From Tubulanus polymorphus (taxonomy: Eukaryota > Animalia > Nemertea): a stretch of 64,000 nt of DNA. This document shows positions 1 to 64,000 of this stretch, piece by piece. How positions within the stretch are numbered: position 1 is the first letter of the stretch; the number at the start of each line of letters is the position of its first letter. Both the position numbers and the translations under genes were made by a program. The notes below the pieces were generated by a model. That model was not told where the DNA came from and made no database searches. It worked only from the letters and a program-made list of their open reading frames with translations. The stretch lies in assembly GCF_964204645.1 (NCBI RefSeq), contig NC_134030.1, positions 7,048,778-7,112,777 on the forward strand, in the 5' to 3' direction.

Positions 1-1385
1 ACCCGAGCAATACGGGTGTTAAATAGATACGCTAGCAAACCGGCATTCTCATAATGGTTAATTTTGAATGAGTGTGTAATGTCTTGTTTATTATTAGTTT
101 TCCCGATTACTTCCCTCAGGATTTTCTAGGTGTCTTTTATGTTGCCGTTTGCCATTTTTAAGGATTTTTGGTGGTGAAGTTTTTGGAAAGTCTAATGATT
201 GAGTTAAGTTTGTTTCTGTACGTTTTGAAGTTGTGTAGTTCGATAGCACGTAGGATTTCGGTATAGACTGGTTGCCTGAGACCGGTAACCAGTCTATCAG
301 GATTCTTGACGCAAGACTTTCAGGGTCGAGTCCCATATTTCAAACGTCACTTGTCAGTGACTGGATGCAGTAGAGAAAGAATGAATCACCGAACAAAATA
401 AATGATGGATGGTATCAGTGTAGGTATCATATTATCTCTTGAACATCAGCTTTTGTATGATATAGAAGAGTTGATCTATCTCCATGGTGCTATTTTTTAC
501 ATTTGAAACCATCGTACTTTCGTTCAAACTTGAACGATTGTTATTTTAGTTGTAGAGATTAGATGCTCAATTCAATAAACTTTATTTACGCATACTCTCA
601 GTTTAACAGGAAAATTTATGATGCTTTGTCATTAAGATAGCTACTCGTTTTTAATAAGAATTGATTTCTATTTGGACCTAGTTGGAAGAAGGGCAGCGCA
701 GCGGCAGGTAGGCCCTATAGGCCTATAGAGGTAGTAATTATCGGAGCTCCCCAAATGAGTCTAATAAGGCTTCTTCAACAAGTTCAAGAAGCGTGAACTT
801 TTTAGGACAATCCTTCTTCTTGAGCTTTCTCCATTCCAAATCCAATGAAATTATACTCTCCTGATGAGGGGCTTCGTGATTTCACTACACTTCAAACTAT
901 ATACTGGTACATATATAAGCTTCGACTAAAATTTGCTGCGTCTTTTGTTAGTTCGCAAAATCGACACTATATATACTTGGAAATTTCTGTTTGGATGCAT
1001 TTTTTCGAAGATTTCTGAAAGAATACAAATGGGATTTCCCGAATCTCGTAGAAATCAAATAGGCCCTAAGCAGGGTTTTAATTAGACCCCCTAGATCCGT
1101 TAGACCTAGTGGTTATGTAGGCCTACTTAATTTTGACAAAATGTTCTAGCATCATTTTTAGGTTATTCCGTTTTCTACCGTTGTAATTGATTTTTAACGA
1201 GGCCTATTTGAATTTCGGTGTTCGTTCATGTATGAGTTTTTCTCGCTATTTCAGCGTTAGATTTTTGTACGAGCGTTTCTATCGCCCTGGATTGAATCGA
1301 AACGAAAAGGCATACCCGGTAGATTTACAACGGTCTACAAACCTACACAGCCTATAGACGCACCTGTTCTAGCTAGGCTACAAAT

Positions 1386-4300
1386 ATGGCTCTCCATCGC
1401 GTAGACATATTGGACAATATTGTCGGAGTGAGTGATATGATATTACTGGATCCACTAACAGAGTTAGCGGTCATCGACAACTTGAAGAAACGATTCTACA
1501 GTGACCAAATTTATGTGAGTAGTTTGTGTCTATTTTCTCAAATTTTGTCGTTATGTCTGTGGTAACTAGCGTATATCTGAATCTGTTCAATTTCTTTTAT
1601 GATAGGCGTATAGAATAGACTGGTATATATTATTTCAAAATTCAATGCAGGGAAGGATTCAAAGCAAGATCTGAGGGTCTTACCTAATTAATGAGAAAAG
1701 TCAATCAGGAGAAATACCTTTTTTTCTTTGTTTAATAGAAAGTTGAATAAATGGAGCACCCAAGATTTTGAATAAGTCTCATAAAGCCCCTGGAAATGCC
1801 CATGCAATATAGGCCCTATCACAATGGTCATATTTTCTTAGAGGCTGTCGTCATATTTTCAGAAGACAAGCTAAACTAAAACAGTTAGAATGAGTTGCCA
1901 AGGTTTTTGTGAAATTATGGGTTATGCTATCTTAAGCAAATTTGTAGGCCTATATTATAATAATTCATCAGAATTGGATAAAGAAACACCAACATTTTTG
2001 TGCCAAGTGAAATTTGATTTTTCGTACAAGATATTTATGACTTTATTTATGACCCGGCCTCGGTATTGTATGATGAATGGCCTATGTATTGTATCAATGC
2101 AGTCCCACTTTCAGGTTCTAACTAGCTTCTGATATATTTTGAATTTTAGGCCCAGTTTTCTAGATTGGAATTAACTTAACCTGGGAGCTAACTCAATTGA
2201 AATTGAACTGAGTTACCAATCTATAAAACCGGTTCCTAGGTTATATCCCTACTACAAATCAGACTCGACTAATTCCGTACTGTCGTATTCATTTTTGTTT
2301 ATAACAATGGTCGAAATAGAAATAATAACGACCCTGTGTACCCTCTTTCAAACCGTGTTTATAGTTTATATCCGTTGATTATGATATTTGGTATTATGGG
2401 TGTGGTTGATGATTACTATGGTAACACTGCGATTGACTGTTGACAGATAGTTTATTGATGAGGGACTCATGACAGCATTACGTAGGCCTATCTAAAAAAA
2501 AACTTGGTGTGTTTACCAACCTGCCGGATGTTAAAAACAAATTGACCTTCTCATATAGTGTTCTGATAAATACATGTATGAAATATATCGACGTACTCTG
2601 GGCCTATGTATTGTATCAATGCAGTCCCACTTTCAGTGAATTAATAATTCCGCGATCAAAAGCAGAGATGACTTAACTATTATACGATGACTTATCCAAA
2701 TGATGGCTTAAATGCTTATAACATTGAATTGAAAATATAGAAATTCGTACTCATAATAGAGATTTTGTAACGACTGACAATAATTGATGAGGAAAACTGC
2801 CTGAAAATAATTCATGTGTAAACCTGTTGCCTTTCTAGTGGAAAAGTATATCTGCCAAACAAGAATTTCAGATGCATTTTCATATTTTAACAATTGAAAG
2901 CTGTTCAATGAGGTGATTGTGCAGGCTGAATTAAGTGGTGAATTTTGTTCTAGTTACCTATATTTGTATTTAGTTTTTTACTGTTGTTTCTTTGTTTATT
3001 TCAGACGTATATCGGGAATGTAGTCGTGTCACTGAATCCGTACAAGAAGTTGAATCTCTACACACCTGAACTCATAAACGAATATCGAGGGCGCAATATT
3101 TACGAGTTGCCTCCTCACATGTAAGTCATAGCATTATTCACATTCACAAAATTACTTTAATTTTGATACCAGTACAGATGCTCACTCTTTGTTTTAACTT
3201 ATAGTCCCAGCAGGGGTGGATTTAGGTGGACCCCTTCCCCTACTTTCTGCCGAGATAACATCATTACGTGGTAATTTCGTCTTAGAATCACTCTAGATAC
3301 TCAAAAAGTGATAGTTTTTTCCACTTTTCTCGGGAGGGCCCCACCTTCAAGGATTCCTTCCTACAGCACTCACTGTTCATGTACCTTGATCAGACCTAGG
3401 GTCCCTCTGTTCTATATTCCGGGATCCGCAAATGCCCAGCGAATAAGTCGATGCATTCGTTTTGTTTTTGTAGATATGCACTAGCCGACCAGGCGTATCG
3501 GTCAATGAGGGACCAAAATCTCGACCAGTGCGTGATCGTGACGGGCGAAAGTGGATCAGGTAAAACAGGTACGTGCGTCATGCAACTATGGTGTATAGGG
3601 ATTGTTAACCGAATTGTGAAGAGATTGATATCGTCAGCGGTAGGCCTAATAGGATAGGATAGGATAGGATTGTAAATTTCTATAGCGCCTTGTAAATAGC
3701 AGGGCTATTATCAAAGGCGCTCTCCAGACGAAGATGTTGACTTGAACAGAAATGTCTTGAGCTGTGCTTTGAATGCTGGCAGAGAGTCATTTCGGTATGT
3801 TTCTTTTTTGATACAGAGGCGAGTAAAATTATCATGCAATACGTGGCTGCTGTATCGGGAAAAGGGCAAGACATCGACAAAGTGAAAGAACAACTACTGC
3901 AATCGAATCCAGTTTTGGAAGGTCTGTTCTGTCTAATGATTCTAGCTGCTTCTGATCTCGAGAGTTCATCTCAAGTTTGTATACACGTATATTGTATCCT
4001 TTCATTTTCGTTGTAGCTTTCGGGAATGCGAAGACAAACAGGAATGACAACTCGTCCAGATTCGTGAGTAGACATATCGAATCTGTAGTCTTCGCTATAT
4101 CAGAATCAGTTATCTTAGAAAATGAATTTCCGAAATGTTATAAATTCACGTCTCGCTGATAGTACTAAAATAACTTCCGCAAAATGACGAAAGTCTTGAA
4201 ATTCTGGTGAACATTTCATATTAGTATGGGTCAAATTCTTTTGCAGGGTAAATACATGGATATCGAATTTGATTTCAAAGGTGATCCTATCGGTGGACTG

Positions 4301-7300
4301 ATCACGAATTGTAAGTATTTTTTTACCGAAGAGTTCGGGCTTCTCTTACGCAGGTGATAGCATGTGTCTGGAATTCGCCAAAACGAATCATTAAAACCGA
4401 AGATTTGCACATACAATACGTGTTGATAAAAATCAGGAAACTATTCTGCATGACTGTATAAGATACCCTGAAATTCACTACCTGTGAGATAGAGAGTGGT
4501 GTGGCACACAATACACAATTTTTGCTGATCATTATTAATCAAAGATGTATTAGGGTAGGGTATTATACCATTTGAGATTTATATTTAAAGACTTTTTATT
4601 GAAACGGCACCATTTTGGCAGTATTGGTGCTAAAAGCCGATGTCTGGTGTTGGCAGATGTGCGATACTGCAAAAAAAATTCAAAAAATACAAAGTTTCTT
4701 TCAATTAAGAGTCTTTGAATAAACTCAAACATTGACGGGCTTTCTTATCATTTATTGAAAAATCATTCCTTGTAGGGATTCAAACGTGATGACCTGAGGC
4801 TGAGATGTACTAGGGCTTTGTCACATGAAGCTGGGGGGTCCAAATCTTTAATTTACAACGATATTTCGGGTACCGGTACGACCTATATATAGGTGTTACT
4901 TGGATGCTGTTTGAATCAAAGATTAGGACCCCCATCTTTATGTGACAAGCCCCTTTGGTTAGAAAATGACTGAATTGGGGTACATCCCGATGCCTTCAGT
5001 TTGAATCTCTGCTTTGGGAGGAGGTCGTCAATATGATACGGATAGTAAAGTGTTTCATCTAGCCGGCGCTGTAGACAGATTATTTGATTGCACTGGATAT
5101 GCTCCATTCACGCTGTATTTCATTTCTCCTCTTCCTCTCAACCTCTGTATTGCGCAGAAGTACGGATACATGTAACTGTCTACTTTTAACTGCGATCTAC
5201 TTTAATCATCTTTTTGTCGCTCTCTATTGTCGTTATGAACAGATTTACTAGAGAAGGTATGTAGTAGGTTGGTTTGCATGCTGTGCTGCATGGTCTGTTT
5301 GATGACTAGTTTGCACTTTAATGACTAATCTCACTTGTGTTCTAATCCGAATGGATAAAGTAAGAACTATTTGCAGCTCAAATAGTCACTGAATACTTAG
5401 CAAGATCTGCATGACTCGTTAAAACTAACAAAATCGATTAAATTCTTTAAATCTTCTTTCTTGTCTTGAGTTCCAATTAGATGTACATTGTACGATAAAA
5501 TTCATTTCATCTCTTGAACATTGATTTTGTTAATTATTCGACTCCACGCAAAATCTATCGCAAACCGATTGTAAAAAATGATTTGTAGTGATTTTTTAAA
5601 TTATATTTGCATGAGTGTGGTTTGTTTCGTAACTCTGGTGTATCGATATTTCTGTGTGGGTGAAAATATCTGTTCGACCCGCATTGTGTTCATGTCTCGT
5701 GTCGTAGCTACTTGAGCTAATAAAATCATGAGATTTATACATACTTGAAAGTGTCCGGTTTGAATTGTACATCTAGTATACGTTTCATTACAAATGCTCA
5801 GAATCTTAGAACCACGTGTTTACAAACCTAGATATATCTGGATCAAAGATCATATATTGCATATGAAACAATTCGACTGGTTCTATTGGGGCATCCAGTC
5901 CTAAATAGATATTCTGAATTCCCACTTATGATTGATTTCATGTTCAAGTTAACTTCACCGTTTGTTCGATATATTGAATACGTCACGTCATGTTGAATAT
6001 ATAACTTCATATTGTATATAAGACATCGCATTTGCAGTATCTGCACAACAGTTATATAAATATCATATACGTATATATATCATGTATTACGCCTGTTGTC
6101 AACGTATCCTGCACAACATTGAATAATTATAATAGGGCTATGGTTATACTACATAAAAAACAGAGCCTTCATTCAAAGGACAAAGCAATGTCCCGATGAA
6201 TCGATCCCTCTGAGATGGCAGAAATCTCGCTTCACGTCGTTTGGATCTTGGTTTCTCAAGACTAACCCTATTGGGTTATTCATTTAACCTCACGGCAGGA
6301 CGGCCTTTGAAGTGTTGCCTGCACAATGTGTTAAGCGGCCAGCAGAACCCGCTTGTCACTCAGCACTGATTGTAAATGAAATAGCATTACACCTTATCCA
6401 ACTGAGCTACCGAGGCTGCTTGATATATAATTCGAGTCTGTAACTTCGAAGAAAAAATTTCCCAAAATTTTCATGGAGCAAAATCTGTCCATAAAACTAG
6501 CCCGTCTTTGGGGTAAGGTCCCTATCTCTTAATAATCAAGGCCAGGGGAAACATATCGATGTTAAGTCCATAAGATTGCGAGTAAAAAGGTTACTGTCTT
6601 TTTGGTGTATCCACGGGCATACCGGTATGTATATTCTCTATGATTGAACCTATTTCAAAGTTCATCATCTTTACTGTCATCGCTTATCAATTTCAGTCGA
6701 GGGTTGTTCATCAAAGCGAAGGTGAAAGAAGTTTTCACATATTCTACCAGTTGTTGAACGGCGCCGATCCGTCGCTGTTGGAGAAATTGAAATTACCAAA
6801 CGATTCCCTGAACAATCATCGTTACCTCGCCGGTAGCTGTCAGAACAACGGAATTAATGACAGCCATGATTTCCTCATCACTAAGGTATAGATATTTTGG
6901 ATTTCATGCTTCTATTCAATGAAGGCAGCTCAATGAAGGTGACTGGTTTTATCTTATCCTCCATTGTGGAAGCTTCTGACTTTGTTTTTCAAACTACTAA
7001 AGCGAGGCGCAAGGCCTGTACCAGTACTTACCACTTGTATTCATGGAAAACCAAAATCTTCACAAAGTTTTCCCTCCCATCAATCCATCCTCCCTTGGAG
7101 GTTCAATCTTCATGGCCTTGCAAAATTGCTACAGTACGAAACCCTGCACCAAATATTACCTAATTAATAGCAAACTAGAAATCATACATCAGTTTTTGCA
7201 GGGCTACGATTGATTACCTGCATTGGGAAATCAGGCCTACATATCATCATTCATTGATAGCATCATTTCCTAAATCGATTCCGCTATGGTTTGTTTGTTT

Positions 7301-10300
7301 CTGCATTGATTTAGAAAGCTATGGAGATAATCGGATTTTCCGAGGTGGAAATCATGGGCATTTTCACTCTGCTGGCAAGTATTCTGAAACTAGGAAATCT
7401 CGATTTCGAAGAGAAAGTCAACAAAGCTCATCACGGAATGGAAAGCTGTTCTATCATCAACCAGAAAGGTTTGTTTAAACGAAGTTTACTTAAAAAGGAT
7501 TTTTAGAAGTGCAGTTTTGCTATCGAATATATAATAGGCTTACTTATGACATTATCACTGACTTCTTATTGCTTGACGTTACTTGACGTATTTCAGAGCT
7601 TGATGACGTATGCGAACTGTTGAAAGCCGACGATCAGATATTGTACCAAGCTTTAACGAGGAAGTCAGTTGAAACAAATGACGATAAAGTCGAAGTTGAT
7701 CTGAATGCCTCGGATGTAAGTATATAGACATGTTTAGGATAAATTCATGAAGTAGTACTTATCAATTATTTATTGCCTTTTCAACTAAAACAGTTCCTTT
7801 TACAGTTTGTGATAAATGGGTGTTTATTTTGTTATCTTACTGCCTGTATCACTGGGTATTAACTTAGTTATCTTGATCAAGAATAATATGCAGAACCCCA
7901 TTTTGAGTGAAATTCGCGGCCATAGTTGAATGCGATCAATAAAATCCCATAGTTTTCGCTTTCTTGTATGAGAATTTTCTGATCGATGACACCCGTTTAG
8001 GTTCATGATCCTGTTTCAACAGTTGAATGGAGATTTCACTTGGAATTCAAAATATCATCACTGTAAATTTTCATATCATTGTCTTTCAGGGAAGTTATGC
8101 TCGCGATGCGTTGTGCAAGGCGCTGTATTCGCGTCTATTCTCTTGGATCGTCAACAAAATCAATGAGAGCATCCGAGTTAAAACAAAAGACAAGCGCAAA
8201 GTGATGGGCGTCCTCGATATCTACGGTTTCGAAATATTCGAAGTATGTTACCGTCGAATGCAGCATTTTACAGGATTGATGTTGATTACACTTCGGACCG
8301 GTTTATAGACGGTGCTATCTTAAACCCAGTGGCTAACTCGTTATCAATAAAGTTAACCCAAGGGTTAAAGTCAATGCCAGTCTATGAACTTGGGCCCAGT
8401 ATAGCAAAGTTTAAGTTATCAAAATCATACGGATTAAGCTAAATTTCTCTACTTAAATTTTCATAGAACACTGATAAGCATATATACTGTTTTAAACATA
8501 CTGTTTGTGAATTTTTTCAGCACAACAGCTTTGAACAGTTCATTATAAACTATTGTAATGAAAAGTTACAGCAAATATTCATCGAGTTGGTGCTGAAAGA
8601 AGAACAAGAAGAATATGTGAAAGAGGTAAGAGTGCGATACCCAAGTAGGAGTGAGTTTTTTTAGCCCAGTTTTTTTTAGCGTTAGCCCAGGTCAAATGTA
8701 ATGAGAGAGTGATGATATGAATCTACCCTTGCTCATGCGTCAATTGCAGGGTATCGAATGGGTGCACGTGGACTATTTCAACAACGCTGTTATTTGCGAT
8801 CTCATCGAGAAGGTAAGCGCAAATAAAATGATTCGATAATTGAAAAAAGAGCATGGTATTTTTATCGATATTTAAGTGTTCTTCGAGCATGGATGGATTC
8901 ATGAAATTATGTAACAACAACTGGCATCGTCTAACTCTGTAACACCTGACAATTGTATCTAGACACCGGCTACTAATTCATCGACACTGATAAGAAATAT
9001 TGAGAATGCTGACGGACTCTGCTTTCGAAATACTAAATCAGTGTTAATCGCCCGATTGTAAATTGTTTACTATCAGTCTTAAGCTTTTTCACTGTATGGA
9101 AAGCGATTGTGGTCGTGATTTATTCGTTCTGCCGGTCTGGTAGCTGCGTCGTGTGTAACTCATTTCACTTGTTCCGCCGTTCTGTTGTTAGTTTCTCACA
9201 CGAATGTCTTTTTCATTGTCTTAACATTCGCAGGGACCGTTTCAGAAAACTAGATGCGTTGTGGATGAAAATTTAAGTAAAGTAGGTAGAACTGATCATA
9301 CGTGGACATGACCCCTGCATATTCTAAATCTCTCATCAAATTGTTTAAGAAATAACGAATTTCATTCTGTATCGGCCCTCTAACCTCAATTCATCGGACC
9401 CCGAATAGTTGTAAGTCATTGAATTGTGTTTTATCACTGCTGCAGAAAAAAATCACTTCATAGGTTTTTGTGCTAATATCAACCCATCACCGCCATACTT
9501 TCTAAACAGCCTGTCCTGTGGCTCCTCACCAAATATCAAGAACTCAAATGCTTTAGATTTTATCCTGCGTTAATGAATTGTTTTCTATGAAATATTCAAA
9601 GACGATGAATAGATATTAACAACATATTTTGATTGGCTTGCGCATTGTTTTAAGGGCAAAAATCAGATTTGGTGGCTGCTGTATACAATGTTTACCTCAT
9701 TGCGCTGTAGTAGACTATAATAGATTGTGGTACTGTATGATTTTTGCAGCACCCCGTAGGAATATTGTGCATATTAGACGAGGAATGCATGCGGCCGGGT
9801 AAAGTTTGTGATATGACGTTCCTCGATAAGTTGAATCATCATTGCGAATTTCATCCGCATTACGAAAGCAGGAAATGTCGCAAGACCCAGTCGGACAAGT
9901 CCCTGCCGCACGATGCCTTCAGATTACAGCACTACGCCGGAGCTGTGAGTAAATACATTGTCATCACTGTGTGCGTTAAAAGGGGAGGATTTGCATCCGT
10001 TCCAATTATGATTATGTAGCTATAACAAAATAAAAACTTTTTTAGACAAGACAATGCCATTTGCTTCGCCTAGTAATTGATTTCTGTATTGAATATTCAT
10101 ATTGTAGGTAACCTATCACGCGTCGGGATTCATCGATAAAAACAATGATTTGCTGTTTAAAGATTTAAGCCGAGCCATGTACAGTTGTGATCATCCGTTG
10201 CTGAAATTTCTCTTTCCCGAAGGTACGTATGTGGCTGCAGGACTAAGCCAGTTCACCAAACGAACAAATCCATTCCTAGATGGTTATTGGCCAAAAACTG

Positions 10301-13300
10301 GTGATCTTTTTGCCTAAAGATATTGCCCAATACGTGGGCTACATGTATTTGTGAGTAGTTCTGATGTTACGGAAATGTTGTTATTGTAGGCCGAACGAAA
10401 GGTTTGCGAAAACGTCCGCCGACGTTAGCGCAGCAGTTGAAAGCATCAATCGATGAACTGATGTTGAATTTGTTCTCTAAGAACCCTAACTATATACGTT
10501 GTGTTAAGGTAAGTTGCGTATATAAAACCAGTCCGCGAAGAACAGTTCGCGTACAGAACTGTATAAATAAATACCTTGAAACTGTAATGTTTTTCAGCCG
10601 AATGAAAGTAAACGTGCCGGATTCGTAGAAGAGCCATTGCTTCGTCATCAAGTTCGATACTTAGGGTTGGTTACGCCCACAAATTATCAGTGATCCCAGA
10701 TTCAGTTCCATCGTTGCGGGTTAGGTTTGACTCAAATGTTTAACTCTTGGGCTCAGTTTAGTTGAGACTAGTTTTGACTTAATAAACTATAGGTGACAGG
10801 CCCCTCCACCTGGAATCTAGTTCCACAGTGAGTAAATCGATTGAAAATGAACTCATTTTAACTATGAGTTAACGCTAACTCACAACTGTTGAACCGGATC
10901 CAGGTTTTAAGTTTTAAGTTAAAACTGATGCCGAGTCAAATTTGACGCTAGAGCTATGGTGGAATTGGGTACAGAATGGCTTTGTTTACTAAATAAGATT
11001 TTCGTTCTTTATTTACTTATACAGACTAGTTGAGAATATCAGAGTTCGTCGTGCTGGTTATGCGTACCGACAAGATTACAATCAGTTCTTGTGTCGGTAT
11101 AAAATGTTAGCGCGCGCCACGTGGCCCAACTGGACATCGACAGCGAAAGACGGCGTCGGTGAAATCCTCAACTATCAAGGCATCAGTAAGGAGGATTATA
11201 CATTCGGACAAACGAAACTATTCATTCGAAACCCAAAAACGGTAAATCATTTTTGACGGAGTATTCTTGTTTTTTTGTCGTCGTTGTCGGGCACACACGC
11301 TTTGACCGGATTGTTCGTTCGTTGATTTACAGTTGTTTTCGTTGGAAGAAAAGCGACGAGAACGCATGCATTTCCTGGCGACCATATTGCAGAAAAACTG
11401 GCGGGGGTACGTCAACTGGAAACGCTATCAACACGTTCGAAAGTGCCAAATACTTATAGCTGCTGGTGTGAAAGGATGGATTGTAAGTAATCACTTCTTT
11501 CGCGCGGGTTAAACCTTCAGAAATTTGCGTAGCTAGTACATTATACTGAGAAATGCATACTTTAGGTACACTGAAGGATCTGTAGTACTCAAACATTGGT
11601 AATCGAATATTTAATGGGTGTCCTCGAGTATATATTTCTGTTTTTGATTTGTTTCAGGCTCGAACGAAATACAAAAACCAACGGAAAGCCGTGACGGTAG
11701 TTGCTTCGTGTTGTCGAGGATGGATGGTAAGAGTCTAGATAAATCTAAATGGATTCAGATATATTTAATTTGCTGACTTTGCATCCCTTTTAACTCCAAA
11801 AAGCTATTTCACAGTCTGTTCATGATGATCACGTTTGTTTATTTACTTTACAGGCTCGTAAGCTGTTGAAACAGTTACGATACGAGCGTCAGTGTCAGTG
11901 GGCGGCGGGTGTGATTAACCGTTTCTGTCGCGGCTGGCTTGTTCGACGATTGTACTCGAAATTTTTCCGCAAACACGCCGGTCCGATCATCGGACGATTC
12001 TTAGTGAATGCTATTGTAAGTACGGGCATACTTCAAGCTTTTTTCAGGCCCTGATATCTCGTTTAAGCTTATGACGTTTATGTTAACATGTTACAGTTCA
12101 TAAATTTGTCAGAAGAAAATTTTCAGTTTTGCTTGTTTCTACTGGAGGAGTTAGTGGGCAATCGCTTCTTTGTCTTTTAGAAAAAGAACTATCTGCTGAA
12201 ATTGCGGGATAATCTACCGAGCATGTCTCCATTGAGTAAATCATGGCCCATGCCTTCTCCGCGATTCCAGATCGTTTCTAATGAACTTCAAATTATCTAC
12301 CATCGCTGGCGGGTAAGTAATCTTAATTGTTTCATGTATTAGTTTTTGCATAATTTGGAAAGTCATAACTTTAACAATTTCTACTTACCTCGACTGTGAT
12401 TGCTACTATATCGTGCTGTCATTGTTTTATTTGTAGTGTGAAAAATATCGCGGTAAATTCGATCAAGGGCAACGATACGCGATGAGAGAGAAAGTGACCA
12501 CGAGTGATCTGTTCAAAAATAAGAAAGATGGCTACGCGGCAAGGTACAGTTTACACACAAACCCCCCATTTATTATGGAGGCAACAAAGAAAAAGCAGTA
12601 TGTATACATTTCTTTACCATTCCAGTGTTAGCCACGAGTTTAAAGGCGACTACATCAGAATTCGACAGCACTTGAAATGGCAGAAATTGTCCGAAAGTCT
12701 GGAGGGAAACTGTCACGTCGTCTTCGCGGATATTGTCAACAAAATTAATCGAAAAAATGCAAAGGTATTTTTCAAACCGTAGAAAAATAGTGATGTTGTA
12801 AAAATGTCGAAATTGTAAAGCATAGAGATAATCATTCTCACTAAATGTTTTGTGGTATTTTTGTATGGTATAGGTTGTGTCAAGATTAATGGTGCTAACA
12901 ACTACTACTCTACTGCTGGTCGAACAGAGAACAATGAATATTAAGTATAATATACCCGTTGAACAGATCGATAAACTATCGACGAGTCCTTACAACGATC
13001 GTTTATTGGTTATTCACATGAAAAAGGTGCCGTAAGCTACTTCTCACAAATTGTGCCATAATCACCGGTTTATCCTCGCATTTTGTAAATGTTGAATGTT
13101 TTGTTTCTGTTTTTATTTGCAGCCCGATCAGAATCAGAATGTACAATCGAGTAAGAAAGGCGACATATTCATGGACAGCGACCACGTGATGGAAATCGTT
13201 TCGAAAATCTATTTGACCGTGCAAAATATGGTTAACAAACCTCCCGAGGTTCAAATTGCGAGCAAGTAAGTTTTAAGATAGTATTCGAATGGGAAATACA

Positions 13301-13914
13301 GCTAAACCCTGTTACAATGAACTTCAGGCACCAGTTGCTCAAAAGTTGGTTACAGTTAACCAGTGGATAGTTAGTTGACATAGTGACAATTAAAAGTTCC
13401 TCGTTACTATGGCATTTATCTGGGGCCAGTTGCTCAAAAGTTGTTTAGAGTTAACCAGTGGATAGTTAGTTGATATAGTGACAATTAAAAGTTCATTGTT
13501 ACTATGGTATTTATATGCCGGTTATCTTCAACCAACCACTGAGCAACTGGCCCCTGATGATGGTTATCTTTAACCAATTTTTGAGCAACTGGCTCCAGGG
13601 GACCAGAAAATCTGTTTGTTACAACTGCTTGTTCGCTGTATCCTGTAAGAAGTTGTCGTACCTAGGTCGAAGCGCTAAAATCCGTTATATCTGAGTTTGT
13701 CATAATCACTGCTGTACGTTTAATGTGTGTAATCAGATTATTGATGCTTTGTATTACGGTACCTGCTGTTAATTTTCATTTTAGGTTTCATGCCGAGTTC
13801 CGCGGTTCACTGGTCGAGATATCGTTCCAATCGGGGATGAAGGAACTGAACCTGCAGCCGGGATTCTACAAACTCGTACGCAAAAGCCACCGTTTTGAAA
13901 TCATGGAGCCCTGA
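1386..13914 (+). CDS. MYO1B: Unconventional myosin class I (Myo1a/Myo1b type), multi-exon
   Basis: Spliced exons start at 1386-1514 ([24 protein letters not shown]...) and 3005-3120. They carry the P-loop GESGSGKT (3474-3568), [38 protein letters not shown], a 14-nt YLLEK micro-exon (5243-5256), switch II DIYGFE (~8216) and [11 protein letters not shown]. Several IQ motifs (11333-12015) and a basic TH1-type tail follow, ending at TGA 13914. The N-terminus and motor resemble vertebrate MYO1B as I recall it. Confidence 0.93.
2148..2240. mobile_element. Degenerate palindromic MITE (family B; related copies at 8295-8399 and 33596-33697)
   Basis: The ends ggcccagttttctagattgg ... ccaatctataaaaccggttcc are inverted repeats, and the core gctaactcaattga is shared with the 33596 copy. 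Confidence 0.6.
3648..3800 (-). mobile_element. 3' end fragment of an L2/CR1-group LINE in a myosin intron
   Basis: The minus strand encodes [19 protein letters not shown], a typical L2-type ORF2 C-terminus. It is followed by an agcgcc...ggcgct stem-loop and a (TCCTA)n microsatellite tail. Confidence 0.7.
6226..6420 (-). mobile_element. tRNA-derived SINE, copy 1
   Basis: It aligns by eye over ~195 bp with 39711-39907. The minus strand has the Pol III A-box TAGCTCAGTTGG; the B-box is partly deleted in this copy. Confidence 0.8.
8295..8399. mobile_element. Palindromic MITE (family B)
   Basis: Inverted ends ggaccggtttatagac ... gtctatgaacttgggccc; similar to 33596-33697. Confidence 0.6.
10697..10974. 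mobile_element. Degenerate MITE with a second related MITE inside it (~10811-10903)
   Basis: Outer arms cagttccatc...tttgactc and gagtcaaa...ggtggaattgg. Inner arms ggaatctagttccacag and ctgttgaaccggatcc, flanked by CTG/CAG. Confidence 0.5.
13328..13595. mobile_element. PIF/Harbinger-type MITE (family A) with a second copy of the same family nested at 13423-13553
   Basis: The inner element gggccagttgctc...gagcaactggccc is flanked by a CTG/CTG duplication. The outer element gcaccagttgctc...gagcaactggctc is flanked by CAG/CAG. GGGCC termini with CWG target duplications are known Harbinger features. Confidence 0.85.
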
Positions 13915-16900
13915 GATTTTTTGCCGGCTCCCGCACTCGGTGGCAGAGATGTTTTTTCGTGTGGTTCAGCGTGGTATTCGTGTCTTACCTTGTCTGTCTC
14001 CAGGTGCTACTACTACTATTATGTATTCACATGTATTTTGATCGAAGAGCAGCAAGCTAAGAAGATTGTGATCTTGATATTGTAACCGATTGCTACTTAA
14101 GGTTGATTAGGATAGATCGTGAGAAGTGCTTAATAAGAATAGCGATGTATGAAGATTATTTAGCTGACATTGATTTTGAATAGATGATCTCTTAGTTAGA
14201 TTATACTGATTCAGTTTACGGTTTAGCTGACGATCGCTTAATTGAAAATAGTATAGAGCAAAAATCGACAAAAGATTGAGATTGAGAAAAGAGAAATAGA
14301 TCGGAAATCGATTTAGATTTAGAAGCGTCGATTTTTCGTTTGCATAGTTTTCGAAGAAGCCGAAAATCAGCGGTAGAGCTTTAACTACTTTAACGTCGCA
14401 ACGCTTATTTTATTGATCATGATATTGGTAAAATGCTTGTAATAATTGTAGTAAAATCACGATGAAACAGGGTAATTTCATACGCAGTACTGATCGGGAC
14501 CCAGTTTACAAGACATTTTGATAAAACCTATAATAGTATGTATCACCGATATGATGGGTGTAATGGATACACAACTATGAAAATATAGCCACTAAAATGA
14601 AAAAGATAGCTTGATTGAAGTTTGCCAATTTAATTCGATATGTTTATTAATCGTCAGTCTATCGATGTATTTACCTAATGATGTGCTATTTTAGTTGATG
14701 GTGTATTGATTTGTTTATTTATGTTATTGTAGCTATTACAAAACATATGATACGTAAAATTGCTTTATTATGATTATATTATTATTGTAAACATTCCTTT
14801 GTTTTCCTTTTGTGTGAGTGAAAATTTGCCTTAGAAATTGTTAAGTAGCTAGCGTTTTGCAGGTAGACGATCGGATATATTTTTGCATTTTTTGCATTCG
14901 GGTATTTTTGGACCGTGAAACTCTGTTGTTTTAAATGATACCAGAGTTCGGTGATGTACACACCTAGAGTTTGGACAATATATCTCTTCAACAATATATC
15001 TCATATACTAGTTGATCAGATCACTCGTGGTTGGTAGAGTCTGCCCTATATTATCCCACTGGGGCCAGAACTCAAAAGTTGGTAAACCTTTTAACCAAAT
15101 TTGAAGCTTCTGGTTTCTGGTAGTTTGCTCAGGCGGGTTTCGATTGAACATATACCGGCTTAACAATACATATTCCGGATTACAAACTCTCCCGGTCGCC
15201 TCTAGCAGGTTCACAGATTATGCTATTCCAGAATAGGTAGAGCGTGTTGTGGTCGAAACGAACGCGCCGGAAAAGAATCGGTAAAAACCAATCGAAACCT
15301 GCCTAAAAATAGTACATAGTACGTATCTAATCTCCCAATTTTTTAAAACGATTGTGTATAAGGTACTTAAAAATAATGGAATTGACTTGATTTTGCCTTT
15401 CTACTTAAGGCTACGGAACTAGAAGTAGCAAAACAGAAAATGAAGTATTCTAGGGGAAAATATTTTTGTCAGGTTTTTATAAGCGTTTCACCCGTTATTC
15501 TATGCACTTTTCCTCGACACACACACATGGCATTATATTCTATATACATACTTGTATGGCATATAATATATAATATATGATATAAATGTATATGTATTCA
15601 ATTTAATCATACGTGCCAACCATGACAACATTATAGATTAACCACTTGAAACGTACCCGCGTGTCATGCTAATTAAGTGTACTTATCAATTGTAGTGTAT
15701 TTACTGCCTGGTATGGATTGGGTTTTAAACGATTTGCTAGAATCATGTTTGAAAATTGCATTTCGAAGTAGATCTTTAAAGAAATGTTTTTTGTATGCCT
15801 ATTAACTTGCCTTCGTATTTTCGGTTTAGGGATAATAATTTCTTACAGAAAAAAAAATGTTTTTGACGAACTGATAGAATATTGGTGCTTGTAGATCTAG
15901 AGCTAGGTATTTTGCCTACCGGAGTTATATTGCGACTCGGTGGTGATATTCTTTCGTGCAAATGATCGATCTACATTATGTACATATATATAATTCTACG
16001 ATAATTGCAAATTGAAATTTTCTCTCCCTTGAAAATCGTACTCATATTTTTGCTCATATATATACTTGAATATCGGGTTGTCAGGAATTTCTGTCGAGTA
16101 ATTTTTTCATCGATTTTTGGAGAAGTAAGAAAACGAGGTTTTTGATTAGTGTACGATTTAGAATGTTTTCTGTGTATCGAATAAACTCTACCTTCCTTTC
16201 AAATATGTATCTTTTTTATTCGTGTTTTTAGCTTCTAGGGACCTAACTACCCCAGCGTGCTATTGCGTTCGCTCTTGTCGTCTGTCATAGCGTTCGGAAT
16301 CCTCCAGTTAATGAGTTTCGGCACCAGGTTTTACGAGTACATGTATACTAACGTCTTAATCCCCGGGTTCACATACTCAGGACGTCCACTACGTGCAGAG
16401 GCATGCAGTTACTTGTGAAACTGCTTCTACGCGTCACGGAAAGTACTGCAGTGTACTGACGTCACGTCAAAAGGCCATACACACGTCATACGTTCGCGTT
16501 CTCTCGTAAAACACTGTGCCGAAACTATTTTGGGAGCATTTGAAGACGCTTCAATGGATTGCCTTGATATTTTAGCTTATACGTATCTATCCTAGACATC
16601 TGCAAGTTTTAACGAATAGTCTGATATTTGATATGTTAGAGGACATATATGTTTCTCCTATCAGCGAATTGGGGTACCCAGTTTTTTTCCGTATGATCGT
16701 GTCAAGCTCAGTGATTACTGCATTCGTTCATTAAAGGGGTATTGAAAATTTAAATTATCAGATTGTCAAGTATTTCACCAAGTGGGTATGGTGTCTTTGG
16801 ACCCCTAGTTTAATAACGACAGAAATATCAGACAGTGAAGACATTCGCATGAGCGCAGCCCACTTCCTTGTATTCAGACCTAGTTTTTTGCCGCCGAAAT

Positions 16901-18333
16901 CCAATCAAGATGATTTTACTCGTCGACGGAAACCAAAACATTCCTCGAGTGATTTGCTCAGAATTTGTGATTGAAACAACTTCCCAGCCCCGTTATCGCC
17001 GGGGGATCTCATTTAAAGACATTCACCGCAGATTCGCCGTTGGAAATCAAATCCTATTGCGGTGACGACATTTTTAACTGTTACTCGCGATGTTCTTATC
17101 GGAATAACATGTCTTCATTTGGGACCGACCGCGTGACGTGTCGTCTTTAGCGGAATCGTCTGGAGAAATCACGATCTGAACCTCAGTATGCCGACAACGA
17201 TACGAAAGTGCAGTTACGATGAATATTAAACGCGGTAGATCATTCAATTCGTTTCGTTCATTAATCGTCGAACTTTCATTACGTATTTAATGCATTTTGC
17301 CCAGGTTTGATTTATTTTCAAACAAAATGCAAGCGTTCTAATAATCAACCGTGTCTCATAAATCAGATATAAGCGCCGAGTGCTTCAACTCACGGCGGTC
17401 CATAGACGAGAGATAGCGCATCGAAAGCTTAATAACAGCAGCTCCATGTTAAATCATTTAATAATACGAGATAATGGAAAAGTAATATCTTTCAATATTT
17501 GCACCATTCCATTTTCATATTTAAATTTGATATCACTGAGAAAAAGATTTATTTCATCCATAAATTGAGTTCTATGAAAAATCCCTGACTTGCATACCGC
17601 ACTATAACAAGCTCTATTCAACATATTACATGATTCAAATTTCTTCCAGACTTAAACGTAGTCCATTTTACATTATATCGACGAGAATATGATCAGGTGT
17701 GAATTTCTATGTAGTCAAGCCCCTTCAAAGGGGATGCGATATAAACTACAAATGGACATAAACCACATGTGGGCCTAAACCAAATCAGCATTTCTAGCCT
17801 ACGGTGCGGCCCCTAGATTTAATTTCGACTTTTTTTGTAACAAGAAATACATACATTATCTAGATGTGAATTAGACACTTTTGAATAAAACATATCTTAA
17901 CAGAAATTTCTTTCATTGGCAAATTGCGGACCTTTTCTTTCATCGGGCGAGGGGATGCGTTCCCACCCCTCCCTGGCAACGGGCTAGGTAATGAAAGAAG
18001 GAATATGTCGAAGAAATTTGCCTAATTCACACATTATATCAAATATCCAAAGCATAGGAATGTTAGTATGTTTATATTTTTATGTAGTAAAAATGTAATC
18101 TCAGTGAAGCTGTCGAAAGTAGCACTTCAATTTCAGAATTATCCTGAAAAGGCACAGCTCGACTGTTTACTTGTTACGAGTTTGACGAGAAGCACTAAGA
18201 TCGTATGTCTTTCTAATCGTTTCGTAAACGTTGCCAATGTCAATATAATTTCTCTTAAACTGAGAAATATAAAGCACTTGTCTGTGATCCAATATGTTCG
18301 TTAAATTTCAAAAACATATCATGTAACATCCAT

Positions 18334-18455
18334 GGGCCAGTTGCTCAAAAGTTGGTTAAGAGTTAACTAGTGGAAAAATGACAATCAAAGGTGCATTGTT
18401 AAAGTGGTATTTATCCGCCGGTTATGTTTGACCAATTTTTTTCAGCATCTGGCCC
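18334..18455. mobile_element. MITE family A, dispersed copy
   Basis: gggccagttgctcaaaagttggttaagagttaac ... cagcatctggccc matches the 13423-13553 element. A partial left end is also present at ~15061. Confidence 0.8.
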
Positions 18456-21400
18456 TATATTTCCAAAATGGCGTTCTTTATCCTCTAAAAGAAGTTTTGC
18501 ATATATATATATGTGTGGTATGTATACTCATGTTTTTGAAATGAGGGAAAACGTCTTCCGTTCAATCTTATAATGACCGTATAACACACACACACAAGAA
18601 GAAGAGCTCAATTTCATGTTGAGAAACATATTAACACCAAATCTGCGCAACTGCACTAGGTAATGTGTAGAATTTCATCACCAGTAGTGTGGTACTTACT
18701 CACCGACGAAAGTGAATATCAGCCGCGTTAAATCAGTACTGAGAGAGACAGATGCGACGACACTCGCGCGAGTCGCAATACACACATGATAGACCTCTGG
18801 CTAATCGTGACGGTGAATTCGATGGCGTGGATTTAAATGCGTTCCGTGCGCTCATAAGGTTCCAGTTTCTCGGAAAGCCGAGGCCTGTTGGCGCTACAAT
18901 TATCATTGGGAATCTGCCCGTGCTGTCTCTATAACAGAGTGGAATATGTGAAGTGTATTGACGTGCAAACGTTCAACAGCATCTCGTAAGTACTTGTAAG
19001 AAAATCTCAGTACGCAATACAATACAATATACATGAACTATCGCATTATGGATTCTATACGATTCCCACTTTCTGGCATGTGAAGTCGCTTGTTCAGCTA
19101 CCTATTCCTACTCTATGCCATCTCAAAGATGTTGTTCATAAGTGGAATAATGAAATACTTCCTCGATTCATATACGTAACTGTTCTTATCGAAAGAGGAA
19201 TCCCTCTTATTTATTTGATTGATCAATCAATTTCTATTTGAATTCTTTGTGCCTTACAAACCCAACACACTTGTCGGAAACGAAAGAAGGGGGTTTGATT
19301 TTGAAATGTGAAATCGAAATACAGATAGGCATACGTAACTGTTTTAGCCAGGGGATTCATTTTCATGTAGCTTACTCAAAAATAATTCGTTTCCAATCGT
19401 TAAACTGGCAGTTACTGTTTTACGATTGGAAAACGAAATAATTTTGATGACTGGCTATGTTAGGAATCTATAGTGGCGTTTTGAAACAAGGAATTGATTA
19501 CGTTTTCACGTTGAAAATGTCCCAGGCGATTATTGCTGATACACTGCGAGCATTGACTCTCGTGATTCACTTTCACTTCACCGGAGTTTCTCCATATTTA
19601 TGCTCGACGTTACAAAATTACCAATAAATTCACCAATAATATGTAGGCCTATATACGACATACTAATACACGTCTATTACATAGCGACCGTGGCAAGCGG
19701 ACTGTAACATCTGTATCTTTGTCTCGCGCTACTATCATTAATGAAAAGAGATGAAAAACTGATAACCACTGCGGTGATTTCCTTTTAGCGCATTCAACTA
19801 TATTCACGATCGAAGTTGATATTTGCCGTGTATATCTGTGGATTTAATATCGCGTGCGTGCGCAGTAGTTGTCATCTCTTTTTCAGTAAAACGTGATGAA
19901 ATTAGCAATACACGATTAATTTAGCGCGATGACAATTCCGGCACGAGTAGATAGATCGAAGATACGTTAAATCTGTAAATCTTTAAAATGGGTTATATCT
20001 ATGGTTGGATAATGGTTGATTATCAAGATTTCATTTCGGAAAGGTCGACTGATGGAACGCGATGCGAGCCTTGGGTCAGTATAATAAACTGTGTTTAGTT
20101 GCACAGTGTGGTGACTGGTAGTTATGAATTCAAATAAAGCTGGGCTTAGAATTAGACGGAACATCTGGTTTCTGGATATTGATTTTGGAATAGTTGAATT
20201 TGTTCATATTTCAACCACGTCAAATATTATTTTAACCGTGGAATTACCATGCGATGTGACAACGCGAAATATCTGAACCCTCTACTCAGACAATATGTCA
20301 TTATTACAGTTTTAAATCGCTTCTTTGTATATGCAGAATATTTGAGGCGTTGGTTAACTGATTGTCACTTAATCGATGGTCGCAACCTGCAGACCGCCTT
20401 CGAGTTTCCATTTTAATTACTTATTTTCTGGGAATCAATTTTTCAATTCAGTAGCGAAGAAGCTCTGTTGCTGCTCGCGTAAAATGTAACAATCTTCAAG
20501 AAGACGTTGCCCTCACGTTCCTGAAGGCAAAATATTAAAATTCATCGCAGTAAGCGTGGATAAACAAACTAACGACGAAAATCCATCAAATTAGTTTTAT
20601 TCTACGTGTCCCTTTGAGATAGAGATGAAAAGAATCGACATATATTCGAAAACGAAATAATTTCCCATTTGACTCTCACATTTGATAAATAATGTTAGTT
20701 TCGCAGCCGTGATATGATCAGGGAACCCCTTATGACCGATCTAATATTGCAAAAAAAAATTAGTTGTCAATATCGATATATTCTCTGCGGATGTATGAGA
20801 TGATGTGATGTAAAACCGTATAAGAGATCTCGCATAGTTTGTTGGGAACACGGTAATCAATCCATCAGTCAATCAATCGATCGATCATGCTGTAGGAGCA
20901 GATGCTGACGACACCTTTCTACGTTTACCCACCTTCGTTTTCGAGTGATTGCCCATATATTTATATGTAATCTGCCCAAAGCCCCAAGAGAGCGCACTTA
21001 GCTGTACCACGGAGGAGTCTTCTCCCACCGCCAGCAGATCCTGAGCAGGTGAAATTCGCTAGAAGTATTAGCTACCACATTTATTAAAGGGCATTCTTTT
21101 TTCATGTGCCAATTCGTCGTCGTCTATTTGGAGTAGCAGACCTTAGGCACACTAGGAAGTCGAATAATTATCAACTATGAACGTCGAACTAATACGCGAT
21201 TAAAATCATATATTCTGAAGCTGACAAGCCGACAAGAATCGTACACACAAATACATACGAGATTAATTGGTAGCCGCATAAATAGATTAGATATGCGACA
21301 TATGAGCGTATCGGGTAAAACGGTCGGTATTAGGTTCAAAAGACGCGTCGCATCATAAATTCAAACAGAGCGTTCAGTTCGGTAGCTGATGAGATCTAAT

Positions 21401-24400
21401 TTTGTCAGTTGGTAATCTGCCAAACGAAGGAAGACCAAATATTTATCTATGAAAGATATTGCTGCGTTTGCAGTTTATGACATCGTATAGAATCTTCCCA
21501 AACACCCGAACGAAACGAAAAACTGGATCGTTGTGCGGCGGCGTCAACTGTGCGCGAGATCAGATCAGCATGGTTCTTTCGCTCGACTCATACTACTGAT
21601 GTTTTGGTGTATGATGAGGACTTTCCATCACTACTTCATCCTGACGTTATTCATTTTTCGACGCCGTATGAAATCCATTAAAAAAATGTATTTATACATT
21701 GCAAACTTTTGCGTAGAGTGTGGTGATTCGATGAGCACAACGATGTCATTAATTTCCGTTTCAAAATATCAATTATATGCAACTATATGTATTTCGGCGT
21801 TTATTTTGTACTTGATTAAATCTAATGACTCTTATTTTCTAGTTCGTGAATTTTCATGTATTTTCTAGGATGAATTTTAGTAGCATTTTGGCGATTGTGC
21901 GGGTTGATGCGCAGCACGTCATCAACATCGGGTTAGACTGGTTGCCGGTCATTTCCATTGTCGATATATTCAAAATTCAAATATGACTTTACTGAACCTT
22001 AATGGTATCATTGTCGACAATATCAAGCAGTATGTGCGCATCTTATCTTTCGAGGCGTCAATAAAGTTCCAAGCTAGTTTTCTTGTTTTCACTTGTGCCG
22101 TTGCTTCTGCGTGCACCAACAGGTAAACAAACATACCTTGAACACATTTAATAATTTCTTCTTATGCCTCGAAGCATTGACCTCTTTCATCGAATTTCTC
22201 GCATCGCAGCGCAGAATATTTGCGCATCTCGACCAAACAAAATGAGTTGATAATTATTTATCTTCGGTAATCAGCAATTTCTCTATTCATCGCCCAGAGA
22301 CTACGAATCCACGAAGTTGTGCCTCCAAAATGATATGACCAGTATTTCCTTCCGTTCAGTAGCGAGCGCTGAAGGATATCTGAATTAATTTGCATTTACA
22401 TGCACCAGATGACGAAACAATCATCGCTCGATTGAGTTTGATTGTATGTATTTTCAATCGCTCAACGCAGGCGATGTTTTCTTCGTTTAACGGAGAATCT
22501 TTGTAAAAACTTGCTCAATTCTTCAAGTTAATTTCTTTGCGCTTCGTTGGTGATACGTGCATTTTCGGATTCCCCGTACACCCGCAGAATCTGCGCGGAC
22601 TACTACATTGAAATCCGTCGATTTTGCGCTGTTAAACAAATAATACCGTATTTGAAGGGACAATTTAATCATTAATCTAATGCAACAGATGGTAGCTAAA
22701 TATTGTAGAATTCATTCCAAGTTGTTACGTCCTGCAGGATGTTTAATCAAACGACTATACATCGAACGGTTACACGATCTACCCTTGACTTCAGCACTTC
22801 AGTTACTTCAATTAGTTAATTGAGTTAAAACCTCAAAGTTACAGTCAGTCGTTCCTTGAAAGTGGCCGCAGATAAGTGGCCGTATCTATAAAAGTCTATA
22901 AAACTGCGTGTTACAGTCTGTAGACGCCTATTGCAAATTCCGCGCAGAAATTCAATCTTATCGCAATTTCAAATGTTGCTACAGCGAATTTACATTTTGC
23001 TGCTTGCAATATGTCATCATATTTACAGGAAAACTTTGTTTAGCGCGAGTTGGAATGGTAATAGAACGCTAGTGATTATCTCCGTTTTCGTTTGCGTTCG
23101 GAGTTGTTTATTTATTTGGTCGATCAAGCGTAAAAACGCACCTGTCACCTGGTGGATTCGTTTTTAGAAGAAGTCATTTTTTAAAGATGATGCTAATATA
23201 CCCATATCTATATATGTAAATATCTAGATTTAACCGTCATTTTTGCTTTTTAAACATCGATTTACGCCTCAATGCATTATGTCGCTTAGCAAATCTAACA
23301 ATAGATTTGTTAAGGCGGAGAAACCTGATGCCAAGCTGATTTAATATGGCTGACAGGCAGCTATTTAACCGAAACTAAGCCGAAAGCTTACAGCAAATGA
23401 ATCGGAGCATCATCAAAATGCGGGTGCTTGGTTTACGGCCGACAGAAATGATTGGCTTTTATCGCGGGTAATCCACGCTTGATTTAACAGTGGGGGTTGT
23501 TTATTGACACCCATAACTGTATACGCCTCGGCGCAGGTAGCTGGTTCAGAGACCATCGATCACTATCGGACAGCAGCGGTCATTTCGCCTTCGATAAGCT
23601 GGCATTATATTGATCTAGAACTCGGCTCCGTCGATAACCTCGCACGGTGCCATTAGCTAGTTGGCTCTTTGACCAGCGCGTAATCCAATTCGCATGTATC
23701 GGGACAGCTGTAGCTGCGTTATGTCGACCGTGATTCAATTTAGTCCCCTGTACCATTAGGTCTATGATACGAACATATATTTCGGGAAAAAATTACGAAA
23801 TGGATTTTCCTTAATTGCTTGGGCTACGCATGTAAACTGGATTTATGGTTGTATCAAGTATCCGTAATTCAGCATGTCACCGTTTCCATTCTACGTATCA
23901 TAAGATCAACGCATATGGAAATAGTACGCCGCCATAAACTCCCATTGCGAATATTCGATGGAAAGAATAATCAAAATCGAGTAATGCAACTAATTCTGAA
24001 TTGATAACGTCAAAATATCCCAGATCCTCTAATGCGAACGTTCATATCGATAGTTAACACTCGCTTATCTCTAGTAATGAGCGTCCATCGATTTGGACAA
24101 CTATATGTATATGCTTGCTTTTGGGGTCAAATCGAAAACTAGATGCCTAAAGCGAAGATATCTTTTACATCACACTGGATGTTCCGTTCAATAATCGCGT
24201 TACATCGATATGAAGTATTTACCGGATAGGATGAAATCGCCATTGGAACGATGTTGTTTTTCGATACCCTGTAGCGGATGATTTTACCACAGTCAATCAC
24301 TGGAGATGTATATACGATCCTGTTTCGTATATAGGGCGGTTTGTTTTTGTACGCGCGCAGTCGACCGGTGGTAAACGATCGGCAACCCATCGGTTTGGAT

Positions 24401-26091
24401 CGTGCGATTGCATAAACCTTTCGGATATAAAGCTGGCATCAATCTTGATTAATTTACCTGCTAGCACACGATATAAGTGCAGCGGAGGAACGGTCGAAAT
24501 AAAAACCTTCAACTATCTATTATTGACTCTGCCGGCACTAGTCGCGCAAAAACCATTCATTTTGAAAAACACGTTATGTGCGACCTTGTTATACTCGATG
24601 GCGCGGAGCTTGGAATTTTTTCCGGCAGCAGTCGGAGGTCTGGGAGACTTACCCGGATAAACCAAAATTCAAGAAGCCCGTAAGCCTGAGGGCGTGAAAC
24701 AGCGGATTAAAATCACATCTCGTGCGTAAAAGATTTAGAGCCATTTCAATGATTACAGCACATTTTCTGTTGATGTTTACCACATCCCCCTAAACCCCCT
24801 GTCTCGCTCCCGGCAGATGTGGTGGGTTCGTAAGGGACATCAAATCAAAAAGTCAAACGAAATATACCAATCAAATGAATAACAGGATCAATCCCTATTC
24901 TAAGATCAATACCTTGTTAAATTGGTTCTAATCTTAATGAAGATGAAGTTATCTCATGTATTAATCTTGAGCAGATATTTTTTGTGTGTGTGAAGCGCCG
25001 TCGTTAATTTCATTATCATGAGTGAGTAATTCTCCTCTCACAGCTTCTTCGTTTAGGGGACATTTTCATATTCATCGCAGAAATTGCAGGGGAGCCAAGA
25101 GATGCTGTCATTTCCAGTCGATCAGTTTTCCCCTCGTGATTTTCACTGCTTGAAGGCATCTTTCATGTTTTGACGAAACGTTTAGTCCACGATCCGCCGC
25201 TGTGGCGATTATCACAGACCGTACTATGAATGCATTATCCAGATCTGTTTTTGTGGCTTATTTTTTTAGATAAAAATGCGACTTGTAAAGCAAAGATTAA
25301 CTTACTTCAACTCGTAAATAGTCTTCCAATATTTAGAATTAAACACAAATACTCAAATCAAATAAATAGTAATGGCAGATATAGATTGAGATCAAATTGA
25401 TATTAACTGCATCAGTATTTACACATTTCCCCCCGTCGTTTACCAGTATGATTGCTTCATATCTGAGAGTCAAGAACCATGCTTATTAACGCAGACGGAA
25501 TATTCTCCCGATCATTAGATAGGAGACTCTGCAAAGTTAAGTACTCTAACGCCTCTTCGACTGGAGACCAGACAATTGGGCACCTTCTCTATTGACCGTC
25601 GCTGTTGATGGAATGCTGAACAACACATCATTATAAGAAATTACGCATTTAGCGGACCGTCCTCCGCAATGCGTTGTTGATGGGTTCGAGCTATCTAATC
25701 ATATCGTTACTCATAATGCGCAACAGAAATTCATATGAAAACAGTCTAAAATGCGAATAAATATCAAAGGTCTAACTACGAGAGAATATTTTGTATTCCG
25801 AAGTTTTTTATTCACGGTTTTCAGCATAAAACGGAGAATATGCTTTCGTCATACGAGTTATTACGAAAATTACGTTGACCGATGCGGCTGACCGTCAAGT
25901 GACCTCTGCAATCGGTGAAATTAATTATTAGCGCCGATGATACACACGCATACCGCTATATGCTGTGGGTTACACGACAGAACCGATGCCTCCATTTAGC
26001 GAGACATCCCCTCCACAGTTCTAATGGCATTTTACCGTTCTTCGCGCTTCCTTTAATTAATTCCCGAAAGCCAATACTTGTATTTTTCAGA

Positions 26092-29000
26092 ATGGCAGGA
26101 TATCGGCATTGGCTGGTTCTGTTTTTTGTCGTGTTGAGCGCCGCGTGCGTGACAGCCCTAATTTATCAAGGTAAACAGAAAAGTCATCAAAAAAGTTCAT
26201 CAATAGGTAAACAGAACTATTGGCGTATATTGCATGGATCCATCCCGAGTTCTGTTACATCTGTTACATGTGAATCACTACTCCAAAAATACTAGATTTC
26301 GTTGTTTTTATAAGTTATCTTGTATGTTTTCTAGATTATGAGCAACACTATTATATTACGTGCTATCATAATTCATTGCCTTTACCGTTTACCTACGTTT
26401 AAAACATTTTAAACTTTTTACGGGATATTTTTTATCCTGTTATGTTGTAATGTTACGTATTATATATTATATTTTTGTAAAAATATGAAGCATCTTTTAT
26501 TTCAATTCATTAATAGATAAGCGTATGCGAATTACCTCAAATTATGACTTATCATAGCTCTAAGTGATAAGTGTTAGCACGGGTATACGCGTAGCTTATT
26601 TCAGATTGTTTTTCCTCCTTTCGTTCGTGAAACTCCCGTGTTGCATATATATATGTAAAATTTGCTTGCAGGGCAGCGTCGTGCAAACAGAAACAGGAAT
26701 AAAGGTCTGTACTACGACGAAGACGAAGAAGATGACGACGATTATCAAGGAATAACAGGTGCGACATTATAATCGACTGTTGCCATTCGATGTGACTCTA
26801 TGAATGAGAAATTTCCGATTTGAATAAACCCAATGTATATTACTGATTCTATCTTATGCTGCCGAAAGGTTGTTAAAACGAATGAAAGAAACGTCTGAAA
26901 TTCGAAATATATTCACAACCGATTGGTTGCATATATAAGAAAATGAATTTGCGTGACTTTTACCACGAATTTCTGTGAAAGATCATATTATCATTGGTGG
27001 CAATTTATCAGAATCAGGACAGTTTTATGGGACAATTATCGAAACGAATTCGTCATATTCGTCGAAATCAGTACATGCTTGTCTTCTGCGTGTGTTCAAA
27101 GCGACCTAGTCGACGGCGCAGTAATCGATGTCTTTATATTTCCAATTTGCAGCCTGTCGCATGAGATGATTGGCACCGTTAATTTGCACTATTTTTCCAA
27201 AGCATTCCTAGACCGAGATATTCTTCCACCTTGAACGAACAGTTTCCATGACAACGTACATGTCACGGCGCGGTTTCTGAGCTTGCCGCTCGTGCTCGTC
27301 GACGATAACCTGCCGTTGCTCTCGGAAACTCTCCGTTAGACCGCGATCTCATCGTCGTCGCAGATATTCTTTCATATAGGTGTTTTAGAAAATCCCCCGT
27401 TCGTTTCCGTCGGTTGGATCTCGTCTGTCAGAAATCCGCGCGTTATCTACGCTTATCCCGACACGTTTCGGACAATACGATCAATGACAAGATGAAACCC
27501 TTCAGTGGAGAGAGCCATTTGGTATTTTCAGCCGATAAGCGCGGCGACATTGAGCGCTCGAGAGATTGGCTTGATTAATGGATGGAAATATAACGAAGAG
27601 CGGCGAGCGAGTTAGACGCTGCGACGCTGTTCGCATCATTCCCCCTAGTTGTCTGAAATGCATATTACATTGTTATAGAAAAGAGAATCTGGCGGATATT
27701 TTTTCATTACTTAAAAACCATTATGTATATTTCATTGCACGATTTATTATTTGTCTTTTTAGGTAATAAAGGCTACACCGGTATCGTTCCCGATGAGCAG
27801 CGACTATATCACGACCTAATGGAAGGATATGAGAATTCCGTCCGTCCAGTAATGAACGCTTCGGAAACGCTGGTAATAAGATTCAGCCTGAGGCTTAATC
27901 AGATCATCGGGCTGGTAAGGAGCACATAGACCATCCAACTTCCAAAGCGTAACGTAGCTAAAAGATGAGGACATTTTCAATAAAGATTATCAAATAATGA
28001 AGTAGAATATTTCATTTACAAAAGTATTCAGAGATCGATACATTATATAACGTTCAGGACCAGTAAAACATGGAAGACAGATATTACTTTGAAGGTTGGC
28101 TGGATTTATTTAGAGTGAGGGCTTTCGCTACTTTAGTGCCTTCATCATTTGCCTGATGAAGCTACTATGCACTGATAGCGAAAGCTTGTACTCCAAATAA
28201 ATCTAGTTAACCTTCAAAGTATCATTCATCTCTGTGCGTTTTACCGATTCGAAATCGGGTTGTTATCGCGGCTCATCTGCAACTTTCAGGACGAGAGACA
28301 CCAGGTTTTAACCACCAACGTATTCATAGATCAAGACTGGGTAGACGAAAATCTGAAATGGAATTCAACCGAGTACAACGGCATTAAACATTTACGTATT
28401 CCCGCTCATCGAGTATGGCTTCCAGATACATTCGTCTTCAACAAGTACGTATTCTCGCGGTGTTATTTTAGTAGCGGAATGCGCGGTGATATCGCGTGAT
28501 GTCATATGGCGCGCGATCGAGACGAAATTATGAAAACAATTCCATCGCAGGGGGAATCAAATCGATTTAATACCAATATTATTTTGATAGATCGCGGATG
28601 CAATCGAATATTGATTCGCTCAAAAGATGATTGCTCGAAAATGGCGAGAAACGGATTTAGAATTCTGCAGCTAATGATAGTAGCAATGATTACACTAGGC
28701 GCAGTTTTAATAAGGAAAAAGAAAATTTGATTAAATATCTATATAGATATCTCAGTTAAAAGTTTTACATAAATAAGATGATCAAGTACATTCAATGCCC
28801 TGAGATTACGATTTCGATTAAAAGTATTTTAGCATATTCCACAAACTAAAACAGCTGTAGATGCGCATTCATAAAAACGACTAGCATGGTTATCGGTATT
28901 TTGCGTACGATATCTTTACATCGGACAAGATGCTGGATGAACCCGCGCGCTTAGGGTTTATAAACCGGAAGGTTTCCACGCGATTGATCAAACGTATATC

Positions 29001-31761
29001 GAATATCGTATATCGACAGCGAATGATAGAAATATGATGTATTATCTACGGGATTTCATTACGCACCGAGCAATTTGATACCCGGAGAAGCAAATGATTT
29101 ATTGGACATACAGGTTATTAACACCGATCGATTCGTGTCAATATATACCCCCGATAAAACGCGATGCAGGGTATACTACCAAAATCATATATGTGACGTC
29201 ATGTGTTTATGGGTCCCTCGGTGGTGATCCGTTTTCGTTTAATTGCAAATATTAGCTTCTGCCGAGGTGAGATGGCGGGCTAATAGGTGCCTGAGGTGTG
29301 ATAACTACTCTTGAGGTAGTCGACCATTACTGTTCCTATTATTATCGCTAATTTCTTCGTCAAAACGATCCTATACCATTCGTGAGAATGAAGTCCCAAT
29401 TGCATCATTCAGTCATACCGACTCACGGAGAACTTTCACAGAAAACCAGCTGATCTCTACATCTTTTCTATGTAGTGAATTGTGTAGATATGAACAAGAA
29501 ATCTTCACCCGATAGTGGTACTACTACGCTGTCGGGTAAACTTTATAAAAGCACAATCGATTTTAAAGTTAATTCTTTTAAAAAAACAACCGATTCAGCC
29601 CTTCACTTTGATACCGGTGGGTGATTGGCACCAATGGAGCTTGCTAATGAGTATCTAATTTGAGTGTCCAATAATAAAATAAAGATGAAAAAATATCACT
29701 TAGGGCTTTTACGGGTAATCATGAACGAAATTTCGATCTAATGCTTACCGATATATCTTTTACTTTCATGATTCAAGCGCTGACGACGGTTCGACTGGAT
29801 TTATGGCGGGAATTCACGTGCTGGTGAATGAAAACGGATCCGTGCTGTGGCCGGTGCCCGTCAAATTGAAAAGCTCGTGCAAGGTGGACATCACGTACTT
29901 TCCGTTCGACGATCAAACGTGTATATTGAGGTTCGGGTCGTGGATCTACAGCATCAATTGGATGGATTTCGTCAGCACGCATCAGAACGTCGACCTTGAA
30001 AACTACGTCGATAACAGCGAATGGGATCTCATATCAGTCACGTTCGAAAAACGCGTCGAACGCGCAGGCGCATCGAACGAACGGCGTAGCGATTTGACTT
30101 ACACTTTACACATTCGCAGACGAACTTTTTATTACATATTCAACATAATCGTTCCGTGCATTATGTTATCCGTATTGACATTGCTGACGTTTTGGTTGCC
30201 GACGACGAGCGGGGAAAAAGTGACGCTCGGTTTATCGGTATTTTTAGCCTTCTCCATGTTCATGTTGCTTATCGCTGAAGAGGTACCTGCTACGTCGGAG
30301 TCAGTTCCCTTAATAGGTAATCAATCACCGACTGCAATTTGGATCCGTCACGCCCTGTAAAATATCATATTTCATACCACACGAAATTCTAATAATATCC
30401 ACGTTAGATTTCAATACGGATAAAGCTGCTTTTCCTTCTGTATTCGATTATCGACTATATTCGACTGTTTTTCCTTGGTGACATTTCGTGACCAAATTGT
30501 TAAGGGTATCATATTCCATCAGTTATGGCATGCGTGTAGAGGACAACATCGAATATTGGTTCACGCAACGTTGTCTCCGAACATTAAATGTCATCGGCAT
30601 GTTGGCGCCGATTGTAAAAAGTTTGCTAACCAGTATAACGACGATTATAGAGAGATTTAGCCCGCAACTAAAACCGTGTATTTTCTCTTTGCAGGCATTT
30701 ACCTAACGACAGTAATGACTATGACATCGGTTTCTGTCATATTAGCCGTGCTCGTCATTAACGTGTATAACAAAGGTTATAAATTCAGAGAGGTGCCTCC
30801 GTGGCTACGTACAATCATACTGAAATATCTGTCAGCTATAATGTGTATGAAACATGACATACCGCGGCTGGCTCATCTAATCAGATTGGTAAGTTGATAG
30901 AATGAGACCTAATCCATCATTCGCAAAGGTGGTGAAGGTCAATAATGGAGTTGTCCCAAAAATCTTGATGGTGTAACTTTAATTTGACATGAATGATCGA
31001 TTGGCCTTAGCGTCAAGTACCGATTTAGCATATCGCTCTTGAGATACGATCCAAGCATATCCATTTTATTTACAGTCAAGTAATTGTCAATGCCGTGTCA
31101 CTTTTAAATCTCAACACATTTTTGTACTAAATCATTGTAGCCAGAAGAAGATGGCGATGGATTACGATGTGACATACATTCCAACCCGGACGAGTGGCCG
31201 TTGCAGAAAATCTTGAAACGCGGCGATCACGTGCATCCGTCGGGCGAAAATGATTCGCGCACCGTCGTCATGGATCATGTCGATGTCAATCTGAACGGCC
31301 GCGAACAGTTGTTGACGCGTCGCAAAGCGAATTCCGTCTACGACAACTTATCGGATTCACCGAATTTGGGCGCCTACGAACAGGAAACCTCGCTGATTGA
31401 AGATTGCGACTCGCAGCGAAGTTCAATATCGGACGAACTGACGAATAACACGGCGTACTTGCAGGATCCGGACAGGCGGGTGCATTTCTCCTGCGAATGC
31501 GACAAAATGTCCATCAACGAAAACTCGGAAGAGATGTGCCAAAGACAAAACGAACTGATGAAACAGAAGGTTGTAATAGCCGAATGGCAACGAATCGCTG
31601 CCGTAATCGATAGACTTTTATTTTGGGCATATTTCGTGGGTACGATCGTGTCGTATGTGGTGATTTTGTTCATAATTCCTGGTTCGAAACCCGGTCTTAA
31701 CGACCAAAACCCCAACAATCAGCGCAGAGCTATGAATGTACCCGTTCACCATTACCAATGA
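26092..31761 (+). CDS. Cys-loop cation channel, nicotinic acetylcholine receptor-like non-alpha subunit (alpha9/10-like invertebrate clade), ~608 aa
   Basis: Exons 26092-26170 (signal peptide), 26672-26758, 27763-27914, 28290-28444, 29778-30316, 30695-30888 and 31141-31761 sum to 1827 nt in frame. Motifs: Cys-loop CKVDITYFPFDDQTC, M1 YYIFNIIVPC, GEK plus M2 VTLGLSVFLAFSMFML, M4 EWQRIAAVIDRLLFW. Loop C has no vicinal Cys-Cys. Confidence 0.93.
28066..28242. mobile_element. Penelope-like element-derived inverted repeat with a hammerhead-like core
   Basis: Long imperfect palindrome (tactttgaaggtt...gatttattt...gctttcgcta...cttcatca / tgatgaag...tagcgaaagc...aaataaatc...aaccttcaaagta) containing CTGATGA...CGAAA and AATAAA. 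Confidence 0.6.
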
Positions 31762-33108
31762 CACCCATAGCACGAAAGAGGCCAGGACTCAGGAACTGTA
31801 TACTGTTAACTGTAATCACCCCCATTCGAATATCATCATATAAGCTAGATTTGGAAGTTAAGTCGAATCATATTTGAAAAATCCGGTTGCACGGTTCTAG
31901 ATTTTCACGTTTTAAGTTCGATCCGAAGGCCTAAATTCAACTCTACGCGAAAAGCCTGTTTTGTGGGTACCTTAAATATTAGACCGTCGAACCGGAAAAT
32001 TAAACTGCCCTATAAGAGTGAAGGATGGTCTCCCTGTTTCGTGTTGTATTATTTGATTTTGTTGGTAGAGATGTTCACGATTGCTCGTAATTATTAAGAC
32101 GGTCGGTTAACATGGAATGTTTCTAGATATATCATATCATGGTCAAGAGCACCCCGCGAACACGAGATGCATTCTATTGTCCGCAATTGAAGTTTCTCTC
32201 GCGTTATAAGTAGCTACCAGGTTAGTACGTCGTTCTCCTATAGTCTCTACATGGATCCTCGCAGCTATCTTGTCCTCGTCACATATCTACAAAGCTTTGT
32301 CTCTAGTACACATCCTTATTTGACCTTTCTAAGACAGAAGTGCAATATGAAATCTTGGAGGACAAGAAATCTGAGTTTCAATTCACTTAAAAGCTCACGA
32401 ACAACACGCTACTAACATATTTGTAAAATATTTAATAGTGTTCTGACCAAATGATACCGGTACAATCTATTTAGATAGGCAAAGGTAAAAAGAAATAAAG
32501 TAATTCAAAATCTATATCGTCGTTATTTTTCGTCATGGTAGCTAAAAGATGGCTTGTTGAATTGGTTTTGTTCCTATATATATGTATATAACATGGCTCT
32601 AAAGAATTCAGAGGATATAAAACGTATCTTAGTTAAAAACAAATAAGATTTTATTATCATATATAGTGTTATGATACCTCTTAAAACATAAATATTACCG
32701 ACTATATATAGACTGGTATCTTGGTATCTCTGTCATATAAAGTTAATTTCTCTCAAAGCTGCCTTCTCCACCCCATCCACATAGTTAAGAAATTATTCGT
32801 TTCAACCCCTCTATCACTGATCGTTAGTAATATTTATCCGATAATCACAAACTATTCATGAATATCACAGTGTAGCAAAACATTAATAGCACAATAAATA
32901 ACAAGTTTCATTAGGATAATCGTTTCCATATTAAACAAGTTAAAAAATACAAAATGAACAAAAAGTTATAAGGCAGCAATCGAATATACGTGTAGTGAAA
33001 AATTGAAAAAAAACTATTGCATCGACAAAATACACTCACAAATATCAGTAAAACACGCGTAATACTGTGACCGTGTTGCGTCGTTCAAAGGAAATTCCCG
33101 ATACAACT

Positions 33109-36100
33109 TTAAGAAGTGAATGATGTTGTGCTCGTATCTGCCATTGCCATGTTGACAATACCAACAGATTGGTCAAGGTTGTTGCTATCTGCCAAGTTGG
33201 ATTTCTTTGCGTACAGGTTTTCGATGACGGTTTGCGCTGACTCGTCTTTATCCTCGACGATGTAAGGTAAGGCTTCCTCTTCGGGAACTTCCCAGTAGTT
33301 ATCATCGTCAAACAGATCGTGCGACTTCGGTGCGTCCCAGATTGATATCTTCAAAATGAATCCTGAAAGAAAAACACGGTTCAACGTTACATCTCTAGTA
33401 ACACTACTGCACGTAGTGGTTGAGTTCTTGTTTTTAATAGAACACGCATGAAGGAATCGTGATTAATCGCTGTTATGAATATTTCGAGCATCGATTCCCA
33501 AACAGCTGGACGACTACGCCAGGCAGAACAGTGTATCTTTCCAGTTATTTCTTACATTCTTTCAATAACTGACCTTGCTGTTAACCTATTCCCTGGGCCC
33601 GGTTTTATAGACTGGTATTACCTTTTACCCGGGGGCTAACTCAATTGATAATGTTAGCCCCGGGTTAAATATAATACCGGCCTATAAAACCAGTCCCTGG
33701 GCCTCAAGTTATCACCAGTCTTTAAGATAAGGATTCTACGTGTTCCAAATATTTACCTGTAATTGCCCCTCCAACCAGCGCCATGCCCAATGTCATGCCC
33801 AGAGTAGCCAGCTGGAATAAAGCCTGCTGGGCGGCAGTTCGACCAAGTCCTGGATCAACTGATAATGTTTTCTGTAGCTCAGCCAATTCGGTGGAATTTT
33901 TAACGGGTGCCATTGCCGGGAATATTTGATATAAACTGGAATATCAAAAGTTAATACTGCCTTTGAGATTGATGCGAACGAAATGAATTTTGATAAATAT
34001 TCTTAATTTCGAGTATTGCAATAAAAACTGTAAGACAAGAGTACTAAACGCCTGCCCTGGGATAAAATCGCAATACCTCTTTCCATATTGTGTTTCAGTA
34101 GCCTGTGAAGTCACGATGATGCCGACAATTCCAGCTAGAATACCCGGCATTCCATGTAAATTGTTCACTCCACATGTGTCGTGTACTTTGATCTTTTTGG
34201 TCATACAAGGCTAAAAATAGTTTTTCAAAATCCATGTTATCGGATATATTTATTTATGCATATTGTATAAACAGAAAAATATTTGATAACCTCGTTTTCT
34301 TCTTTTAATTCCAAATTCTTACCGTTAAAAATCTATAGCCAAGGACGGACAGGACTGCGGCCCCGGAACCGACAATAAGAGCTCCGAACGGAGTGATCAT
34401 GAGATCGGCACTAGTACCAATAGCGACGCCACCGGCCAACGTGGCATTCTGTATATGTACCTAGGATTCAGTGTCAAAGTATTAGTTCATCTGTCATTCT
34501 AGCTGAATTATATATCATTTACAAATTATACAATCCATTATGATAGATACAAAATTGATTTAGAAAAATCGTAACGGCCAACAACGGCGCATCAAGGAAA
34601 ATGTGTTGCTTTCTTAAGAAAAAAAGAGAAAAAACGAAATAGAGATAAAGTGAATACGTCGCTCCATTGCAAGCATTCAACCGATGAAGACATCAAGATA
34701 CGAATCCCCGCAAAGAAGAGTGGAAAGTCGACGCTCACCATATCAAATTTTTCTTTATTTGACGCGTTGGAGACAGCAAATGTGACCACGCAACAAGCCG
34801 CCAGTGATATGTACGTGTTGATGATAGCACGCGTTCTTTCGTCGCCAGTAGCCAAGGCTGCGTTGAAACTGGGCCAGAACATCCACAGGAAGATCGATCC
34901 TAAAACAGTTTGAAATTCATATTTGCTTTTCGAATCCGTGTAAAAGTGCAGGATTGAATAATGCCCGTTAATTTCTGTTCATCTTAACATAGATTTATAA
35001 TATATAATACTAGTCAACTTAAATGTGGTTAATCTGGTTAAATGCTGATTATGTCCAAGCAGGACCTCAGTATTGTACATCATATTTGTATATTGTACCA
35101 TCATACAAAAGATAAACCTTTTGCATAAGAACAAAATGTGGTTGATCAGTCTTACCTATCATTGCAAAAAGATCGGAGTGGTAAACCGATCCTTCCTTTC
35201 TAGATGATACAATGTCATCTGTATACAACACTCTGGCAACTGCCAAACCAAAGTATGCTCCGAACGTGTGGACAATCATTGAACCTCCGATATCTACTGG
35301 CTGTAAAGCAATTAGATAGATTATTCATATTTCTCACACTAGAGACCGCTTAACGAGATTTTTATCATGAAATGTGTATTAAGTAAGAGTTTATATGCAT
35401 ATTCTATTTCTAAAAGTTTTCAACATTATCCTGAGCCAATAATATTGTCAACAAGGTGACTCAACGACGCCAACGATTAACTATGAAATATTGCTCTTGA
35501 AAGATGAAACTACTTACCATCAGATAATTTACAGCTACCCACTCATTGACAGCAAATATCGGTATTTCAAGCATGCACATAATTACCAGTTGTAGCGGGC
35601 TTGTTTTACCTAAAACAGCTCCAAACGATATCAAAACGGCTGCTGCTGAGAAATCTGCCGTAATCAACCTAAAAACGACACGTAAAAACTCAATGGTATC
35701 TTGATCCCTTTTTCCATAAACATCATAACGTATGATTATTTAGAATTTCTACATTCAGTGTATTAGTATTTGATACGTATTAACCTCGGAACACGTTTCA
35801 ACTTGCCGGTCGTCTCTAGAGAAGACTCCAGAACCTAGTTGGTCTTAAGAAACGAATTTTTGTTCAATGGAATCTAAAATATTCTTATGTGTTTAGTGCA
35901 AAATACCATATGTTGGAGCAAGAAGTATAGCATTGTTTTTTGTATTCTTATTTGTTTATCTATATATCTATATTTTCAAAAGATTTGCAGAGCAAGCTGA
36001 GTAAAACCATATACACTTAGAGAAGTCTGGCAAAACGTACGATGTTTGACCGATAAGAATCTTCCCGTCGTGTAAATGAAAGAAACCATGGATAAGCATA

Positions 36101-38021
36101 AACCACTGAATACAGATGGCGCTGATGAGGAAATTATAACCCATACTGCTGAAACCGTATTTCTTCAAAAACGTCATCAGAAATCCGAAACCGACAAAGA
36201 TCATGACGTGTACGTCTTGGAACACTGAAAATAAGAAATGTTACACACTTTCAATGCGTACAAAATCCATAACTTAATGAAAAGATTCTATTTAAAACCT
36301 GTCTTATGAGGGCATCAGGATTTATTTCTCAAACACACGTCATATTCAACAATACTCATTCGATAAAGCTTTGTACGAGTTCTTTAATCCGTCAGTCTTT
36401 TATTCTACTTTGATTTACTAGTCCTTCGAAGATGACACTAATGTCAAGGGAAATCTCTTGTATTCGTAGTCGGTTCTTCCACGAAATGCAATGTTGTCTT
36501 TCACAAATTGTACTATGTAATTTATCATTGCAGAAAAATTTGAAATTTGAATGTTTGAAGTGGAACAAATACAACTGTAACTCATATACTAGTTACTTTT
36601 CAATTCAATGTTGGCACTCGTGTGTGCATTAAGAAGTTATTTGATGTGAGACCAAGTGGTGAATATTCCGAGACAATAATTCTGATAAAGTAAAATAAAG
36701 CACTTTTTCGGGCCAATTCCCTGTCAACGTGCGACTTAGCTTATCAAGATTGACGGACATTGTTCGTATAAAGTTATAAAGCCGAAAATTTTTACGGATC
36801 TTCTCACGCATGACTTATCTCTTAATTCAATTTTCTCTTGGGTGAAGCATTAAGCACCTTGTCGCACAATGACCGTGGAAGAAATGAAGGAATTAATGTC
36901 AATCAGTATATTAATGATATAGTAATATTTGTTTGCAACGTTAATCTAGAAAAAAGAACGATCGTATTCTAATTGCGATGTAGTGACATAGTATTAATTG
37001 GGAAACTCTGAAGTACTTTACTTGTCAAATTTCATATCATATTTCTCAAGAATGATTTTTGATTCAGGGACTTTATTCATAATGTAATTTTCACATCTTA
37101 AAGCTATTTTTCTTAAAGTTTCGGCCACGTTATAAAACTGCACACAGGCATAGAGAAATTCTGTCGGGCAATACGAGGACATTTTTGAATCGCAGCAAAA
37201 TCATAAATTAAACATTGGTCGTCAAGGGAGGGAACCGCTGGAAGGAAGAATGGATTGTTTGGGTCAAATTGAACTCTGACATCATCTACGTGTTATCGAT
37301 TCGAATTATCGACTGCTTTGTATTTGTTTATTCAGTTATACAGTCGGCAGACGGATATTCTATTTGACCACGAATTGATTATCATCAACGTCCATGTATC
37401 GCATATGTACGTAATTAACTTATGTTGCGTCTATATAGGATGTCGTTAAAAATCATTATCCGGACAACATATATCGTTCATCGAACGTGGATACCATTCA
37501 TCGATTAGCTAAGCTTATGTAAAATAACTGCCGTAGCAATATCAATGATGATTATTAACATGTGCTTCTAATCATGTTTTTGCTACAGGTTTGTAGACGA
37601 ATTTAACATGTGTCGCCACCCATTACATATACAATCGGCGCACCAATGATTTCTGTCTGGATTGGTAACGAACGGTGACATGTATACAAAAAACGTAATT
37701 TTCTTTCCTTAGAAAAATATTTGTTTGATAAAGTTCGAAACGAAGAATATCTTTCATCTAAATAAAAAATCTCTATGTGAATTTTCTCGTTTAGGAAACC
37801 TGTTTATAGTAATATTCATTGAACTGTTTTGATAAAAATCATTGCTATTGCTTACTTGGATAATACTGCACTTTTTCAGTCGGTGTTCCAGTATCATTGT
37901 TGTTCGACGGATCCTTGGCATTTGCTTCTTTATCGTAGTCGACAAAAATGGCAAACAACACGATGAATAAAATCTCGATGGCGATCAAAATCAGCGACAA
38001 TTTTCCTCGTCTCCAAGCCAT
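33109..38021 (-). CDS. Rh-type ammonium transporter (Rhag/Rhbg/Rhcg family), multi-exon
   Basis: Starts [23 protein letters not shown] at 38021. Family motifs in successive exons: [101 protein letters not shown] and [10 protein letters not shown]. Both pore histidines are present; stop at 33109. Confidence 0.96.
33596..33697. mobile_element. Palindromic MITE (family B), Harbinger-like
   Basis: Near-perfect hairpin ggcccggttttatagactggtatta...taataccggcctataaaaccagtcc, flanked by CTG on both sides. Confidence 0.75.
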
Positions 38022-39389
38022 GATGTAAGAGGAGTAACAGTACTGTTAGTTCTGACTGTGGTGGATCGAATTGTGCACTGTGCGCGCTCACATGAGGTGG
38101 TCTCAGATCGACACCCTACTGTGAATCAAATATATGGGGTCGTGTTCCGAGCGCGCCTTTCAATGAACGTGAACCACGACGGGTGTTTATACCTACGTTA
38201 CCCCGGTTATTATTCATTATAAGATGTTTTTTTCTCGCCTTTGTAAGAGAATTTAAAGAATTTTAAGTACAACACTTTACAGTACCCGAAATATGTCAAA
38301 AATGTACAAATTACGAGGCAGAATTCCTTAGTCAAATTCCATTATTCCCAGAAAATATTTATGAGGTAGACGTCTATCAAAACAAAAAAGGGTTTAGCTT
38401 GAATTTCCACGTTGTTTCTTTGATCAGGGTTCAAATTCACGAGTCAAGCCGCTACTTATCTACTTCTTAATTCAAATGATTATGGAACTGTTTTAAAATG
38501 GTTATCCTTTTTTGCAGTACTTATTCCAGCCGGTCCCCACCTTTTAAAATTTTTGATTTTATGGCTCTGGAATATCTTAAATTGGCCAAACCTAGTCATT
38601 GAATATAAGATATTGCATTAAGAAAGTGGAATCAGATAGAATTGCCATGCTAAAAAATATTTCCAGGGGTCTAGAAGCTTCGTTAGCATGAACGGCCGCG
38701 ATGCAACTATCTCTACTAGGAAACGTAACGGTGCGCGTAATATGAATGGAATTGTTTTGTGCGATAAACAGCACGCCAGGTAGGCGGTGCTCCAGTATGT
38801 TCTGGAATATGTACGAAATCCGAAATCTCAATATTTTAGTTTTAGAGATTTAGAGTTAAACATTAAGCAGTGCTCAATGCGAAATACAAATACCAATAAA
38901 GGTTTTTGTAGATTTCTAGAAAATCCCCCAGACCAGTATTCTTGTTTTTTACTTGTGGCCATGTGGGCCGTGATGAATGAAGGTTAAAAATTCTTTGGGG
39001 GGGGGGGGGGGTGACGACGGGCAAGGTCTAGTTAGGCTACTTACTAACTGAAGTTAAACTTCAAGTAGATGAGTAGATAGATCGATCACAGTGTCCAAAC
39101 AAAAGGTACCACCCAAAGAAGAAGTGTTGCGTCACTGCTCTGTGTACTGTACTGTATGTAGGCCTGTGAGGAAGGCCCTCCGCTCCAGCGCCTATCCGTG
39201 ACAAGCTCTGTGGGTTGTGGCTAGGATCTATTATCGGATAAGTCCCTGTTTGACAACCGACATAATATGAAAAGTGATTAAATTTTGAGGGAAATCATAC
39301 ATATTTCCACTTTCAACCGAATTGTTCTTGTAGCCGAAGTTGTGAAGCCTGAAGGTCAATAGAAAGACTAAGAGCAGAAACAAAGCGCG

Positions 39390-42300
39390 ATGTCCCGAAA
39401 GTATTGCTTGAATAAGAAGAACTGCGAAGAATATCTGATGTTGCCTTGTGAGTGGGATGACTGCGGCGAAATATATTATAAAATGTCCGAATTTTTACAA
39501 CACATGAAAATTCACATCGGGGAAGTTGTAACTAGACGACATCTCGGAGAAGAAGGTAGGGCTACCGCTATGAATAGAGGAAAGATCATGTGAGGTTTTG
39601 ATTGCTGTACCGGTAAGGTCTTCTTGGATGATCCAGGGACCTGTTCTTATAGTCTAGCACCTAGCCATTATTTCTCGATTGGTAGGAATCCATCTTTGTT
39701 TTTGTTTTTTGGCTTTACGTCGCTTGGATCTTGGTTTCCCAAGACTAACCCTATTAGATTATTCTTTAACCTCATGATGGGAACAGCCCTTGAAGTGTTG
39801 CCCGCACGCTGTAAGTAGCCAGCAGGACTCGAACCCACTTGTCACTCAGCACTGATAGTAGATGCAACGGCATCACGCCTTATCTCACTGAGCTACTGAG
39901 GCCGCTTAGATCTGGTATTCAGACCGAGGCTTCTTACAAAATCTGAAATCCTGATCATATCCTTGACCCTTCAGCAAAAACTACCTGATTAAATTGAGAT
40001 ATCCTCAGTGGAGGCTCTTTCCTCTCAAGAAGTTCCTTGCGCCACTAATCACCAGTTTCAAGAAAACAGTAAGAATTTCCTGATTTTCCCTGTGAGGAAA
40101 AATTATTTGGTAAAATCCTGATCCGAAAAACTCTGTTTAAACTGTTCATTTCACGACTGACATTTCAGAAACGTCGAAGTGTTTATGGAGAGAATGTGAG
40201 TACCACTCGGTGAGGACAGTCGATGACATCATTCGGCATATATCGTTCCACGCGTTTCACGTGAAAATCAAATGTCGAGGCGCGAATATGATTCTGAAAG
40301 CTCAGGTGCAGCCGTGTAAAATGGACAATCAATGTCGTAGTTTGATTCCGGAATTACCTGAGCAACTGATATGCGGTTGGACATACTGCGGTGTAAGTTG
40401 TGAATTCAGGGTGGCCACTTTTATTCGACTTTTTCCCTGACTATTCCTTGGCATGTTCGTTGTTTTTCTTGACTCGATCTGAGACATAGAAGATGGAAAC
40501 TGTCCGATTTCATGTCGCATGATCTAGCAATCTCATCAAATTTCCTTGAGTTTTCCCTTATTTTTAGCTTTTTTTTACAAAATTTCTCTGACTATTCCCA
40601 CAAGAGAAATTTCCCTGGCTTTTCCCTGATTTCTAGGTCCACCTTGGCCACCTTGGATTTCGCGATCAATTTGTGTCATTCGTAACAGAGATAAAAAACC
40701 TTCATGACCTTCATTCATCTCGTTTTTTAAGATAACGGAGAACTGTCCAGAAACGTTTTATCGACACGTTGAACTTCATGCCGTTAACTTCACATATGTC
40801 AAGGGTGAACCAGTTAAATGTGAATGGGAAGGTAGGTTGGTCATTACTTGTTATGATATAATGATTTATCAGTTATTACAAACCAAGAGTAGTTCCTCTG
40901 TACTTAACAATTTTTAGTAGAGCACTCTTTTTTAGAAAAAGTATAAAAAATATTTTTTTCCGCTTTTGGGAAAATGTATATCATACAAGGTTTCGAACAT
41001 ATGGATATTTAAGGAAATTCGCGGCTGTTCCTCTTTAATGAAGACAGTGATTTTTGAAGTCTTAGAAAATGAGACTTCTTTTCATTTTGGCATTTATCAA
41101 AATTGTTGTCTGCATGTCGTCACCTAGAACAGTTTATAGAGCAGTTAAGTGTTGTCTGGAGGCTCTACTACACCAAGTATATTCGTCAATTGCCAAAGTT
41201 GAGTTCTTTAAGGTGCATTTGTGAGGAAGACGGCCGAATATGTTTTGTTTACATATTTTCAAGGTTGCGAAGCCATACTGCCGACCAAGTTCAAACTAAA
41301 AGACCATTTAAGGACGCATACGCAGGAGAAGCTAGTCGCTTGTCCAACTTGTGGCGCTTTGTTTTCGAACAAAACGAAATTGTTGGATCATTTCACCAGA
41401 CAGTTAGACAATCTCAGTTAGTATAATGTAACAAACATCATTTTATTGGTTGGAAAGAAACATGTAGATTGTCGGTTTTACTGAATAGAAATTGCAGGCT
41501 CAGTAGTTCATGACAGATGTTTCTCTTTTTGCATGATTTCAGCTGAATGTTTTCAGTGCTCGTACTGCGATAAAAAGTTCCCGGCTTATCGGTTATTACG
41601 AGATCATCTTCGCCATCACGGTGAGTTAATGTCAGTCATCGTAGCTGCCATGGCAGACGTTTTTAGATAAATTGTATCACTTCTAAAAATTGTTCCGATG
41701 AATATGCTGGCCCCTACAACCGGTGTTAAAATCATATTATGTTATATCATTATTTAACATCAAAAAAGGCTTTAGGCCTATATACAGACTTTGTAATTTT
41801 GATTTTACGAGTAATGACGTAACCAGCGCGAATTTTAGATTAACTTCTTTATGCTGCAACATACCTCTGTAGGTCATCAAAGGAAAATTGAACAAATTGT
41901 TGAAAAAATATCAATGATGTAACATTATGTTTATATTTCAGTTAATCAGTTCAAATGTCCCTACTGCGACATGACATGTCCAAATCAGTCGACTGTTCAA
42001 CATCACATTCAATATCGCCATAGTAACAATCGGCCGTATATTTGTGAAACTTGCCAAAAAACGTGAGTATTTGATATTCTATTCTCTAGCTTCACCAATC
42101 TGAAAACCAGCTAAACTTGCGCAGATTGGGATTATTTAGGAATGTTTAATTCATCCTGTTTATGATGAATTCTAATCAAACGGCATAATTTTCCACACAT
42201 CTTAATATTCAGGGGTCTAATGTACTGCTATCTATCCAGGTTCAAAGCTGTAGGCGACTTGAAAAGACATTGCGAAACACACAATAAAGATCCGGCCTTC

Positions 42301-44273
42301 GAGTGCCACGTAGAAGGCTGCGAGTTCGTCGCTAAGACATACAGTGCAATGGCAAAACATTTCGTAAAACATCAGGTACAGCATTGAGGGTTCGTTTCGA
42401 AGATGTATGGGAGAGACCTGAACTTTACGATACCATTACTCAGAAAATTGTATTTCAGACTTCTGAAAACGCGCGTTATTTGTGTCATGTTTGCGACATG
42501 GTTTTTAAAGAAGGACACATGTTGACGAAACACCTGAAAGCGAAACACAATTTCAAATGGCCGTCTGGACATAAACGATTCAGGTAGCTAGGAAATCACT
42601 ATAATAAACAAGCTTGATAGTACGCTGAAAATCTTGAAGACCGTTAACCATATTCCAAATTTTCTCTTGATAAACCTGCCTTAGAAGAATCACCTCTTAA
42701 AGTCTTAACTGACTCGGTAATGTGTTCATAACTGATAGATGAAGCTATATCAAAAGCTGTACTCCTGTTATTGTGAGATAATTTTTTGTGACAGGTATAA
42801 ATTACATGAAGATGGATACTCACGTCTTCAACTGGTTCGATACGAGAGTATCATTTTAACGCCGACAGCTGATAAAACAGGTCAACAACAACAGCAACAA
42901 CAACAACAACAACAACATGTATCAATGGCTAAACAGGTAAACTGTGAAAGACTAGATGTTAACATGTTTATTGCCTCAATATCTCGTACTGTATTTCTGC
43001 TACCTTTTGCCTCCTTGGTTTATCTCGTTCCTAGTTGATCCTTCTTGTTAAGTGTTCGATCATATTTCAACACTAGCAATTCGATTGGCCCGGTTCCCTT
43101 ATCCTCATTGGCTTCGATTGGCACGGTTCCCTAATCCTCATTGGCTGTCGACATAAACAAATTTAGATATATCCTCCTCAATGCTAATTGGTCAATAATG
43201 TAGAATGGCGCGTGTGTGTAATGTGTATTAGCTCCACTGTCGCTGGATGATCTGCTTCATGGATTAAAATTCTACTTCATTAAACGACGTTATGATTTTA
43301 TAGGTCGACACTGAAAAGAATGCAGCTTTACCGGACAATGAGCAGCAACTACTGCAGCAGCAGCAGCAGACAGGTGCTGGTGATCTGTCTTATAATCTCG
43401 AAATGTTAGGAGACGTTGCACTTTCATGCAATATAAAACCTCCGCAGTACACGACCACTGCCGAACAATATCAACCGATGACACTACCTATGCAAATAGT
43501 TACTCCTTTACCTGAAAACCAGTTCGACAATACGAATTGCGCGGAATATGGAAGCGAAACAATCCACCGGCAAAACGTCGATCCTTTCCCGTGCAAGAAA
43601 GTTCGAATATTCGGCAACGAAATCATATTTCCAGTTCCGCACGAACAATCGATGGGCGATGATTACTGTCGCTCAACCAGCGTTGGTGATAATTACAGTC
43701 CGATTGCCGTCGAATCGACTCAAAATCGGCCGAACGACATTCCGCAAGTTACGAGTCAGGCAGACGATGAAACGATTCATCGCGAGACCGCTGCGTCGAC
43801 GAATAAGTCTAAGAAACGCAAACGAAAATCGATACTCGATTCCAATCTAGCAATTTCGCACAAATCAGAACTGCAAACGGTCGACGATTACATCGTAAAC
43901 TCTGGAATGTTATCTACGACTGAAACTCAGTTAACGCCTCGAACGAACGCGGTGGTATTTGCTCCAAAAACTAAAGAAGGTGTCGGTTCAATCTCTATCC
44001 TCTATCGAGGCCGCTTCGCCTCGAAAATCGCGTCGGAAAGCGTTATCTCCTCAGAAATGCGTCCGCGTCACGAACAGCGCCACGTTGGCGCCGCAGTCGG
44101 ATTCAGATTCGTCGTCGGCCGTCGTTGAAGATTTCCTGACGAAATTCAACGACGAGTTGGACTCGACGACGACGTCGCGGAAACGAGATATAGAAACGAT
44201 TCTAAATCCGCAGCATCCGTCTCCTGAGAAGGGCAAAGACTTTTTTACGATGGGCTCACTGGAGTTTTACTAA
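39390..44273 (+). CDS. HINFP: Histone H4 transcription factor (HINFP/MIZF) C2H2 zinc-finger protein with polyQ and a long low-complexity tail; last exon has a probable 1-nt frameshift
   Basis: HINFP-typical motifs LPCEWDDC, RHISFHAFHVKIKCRG, RSLIPELPEQLICGW, KLKDHLRTHTQEKLVACPTCGALFSNKTKLLDH and [31 protein letters not shown] are spread over ~10 exons. The stop is at 44128 as assembled, or 44273 if one T at 43958-43960 is removed. Confidence 0.92.
39711..39907 (-). mobile_element. tRNA-derived SINE, copy 2
   Basis: The minus strand has A-box TAGCTCAGTGAG, B-box GGTTCGAGTCC and a 3' end gacgtaaagcc followed by an A-rich tail. It is homologous to 6226-6420. Confidence 0.85.
40407..40655. mobile_element. 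Non-autonomous DNA transposon remnant in a HINFP intron
   Basis: Terminal inverted repeats cagggtggcca / tggccaccttg with internal ttccctga repeats; no clear target-site duplication. Confidence 0.55.
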
Positions 44274-45544
44274 ACGAGTGTTCAGTTGTCGTTTAATCGG
44301 TGTTTTGAAAACATTCCTTAATTATTTCGTTCTTAGGTTTAGTTTTTCATCATTTGTTGAAAATGTTACAATAATTCAACGTTAATTGTTAATCAACTGT
44401 ATCATATGTTGATCGTGTAATTTACAAAATTATGAAGCATTTAGATGGAATCAGTAATTTCTGCTATTCTGGACTATTGTTTTACAGTATTTGCATGTGC
44501 TTTGACTTTTAATAAATTTTGTTCAGATTTTTATTGCATGTCTTTTCGGTTGCGATCTTTCCACGAAAGGACCTGTCTTGAAACCCGCCATGCATTTAAA
44601 AACCTTTTTAAAGGCTTTCACTCACTGTACCCATCTCAATTCAAAGGCTTTTACTGGACTTGTGACTCACTGACTGCTATGAACTCGACTACTACACTTG
44701 AACTCCTAAGCATCAACAAGCGCATTGAAAATTTCCTTAGTTGAAGTTGGAAGAAAAGTGAAATAATTCAACTCGAAAATTGTTATACAATTAGCAATTA
44801 CTGGTTTATTTATAATCATAATTTAATTTGTATTTATAGTACAACAAATGCTAGACCTGTGTCGAAATAAATCCCACTTTTACAGTATCTACTTGGCACA
44901 GACAAATCTGGGAAAGTATAAATTCTGAATTTTATTCAGATTCTCCCACTCCCAATGACGACAAAGATATTTTTGAGCGTATTACATACGAAACTTAAAA
45001 TATTCACTGTATACACTGCACAATCTTACAGCTTAACTCTGATTTGTTGGAGCCAGAGTTATTATATGATTTTCGTTTAGCACGAAACCGGTACAAACAA
45101 TGAGGTATATTTTTGATTGTCCAGATTTCATGTGTTCGCTGACCTGGGCACCTGATATCGTTAATTGCAGTAGTTTGCGCCAAAATTGAGAGTAATTTGA
45201 GATCAAAAATAGTAGTTTAGTTGAAAATGAACAAGAAATTACTCTTAATTTGAGTGTGTTGATATTCTTAGGAGTAGTTGAGCTCGACACGGCCCTTTAA
45301 TAGCAGTCCCACCCAGGTCTGTGTTCGCGACATTCTAATTTGAAAACGAAATAAAAGTTATTATATATCAGCCATTAGATGTCCACAAACTACACAAAGC
45401 GCATCATGCAGACGTCACACGACAATGGTGAAAGTCTGTAGGAGGTGGATCGATGTTACATATCCTATGCAGTAATAGAAATCGGAATATTGGCAGAGTT
45501 CAAAGAAAACTTGCTGTTTCTAACAACATTGAGTGTCTCGATGA

Positions 45545-48500
45545 TTAACTGATCATCTCCTGGACTAGAGCCGTCATTTTTATCGAGCCGGATAAACTCA
45601 ACGACAAAAATTTTTCCATCGCCTTCGTGCTGACCGAACGCAGCGCCGGTAATCGTAGCAGCAGTTTGCCGTAGTGCCGAGCGTCGTTCGGATACGTGAG
45701 CGCCGTGTATGCCCGTAGACTGTTCAGGAATCGATTCTGTAAATTCGTCACTTTACTTTTCTCTTTAATGCCAGACGCATCTGAAAAACGCGAGTTCGGG
45801 CATATTATATGCCTTTAAAACGCCGAAAGGATCTCGAAACAAATCTTCAACGGTCGTGGTAAAATACTGAGCGGACAATTAATAGAATGGGCTAACTTAT
45901 CTAGTAGTATTGACAAATTCTACAATATCAAATACTGCAGGGGTTTGTGACATGCTCATTTTCTCACAGCGTACAGAGTGGTTCAGACCAATTTATGAGG
46001 ATTTTTTACAGGAACAAATTGGCCTTTGGTGAATATTGGTGCAGCCAATAAGAGTAATATTTTTGTAAGAGTTTTCCTTACCCGGGTAAGTTAAGACGAG
46101 CACATTCAGTAAGTTAAACTCTGTCGTATCCATGTAGACGTCTTTCATACGACTGACGAACTCGAGTGTAGCGTTGATCAAATCTTTACCCCAACCGACA
46201 TCGACGCCGTCCCTCGGTGAGAGAATAACGTTCGTACTGAAGCGTACGCGACCTGGAGTCTCCAGCGACCTGGAAATGGAAATATCAGTGAATAAATTGT
46301 GCTTCATATACAACAGAAGATGAGACTTGTCCCCAAAGTTTTTTTTTAGAAACTGATTAATCCTAAATAAAACTTCATTAGTGTGAAGTATGAACTCTTA
46401 CCTGAACGCCAGTCGAAGCACATTTAATTCCATGAAAGAACTTTTCAATAAAGCCATTTGATCTTCTAAACTAAGGTCGAGGAATCCTGTAAAAAGCAAC
46501 TACCAGGGTGTTAAAATAAACCAAGAATTAGAAAATATGACAGAAATATTTTGCGATGCCTGATTAAGAAATGAAAATACTGTCAAAATCCCTTAATTTC
46601 GAAAAATTTTACTCGAGATTTAGTTCTAATTTGGACATTATTAACATCATATTTCATATACGTGTATATAAAATGCATGTAAAACATTCTATTTAATCTG
46701 GATTGCTCATAAAATGGATCGATTTCATTCATCCAAATTGACCTGAATTCAGAGGGTTCTAGTATATGAACAAATACATTAGTACCGAGTTAGAAAATAT
46801 ATGGATAATCCATCAACCCTACCAGGGATTTGTACCCGATGGCATTGTGACTTTGCGCTGTATGATGAAAATTGTTCATTAGTACCTGGTACTTTCTTGG
46901 CCCACATTATAATGAGCTTCAACTCGGCGTATCCGTACTGCATTAGTTCACTGAGAGTGTTCGCAGATCCATCCTCGTTCCCTTCGAAAAGCTTATCTAT
47001 AAAAACGAACCCAAATACAATACAATTTCACATTACGCAAATGATGCAAATACATGTTAGACCTGTGGGCAATGAAGAGGAAGCCAATGGGCTGCTGAAT
47101 TACAGATTAGATTAGGTTCCCTACAACATTCAGATCACGTCAAGAAGTAGAAAATCAGGAATAGATCTGAGGATCCAAATACAGAGATCTCTATCAATAT
47201 CATTTGAAAATTTAAAACAAACTTATGTAGGTTATTCGGACTGGCTACAGTACAGAAGAACCCGCTTAATTCAGGTCATCCTGGACCAGTTTAAATTCTC
47301 CGGTTTATGGAGAAATCTGAATTAAATAACATATCATATTTTGAATTCATGAACAGATGGACCATGAATGGATTATGGTAGATCAAAAACTGGGTGAAAC
47401 TGGTCTAAATTTAGTGGGTTCGACTGTAATAGTATTGTAAATCATAACACAGATATGAATTGAATATAACTTACTATCAATGGTAGGTATAGATTCGGCT
47501 TTAGCGTTGATAATGCTGTTTATAAGCGCGCTATCCAGCGGCTCTGGGTCGACAAGCAGAGACGACATATCCTCATCATAACGACTCCGCTTTACACGAT
47601 GTTTCCCACCTGGAGTTCGATCCTCACGTACAGCTGAAAATCATCTGCATATATTGAGCAGGTGTTGGTTCTGTAACTGTTCATACACATTGTTTAATAC
47701 TATGTACGAAGTACTCTTAGCTTTGAATTAATGTTATTTGATACCCAGTACTCAGAACCCAGGACTCGAGATCAATATTACAGATGTAATATCAACTTTT
47801 AGCGACTTAACGCATTCGCGAACGTTATACGCTACTCAGTTTAGGGGTGCAGCTAGTAGTGTAACTGGTCCAGAATTTGTTGAAATATCAAAAGTTGGTT
47901 AAAAAGTTATGGTAGTACATAAGTAAGATAGTACTTCCATTTATAGTAGTTTTCACCACACAAATTAAGAAGAGCAATTTGACTTCAAGAAATGGAAGTT
48001 ATTCAATTGAAAATGAAAACTGAAAATGTTTTCATTTTCAAAATAAATTAAGAAGAGCAATTTGACTTCAAGAATTATAAGTTATTTAATTGAAAATGAT
48101 ATCTGAACTTATTTTTCATTTTTAAAATATTTTGAAGTAAATGACTTCACAGTGGTAGTCATCACTATGATCCAATCGAATTCATTTATTTTCAACTTCA
48201 GACTCAAGCCAAAATCTTAGAAAAACTAAAAAAAACTTTCAATGATGGCTATACTTATCATGAAGCGTTAAGAATGACCGCCTTTTTCTTGACATACCTT
48301 CTCTTGGCTTCCTTAGACAATTGACTGTCTGATAAACGACAATATGATGAAAATACTTTGAATGAGAATTTTTTACTTCATACCTTCTCTTTTCATGCCG
48401 ACATCACAACACTTCTGGAATCGGCAATACTGACAATTGTTTCGCGTGTACTTGTCGACGATGCAGTTCTGTTTCTCCTTGCAGGCGTAGTTCAAATTCT

Positions 48501-48972
48501 TCTGCACTGTACGTTTAAAAAATCCCTTACAACCTTCGCACGAGAACACGCCGTAATGAAACCCGGAGCCACGGTCGCAACAAACGAGACAAACTCCGAC
48601 GACCCCGTCGCCGCCGCCTCCCGACGCGCCGAACAACGACTGTCGATTGCTCGGTATTTCATCGGTCGCGATCGCCGCCGCGTTGCGACCTTCCATTATT
48701 TGCAGAGGGCGCTGCTCGAGCAGATCGGAACCGTCGCTCGCGGCGCGGTGACGATGGTGATGATCGACGAGGCCGTCCGCGACGGAGGTGTAAACATCGG
48801 GATGCGCGGACGCTTCGACGACTAGTTCGACGGACGACGTGTCTAACGACGTGGTCGAGGTAACGCCCTCATCCCCGACCGCGTGGTGGTGACCGATGTC
48901 GTAATCGGGGTGTAGTAAACGATCGTCTCCTCGAGGAATGCTGTCATTAGAATCGCTCGGTTCTCTATTCAT
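45545..48972 (-). CDS. Orphan nuclear receptor, probably NR7 (also called NR8) subfamily, ~455 aa
   Basis: Exons 48972-48384, 47633-47475, 46996-46886, 46486-46402, 46269-46082 and 45780-45545 sum to 1368 nt in frame. The C4 zinc fingers have P-box CEGCKG and the extension [13 protein letters not shown]. The LBD has [36 protein letters not shown] and an AF-2-like LVQEMI. The nuclear-receptor call is secure; the subfamily is from recall. Confidence 0.9.
47961..48130. repeat. Two-copy ~84-bp tandem duplication in a nuclear receptor intron
   Basis: aaattaagaagagcaatttgacttcaagaa occurs at ~47962 and ~48045, followed by similar sequence. Confidence 0.8.
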
Positions 48973-50681
48973 AGTAAATACCTAGAAACGGAATGAAATA
49001 TAAATGATCGATAGCCTAGAAGTCTACTAGTATCTTGTTGTTCTCCACAACGTTAGACGATCTTTTCAATCCTAACCCTAACCCTCTGGGCCCTATAGAC
49101 CCTAAATCTGATTGAAAAAGCCGCCATTTCGCTTTTAAAGTGTGAGCATGTGCAATCGGGTACATACATAGTCAGTAACCTGTCTGTGGTTTAGTTTCAC
49201 AATCGGATATTTTCACAAACCACAGTCAGGAATGGGAAGGTCATTTTTGTATGAAATCTTCGTCAGCCAATTTGACTGACGAGTAATTTGCCTGGCATTT
49301 CATTGTCTCTTAAGATATCCGTCTATTTTTTGTTGTAATCGACGCACAACAGATTCGTAGTTTGTCTGATACCTATAACACCTCACCTGACGATCTTAAT
49401 CCATGTGCAAATTGGCCGTAAAGTGAGAGTAAATTTCCGTCGGGTCAACAGCTGCCATTTTGAAAATTACTGGAGGTGCTGGCACCTGTGGACTGAGGCG
49501 AGGACAACAGCACAAACTAACGAAGCGAAACGACGAAATTGAAAAAAATTAAGAAATCACCACTTATTCACATTTTTCTTTTACCAGAATTTATTATTTC
49601 ATTATTTATTATGGAAAACACGAAGATTTGAAATATAAGTTGGAAAACCATCAAAAATAAAAATTGTCGTTTCGTCTTGGAAGTTTTATATAAATCCTTG
49701 TAGGTCCCCTTGTCTTATCATGCCACATGTGCAATACAGAGAAATGGTGGCCAATGGCGAAATTGGTGGAGAAATTAATTAATTTCTCAAAATAATGTTG
49801 ATTAACCACTCGAAACATACATAAAATTGAATTATTTCGAAAGGTACCTGTGTTAGTTTGTGAATTAAGCCATTAATTGTGGACTGAAGTGAATAGAAAG
49901 TATATTTTTGAAGTGTTACTTTTTTCAACCGTGTTTTGGTCCTTGTCATCCCTAACGTTGGTATAAGCCCATCCGATTATAAAAAAGCTTACCACCAACG
50001 ATTAGGTAACTAACTAGTACATACATTGGTATCGCAAATTGAAAAAGATTGGATACCCACCACAACAGGTTTATGAGGGACCTTACTACCACTGTCTCTC
50101 TATAGATTCTGACCCTCTTTTGCTGCAATGCTTGTATCACTATCAGCAGGTATCGTAGGAATTACAAACCATTACATACAACAACCTGACACTGTCACAC
50201 ACTGACAGTGAAAACAGTCAACGACAACAGGCTCAGTAGCTAGGCCTATTCAAAATTATTGACTGGACTATTGGGAAACCCGACTTCCTTAAGGCCTTAA
50301 CAAAGTTGAAATAGACACACTAATGTCAGAATGATTACTTCAATGGACTACTTACCTTTCAAATCTTGACGTTTACATCAAAAAGAGAATTGTAGCTTAC
50401 TCTTTTCTAATCGATCGTAAATCAAATCAATTCAATTCAATATACTTGATTAAGGTACGGAATGCGAAACGGAATTGAACTGAATCCAGATGGTGGGTGG
50501 CTCCAATTAAGTTCAAGCCTCAAATATCTACAAGTTGGTTCAAGTTCGAAACATTGTATTAGTTACACAAATAGCTATAGTTTCTATTTCACAGCATACA
50601 TCAGTCATGCAACCAGAATCACAATATGCCATGGTACATTGTGAATGATGCATTTCTAAAGAGTTGAAGAGGCCGGAACGT

Positions 50682-51530
50682 CAAATTCAAATTCAAATAT
50701 TTATTCAGTATAAACAATTGCACTGTTTGTGACTGACATTTATACATACATACATGTTACAGAGTGAGAAATAAAAAAATAATAGAAATCATTAACATCT
50801 TATAAACAAGCACTGATATAAAAACAGATATACATGTAATACGATAGACTATATGCATGGCTCGAAAGTTTCAACAAAAAAATACTATATCGGCAGTTAT
50901 GTTTAGATGATACATATATACACATATTAATATAGATTTAACAGAAAAAGATAGCTATGGCAACTTTAAACAATGGACCTTACAGCAGGGACATACAGAC
51001 TGGTAAATTTTAGTAGTTTTTGGATGTTCGGGTTATTATTTGAATTGAAAATTTCCGTCAAAGTTTGTGTATCAAGACTTTCAAGTCAGTATGTCTTTCT
51101 ATATTCATCAAATTTAGTGCAGTTGAATAGGAAATGTTCCTCATCCTCTATAGCGTTACATACTATACACAGACGGTTTTCAGTAGTTATTGATAGGTGC
51201 CGCCCTTTTTCAATCATGAGGTTATGAGAACTAGTCCTTAACTTAGCCATTGCTGACTTTTGGTAAAAATCATTAGAGATGTAGAGATATTTTTCTAGTT
51301 TAAAGTCAGTCTTATATTTGTTATAAAATTGGTATCTACTATGTTTTGGATCTGATATTTCATTTTTCCAATAATTTCTGAAGTCAGCCTGTAAAGATAG
51401 TTTAATTGATTTGGTAGCTTTTACAATATTCTGGGACCCATTATTGTGCCATAGTTCAGAGTATCCAAAGTAATTAAGTATTGCATGAATAGCAGATATT
51501 GAGTTTATGAAATTTTTATCTTTATACATT
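50682..51530 (-). mobile_element. 5'-truncated non-LTR retrotransposon (LINE ORF2 C-terminus)
   Basis: ORF 51086-51529 contains KLRTSSHNLMIEKGRH...RLCIVCNAIEDEEHFLFNC (C-terminal CCHC-type knuckle). The minus strand ends in AATAAA plus a (TTTGAA)n tail at ~50682-50705. Confidence 0.85.
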
Positions 51531-52515
51531 CATAACGTCGGCGAGCGTAATCAGCGGGCTTATATTTGTTCCAAGGAATGTTGAAAACGCGCGAGCGCAC
51601 CGTTTGAAATTTCATACCTGGAAATACGCTCTAGACGTTTCCGACCTCTATTTTCAATTCAGTGAAATCAAAATCGCACCGCTAGAACAAAAAGTATTTT
51701 TATCAATACATTGCAACAACTTCACCGAATCCTGCCGCAAGCAGCGAATCTAACCGAATGTTTTGTCGCATGTTGATGACTTGGTCAATGAACATACATG
51801 TAATCGAACAATTCGCGTATTCTTATATATGATGTTCAAGTTTTTTTTGGTAATATTTTATGAAATAGAACTTAATTCGCTCTGAAATGAAAGAAGGAAT
51901 AAAAAACCAATGACCAACCTTCACTCCCTAATAGACAATTAATGAATCATTTGATATACGCAGGGTGACCCTACCCATCGTTGGACCCTGAATCATCGCA
52001 AAAGCACCTTCATGCTGCTGAATAAGAGCATTGTAAATTCTACTTCTCGATTACTTAGAAATCGACCAGAACAACAGGCCAACTACTTATTTATTCATTA
52101 CACTAGCCCGTCCTCTGTATATACACGCTCTTCGCAGACCGTCCGGTTTTGATAACGACATTAAGATATACAGATAAATCGAGCGCTGGTATGCATAATA
52201 TATATGTATATATACTTGTACATAATAACATGGCGGGGTCCCCGAAGACGTGCAGTAAACAAACGACATCGACAACGTCCTAGCAACAGCATAAACTTTA
52301 AACTAAAGACTGTGGCAGTGTTTATTATACCAACCGAGCGGTGGGATATAATTTCTGTTTAATCAAATATTGCGTGACAAATTCTCGTTCAAACCAGTCC
52401 AGGCATCTGTTGGTTCATTAGATTGATTTTCAACTAGTGGATTTTTGTAGACTGTCGCGTCGAGTGCGTTTGTCGGAGGTATTTTTGGTGCTTTTCCCAT
52501 TGACGTTAACGAAAA

Positions 52516-55487
52516 ATGAGCAAAGCAAATAGCATCGCGGGATCGGCGACTTCGCATCGATCCCCTCGAAGCAAGAGATCCAACAAAATCTACCGCACCC
52601 CACCCACTCCGCCGCCGGAGATCTTGCTGGAGAAGGAGAAAACGTTCGTCCTCGACTCAAACGCGTGCTCGTCCATCTCGACTGATTACTCTCGAACCAA
52701 CCCGAAATTGGGACCAGTCATCAAACCGTATAACTCGCAAAAGGATCGCCATGCTAATGGATATTTCGTGTTTCACGGTGTAGATGAAACTCTCTCGAAA
52801 ACAGGACAGGTGAGATTTTATTAGCACAAATATTAGATTATTCGTTTGTCTTTTTGTAAACGGGTTCAATTTAGAGATACTTCCACGGGTCCAGTTTCAC
52901 AAAACGTTATTCTAACAATTTCGATTCCGTCGTTATAAGAGCAACATGGGATGATCTGTTTTACAAAACTAGGCATCGAAAAGTCAAGAGAAATCATCAT
53001 GATGACTCAATCCAAATGATCGTAGTTTGGTTTCGTCCTAAGTAGGCTTACGGTCTCCATATGGGTTGCTGAAAATTAGGAGAAGGGATATTGATCAGAA
53101 TTTACCGCGTATAATTTCGTAATTCAGATTCAGATTCAGATTCAATTTTTATTGTTCACGAATTTTGCAATTCGCGTTGAACAAAACATACATTAAGGAT
53201 AAATAAATACAGAATGACGGTATAACAGCGCGGGGAGTTCACATCTCTATTATACATGTTTACAACTTAATTTGAGCATATTCGAATAAATCTAGAAAGA
53301 TTTATCAGAATTCTTTGATTTTTTGTACAGAAAAGGGAGTTCATATTTTCAAAATTTGGAGTTGACCAAAATCTTCTAGGGATAAGTTTTTCGCGTTGTA
53401 TCTGGAAAAAACTACATTCTAATATAGTGTGACGCTCGTCCCCCAAAACACCGAGGTTACAATTTGTACAAAGTTGATGCCTATTTCTCAATTTACGTTG
53501 AGGATATCTGTAGTTCAATTGCGCAACAAGTCGTTTGCTAATAGGAATATTGATATATCGTGCAGCGATGTAATGAATAATTCAAACTGAAAATGGCGAT
53601 TCAGCGATGTACATGTCGTTTCTATCGAAATCATCACGAGTCTACATATATCAGTTTCCGTTTCATGTCACCGTATTCCCCTTTAATGGATCAGCAATTT
53701 GCTCGCTCAAGAATTACATATTTCTAGATTGTAGCATTATTAATCGGAGATTTGAATTTCATTAGAAGTCTATTCTGTATTAGGAGCCCCGGGATCTGGT
53801 TTTATTCGAAGTCGGGGATCCGTTACAATGCACGCTTTATGGTGCAATCATAAAAAACGACAAACTATAAGAAACCGTACTCGATTCCGTTATAGCCGAC
53901 CAGAACAGTAGGAAAAACCTGATAGATAATGGCGTACGGAACAAAGAACTTTTTCAATAGAAACTATTCATTCATACACATACATTCAACATCGAAATCA
54001 TTACCCGGTACTTGAATACCGATTCTTTTGTTAATTCCTGACCTGATATTAGAACTGATATCATTAAGGTATCCCCTGAGGGTAGATATTCAAACTAGTG
54101 AATCGTAGAAGCACAAGTCATCCTGCCCCCTTTCCATTCCATTTTTTTTTCACGTTAGCTTGTATTTTATGTGTTTTGGTTTTCCAATCTTCTTAACATC
54201 GATGAGATATTCTAATGAAAGCTCACAACCTAGATAACTATGTTGCGAATTAATTTGTTTTGCCTTTGACAGTTCTTTAAATTTCTTTCGTATGTCGCTA
54301 ATGTGGTTTTAATGATAATCTTACACTAGAATGTACGTATGTGCATACACGATGTTACTTCGATGTTGTCACGACGATTAATACCGTTTTAATAGCTAAT
54401 TCAAGCAGTTCAACTGCGTTAGGTCATGTAAGACCATATTGTACTGGGCTAATAGTATTCAAGTCGCTCGTGCTTGGTCGAAGATTAATATGCTTAATTA
54501 ACAAAATGCAAGTACCGTGCAACCATGTAAAAAAGATCCGTGACTACGGAAACAATATAATTGTAATTTAAGAGTGCGGATCTTGCTAGCGGAACTAAAT
54601 TCATGCAAAATTTACACGCGAATCGAAGCGAAACCGCGGCGCAGAAACCTCTTACAGCTATAAATACCTGATAATCGTTCGGCGACTTATCGCCATGGTT
54701 GCGATCTCGTCAATATTCACTTACGGGATTAAGTTTTTCCTAAATTCTTTTCTTTTATTGTCGGTTAATGAATGTTCTAACATTTCGTTTGGTCAACTGG
54801 TATTTCATATTGGAAAATATGCAGTTGTTTCACAGATGATTTAAAGTTTCACAAATGTTACATTAGTATTGGGTTATCAGGATTAATGGCATTTTAAGTC
54901 GTTCGGTGAAACGGGCCCAGACTGGTGTCTAGCGAACCATTAGCGATACATTTATCCATAGAGATCATGCATTTCAAATTTCCCGCTGCATTTTCGCATC
55001 TAGCAAACAAAGTTTGTAAAAACAAAAATATACATTTTGAAGAAATAAACCGTATGTATTTGATGGATGAAAATGTTGAAAACAATTCTTCTTTTTTAAA
55101 AAGAAAAAGGTTTTTGGCGATCTTCGTTACGTTAATCTTCTTATATTTACAGGAGAAACCAGGTTGCTCTATTGACGGTCCTGTTTTGGATCGATTTGAA
55201 TCAGATGGAGCCGGGCATGTTTATCTGACGCTACGTAATCAAAGTGGAGCTGGTGAGTGTCGAAACTGGAGAACCTGCCGAGGGAAAATGTCCCCACTTC
55301 TTACACGTTATATATTTCACCTTTTGCAGGCCATTCCCACGAGACAATTGATGGGCATTCGCAGTTTATGAAGGGCATAAAACCAACAATAGGATATCAC
55401 GGGCCATATGGATTCCGCAGAAACACCCCCTGGTTGCGGGCTATGCCTTCACCTTTTGGCACGGCGAGCAGATCACCTACGCACTAA
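52516..55487 (+). CDS. SPMAP1: Sperm microtubule associated protein 1 / C17orf98 homologue, ~183 aa, 3 exons
   Basis: Exons 52516-52809, 55153-55252 and 55330-55487 (552 nt). Motifs EKTFVLD...YSRTNPKLGPVIKPYNSQKDRHA, YLTLRNQSGAGHS and GYHGPYGFRRNTPWLR...SPFG match human C17orf98 as I recall it. Confidence 0.88.
53122..53520 (-). mobile_element. Short 3' LINE fragment in SPMAP1 intron 1
   Basis: ORF with LCTNCNLGVLGDERHTILECSFF; the minus strand ends in AATAAA plus a (TCTGAA)n tail at ~53122-53152. Confidence 0.8.
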
Positions 55488-56806
55488 ATGATCTCGACTG
55501 CACTATTTGTAAAAATGAAAACTATTCCTAACTTCATCGCGATTCACTTATACTACAGTTAGTCATTCGATGTTTTTCTAGTGTGGTGATTGATGTATAG
55601 CAATAATTATTGGGTAAAATACTGGCTTTTGTAAACATCCATTGGAGTCAGTTCCTTCAGTTGACACAGAGTTTATAATTAACCTCTAAAATTTTGCTCC
55701 GCGTTGGTTCAAATATTTTGCCAGCCTACAAGCTGCCGCTGCGGCTGGTTTTATAGACCAATAGGATTATATGAGCCAGTGAAATCCTTCTGCAATTCAC
55801 ATTGCGATAGTTCACTTACCTTGTAGATAGAAATCAAATTAATTTGAGCGTGTGTTACTCGCGCGGTATATATCCGTTTCAATTGTTTCGAAAATCTCCT
55901 GGAATTAATCATTGGTCGGTGTGTCCAGATATATGACAAACTGCAATGATCAAATTTTCAAAAATAAGAGATAGACCGGGACTAGATGTAATTTCGAGGT
56001 AATATACTAATGGTGACATCTCGCGGGGCAAGTCATGATATCTGTAGCCAAATTAGCAACGCACACTTTGGTCCATTCTAAATTTAACCCGTTCCAGATA
56101 CAGACTCATTTGCCTGGATCGATTCAACTAGCGGTAGTGTGAACGCGGCTTAGGTCGGTCTAAATTGAACCGGTCTAACATGGAACGGACCAATATGGAA
56201 TGGACTTTTTGCAAGTGAAATTGAAATTTATTTTCATTACGATGTTACATTATTGAACGATATAATAAGTATGATTAGACGAAGTGTTTCAAATTGAAGC
56301 ATACTAATCAAATTAACTATTGGCCATTACCGACGTATGACTTGGATCTCAGCAATTGATTCTTCGTCACATGGTTATGTTATAGAAAATGTCTGTGATA
56401 CGTATATATGAATATATATCTTTTAAGATAAACAATAAAAAGAATTGTATGAATATCAATTCATTATTCTTTGCTATATTGCCTTGGATCTACTCTCCAG
56501 TCGATGCTAGAGTGACCACTACACAATAAAACCCATAATAAAGCTCTTGCAGTAAGTACGCGATATCGCTGTCCCGATCTAGAAATCGTTGTAGCCATGA
56601 ATTTTTTTTTCTGGAGCTCCGATAGCTTATGAAATTAATCTAAATTGTTTATATATTCAAATTGACTGGTAACCATGGCAGTAACCTCGTGGAGTAGAAA
56701 GAGGTAGAGTGTGATAGTCAATTATTTTTTTACTATTATCTGTGGCAGTGGCTCAGTGGTTCTTGTTTTGGACTGTTGTCAGAAATCGTTAACACAGATT
56801 TTTACG

Positions 56807-59800
56807 ATGACAGATTCGAAAAAAGTAAAAATCGAGGATAAACAAACATTTAAAGAAGCGCTTTCCGACTTCTCCAATGACACGGCATTTCACGGGGTTA
56901 GATACATAGGACACTCTCCAACTATCACCATCAGGTAAGCTTAGCATATCATAGTATAGGATCGTTAGGAAATACACCAATAATATTCACTTTTTGTCAT
57001 CTCAGATTGAAGTATTCATGCATTCCTGTGTATTAAAACTTGTTTCCACCAGCAGAACATATATCCAATTATTTTCCTGGTGTCCTGCATGTTGGTAGTA
57101 TTAAACATAAAATAGAAATGGTACGCTTGTCGGGCGAGTTGAATGAAAAATTTGGATAAAGAATAATGTTTTTATATAAGATATTGTACGACATCTGTTT
57201 TTACGTTAGTAAATCGCCACCAGGCTAAGTTTCCCTTGCTACAGCGGCACCAATCACCCATACTTTACTTAGAAAATGCAACAATTATGTGTAAACGCAA
57301 TTGCAAATAAGAACCAAAAGACCACAATAATTTACAACTTATCAATTTTGCGTACAAGGGGTCGGATGCATCATCAATGTAAAAAATTGTGTTCATGAAT
57401 TTAGTCTGCCTCAAGAGCGAATTTTATACATGATGATTAAAAATATTGAAAAAGACCCCCAGAGACGATGGAAATCGCAATTAGGATTTATTTCAATTGA
57501 AACAAAATTTATCCAATTGCAAATTGCAATTATTATGAATTGTTTGTTGGAATATATAATGAAATAGATATTTATTGCTCCAAGCATACGTATACAATGA
57601 GCACAGATAATCATTTCCATTACAACAGTACATGAACAAAATAGCTTTAAAATTAGTATGCTTTCATGCGATATTTGCATGTTGAATTAACAAGGAAAGT
57701 TTGGAGATGAGATCTTTATTCTAGCAGATAGTTTGTATTGCAAATACACTCGGTCATCGTATGCAAAAAATCTGGTAAATAACGGCGTCAAACTCAAATA
57801 TAAAACTTAAGTTCTCAAATATGAAATTCATCACCGCTACGATCACTGTCACATTGATAACATTTCATTCACCGTCGTGGTGTATTGATAAAACGACCTG
57901 ACTACTGGTAGTTTGCGATACTTTTTGTAGATGTATTTGGTTGATGTTGTTTTTGAGTATGACTGGGGTGTTTATCTACCAGGTGCACAACCGAGTCAAA
58001 TATTACATTTCATGGCCGGTTACCGTGGATATATCTCTCGAAAACAATCGAGGTCAGATACCATTCCCGGCAGTTACCATCTGCAACACAAACACTTTCA
58101 GGTATTTCAATGAGCTACACAAAACAAGCCGCATTGTACAATTTTTCTGATTAGCTTGTCTTTCCGATAAAAGGGCTTATTCTATTGTTAGATTATCTGA
58201 TACATATGAAGACGAGGTGTACGAGTCAATTTTTGAGTTTCACCGCCAGAATGAGAGACCAATAACGCAGATAACTGGAAATATGTCAACTACTCAAAAC
58301 ATTTCAATAACTCGAAGAAATTCGACGGCTTTCGATAATATGGATATGCGGGCATTGATATTGAAATATGGCCATCGTTTGAACGATACCGTGAAATCGT
58401 AAGTTAAAGCTAATCCGTAAATGAAAATTAATTAGTAATTTAAAATACACCCGTTTGATGTCGATAACTGTACATTCCATATTTATTTCAAAAAGCGCAA
58501 ATTTCGAATCCGAGAAATTGACAATTGCTAATCTGACGAGTGTTTTGACTGACTACGGACAATGTTTGGGGTTTAATCTTGATAAAAAAAAGCATCTCCA
58601 CAGCCAAGGGACTGGTAAGTGATGAAAGAAAATTAAATTACGCTTCTGAACGAAACTCATCTTCAATTATTCAATAAAAAGCCTTTTCTACAGGAGTAGC
58701 ATATGGATTGAACTTGTTGATCAACTTAGAACAGTACCAGAACATGGAAGGAGAACACAAATCTGCCGGACTAAAAGTTCTAGTTCATGATAAATATGAA
58801 GGAATTCTTATGAAAGATTTGTCGTTATCTGTACCACCATCGATGAGTGCATTTATCGATGTTCAAGCTAAAATGGTAAACATGTAGATCAGCATATTGC
58901 TCGATCCTAAATATCAGCGGTTAAGCACACACATTTAATCGGAAAAATTATCGAAGATAGATTCGTGAATATACTTGAAACTTCTCATTAACAGACGCTG
59001 AATCCCTTTGAATCCCTTTTTAAGAAAAACGAAAAACGAAAAATGTTCGTAATAAGTTAACCGTAAAATGTTCGTTGCAATAGTTGAGCAGAATCTTAAT
59101 TATTCATACATTCCACGTATGAATAACTTAGATTATATTTGATCAAAAAGCTACATATTTGGTCTATTTGGTATAATTTCAGACGACTGAATTGGAAGAA
59201 CCGTACGGAAAATGCAGAAAAAACGCGCAAAGACAAAGTATGTGTCTACACGACTGCTACGTACGGGTGACGTCATCAATATGTAAATGCATGCCGTTTT
59301 ATGCTGAAGATAATCCTGCAGGTCTACCATATTGTACTTTAAAACAGCACAGGGATTGCTACCATCTACAACTCGGTAATGAAAATGGAGAAGTGGTGTG
59401 CAGTGAGGTCGTTTCTAAACCCAGGGAGAGACCACTAAATAATTGGAAGGTTATATATAACAAAACAGTTAGTCTAGGGGTCAGATGAGTAATAGTGTGA
59501 TCTGTGTGCATTTTTGGCCAGCACACAGATCACAACGATCATTTGTCAGTCAATTAAAAATATTCAGCGATATTTTGCCAATGCGGCATTATTCCTGTTT
59601 ACTATATTTTGCCAATGGCCCGTTCTGATTGGCGAATTTACACAACGCATACGTGCTGAGGAGGCGCGTGACTTCAAGGTAAAATGGTACAAATACGGTG
59701 GTATTCGAACCCGGGCCAGAAATTTGCTAGCGTTGCGCCTAACCAGTAGACCACGGACACTCATAGCAAATAATTGCTCTTATGACAGAAATGAACTGCA

Positions 59801-62610
59801 GCACCTGATGGACGCACATCCATTGTGTTGTCATGTGTCGTGTGAGTACTTCGTTGAATAATGCGTAGTTTGTAATAGATGTATACAGATAGCCTTAAAT
59901 AACTTGCGTAGACATTAAAGTTTAATGATTTTATCGTTCTGCTTTTCGGTCAAGTAAATATTGAATTGAACCAGGACAACCTACCACCCCTCATTATGCT
60001 TATTAAACCAAACGTTTGCACCGACAACAAATTAGTAAAATAGACGTCTTAAAAAATTCAGAAATTGCCAGAATTTTAACTTACGTTAGATCTCATTTTT
60101 ATTTTACAATTGCGATTGGTATAACTTTTTTTAAACGGCCGTTAAGGCTTCATGTTTCGTCTGCAATTCACTGAAAATAGTTACGCAACTACGCACATTT
60201 CAGTGTTTTTGGCAGCTACACTCAATCGGCACCGTTCGTGACTAGCTTCACTGCGGAATTATCATTGATAAACATCCCCATATCACATCATCAACTTATA
60301 TTGTGCCTTAAAACCCTAACAGCCGAAATAATTGAAATGCACACACGATTTATATCATTGAAAACTGAGAATGGCCGTGTTTGTGTTCTGCTGCTTCGCA
60401 CGGTGGCGCAACCGCGCGGAGTGGGGCCGATACGTCTAGCACCTAGCATTGCGCCCCACGTGATCTGACAATATGTTATAAATAACATGTATCAATTCAG
60501 TATAATGTTTTTTTTTTGTAGCGAGAATGCGACAAAATGAAACAGTTTGCGGCACTAGTGAATGCCCACCACCATGCCAACATCTGACGTACGATTCACG
60601 AATCAGTTACGCGGCTCTGTCGAAGAGTATGGCGAGGAAAATGGCACGAAAAGAGAAACACGACCTGAACATGTTAGCAGATTACAGAAAGGCCAGAGAA
60701 ACACTGTATATTACTGACCCTCATCTGGCGGCGATGAGCTTCAATGTAGTTCAATCTTTCATTGAAACACAAAAAGAATCATTGATCGCCGTTACTAACG
60801 CCGTTAACTTTTTGGTAAATCAAAAAGAACTCTTTTCAGATTTGATCTACGTCGGGAACAGTCTCCAACACATTTCACGTTCTGTGCGCATGGCAAAAGA
60901 AATGTTTCTACGCTATACCGAGATGGAAGAAATTTCCACGATAGTTATTTCAGGTTTGAAAAGATTCAAAACGGCCATTACCGACATCCTTGAGTCAGAT
61001 TTTAAAGTTATCAACGATTTCCTAGCGAACTCGTCGGTTGTTTCACAAATGGACTTTCAAGCAGCGTCTTTAAACGTTGTTGGTGTATTTCAAAATATGC
61101 TTAATACGGCGTTATTGACTCGGTCAATTTTTCAGAATCTAATTATCAACCTGGTGCAAGATAAAACTGTAGCGAGGTATATGATCGATTTGCCCAAAAT
61201 CACACATCGCCATAGAATATTTCTCGAATCATGTGATAAAATGATTACTGCCTGCAATGATTCCAAAACAAAGTTGCGCGACATTCGCAACAGTCAACTA
61301 ACACGGGATTGGTATGGTTTTTCTAATCTAACCGGTCAGTTTTACTCCATTATCAGCGAATTCAAAAGATCGGCGATTGATCTGAAATCCGCATTAAAAG
61401 ACGTTGTTTATAGATTGGACCAACTCGAGAATTCCTTCAAAAGTCAAAAATCAGACTTAAGCTACGCATATTTGAAATATGCTCTCATCTTATACGCAAA
61501 CACTATCAGCAAACCTTTATTCTTTAAACCAGCTGGACGGTGGATTTCCCCGTCACCAATAAACGTAATAACTTTAGGTAAAGATATGGGCGAAATAAAT
61601 GCGAATGTCGCTCGACGGCTTAGATCAATGATCGCACACAAAATAATTTCCAACGCAGAACTGAATTCCCTGATGCTTGATAATAAAGACCTACTGGATA
61701 AGTTCACGCGAGACCTTCAAGTGTTCATGGACTCTTCGTTGAAAAAGATGGACATACTCGAAAAAAATCTGGTTCAACTTTGCCAACCTGCTATGGACTT
61801 CTTCTACAACTACATCAGTAATACCAATTCTACTCTCAATGTACGACAGTTGATGGAAATCAAGAAAAAACTGCAGTTTATCATCCAAGAAGATGTTAAA
61901 CTAACCAAAGTCATTGATGAATACCATAATGCACAAACTAAAATGTCAGTTGTGAACTCGATCTTAAACGATCATATGACAAAGTACCGGAATAGCATTG
62001 TTATTGATGAAGATTTTCTAAGGTTAGTATTCTGAGGAGTTTCCGCAAATTGTATTCTGGAGGAATTCTATGTATTGTGCTTAACTTAACCTCTGACATT
62101 TATTTCCAGAAATAATTACGTATACGTTTCAGTCTACTTTCGAACGCTGAGTTTGGAGACGTTGAAAAAGTCTAAAGGATATTTGTGGTTTTCGTTAATT
62201 TGTAAGTAAATAGTAGTTGATTATGCAAACAGGTTCTCATAGTGTGACGTAATAATGATATGACTTAAGATGTAAAAAAGCACTTTGATACAAAATTAAA
62301 TACTTAAAACTAAAGTTGAATTACGCAATTGATCAATTCATTGATTTTTTACAGATAGATAGGTCTATTGAATATTCAGTTAAAACGAACAGCCATCGTT
62401 TGGCTGATTCAGAAGTAGATCTTAATGTGAACAACGAATCCTACTGTTATTACATTCGATTCTCATTCTCATATTTTAGGTGATATAGGTGGTTCTGCCG
62501 GGCTTTATTTAGGCGCATCTCTATTAGCTATCGCCGAGGTCCTCTGGTTTTTCGGATCTCAACTCGTGTATCGCTTTATGCGGCTGCGACGAGTGCGCGC
62601 TGGTGAATAA
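56807..62610 (+). CDS. DEG/ENaC (amiloride-sensitive sodium channel family) subunit with a very large extracellular insertion, ~907 aa
   Basis: Exons 56807-56934, 57931-58101, 58192-58398, 58496-58614, 58694-58875, 59183-59375, 60522-62022, 62110-62201 and 62480-62610 sum to 2724 nt in frame. Motifs: pre-TM1 HG (TAFHGVRYI), TM1, FPAVTICN, TDYGQC, a 10-Cys thumb, and TM2 CDIGGSAGLYLGASLL with the GAS filter. Confidence 0.93.
59600..59762 (-). mobile_element. tRNA-derived SINE-like remnant
   Basis: The minus strand has A-box TGGTCTACTGG and B-box GGTTCGAATACC, but the acceptor and T stems do not pair. The downstream boundary is uncertain. Confidence 0.5.
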
Positions 62611-62980
62611 ATATGAAAACATGGAAATACAACGATGGCTAAGAGACTCGTCTTTGGAGATTATTCATCATTGATTCATGCTAATTGTCGACCTGGAGTA
62701 AAACTATTTTGTATACATCTTCGGAGATTGTTCTGTATTCATCATTGATTCATGATACAATTTACTGAGTCAGGTGCATCGCACCTCCCGTTTATTGAGC
62801 TACGATTTCTTGTTAGAACACAATCTCTGAAATATCTTTGTTATCGAATTTCAAAATTTTTGCTTTAGCGTTCTACGAAATAAAAGAAAACGTTTCATAT
62901 GCTTGCGTTCGTTGTAAATTTTGAATACATCTGGATCGGAAAAGTTGTTTTTCTTCTAACGAACCTATCCAGAGACGTTA

Positions 62981-63089
62981 CCATATCCACGAGACAATTG
63001 ATGGAATTTCGCACTTTATGAAGGGCGTTAAACCAATAATAGGATACCACGGGCGATATGGATTTCACAGAAACATCCCTGGCTGCGGG
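62981..63089 (+). pseudogene. Decayed duplicate of the SPMAP1 last exon
   Basis: ccacgagacaattgatgg...tttatgaagggc...ataggataccacggg...cagaaacatccctggctgcggg aligns with 55331-55440. It has substitutions, a 1-nt deletion and no acceptor AG at the homologous position. Confidence 0.85.
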
Positions 63090-63152
63090 TACGTCTGGGT
63101 TTCATATACGTAAGCGAACTGGCCGATAGGCCTACATTTTCTATTAAATACA

Positions 63153-63278
63153 GAAATAACGTCCGTTCGCACGGATTAATCGAAATAACGTCCGTGCGCA
63201 CGGGTTGATTGAAATAACATCCGTGCGCACGGATTAATGTAAAAGATTTTTACGTATGTCCCCTCCGGGGTTCCGTTA
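63153..63278. repeat. 3 x 29-bp tandem repeat with palindromic core, ending at a probable DNA-transposon terminus
   Basis: gaaataacgtccgtgcgcacggattaat-like unit x3, then atgtcccctccggggttccgt. The reverse complement of that terminus resembles tacggaagcgtcctggggacat at 63936. Confidence 0.6.
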
Positions 63279-63515
63279 ATATATAAGTATATCTGAATAA
63301 AAAGAAATGTCCTGTTCTTAACTTTATCATCATGGACCTACCCTCTAGTCGATGTCAAAGTGTCAAACTTGCGTTAAAAGTACGCGGTATCGCTGTCTCG
63401 ATCTAGAAACCTTGAAGCCTTGGATTTGTTTTTTGGGTGTTCAAAAGTTTATGAAATTAATTTTCATGGTTTTACATTCGAATTGTTTGGTAACCATGAC
63501 AGTAACCTCGTGAAG

Positions 63516-63607
63516 TAGAGGAAGAGAGGAGAGAGGAGAGAGGGGAGAGGGAGAGAGGGAGAGAGGGAGAGAGGGAGAGAGGGAGAGAGGGAGAGAGAAA
63601 CAGAGAG
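63516..63607. repeat. Polypurine (GGGAGAGA)n microsatellite
   Basis: An almost pure G/A tract of ~90 nt, directly visible. Confidence 0.95.
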
Positions 63608-63653
63608 TGTGCAGTCAATCACTATTTTACTATAATCATAGGCAGATTCGAAA

Positions 63654-63772
63654 ATGGCATCGGTTAAAATCGAAGACAAACAAACTTTTAAAGAAGCGCT
63701 TTCCGACTTCTCCAATGACACGGCATTTCACGGGGTTAGATACATAGGACACTCTCCAACTATCACCATCAG
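63654..63772 (+). CDS. First coding exon of a second, tandem DEG/ENaC paralogue (runs off the window)
   Basis: MASVKIEDKQTFKEALSDFSNDTAFHGVRYIGHSPTITIR followed by a GTAAGC donor; nearly identical to exon 56807-56934. Confidence 0.85.
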
Positions 63773-64000
63773 GTAAGCTTAGCATATCGTCATAAGATCC
63801 GCTAGAAATTATGCTATTAAGATATCACTATTTGTTATCGCAAACTGAACTTTTTATCAATTATTGTGTTTTAAAACTCGATTCCACCTTCAGAAAATGT
63901 ATCAAATTATTATCTCATTCGTATAAGTGGAAATCTACGGAAGCGTCCTGGGGACATAATTGATTTTTTTTTTCTGCTGTCTGAAAAATCATAGAATTAT

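Follow-up and report, generated by a model that had tools for sequence, protein, structure and literature searches.

Exon 7 of a DEG/ENaC gene of the ribbon worm Tubulanus polymorphus is confirmed as a real coding exon, and it carries a giant insert between helices alpha6 and alpha7 of the knuckle. We regard this insert as probably a diversifying extracellular recognition module for a ligand or partner protein, because the genes are expanded in tandem, insert and finger have diverged, and their dN/dS is higher than that of the channel core. The gene lies on the + strand of the analysed stretch of 64,000 nucleotides (the window), to which coordinates refer unless stated otherwise.

The gene comprises nine exons, all with GT-AG borders, and its coding sequence of 2724 nt corresponds to 907 codons plus stop. 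Exon 1 (56807–56934), located by tblastn with the RefSeq paralog P0001 and closed by a GT donor, contains the start codon, the cytoplasmic N-terminus and the HG motif (FHG). In exon 2 (57931–58101, AG/GT borders), which was also hit by the PF00858 profile in the genome search, TM1 (CIWLMLFLSMTGVFIYQV) is followed by the motif FPAVTICN. The finger region with several sequons is encoded by exon 3 (58192–58398), parts of the beta-ball and palm by exon 4 (58496–58614, with LTDYGQC) and exon 5 (58694–58875), and the Cys-rich thumb by exon 6 (59183–59375). Downstream of exon 7, exon 8 (62110–62201) encodes beta11-beta12 (NNYVYVSVYF...) and is 90–100 % identical among paralogs. Exon 9 (62480–62610) encodes TM2 (GLYLGASLLAIAEVLWFF) with the selectivity-filter motif LGASLL and a short C-terminus, ending with the stop codon at 62608–62610. 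The resulting topology has a single large extracellular domain between two transmembrane segments, and both cytoplasmic ends are short. High-copy repeats occupy 59486–59684 and 60083–60480 of the intron directly upstream of exon 7.

Membership of the DEG/ENaC family was assessed with the Pfam ASC profile (PF00858, cut-off 23.6 bits). The exons of the window gene were scanned singly, and full-length context was taken from RefSeq models of paralogs. Exon 2 (54.6 bits, profile positions 24–78) and exon 5 (26.0 bits, positions 202–262) exceed the cut-off; exon 6 (positions 274–336), exon 9 (positions 433–455) and the start of exon 7 (23.1 bits) are colinear on the profile, each just below the cut-off when scanned singly. 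The full-length paralog P0002 reaches 254 bits. The cysteine positions of exons 6 and 7 do not vary among five Tubulanus paralogs, and those of the P0002 thumb align with those of ASIC2. The intact channel core expected in the original prediction is thereby found, with HG, FPAVTICN, Cys-rich thumb and GAS in exons that follow the profile in order. Among solved structures, the core is closest to ASIC2 and ASIC1 (6l6p, 6ave, 2qts; E 9e-38 to 1e-31 for P0002), with which it shares HG, TM1, Cys-rich thumb, beta10, alpha6, alpha7, beta11-12 and the GAS-containing TM2 in identical order. By its sequence, the gene encodes an ASIC-like DEG/ENaC subunit which we do not file as an ASIC proper. Unlike the ASICs it belongs to a large lineage-specific expansion.

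Exon 7 (60522–62022, 1501 nt) shows AG/GT borders, with an acceptor ending in ttttttttgtAG before the first exon letters CG (60521/60522) and the donor AAG/GTtagt (62022/62023), and is free of stop codons throughout. It is spanned by an open frame (+ strand, frame 2) from 60506 to 62032, i.e. 509 codons, for which the chance expectation is about 1e-15 (at about 39 % G+C, about 6.5 % of codons are stops at random). All other exons measure 92–207 nt, and the predicted single open 1501-nt exon among short ones is borne out by the frame and its splice borders; the quoted motifs YDSRISYAALS, the junction-encoded FL(R)NNYVYVSVYF and FKRSAIDLKSALKDVVYRLDQLENSFK were all found. As 1501 is not a multiple of three, skipping of exon 7 would shift the frame upstream of TM2. 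RNA-like contigs with exact matches cover 61505–62013, within the last 518 nt and hence the final third of the exon, and one contig joins 62022 to 62110 with 87 nt skipped (GT..AG), the splice junction being the basis for its RNA nature. Such contigs were found neither over 60522–61504 nor over exons 1–6 or 9. Exon inclusion, which was to be confirmed at the RNA level, is hence supported by the use of donor 62022 and the covered last third, with the remainder of the exon outside RNA-like coverage. The coding status of the exon follows from the frame and splice sites, the open paralogs, dN/dS, four RefSeq models and the RNA-like junction taken together, and the exon is probably constitutive.

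Within exon 7, the end of the thumb (CGTSECPPPC) and beta10 (YDSRISYAALS) are encoded at 60524–60622, as defined by ASC positions 354–420 on exon residues 3–83 and by the alignment of P0002 with ASIC2. An extension of alpha6 and the insert of about 450 residues, predicted to be all-helical, follow in 458 codons (60623–61996) and are supported by the AlphaFold2 model, paralog identity and dN/dS. The last part (61997–62022) encodes alpha7 and the lead into beta11 (IVIDEDFL). This part is the conserved boundary at the C-terminal end of the insert, and its equivalent in P0002 aligns to KKFNKSEKYISEN of ASIC2. In solved DEG/ENaC members the knuckle consists of two short helices. The alignment of P0002 with ASIC2 (PDB 6l6p) extends as far as residue 391 and continues from residue 390, with 462 extra residues in between, which refines the predicted location in the knuckle to the gap between alpha6 and alpha7: ASICs have zero residues at this point and the Tubulanus protein about 450–460. 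The colinear ASC matches on the window's own exons support this position.

The insert accounts for about half of the protein (about 54 kDa before glycans). It is, as predicted, poor in Gly (1.7 %), Pro (1.5 %) and Cys (0.6 %) and contains four N-x-S/T sequons, of which the one at insert residue 136 recurs in 11 of 13 paralog sequences. A hydrophobic segment is absent (maximum 19-residue Kyte-Doolittle mean 1.16). With its position between TM1 and TM2, the conserved sequon and the lack of a hydrophobic segment, the insert is extracellular by topology.

AlphaFold2, supplied with 13 sequences, predicts an all-helical insert of about ten long helices (pLDDT 87.7, pTM 0.74), so that the earlier expectation of a helical bundle is met with confidence for the monomer. 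In the model the chain folds back on itself into a compact antiparallel bundle within the monomer, which speaks against a simple stalk of trimeric coiled-coil type. Residues of about 90–270 form one bundle in the VIA alignments, and the N- and C-terminal helices are jointly matched to other four-helix bundles (model ranges 38–456 and 61–432).

The searches for relatives of the insert remained negative in Pfam, the PDB and the ESM Atlas. Apart from the ASC core in its first part, the Pfam scan of exon 7 gave only a match to DUF1722 below threshold, and against the PDB no sequence fell below E 0.1 and no Foldseek match of the model reached E <= 0.001. VIA-align against 48,161 chains gave generic helical bundles only, and the ESM Atlas gave TM <= 0.23 by shape and no usable match by features. 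A HMMER profile of 11 inserts, run against 1.84 billion representatives, retrieved only Tubulanus proteins and a weak repetitive match (P0006). The possibility raised beforehand, that the insert is an already characterised domain, hence found no support in Pfam, PDB or Atlas. Internal duplication was not found on comparison of the two halves (hhalign, E 0.19). Among the nearest systems are the sensor domains built as four-helix bundles in bacterial chemoreceptors and kinases (1lih, 6s18, 8bsa, 4k0d, 8f7n) and the rod bundles of talin and vinculin. Membership of the 4HB_MCP-type sensor domains was rejected, as there was neither a profile match nor a structural match clear of unrelated helical bundles.

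At least 18 insert-bearing genes occur in the genome, nine of them in a tandem cluster at the window, with further copies on C2, C4, C6, C8 and C10. The frame is open in all nine cluster copies and in those of C2 and C10; the other genomic matches also lack internal stops, except for one TAA in each of four P0004-type matches, located at an intron. Identity to the window insert amounts to 51–78 % in the eight cluster paralogs, 18–27 % over full length in distant paralogs and 23–27 % in the C2 and C10 copies. The RefSeq models of four paralogs (P0002–P0005) hold the entire insert. That one exon encodes the insert, as originally stated, is correct for the window gene and does not extend to the P0004-type and P0005 paralogs, in which an intron lies inside the insert. 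The same architecture, with an insert homologous to that of the window gene (18–27 % identity over its full length), is found in the RefSeq T. polymorphus paralogs XP_074641359, XP_074658670, XP_074652827 and XP_074657246, which are located on other chromosomes or elsewhere on C6 and include two subtypes with an intron inside the insert. They are labelled 'uncharacterized protein' or 'degenerin-like protein del-10', the latter by automatic name transfer. A RefSeq model of the window gene itself was not found among the matches, and several cluster genes seem to be without one.

Among the cluster paralogs, dN/dS amounts to 0.44–0.53 for the insert, 0.52–0.97 for the finger exon 3 and 0.18–0.29 for the core, and it stays at 0.33–0.62 in every third of the insert. 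Paralog identity follows the same order (insert 53–78 %, finger exon 61–79 %, most other exons 75–100 %). Insert and finger exon, the latter being the fastest-evolving exon of the core, evolve two to three times faster than pore and core. These rates indicate purifying selection on the insert; values of 0.4–0.5 would also fit an appendage that is only tolerated under weak constraint.

The insert is an N-glycosylatable domain predicted to consist of antiparallel helical bundles, and its chain exits and re-enters the core at the same point. In the recognition module that we favour, each subunit of the presumed trimer would carry its insert at the apex, above an ordinary pore. The insert would bind a ligand or partner protein, and its state would be passed on through alpha6/alpha7 to the neighbouring finger and the upper palm and from there to the gate. 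Such a module would find its parallel in bacterial chemoreceptors, whose sensor domains are four-helix bundles, or in the regulatory insert of the ENaC finger. The 'GRIP' insert of the ENaC finger and the extra domains of nematode degenerins are lineage-specific, peripheral extracellular modules that tune gating. They are located in the finger or the post-TM1 region, are much smaller and do not form all-helical bundles, whereas the Tubulanus insert sits in the knuckle.

The main rival, which we consider clearly less probable, is a mechanical tether or an anchor in the matrix: the helical domain with its glycans would project from the channel apex and bind extracellular matrix or cuticle-like material, and displacement would reach the knuckle as a pull that gates the channel (force-from-filament). 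The response of ENaC to shear force offers a precedent in that it requires N-glycans of palm and knuckle and is raised by an added knuckle glycan (PMC7958617, citing Knoepp et al. 2020), and the conserved sequon at residue 136 would fit such a role. However, a common matrix would not require 18 divergent versions or a fast-evolving surface, no matrix-binding domain was detected by Pfam in exon 7, and the structural matches of the insert are generic for helical bundles.

Still less likely is a crown for assembly or partner selection, in which three inserts would pack round the three-fold axis and set which paralogs co-assemble, with no direct sensing. The many co-clustered paralogs with near-identical cores and differing inserts would suit this role, as would the position of the knuckle at the top of the trimer in ASIC structures. 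Against it stand the self-contained bundle of the AlphaFold2 monomer and the fact that DEG/ENaC trimers form without such a domain.

An annotation or splicing artefact, in which internal sites would remove most of exon 7 and leave a normal short knuckle with an incidental open frame, appears very improbable. It would draw on the stretch 60522–61504, which is without an RNA contig, and on the RefSeq model P0001 (paralog at C6:7133279–7134649), which drops 161 in-frame residues as a GT-AG intron (GTAAAC...AAG) and also uses an upstream donor. However, the Val codon that provides the GT of this donor is unique to that paralog (the window has Lys in the same column), and the part skipped in P0001 has a dN/dS of 0.33–0.69, like the remaining insert. 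The frames that are open in all nine cluster genes and on C2 and C10, the four RefSeq models with the entire insert, the confident fold across its whole length and the use of the window donor 62022 in RNA-like contigs likewise speak against an artefact. P0001 also calls for caution in annotation, as it cuts part of the insert as an intron.

Capture of a transposon or of foreign DNA, or decay of the cluster into pseudogenes, is hardly conceivable, and its only support would be the high-copy repeats just 5' of exon 7: every genomic match to the insert lies inside a DEG/ENaC gene, the Pfam scan of the exon shows no transposon family and no free-standing relative was found among the 1.84 billion representatives, by which the transposon origin named as a refutation is rejected, and the cluster is free of stops and frameshifts and under purifying selection.

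The supposition that similar long-insert channels exist elsewhere was confirmed in ENA and Logan assemblies. A family of nine proteins in ERZ25069866/ERZ25069870 (P0007 family) and a tandem array in Logan SRR23372229 (P0009) combine an ASIC-like core with an insert of about 470–490 residues at the identical knuckle site, likewise as multi-gene expansions. The P0007 insert is predicted to be all-helical; the genes of this family are single open frames, unlike the nine-exon Tubulanus gene. Profile-profile comparison (hhalign) of the Tubulanus inserts with those of P0007 and P0009 gave no similarity beyond the alpha7 border, where alone the two insert families could be aligned (final ~31 columns, E 0.055). 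Comparison of the helix patterns of the two AlphaFold2 models gave loose colinearity only and was rejected as evidence. The shared site may reflect either common origin or convergence. Full-text literature searches yielded no description of a knuckle insert in a DEG/ENaC channel.

With one compact extracellular domain, DEG/ENaC channels detect protons, peptides, salt and force. We tentatively raise the possibility of an undescribed class of DEG/ENaC receptors in which a helical-bundle 'crown' of ~450 residues on the knuckle, and not the pocket of finger and thumb, would act as the primary sensor of macromolecular or chemical cues and gate the channel from its apex. One ribbon worm would possess about 18 such receptors, and in at least two further animal lineages such an insert may have originated at the alpha6/alpha7 junction, or may have changed there until it was no longer recognisable. 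A separate folded domain in the knuckle, maintained by selection in at least 18 genes of one animal and also present in other invertebrate assemblies, points to an unexplored coupling of an extracellular module to the gate, and the insert-bearing channels lend themselves to a natural test of knuckle control over gating. The alpha6/alpha7 junction is a permissive insertion site which could be used in channel engineering, and the insert-bearing genes are candidates for a family of invertebrate sensory receptors.

The gene comprises nine forward-strand exons with GT-AG at every junction, located at window positions 56807-56934, 57931-58101, 58192-58398 (finger), 58496-58614, 58694-58875, 59183-59375, 60522-62022, 62110-62201 and 62480-62610; the coding total of 2724 nt corresponds to 907 codons plus stop. 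The RefSeq paralog P0001 served as template for this structure, exon 7 being defined by its open frame (60506-62032, + strand), and the junctions were read directly from the DNA. A polypyrimidine tract and an AG whose last base is 60521 precede exon 7, and the donor AAG/GTTAGT follows immediately after 62022. The length of 1501 nt, as well as the 92-207 nt of the eight other exons, agrees with the original prediction. The first two bases of exon 7 complete a split codon, and as its length is not divisible by three, skipping would break the frame upstream of TM2.

Exons of the window's gene were analysed singly, full-length context being taken from the RefSeq paralog models. Pfam ASC matches are colinear along the gene (exon 2, profile positions 24-78; exon 5, 202-262; exon 6, 274-336; start of exon 7, 354-420; exon 9, 433-455), and the motifs FHG, FPAVTICN and GAS are found together with the thumb cysteines. 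Judged by its sequence, the gene is a DEG/ENaC with an intact core, in line with the intact pore that had been proposed from the HG and GAS motifs. The full-length paralog P0002 was aligned with human ASIC2 (6l6p, E 9e-38): P0002 residues 12-363 cover ASIC2 19-391, ending at ...SKTSAKYLEK, and residues 826-891 cover ASIC2 390-455, beginning at EKKFNKSEKYISEN. Thus 462 residues are added and none lost, exactly between the knuckle helices alpha6 and alpha7. The borders in the window's gene, ...LSKSMARKMARK and ...TKYRNSIVIDEDFL, equal those of P0002, which refines the predicted knuckle placement to the alpha6/alpha7 interval.

AlphaFold2, given 13 aligned paralogous inserts, predicts about ten helices of 25-54 residues each and one small hairpin (mean pLDDT 87.7, pTM 0.74), consistent with the helical bundle expected from the sequence. 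In structural alignments, insert residues ~90-270 superpose on single four- or five-helix bundles, and the N- and C-terminal helices jointly match other four-helix bundles (model ranges 38-456 and 61-432). The model can be read as a proximal bundle built from both chain ends plus a distal bundle, which is what insertion into a loop requires. No specific match was obtained by Foldseek against PDB structures, by shape and feature searches of the ESM Atlas, in Pfam, by sequence search of the PDB or with a HMMER profile against 1.84 billion representatives. A hydrophobic segment and an internal repeat were sought in the insert sequence and neither was found. As anticipated, the insert is low in Gly, Pro and Cys and contains N-glycosylation sequons, four in number; that at position 136 of the insert is conserved in 11 of 13 sequences.

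On C6, the contig that carries the window at 7048778-7112777, nine insert copies lie in tandem from 7.109 to 7.175 Mb. Compared with the window's insert, the remaining eight are 51-77 % identical, free of stops and alignable almost gap-free. Distant copies are present on contigs C2 and C10, and two further ones on C4 at 5.44 Mb. In five distant paralogs of the P0004/P0005 type (C6:2304189-2305770, C6:2333403-2335284, C6:9867226-9869314, C4:8828544-8830645 and C8:15192257-15195660) the insert is interrupted by an intron at about its residue 390 or 311; the single-exon state therefore holds for the window's gene but is not universal in the subfamily. In total, the 268 Mb genome contains at least 18 insert-bearing genes, with mutual identities of 18-28 % across the full insert outside the closer cluster copies. 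Insert dN/dS among the cluster copies is 0.33-0.62 (Nei-Gojobori), alike in each third, and these comparisons indicate that the insert is coding and under selection. A transposon origin can be excluded, since all genomic matches fall inside DEG/ENaC genes and no mobile-element family was matched in Pfam.

Several further features were observed in the neighbourhood. Intron 6, directly upstream of the big exon, contains very high-copy repeats (59486-59684 and 60083-60480), probably transposon fragments, with a summed contig depth of 18,000-57,000 in sequencing run X1 versus about 26-30 for unique sequence and numerous loose ends at 59493/59534 and 60397/60439. Exon 1 of the paralog that follows in the tandem array lies at 63654-63772 (+); the N-terminus MASVKIEDKQ...FHGVRYIGHSPTITI that it encodes is nearly identical to that from the present gene's exon 1, and the paralog continues past the window end (big exon C6:7116893-7118266). 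One cluster paralog (L008:3701-5506 (-), same gene as L001:1201-3006) has the regions of exons 6 and 7 in a single 602-codon open frame; with ~30 open codons in between, the intron may be lost or open by chance. Two closely similar single-exon frames of 852 codons are interspersed in the cluster (L005:6170-8725 (-) and L010:4984-7539 (+)); the L005 copy, covered by the Pfam scan, encodes a secretin-family/adhesion-type 7TM domain (7tm_2, E 2e-26) with a Cys-rich N-terminus. Unrelated gene fragments in the window are a Cys-loop ligand-gated channel exon (29803-30360 (+), Neur_chan_LBD and Neur_chan_memb, E 7e-28) and a nuclear-receptor C4 zinc-finger exon (48373-48972 (-), zf-C4, E 5e-30).

Exon 7 was found in three sequencing runs. 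Contigs of X1 and X3 extend over introns and behave as DNA; those of X2 extend over none. X2 contigs match 61505-61748 and 61762-62013 exactly, and a 115-nt contig joins 37 nt ending at 62022 to 78 nt from 62110, skipping 87 nt bounded by GT and AG. This is RNA-type evidence for inclusion of the last 518 nt in mRNA and for use of the predicted donor; 60522-61504 and the other exons are left uncovered, a gap that is uninformative with such contigs. Wholesale internal splicing of the big exon is very improbable. The RefSeq model of one paralog, P0001 (779 aa, 'degenerin-like protein del-10'; L006:1232-2866 (-), equal to C6:7133231-7134865), drops 161 in-frame insert residues as a GT-AG intron (donor TTG/GTAAAC, acceptor TTAAAG/), an upstream donor additionally removing the alpha7 segment. 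Speaking against this as a general pattern, the donor GT is a Val codon found in that paralog alone, the excised part is constrained like the rest of the insert, and the four other RefSeq models (P0002-P0005) retain the whole insert. The trimming is likely a model artefact or a paralog-specific isoform.

The suggestion that long-insert channels exist elsewhere was borne out by a full-length profile search of other assemblies. P0007 belongs to a nine-member family in ENA ERZ25069866 and ERZ25069870, each member a single open frame; its alignment to ASIC2 runs to residue 374 and resumes at 386, with ~470 residues in between. A 15.9 kb contig of Logan SRR23372229 (L013) carries three or more long DEG/ENaC frames in tandem (745+, 753 and 831+ codons). 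In the 753-codon frame that was read, P0009, the DNA is AT-rich, Asn, Lys and Ile are abundant, and beta10 is followed by a region of ~490 residues. Similar to the Tubulanus inserts, that of P0007 is predicted all-helical (pLDDT 76). Profile-profile alignment of the Tubulanus inserts with those of P0007 and P0009 is limited to the last ~31 columns, which form the alpha7 border (E 0.055). The insert families may share descent or have converged.

No description of the knuckle-insert design was found in searches of the literature. All named protein hits were to Tubulanus polymorphus, a palaeonemertean ribbon worm, and RefSeq labels these proteins 'uncharacterized' or 'del-10-like'. The design is real, selected and structurally distinct. 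Between the window's gene and the eight cluster paralogs, identity is 75-100 % in most core exons, 61-79 % in finger exon 3 and 53-78 % in exon 7, with dN/dS of 0.18-0.29 (core), 0.52-0.97 (finger exon) and 0.44-0.53 (insert). In the more distant cluster paralogs (C6:7105000-7177000) core dS is ~0.28, roughly half the 0.5-0.7 of the insert, a pattern suggestive of core exons homogenised by gene conversion that the insert escapes.

Tandem expansion of a family whose pore is conserved and whose outer surfaces evolve fast is what marks a receptor repertoire. Specificity in DEG/ENaC channels is usually determined by the finger, beside which the knuckle packs. For these reasons we favour the insert as a module that recognises ligands or partner proteins. 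Its strongest competitor is a matrix tether, supported by the part that N-glycans of knuckle and palm play in ENaC shear sensing (PMC7958617); subunit assembly is a less likely role. As a recognition module, the insert would bind a ligand or partner protein, and the bound module would bias gating via alpha6/alpha7.
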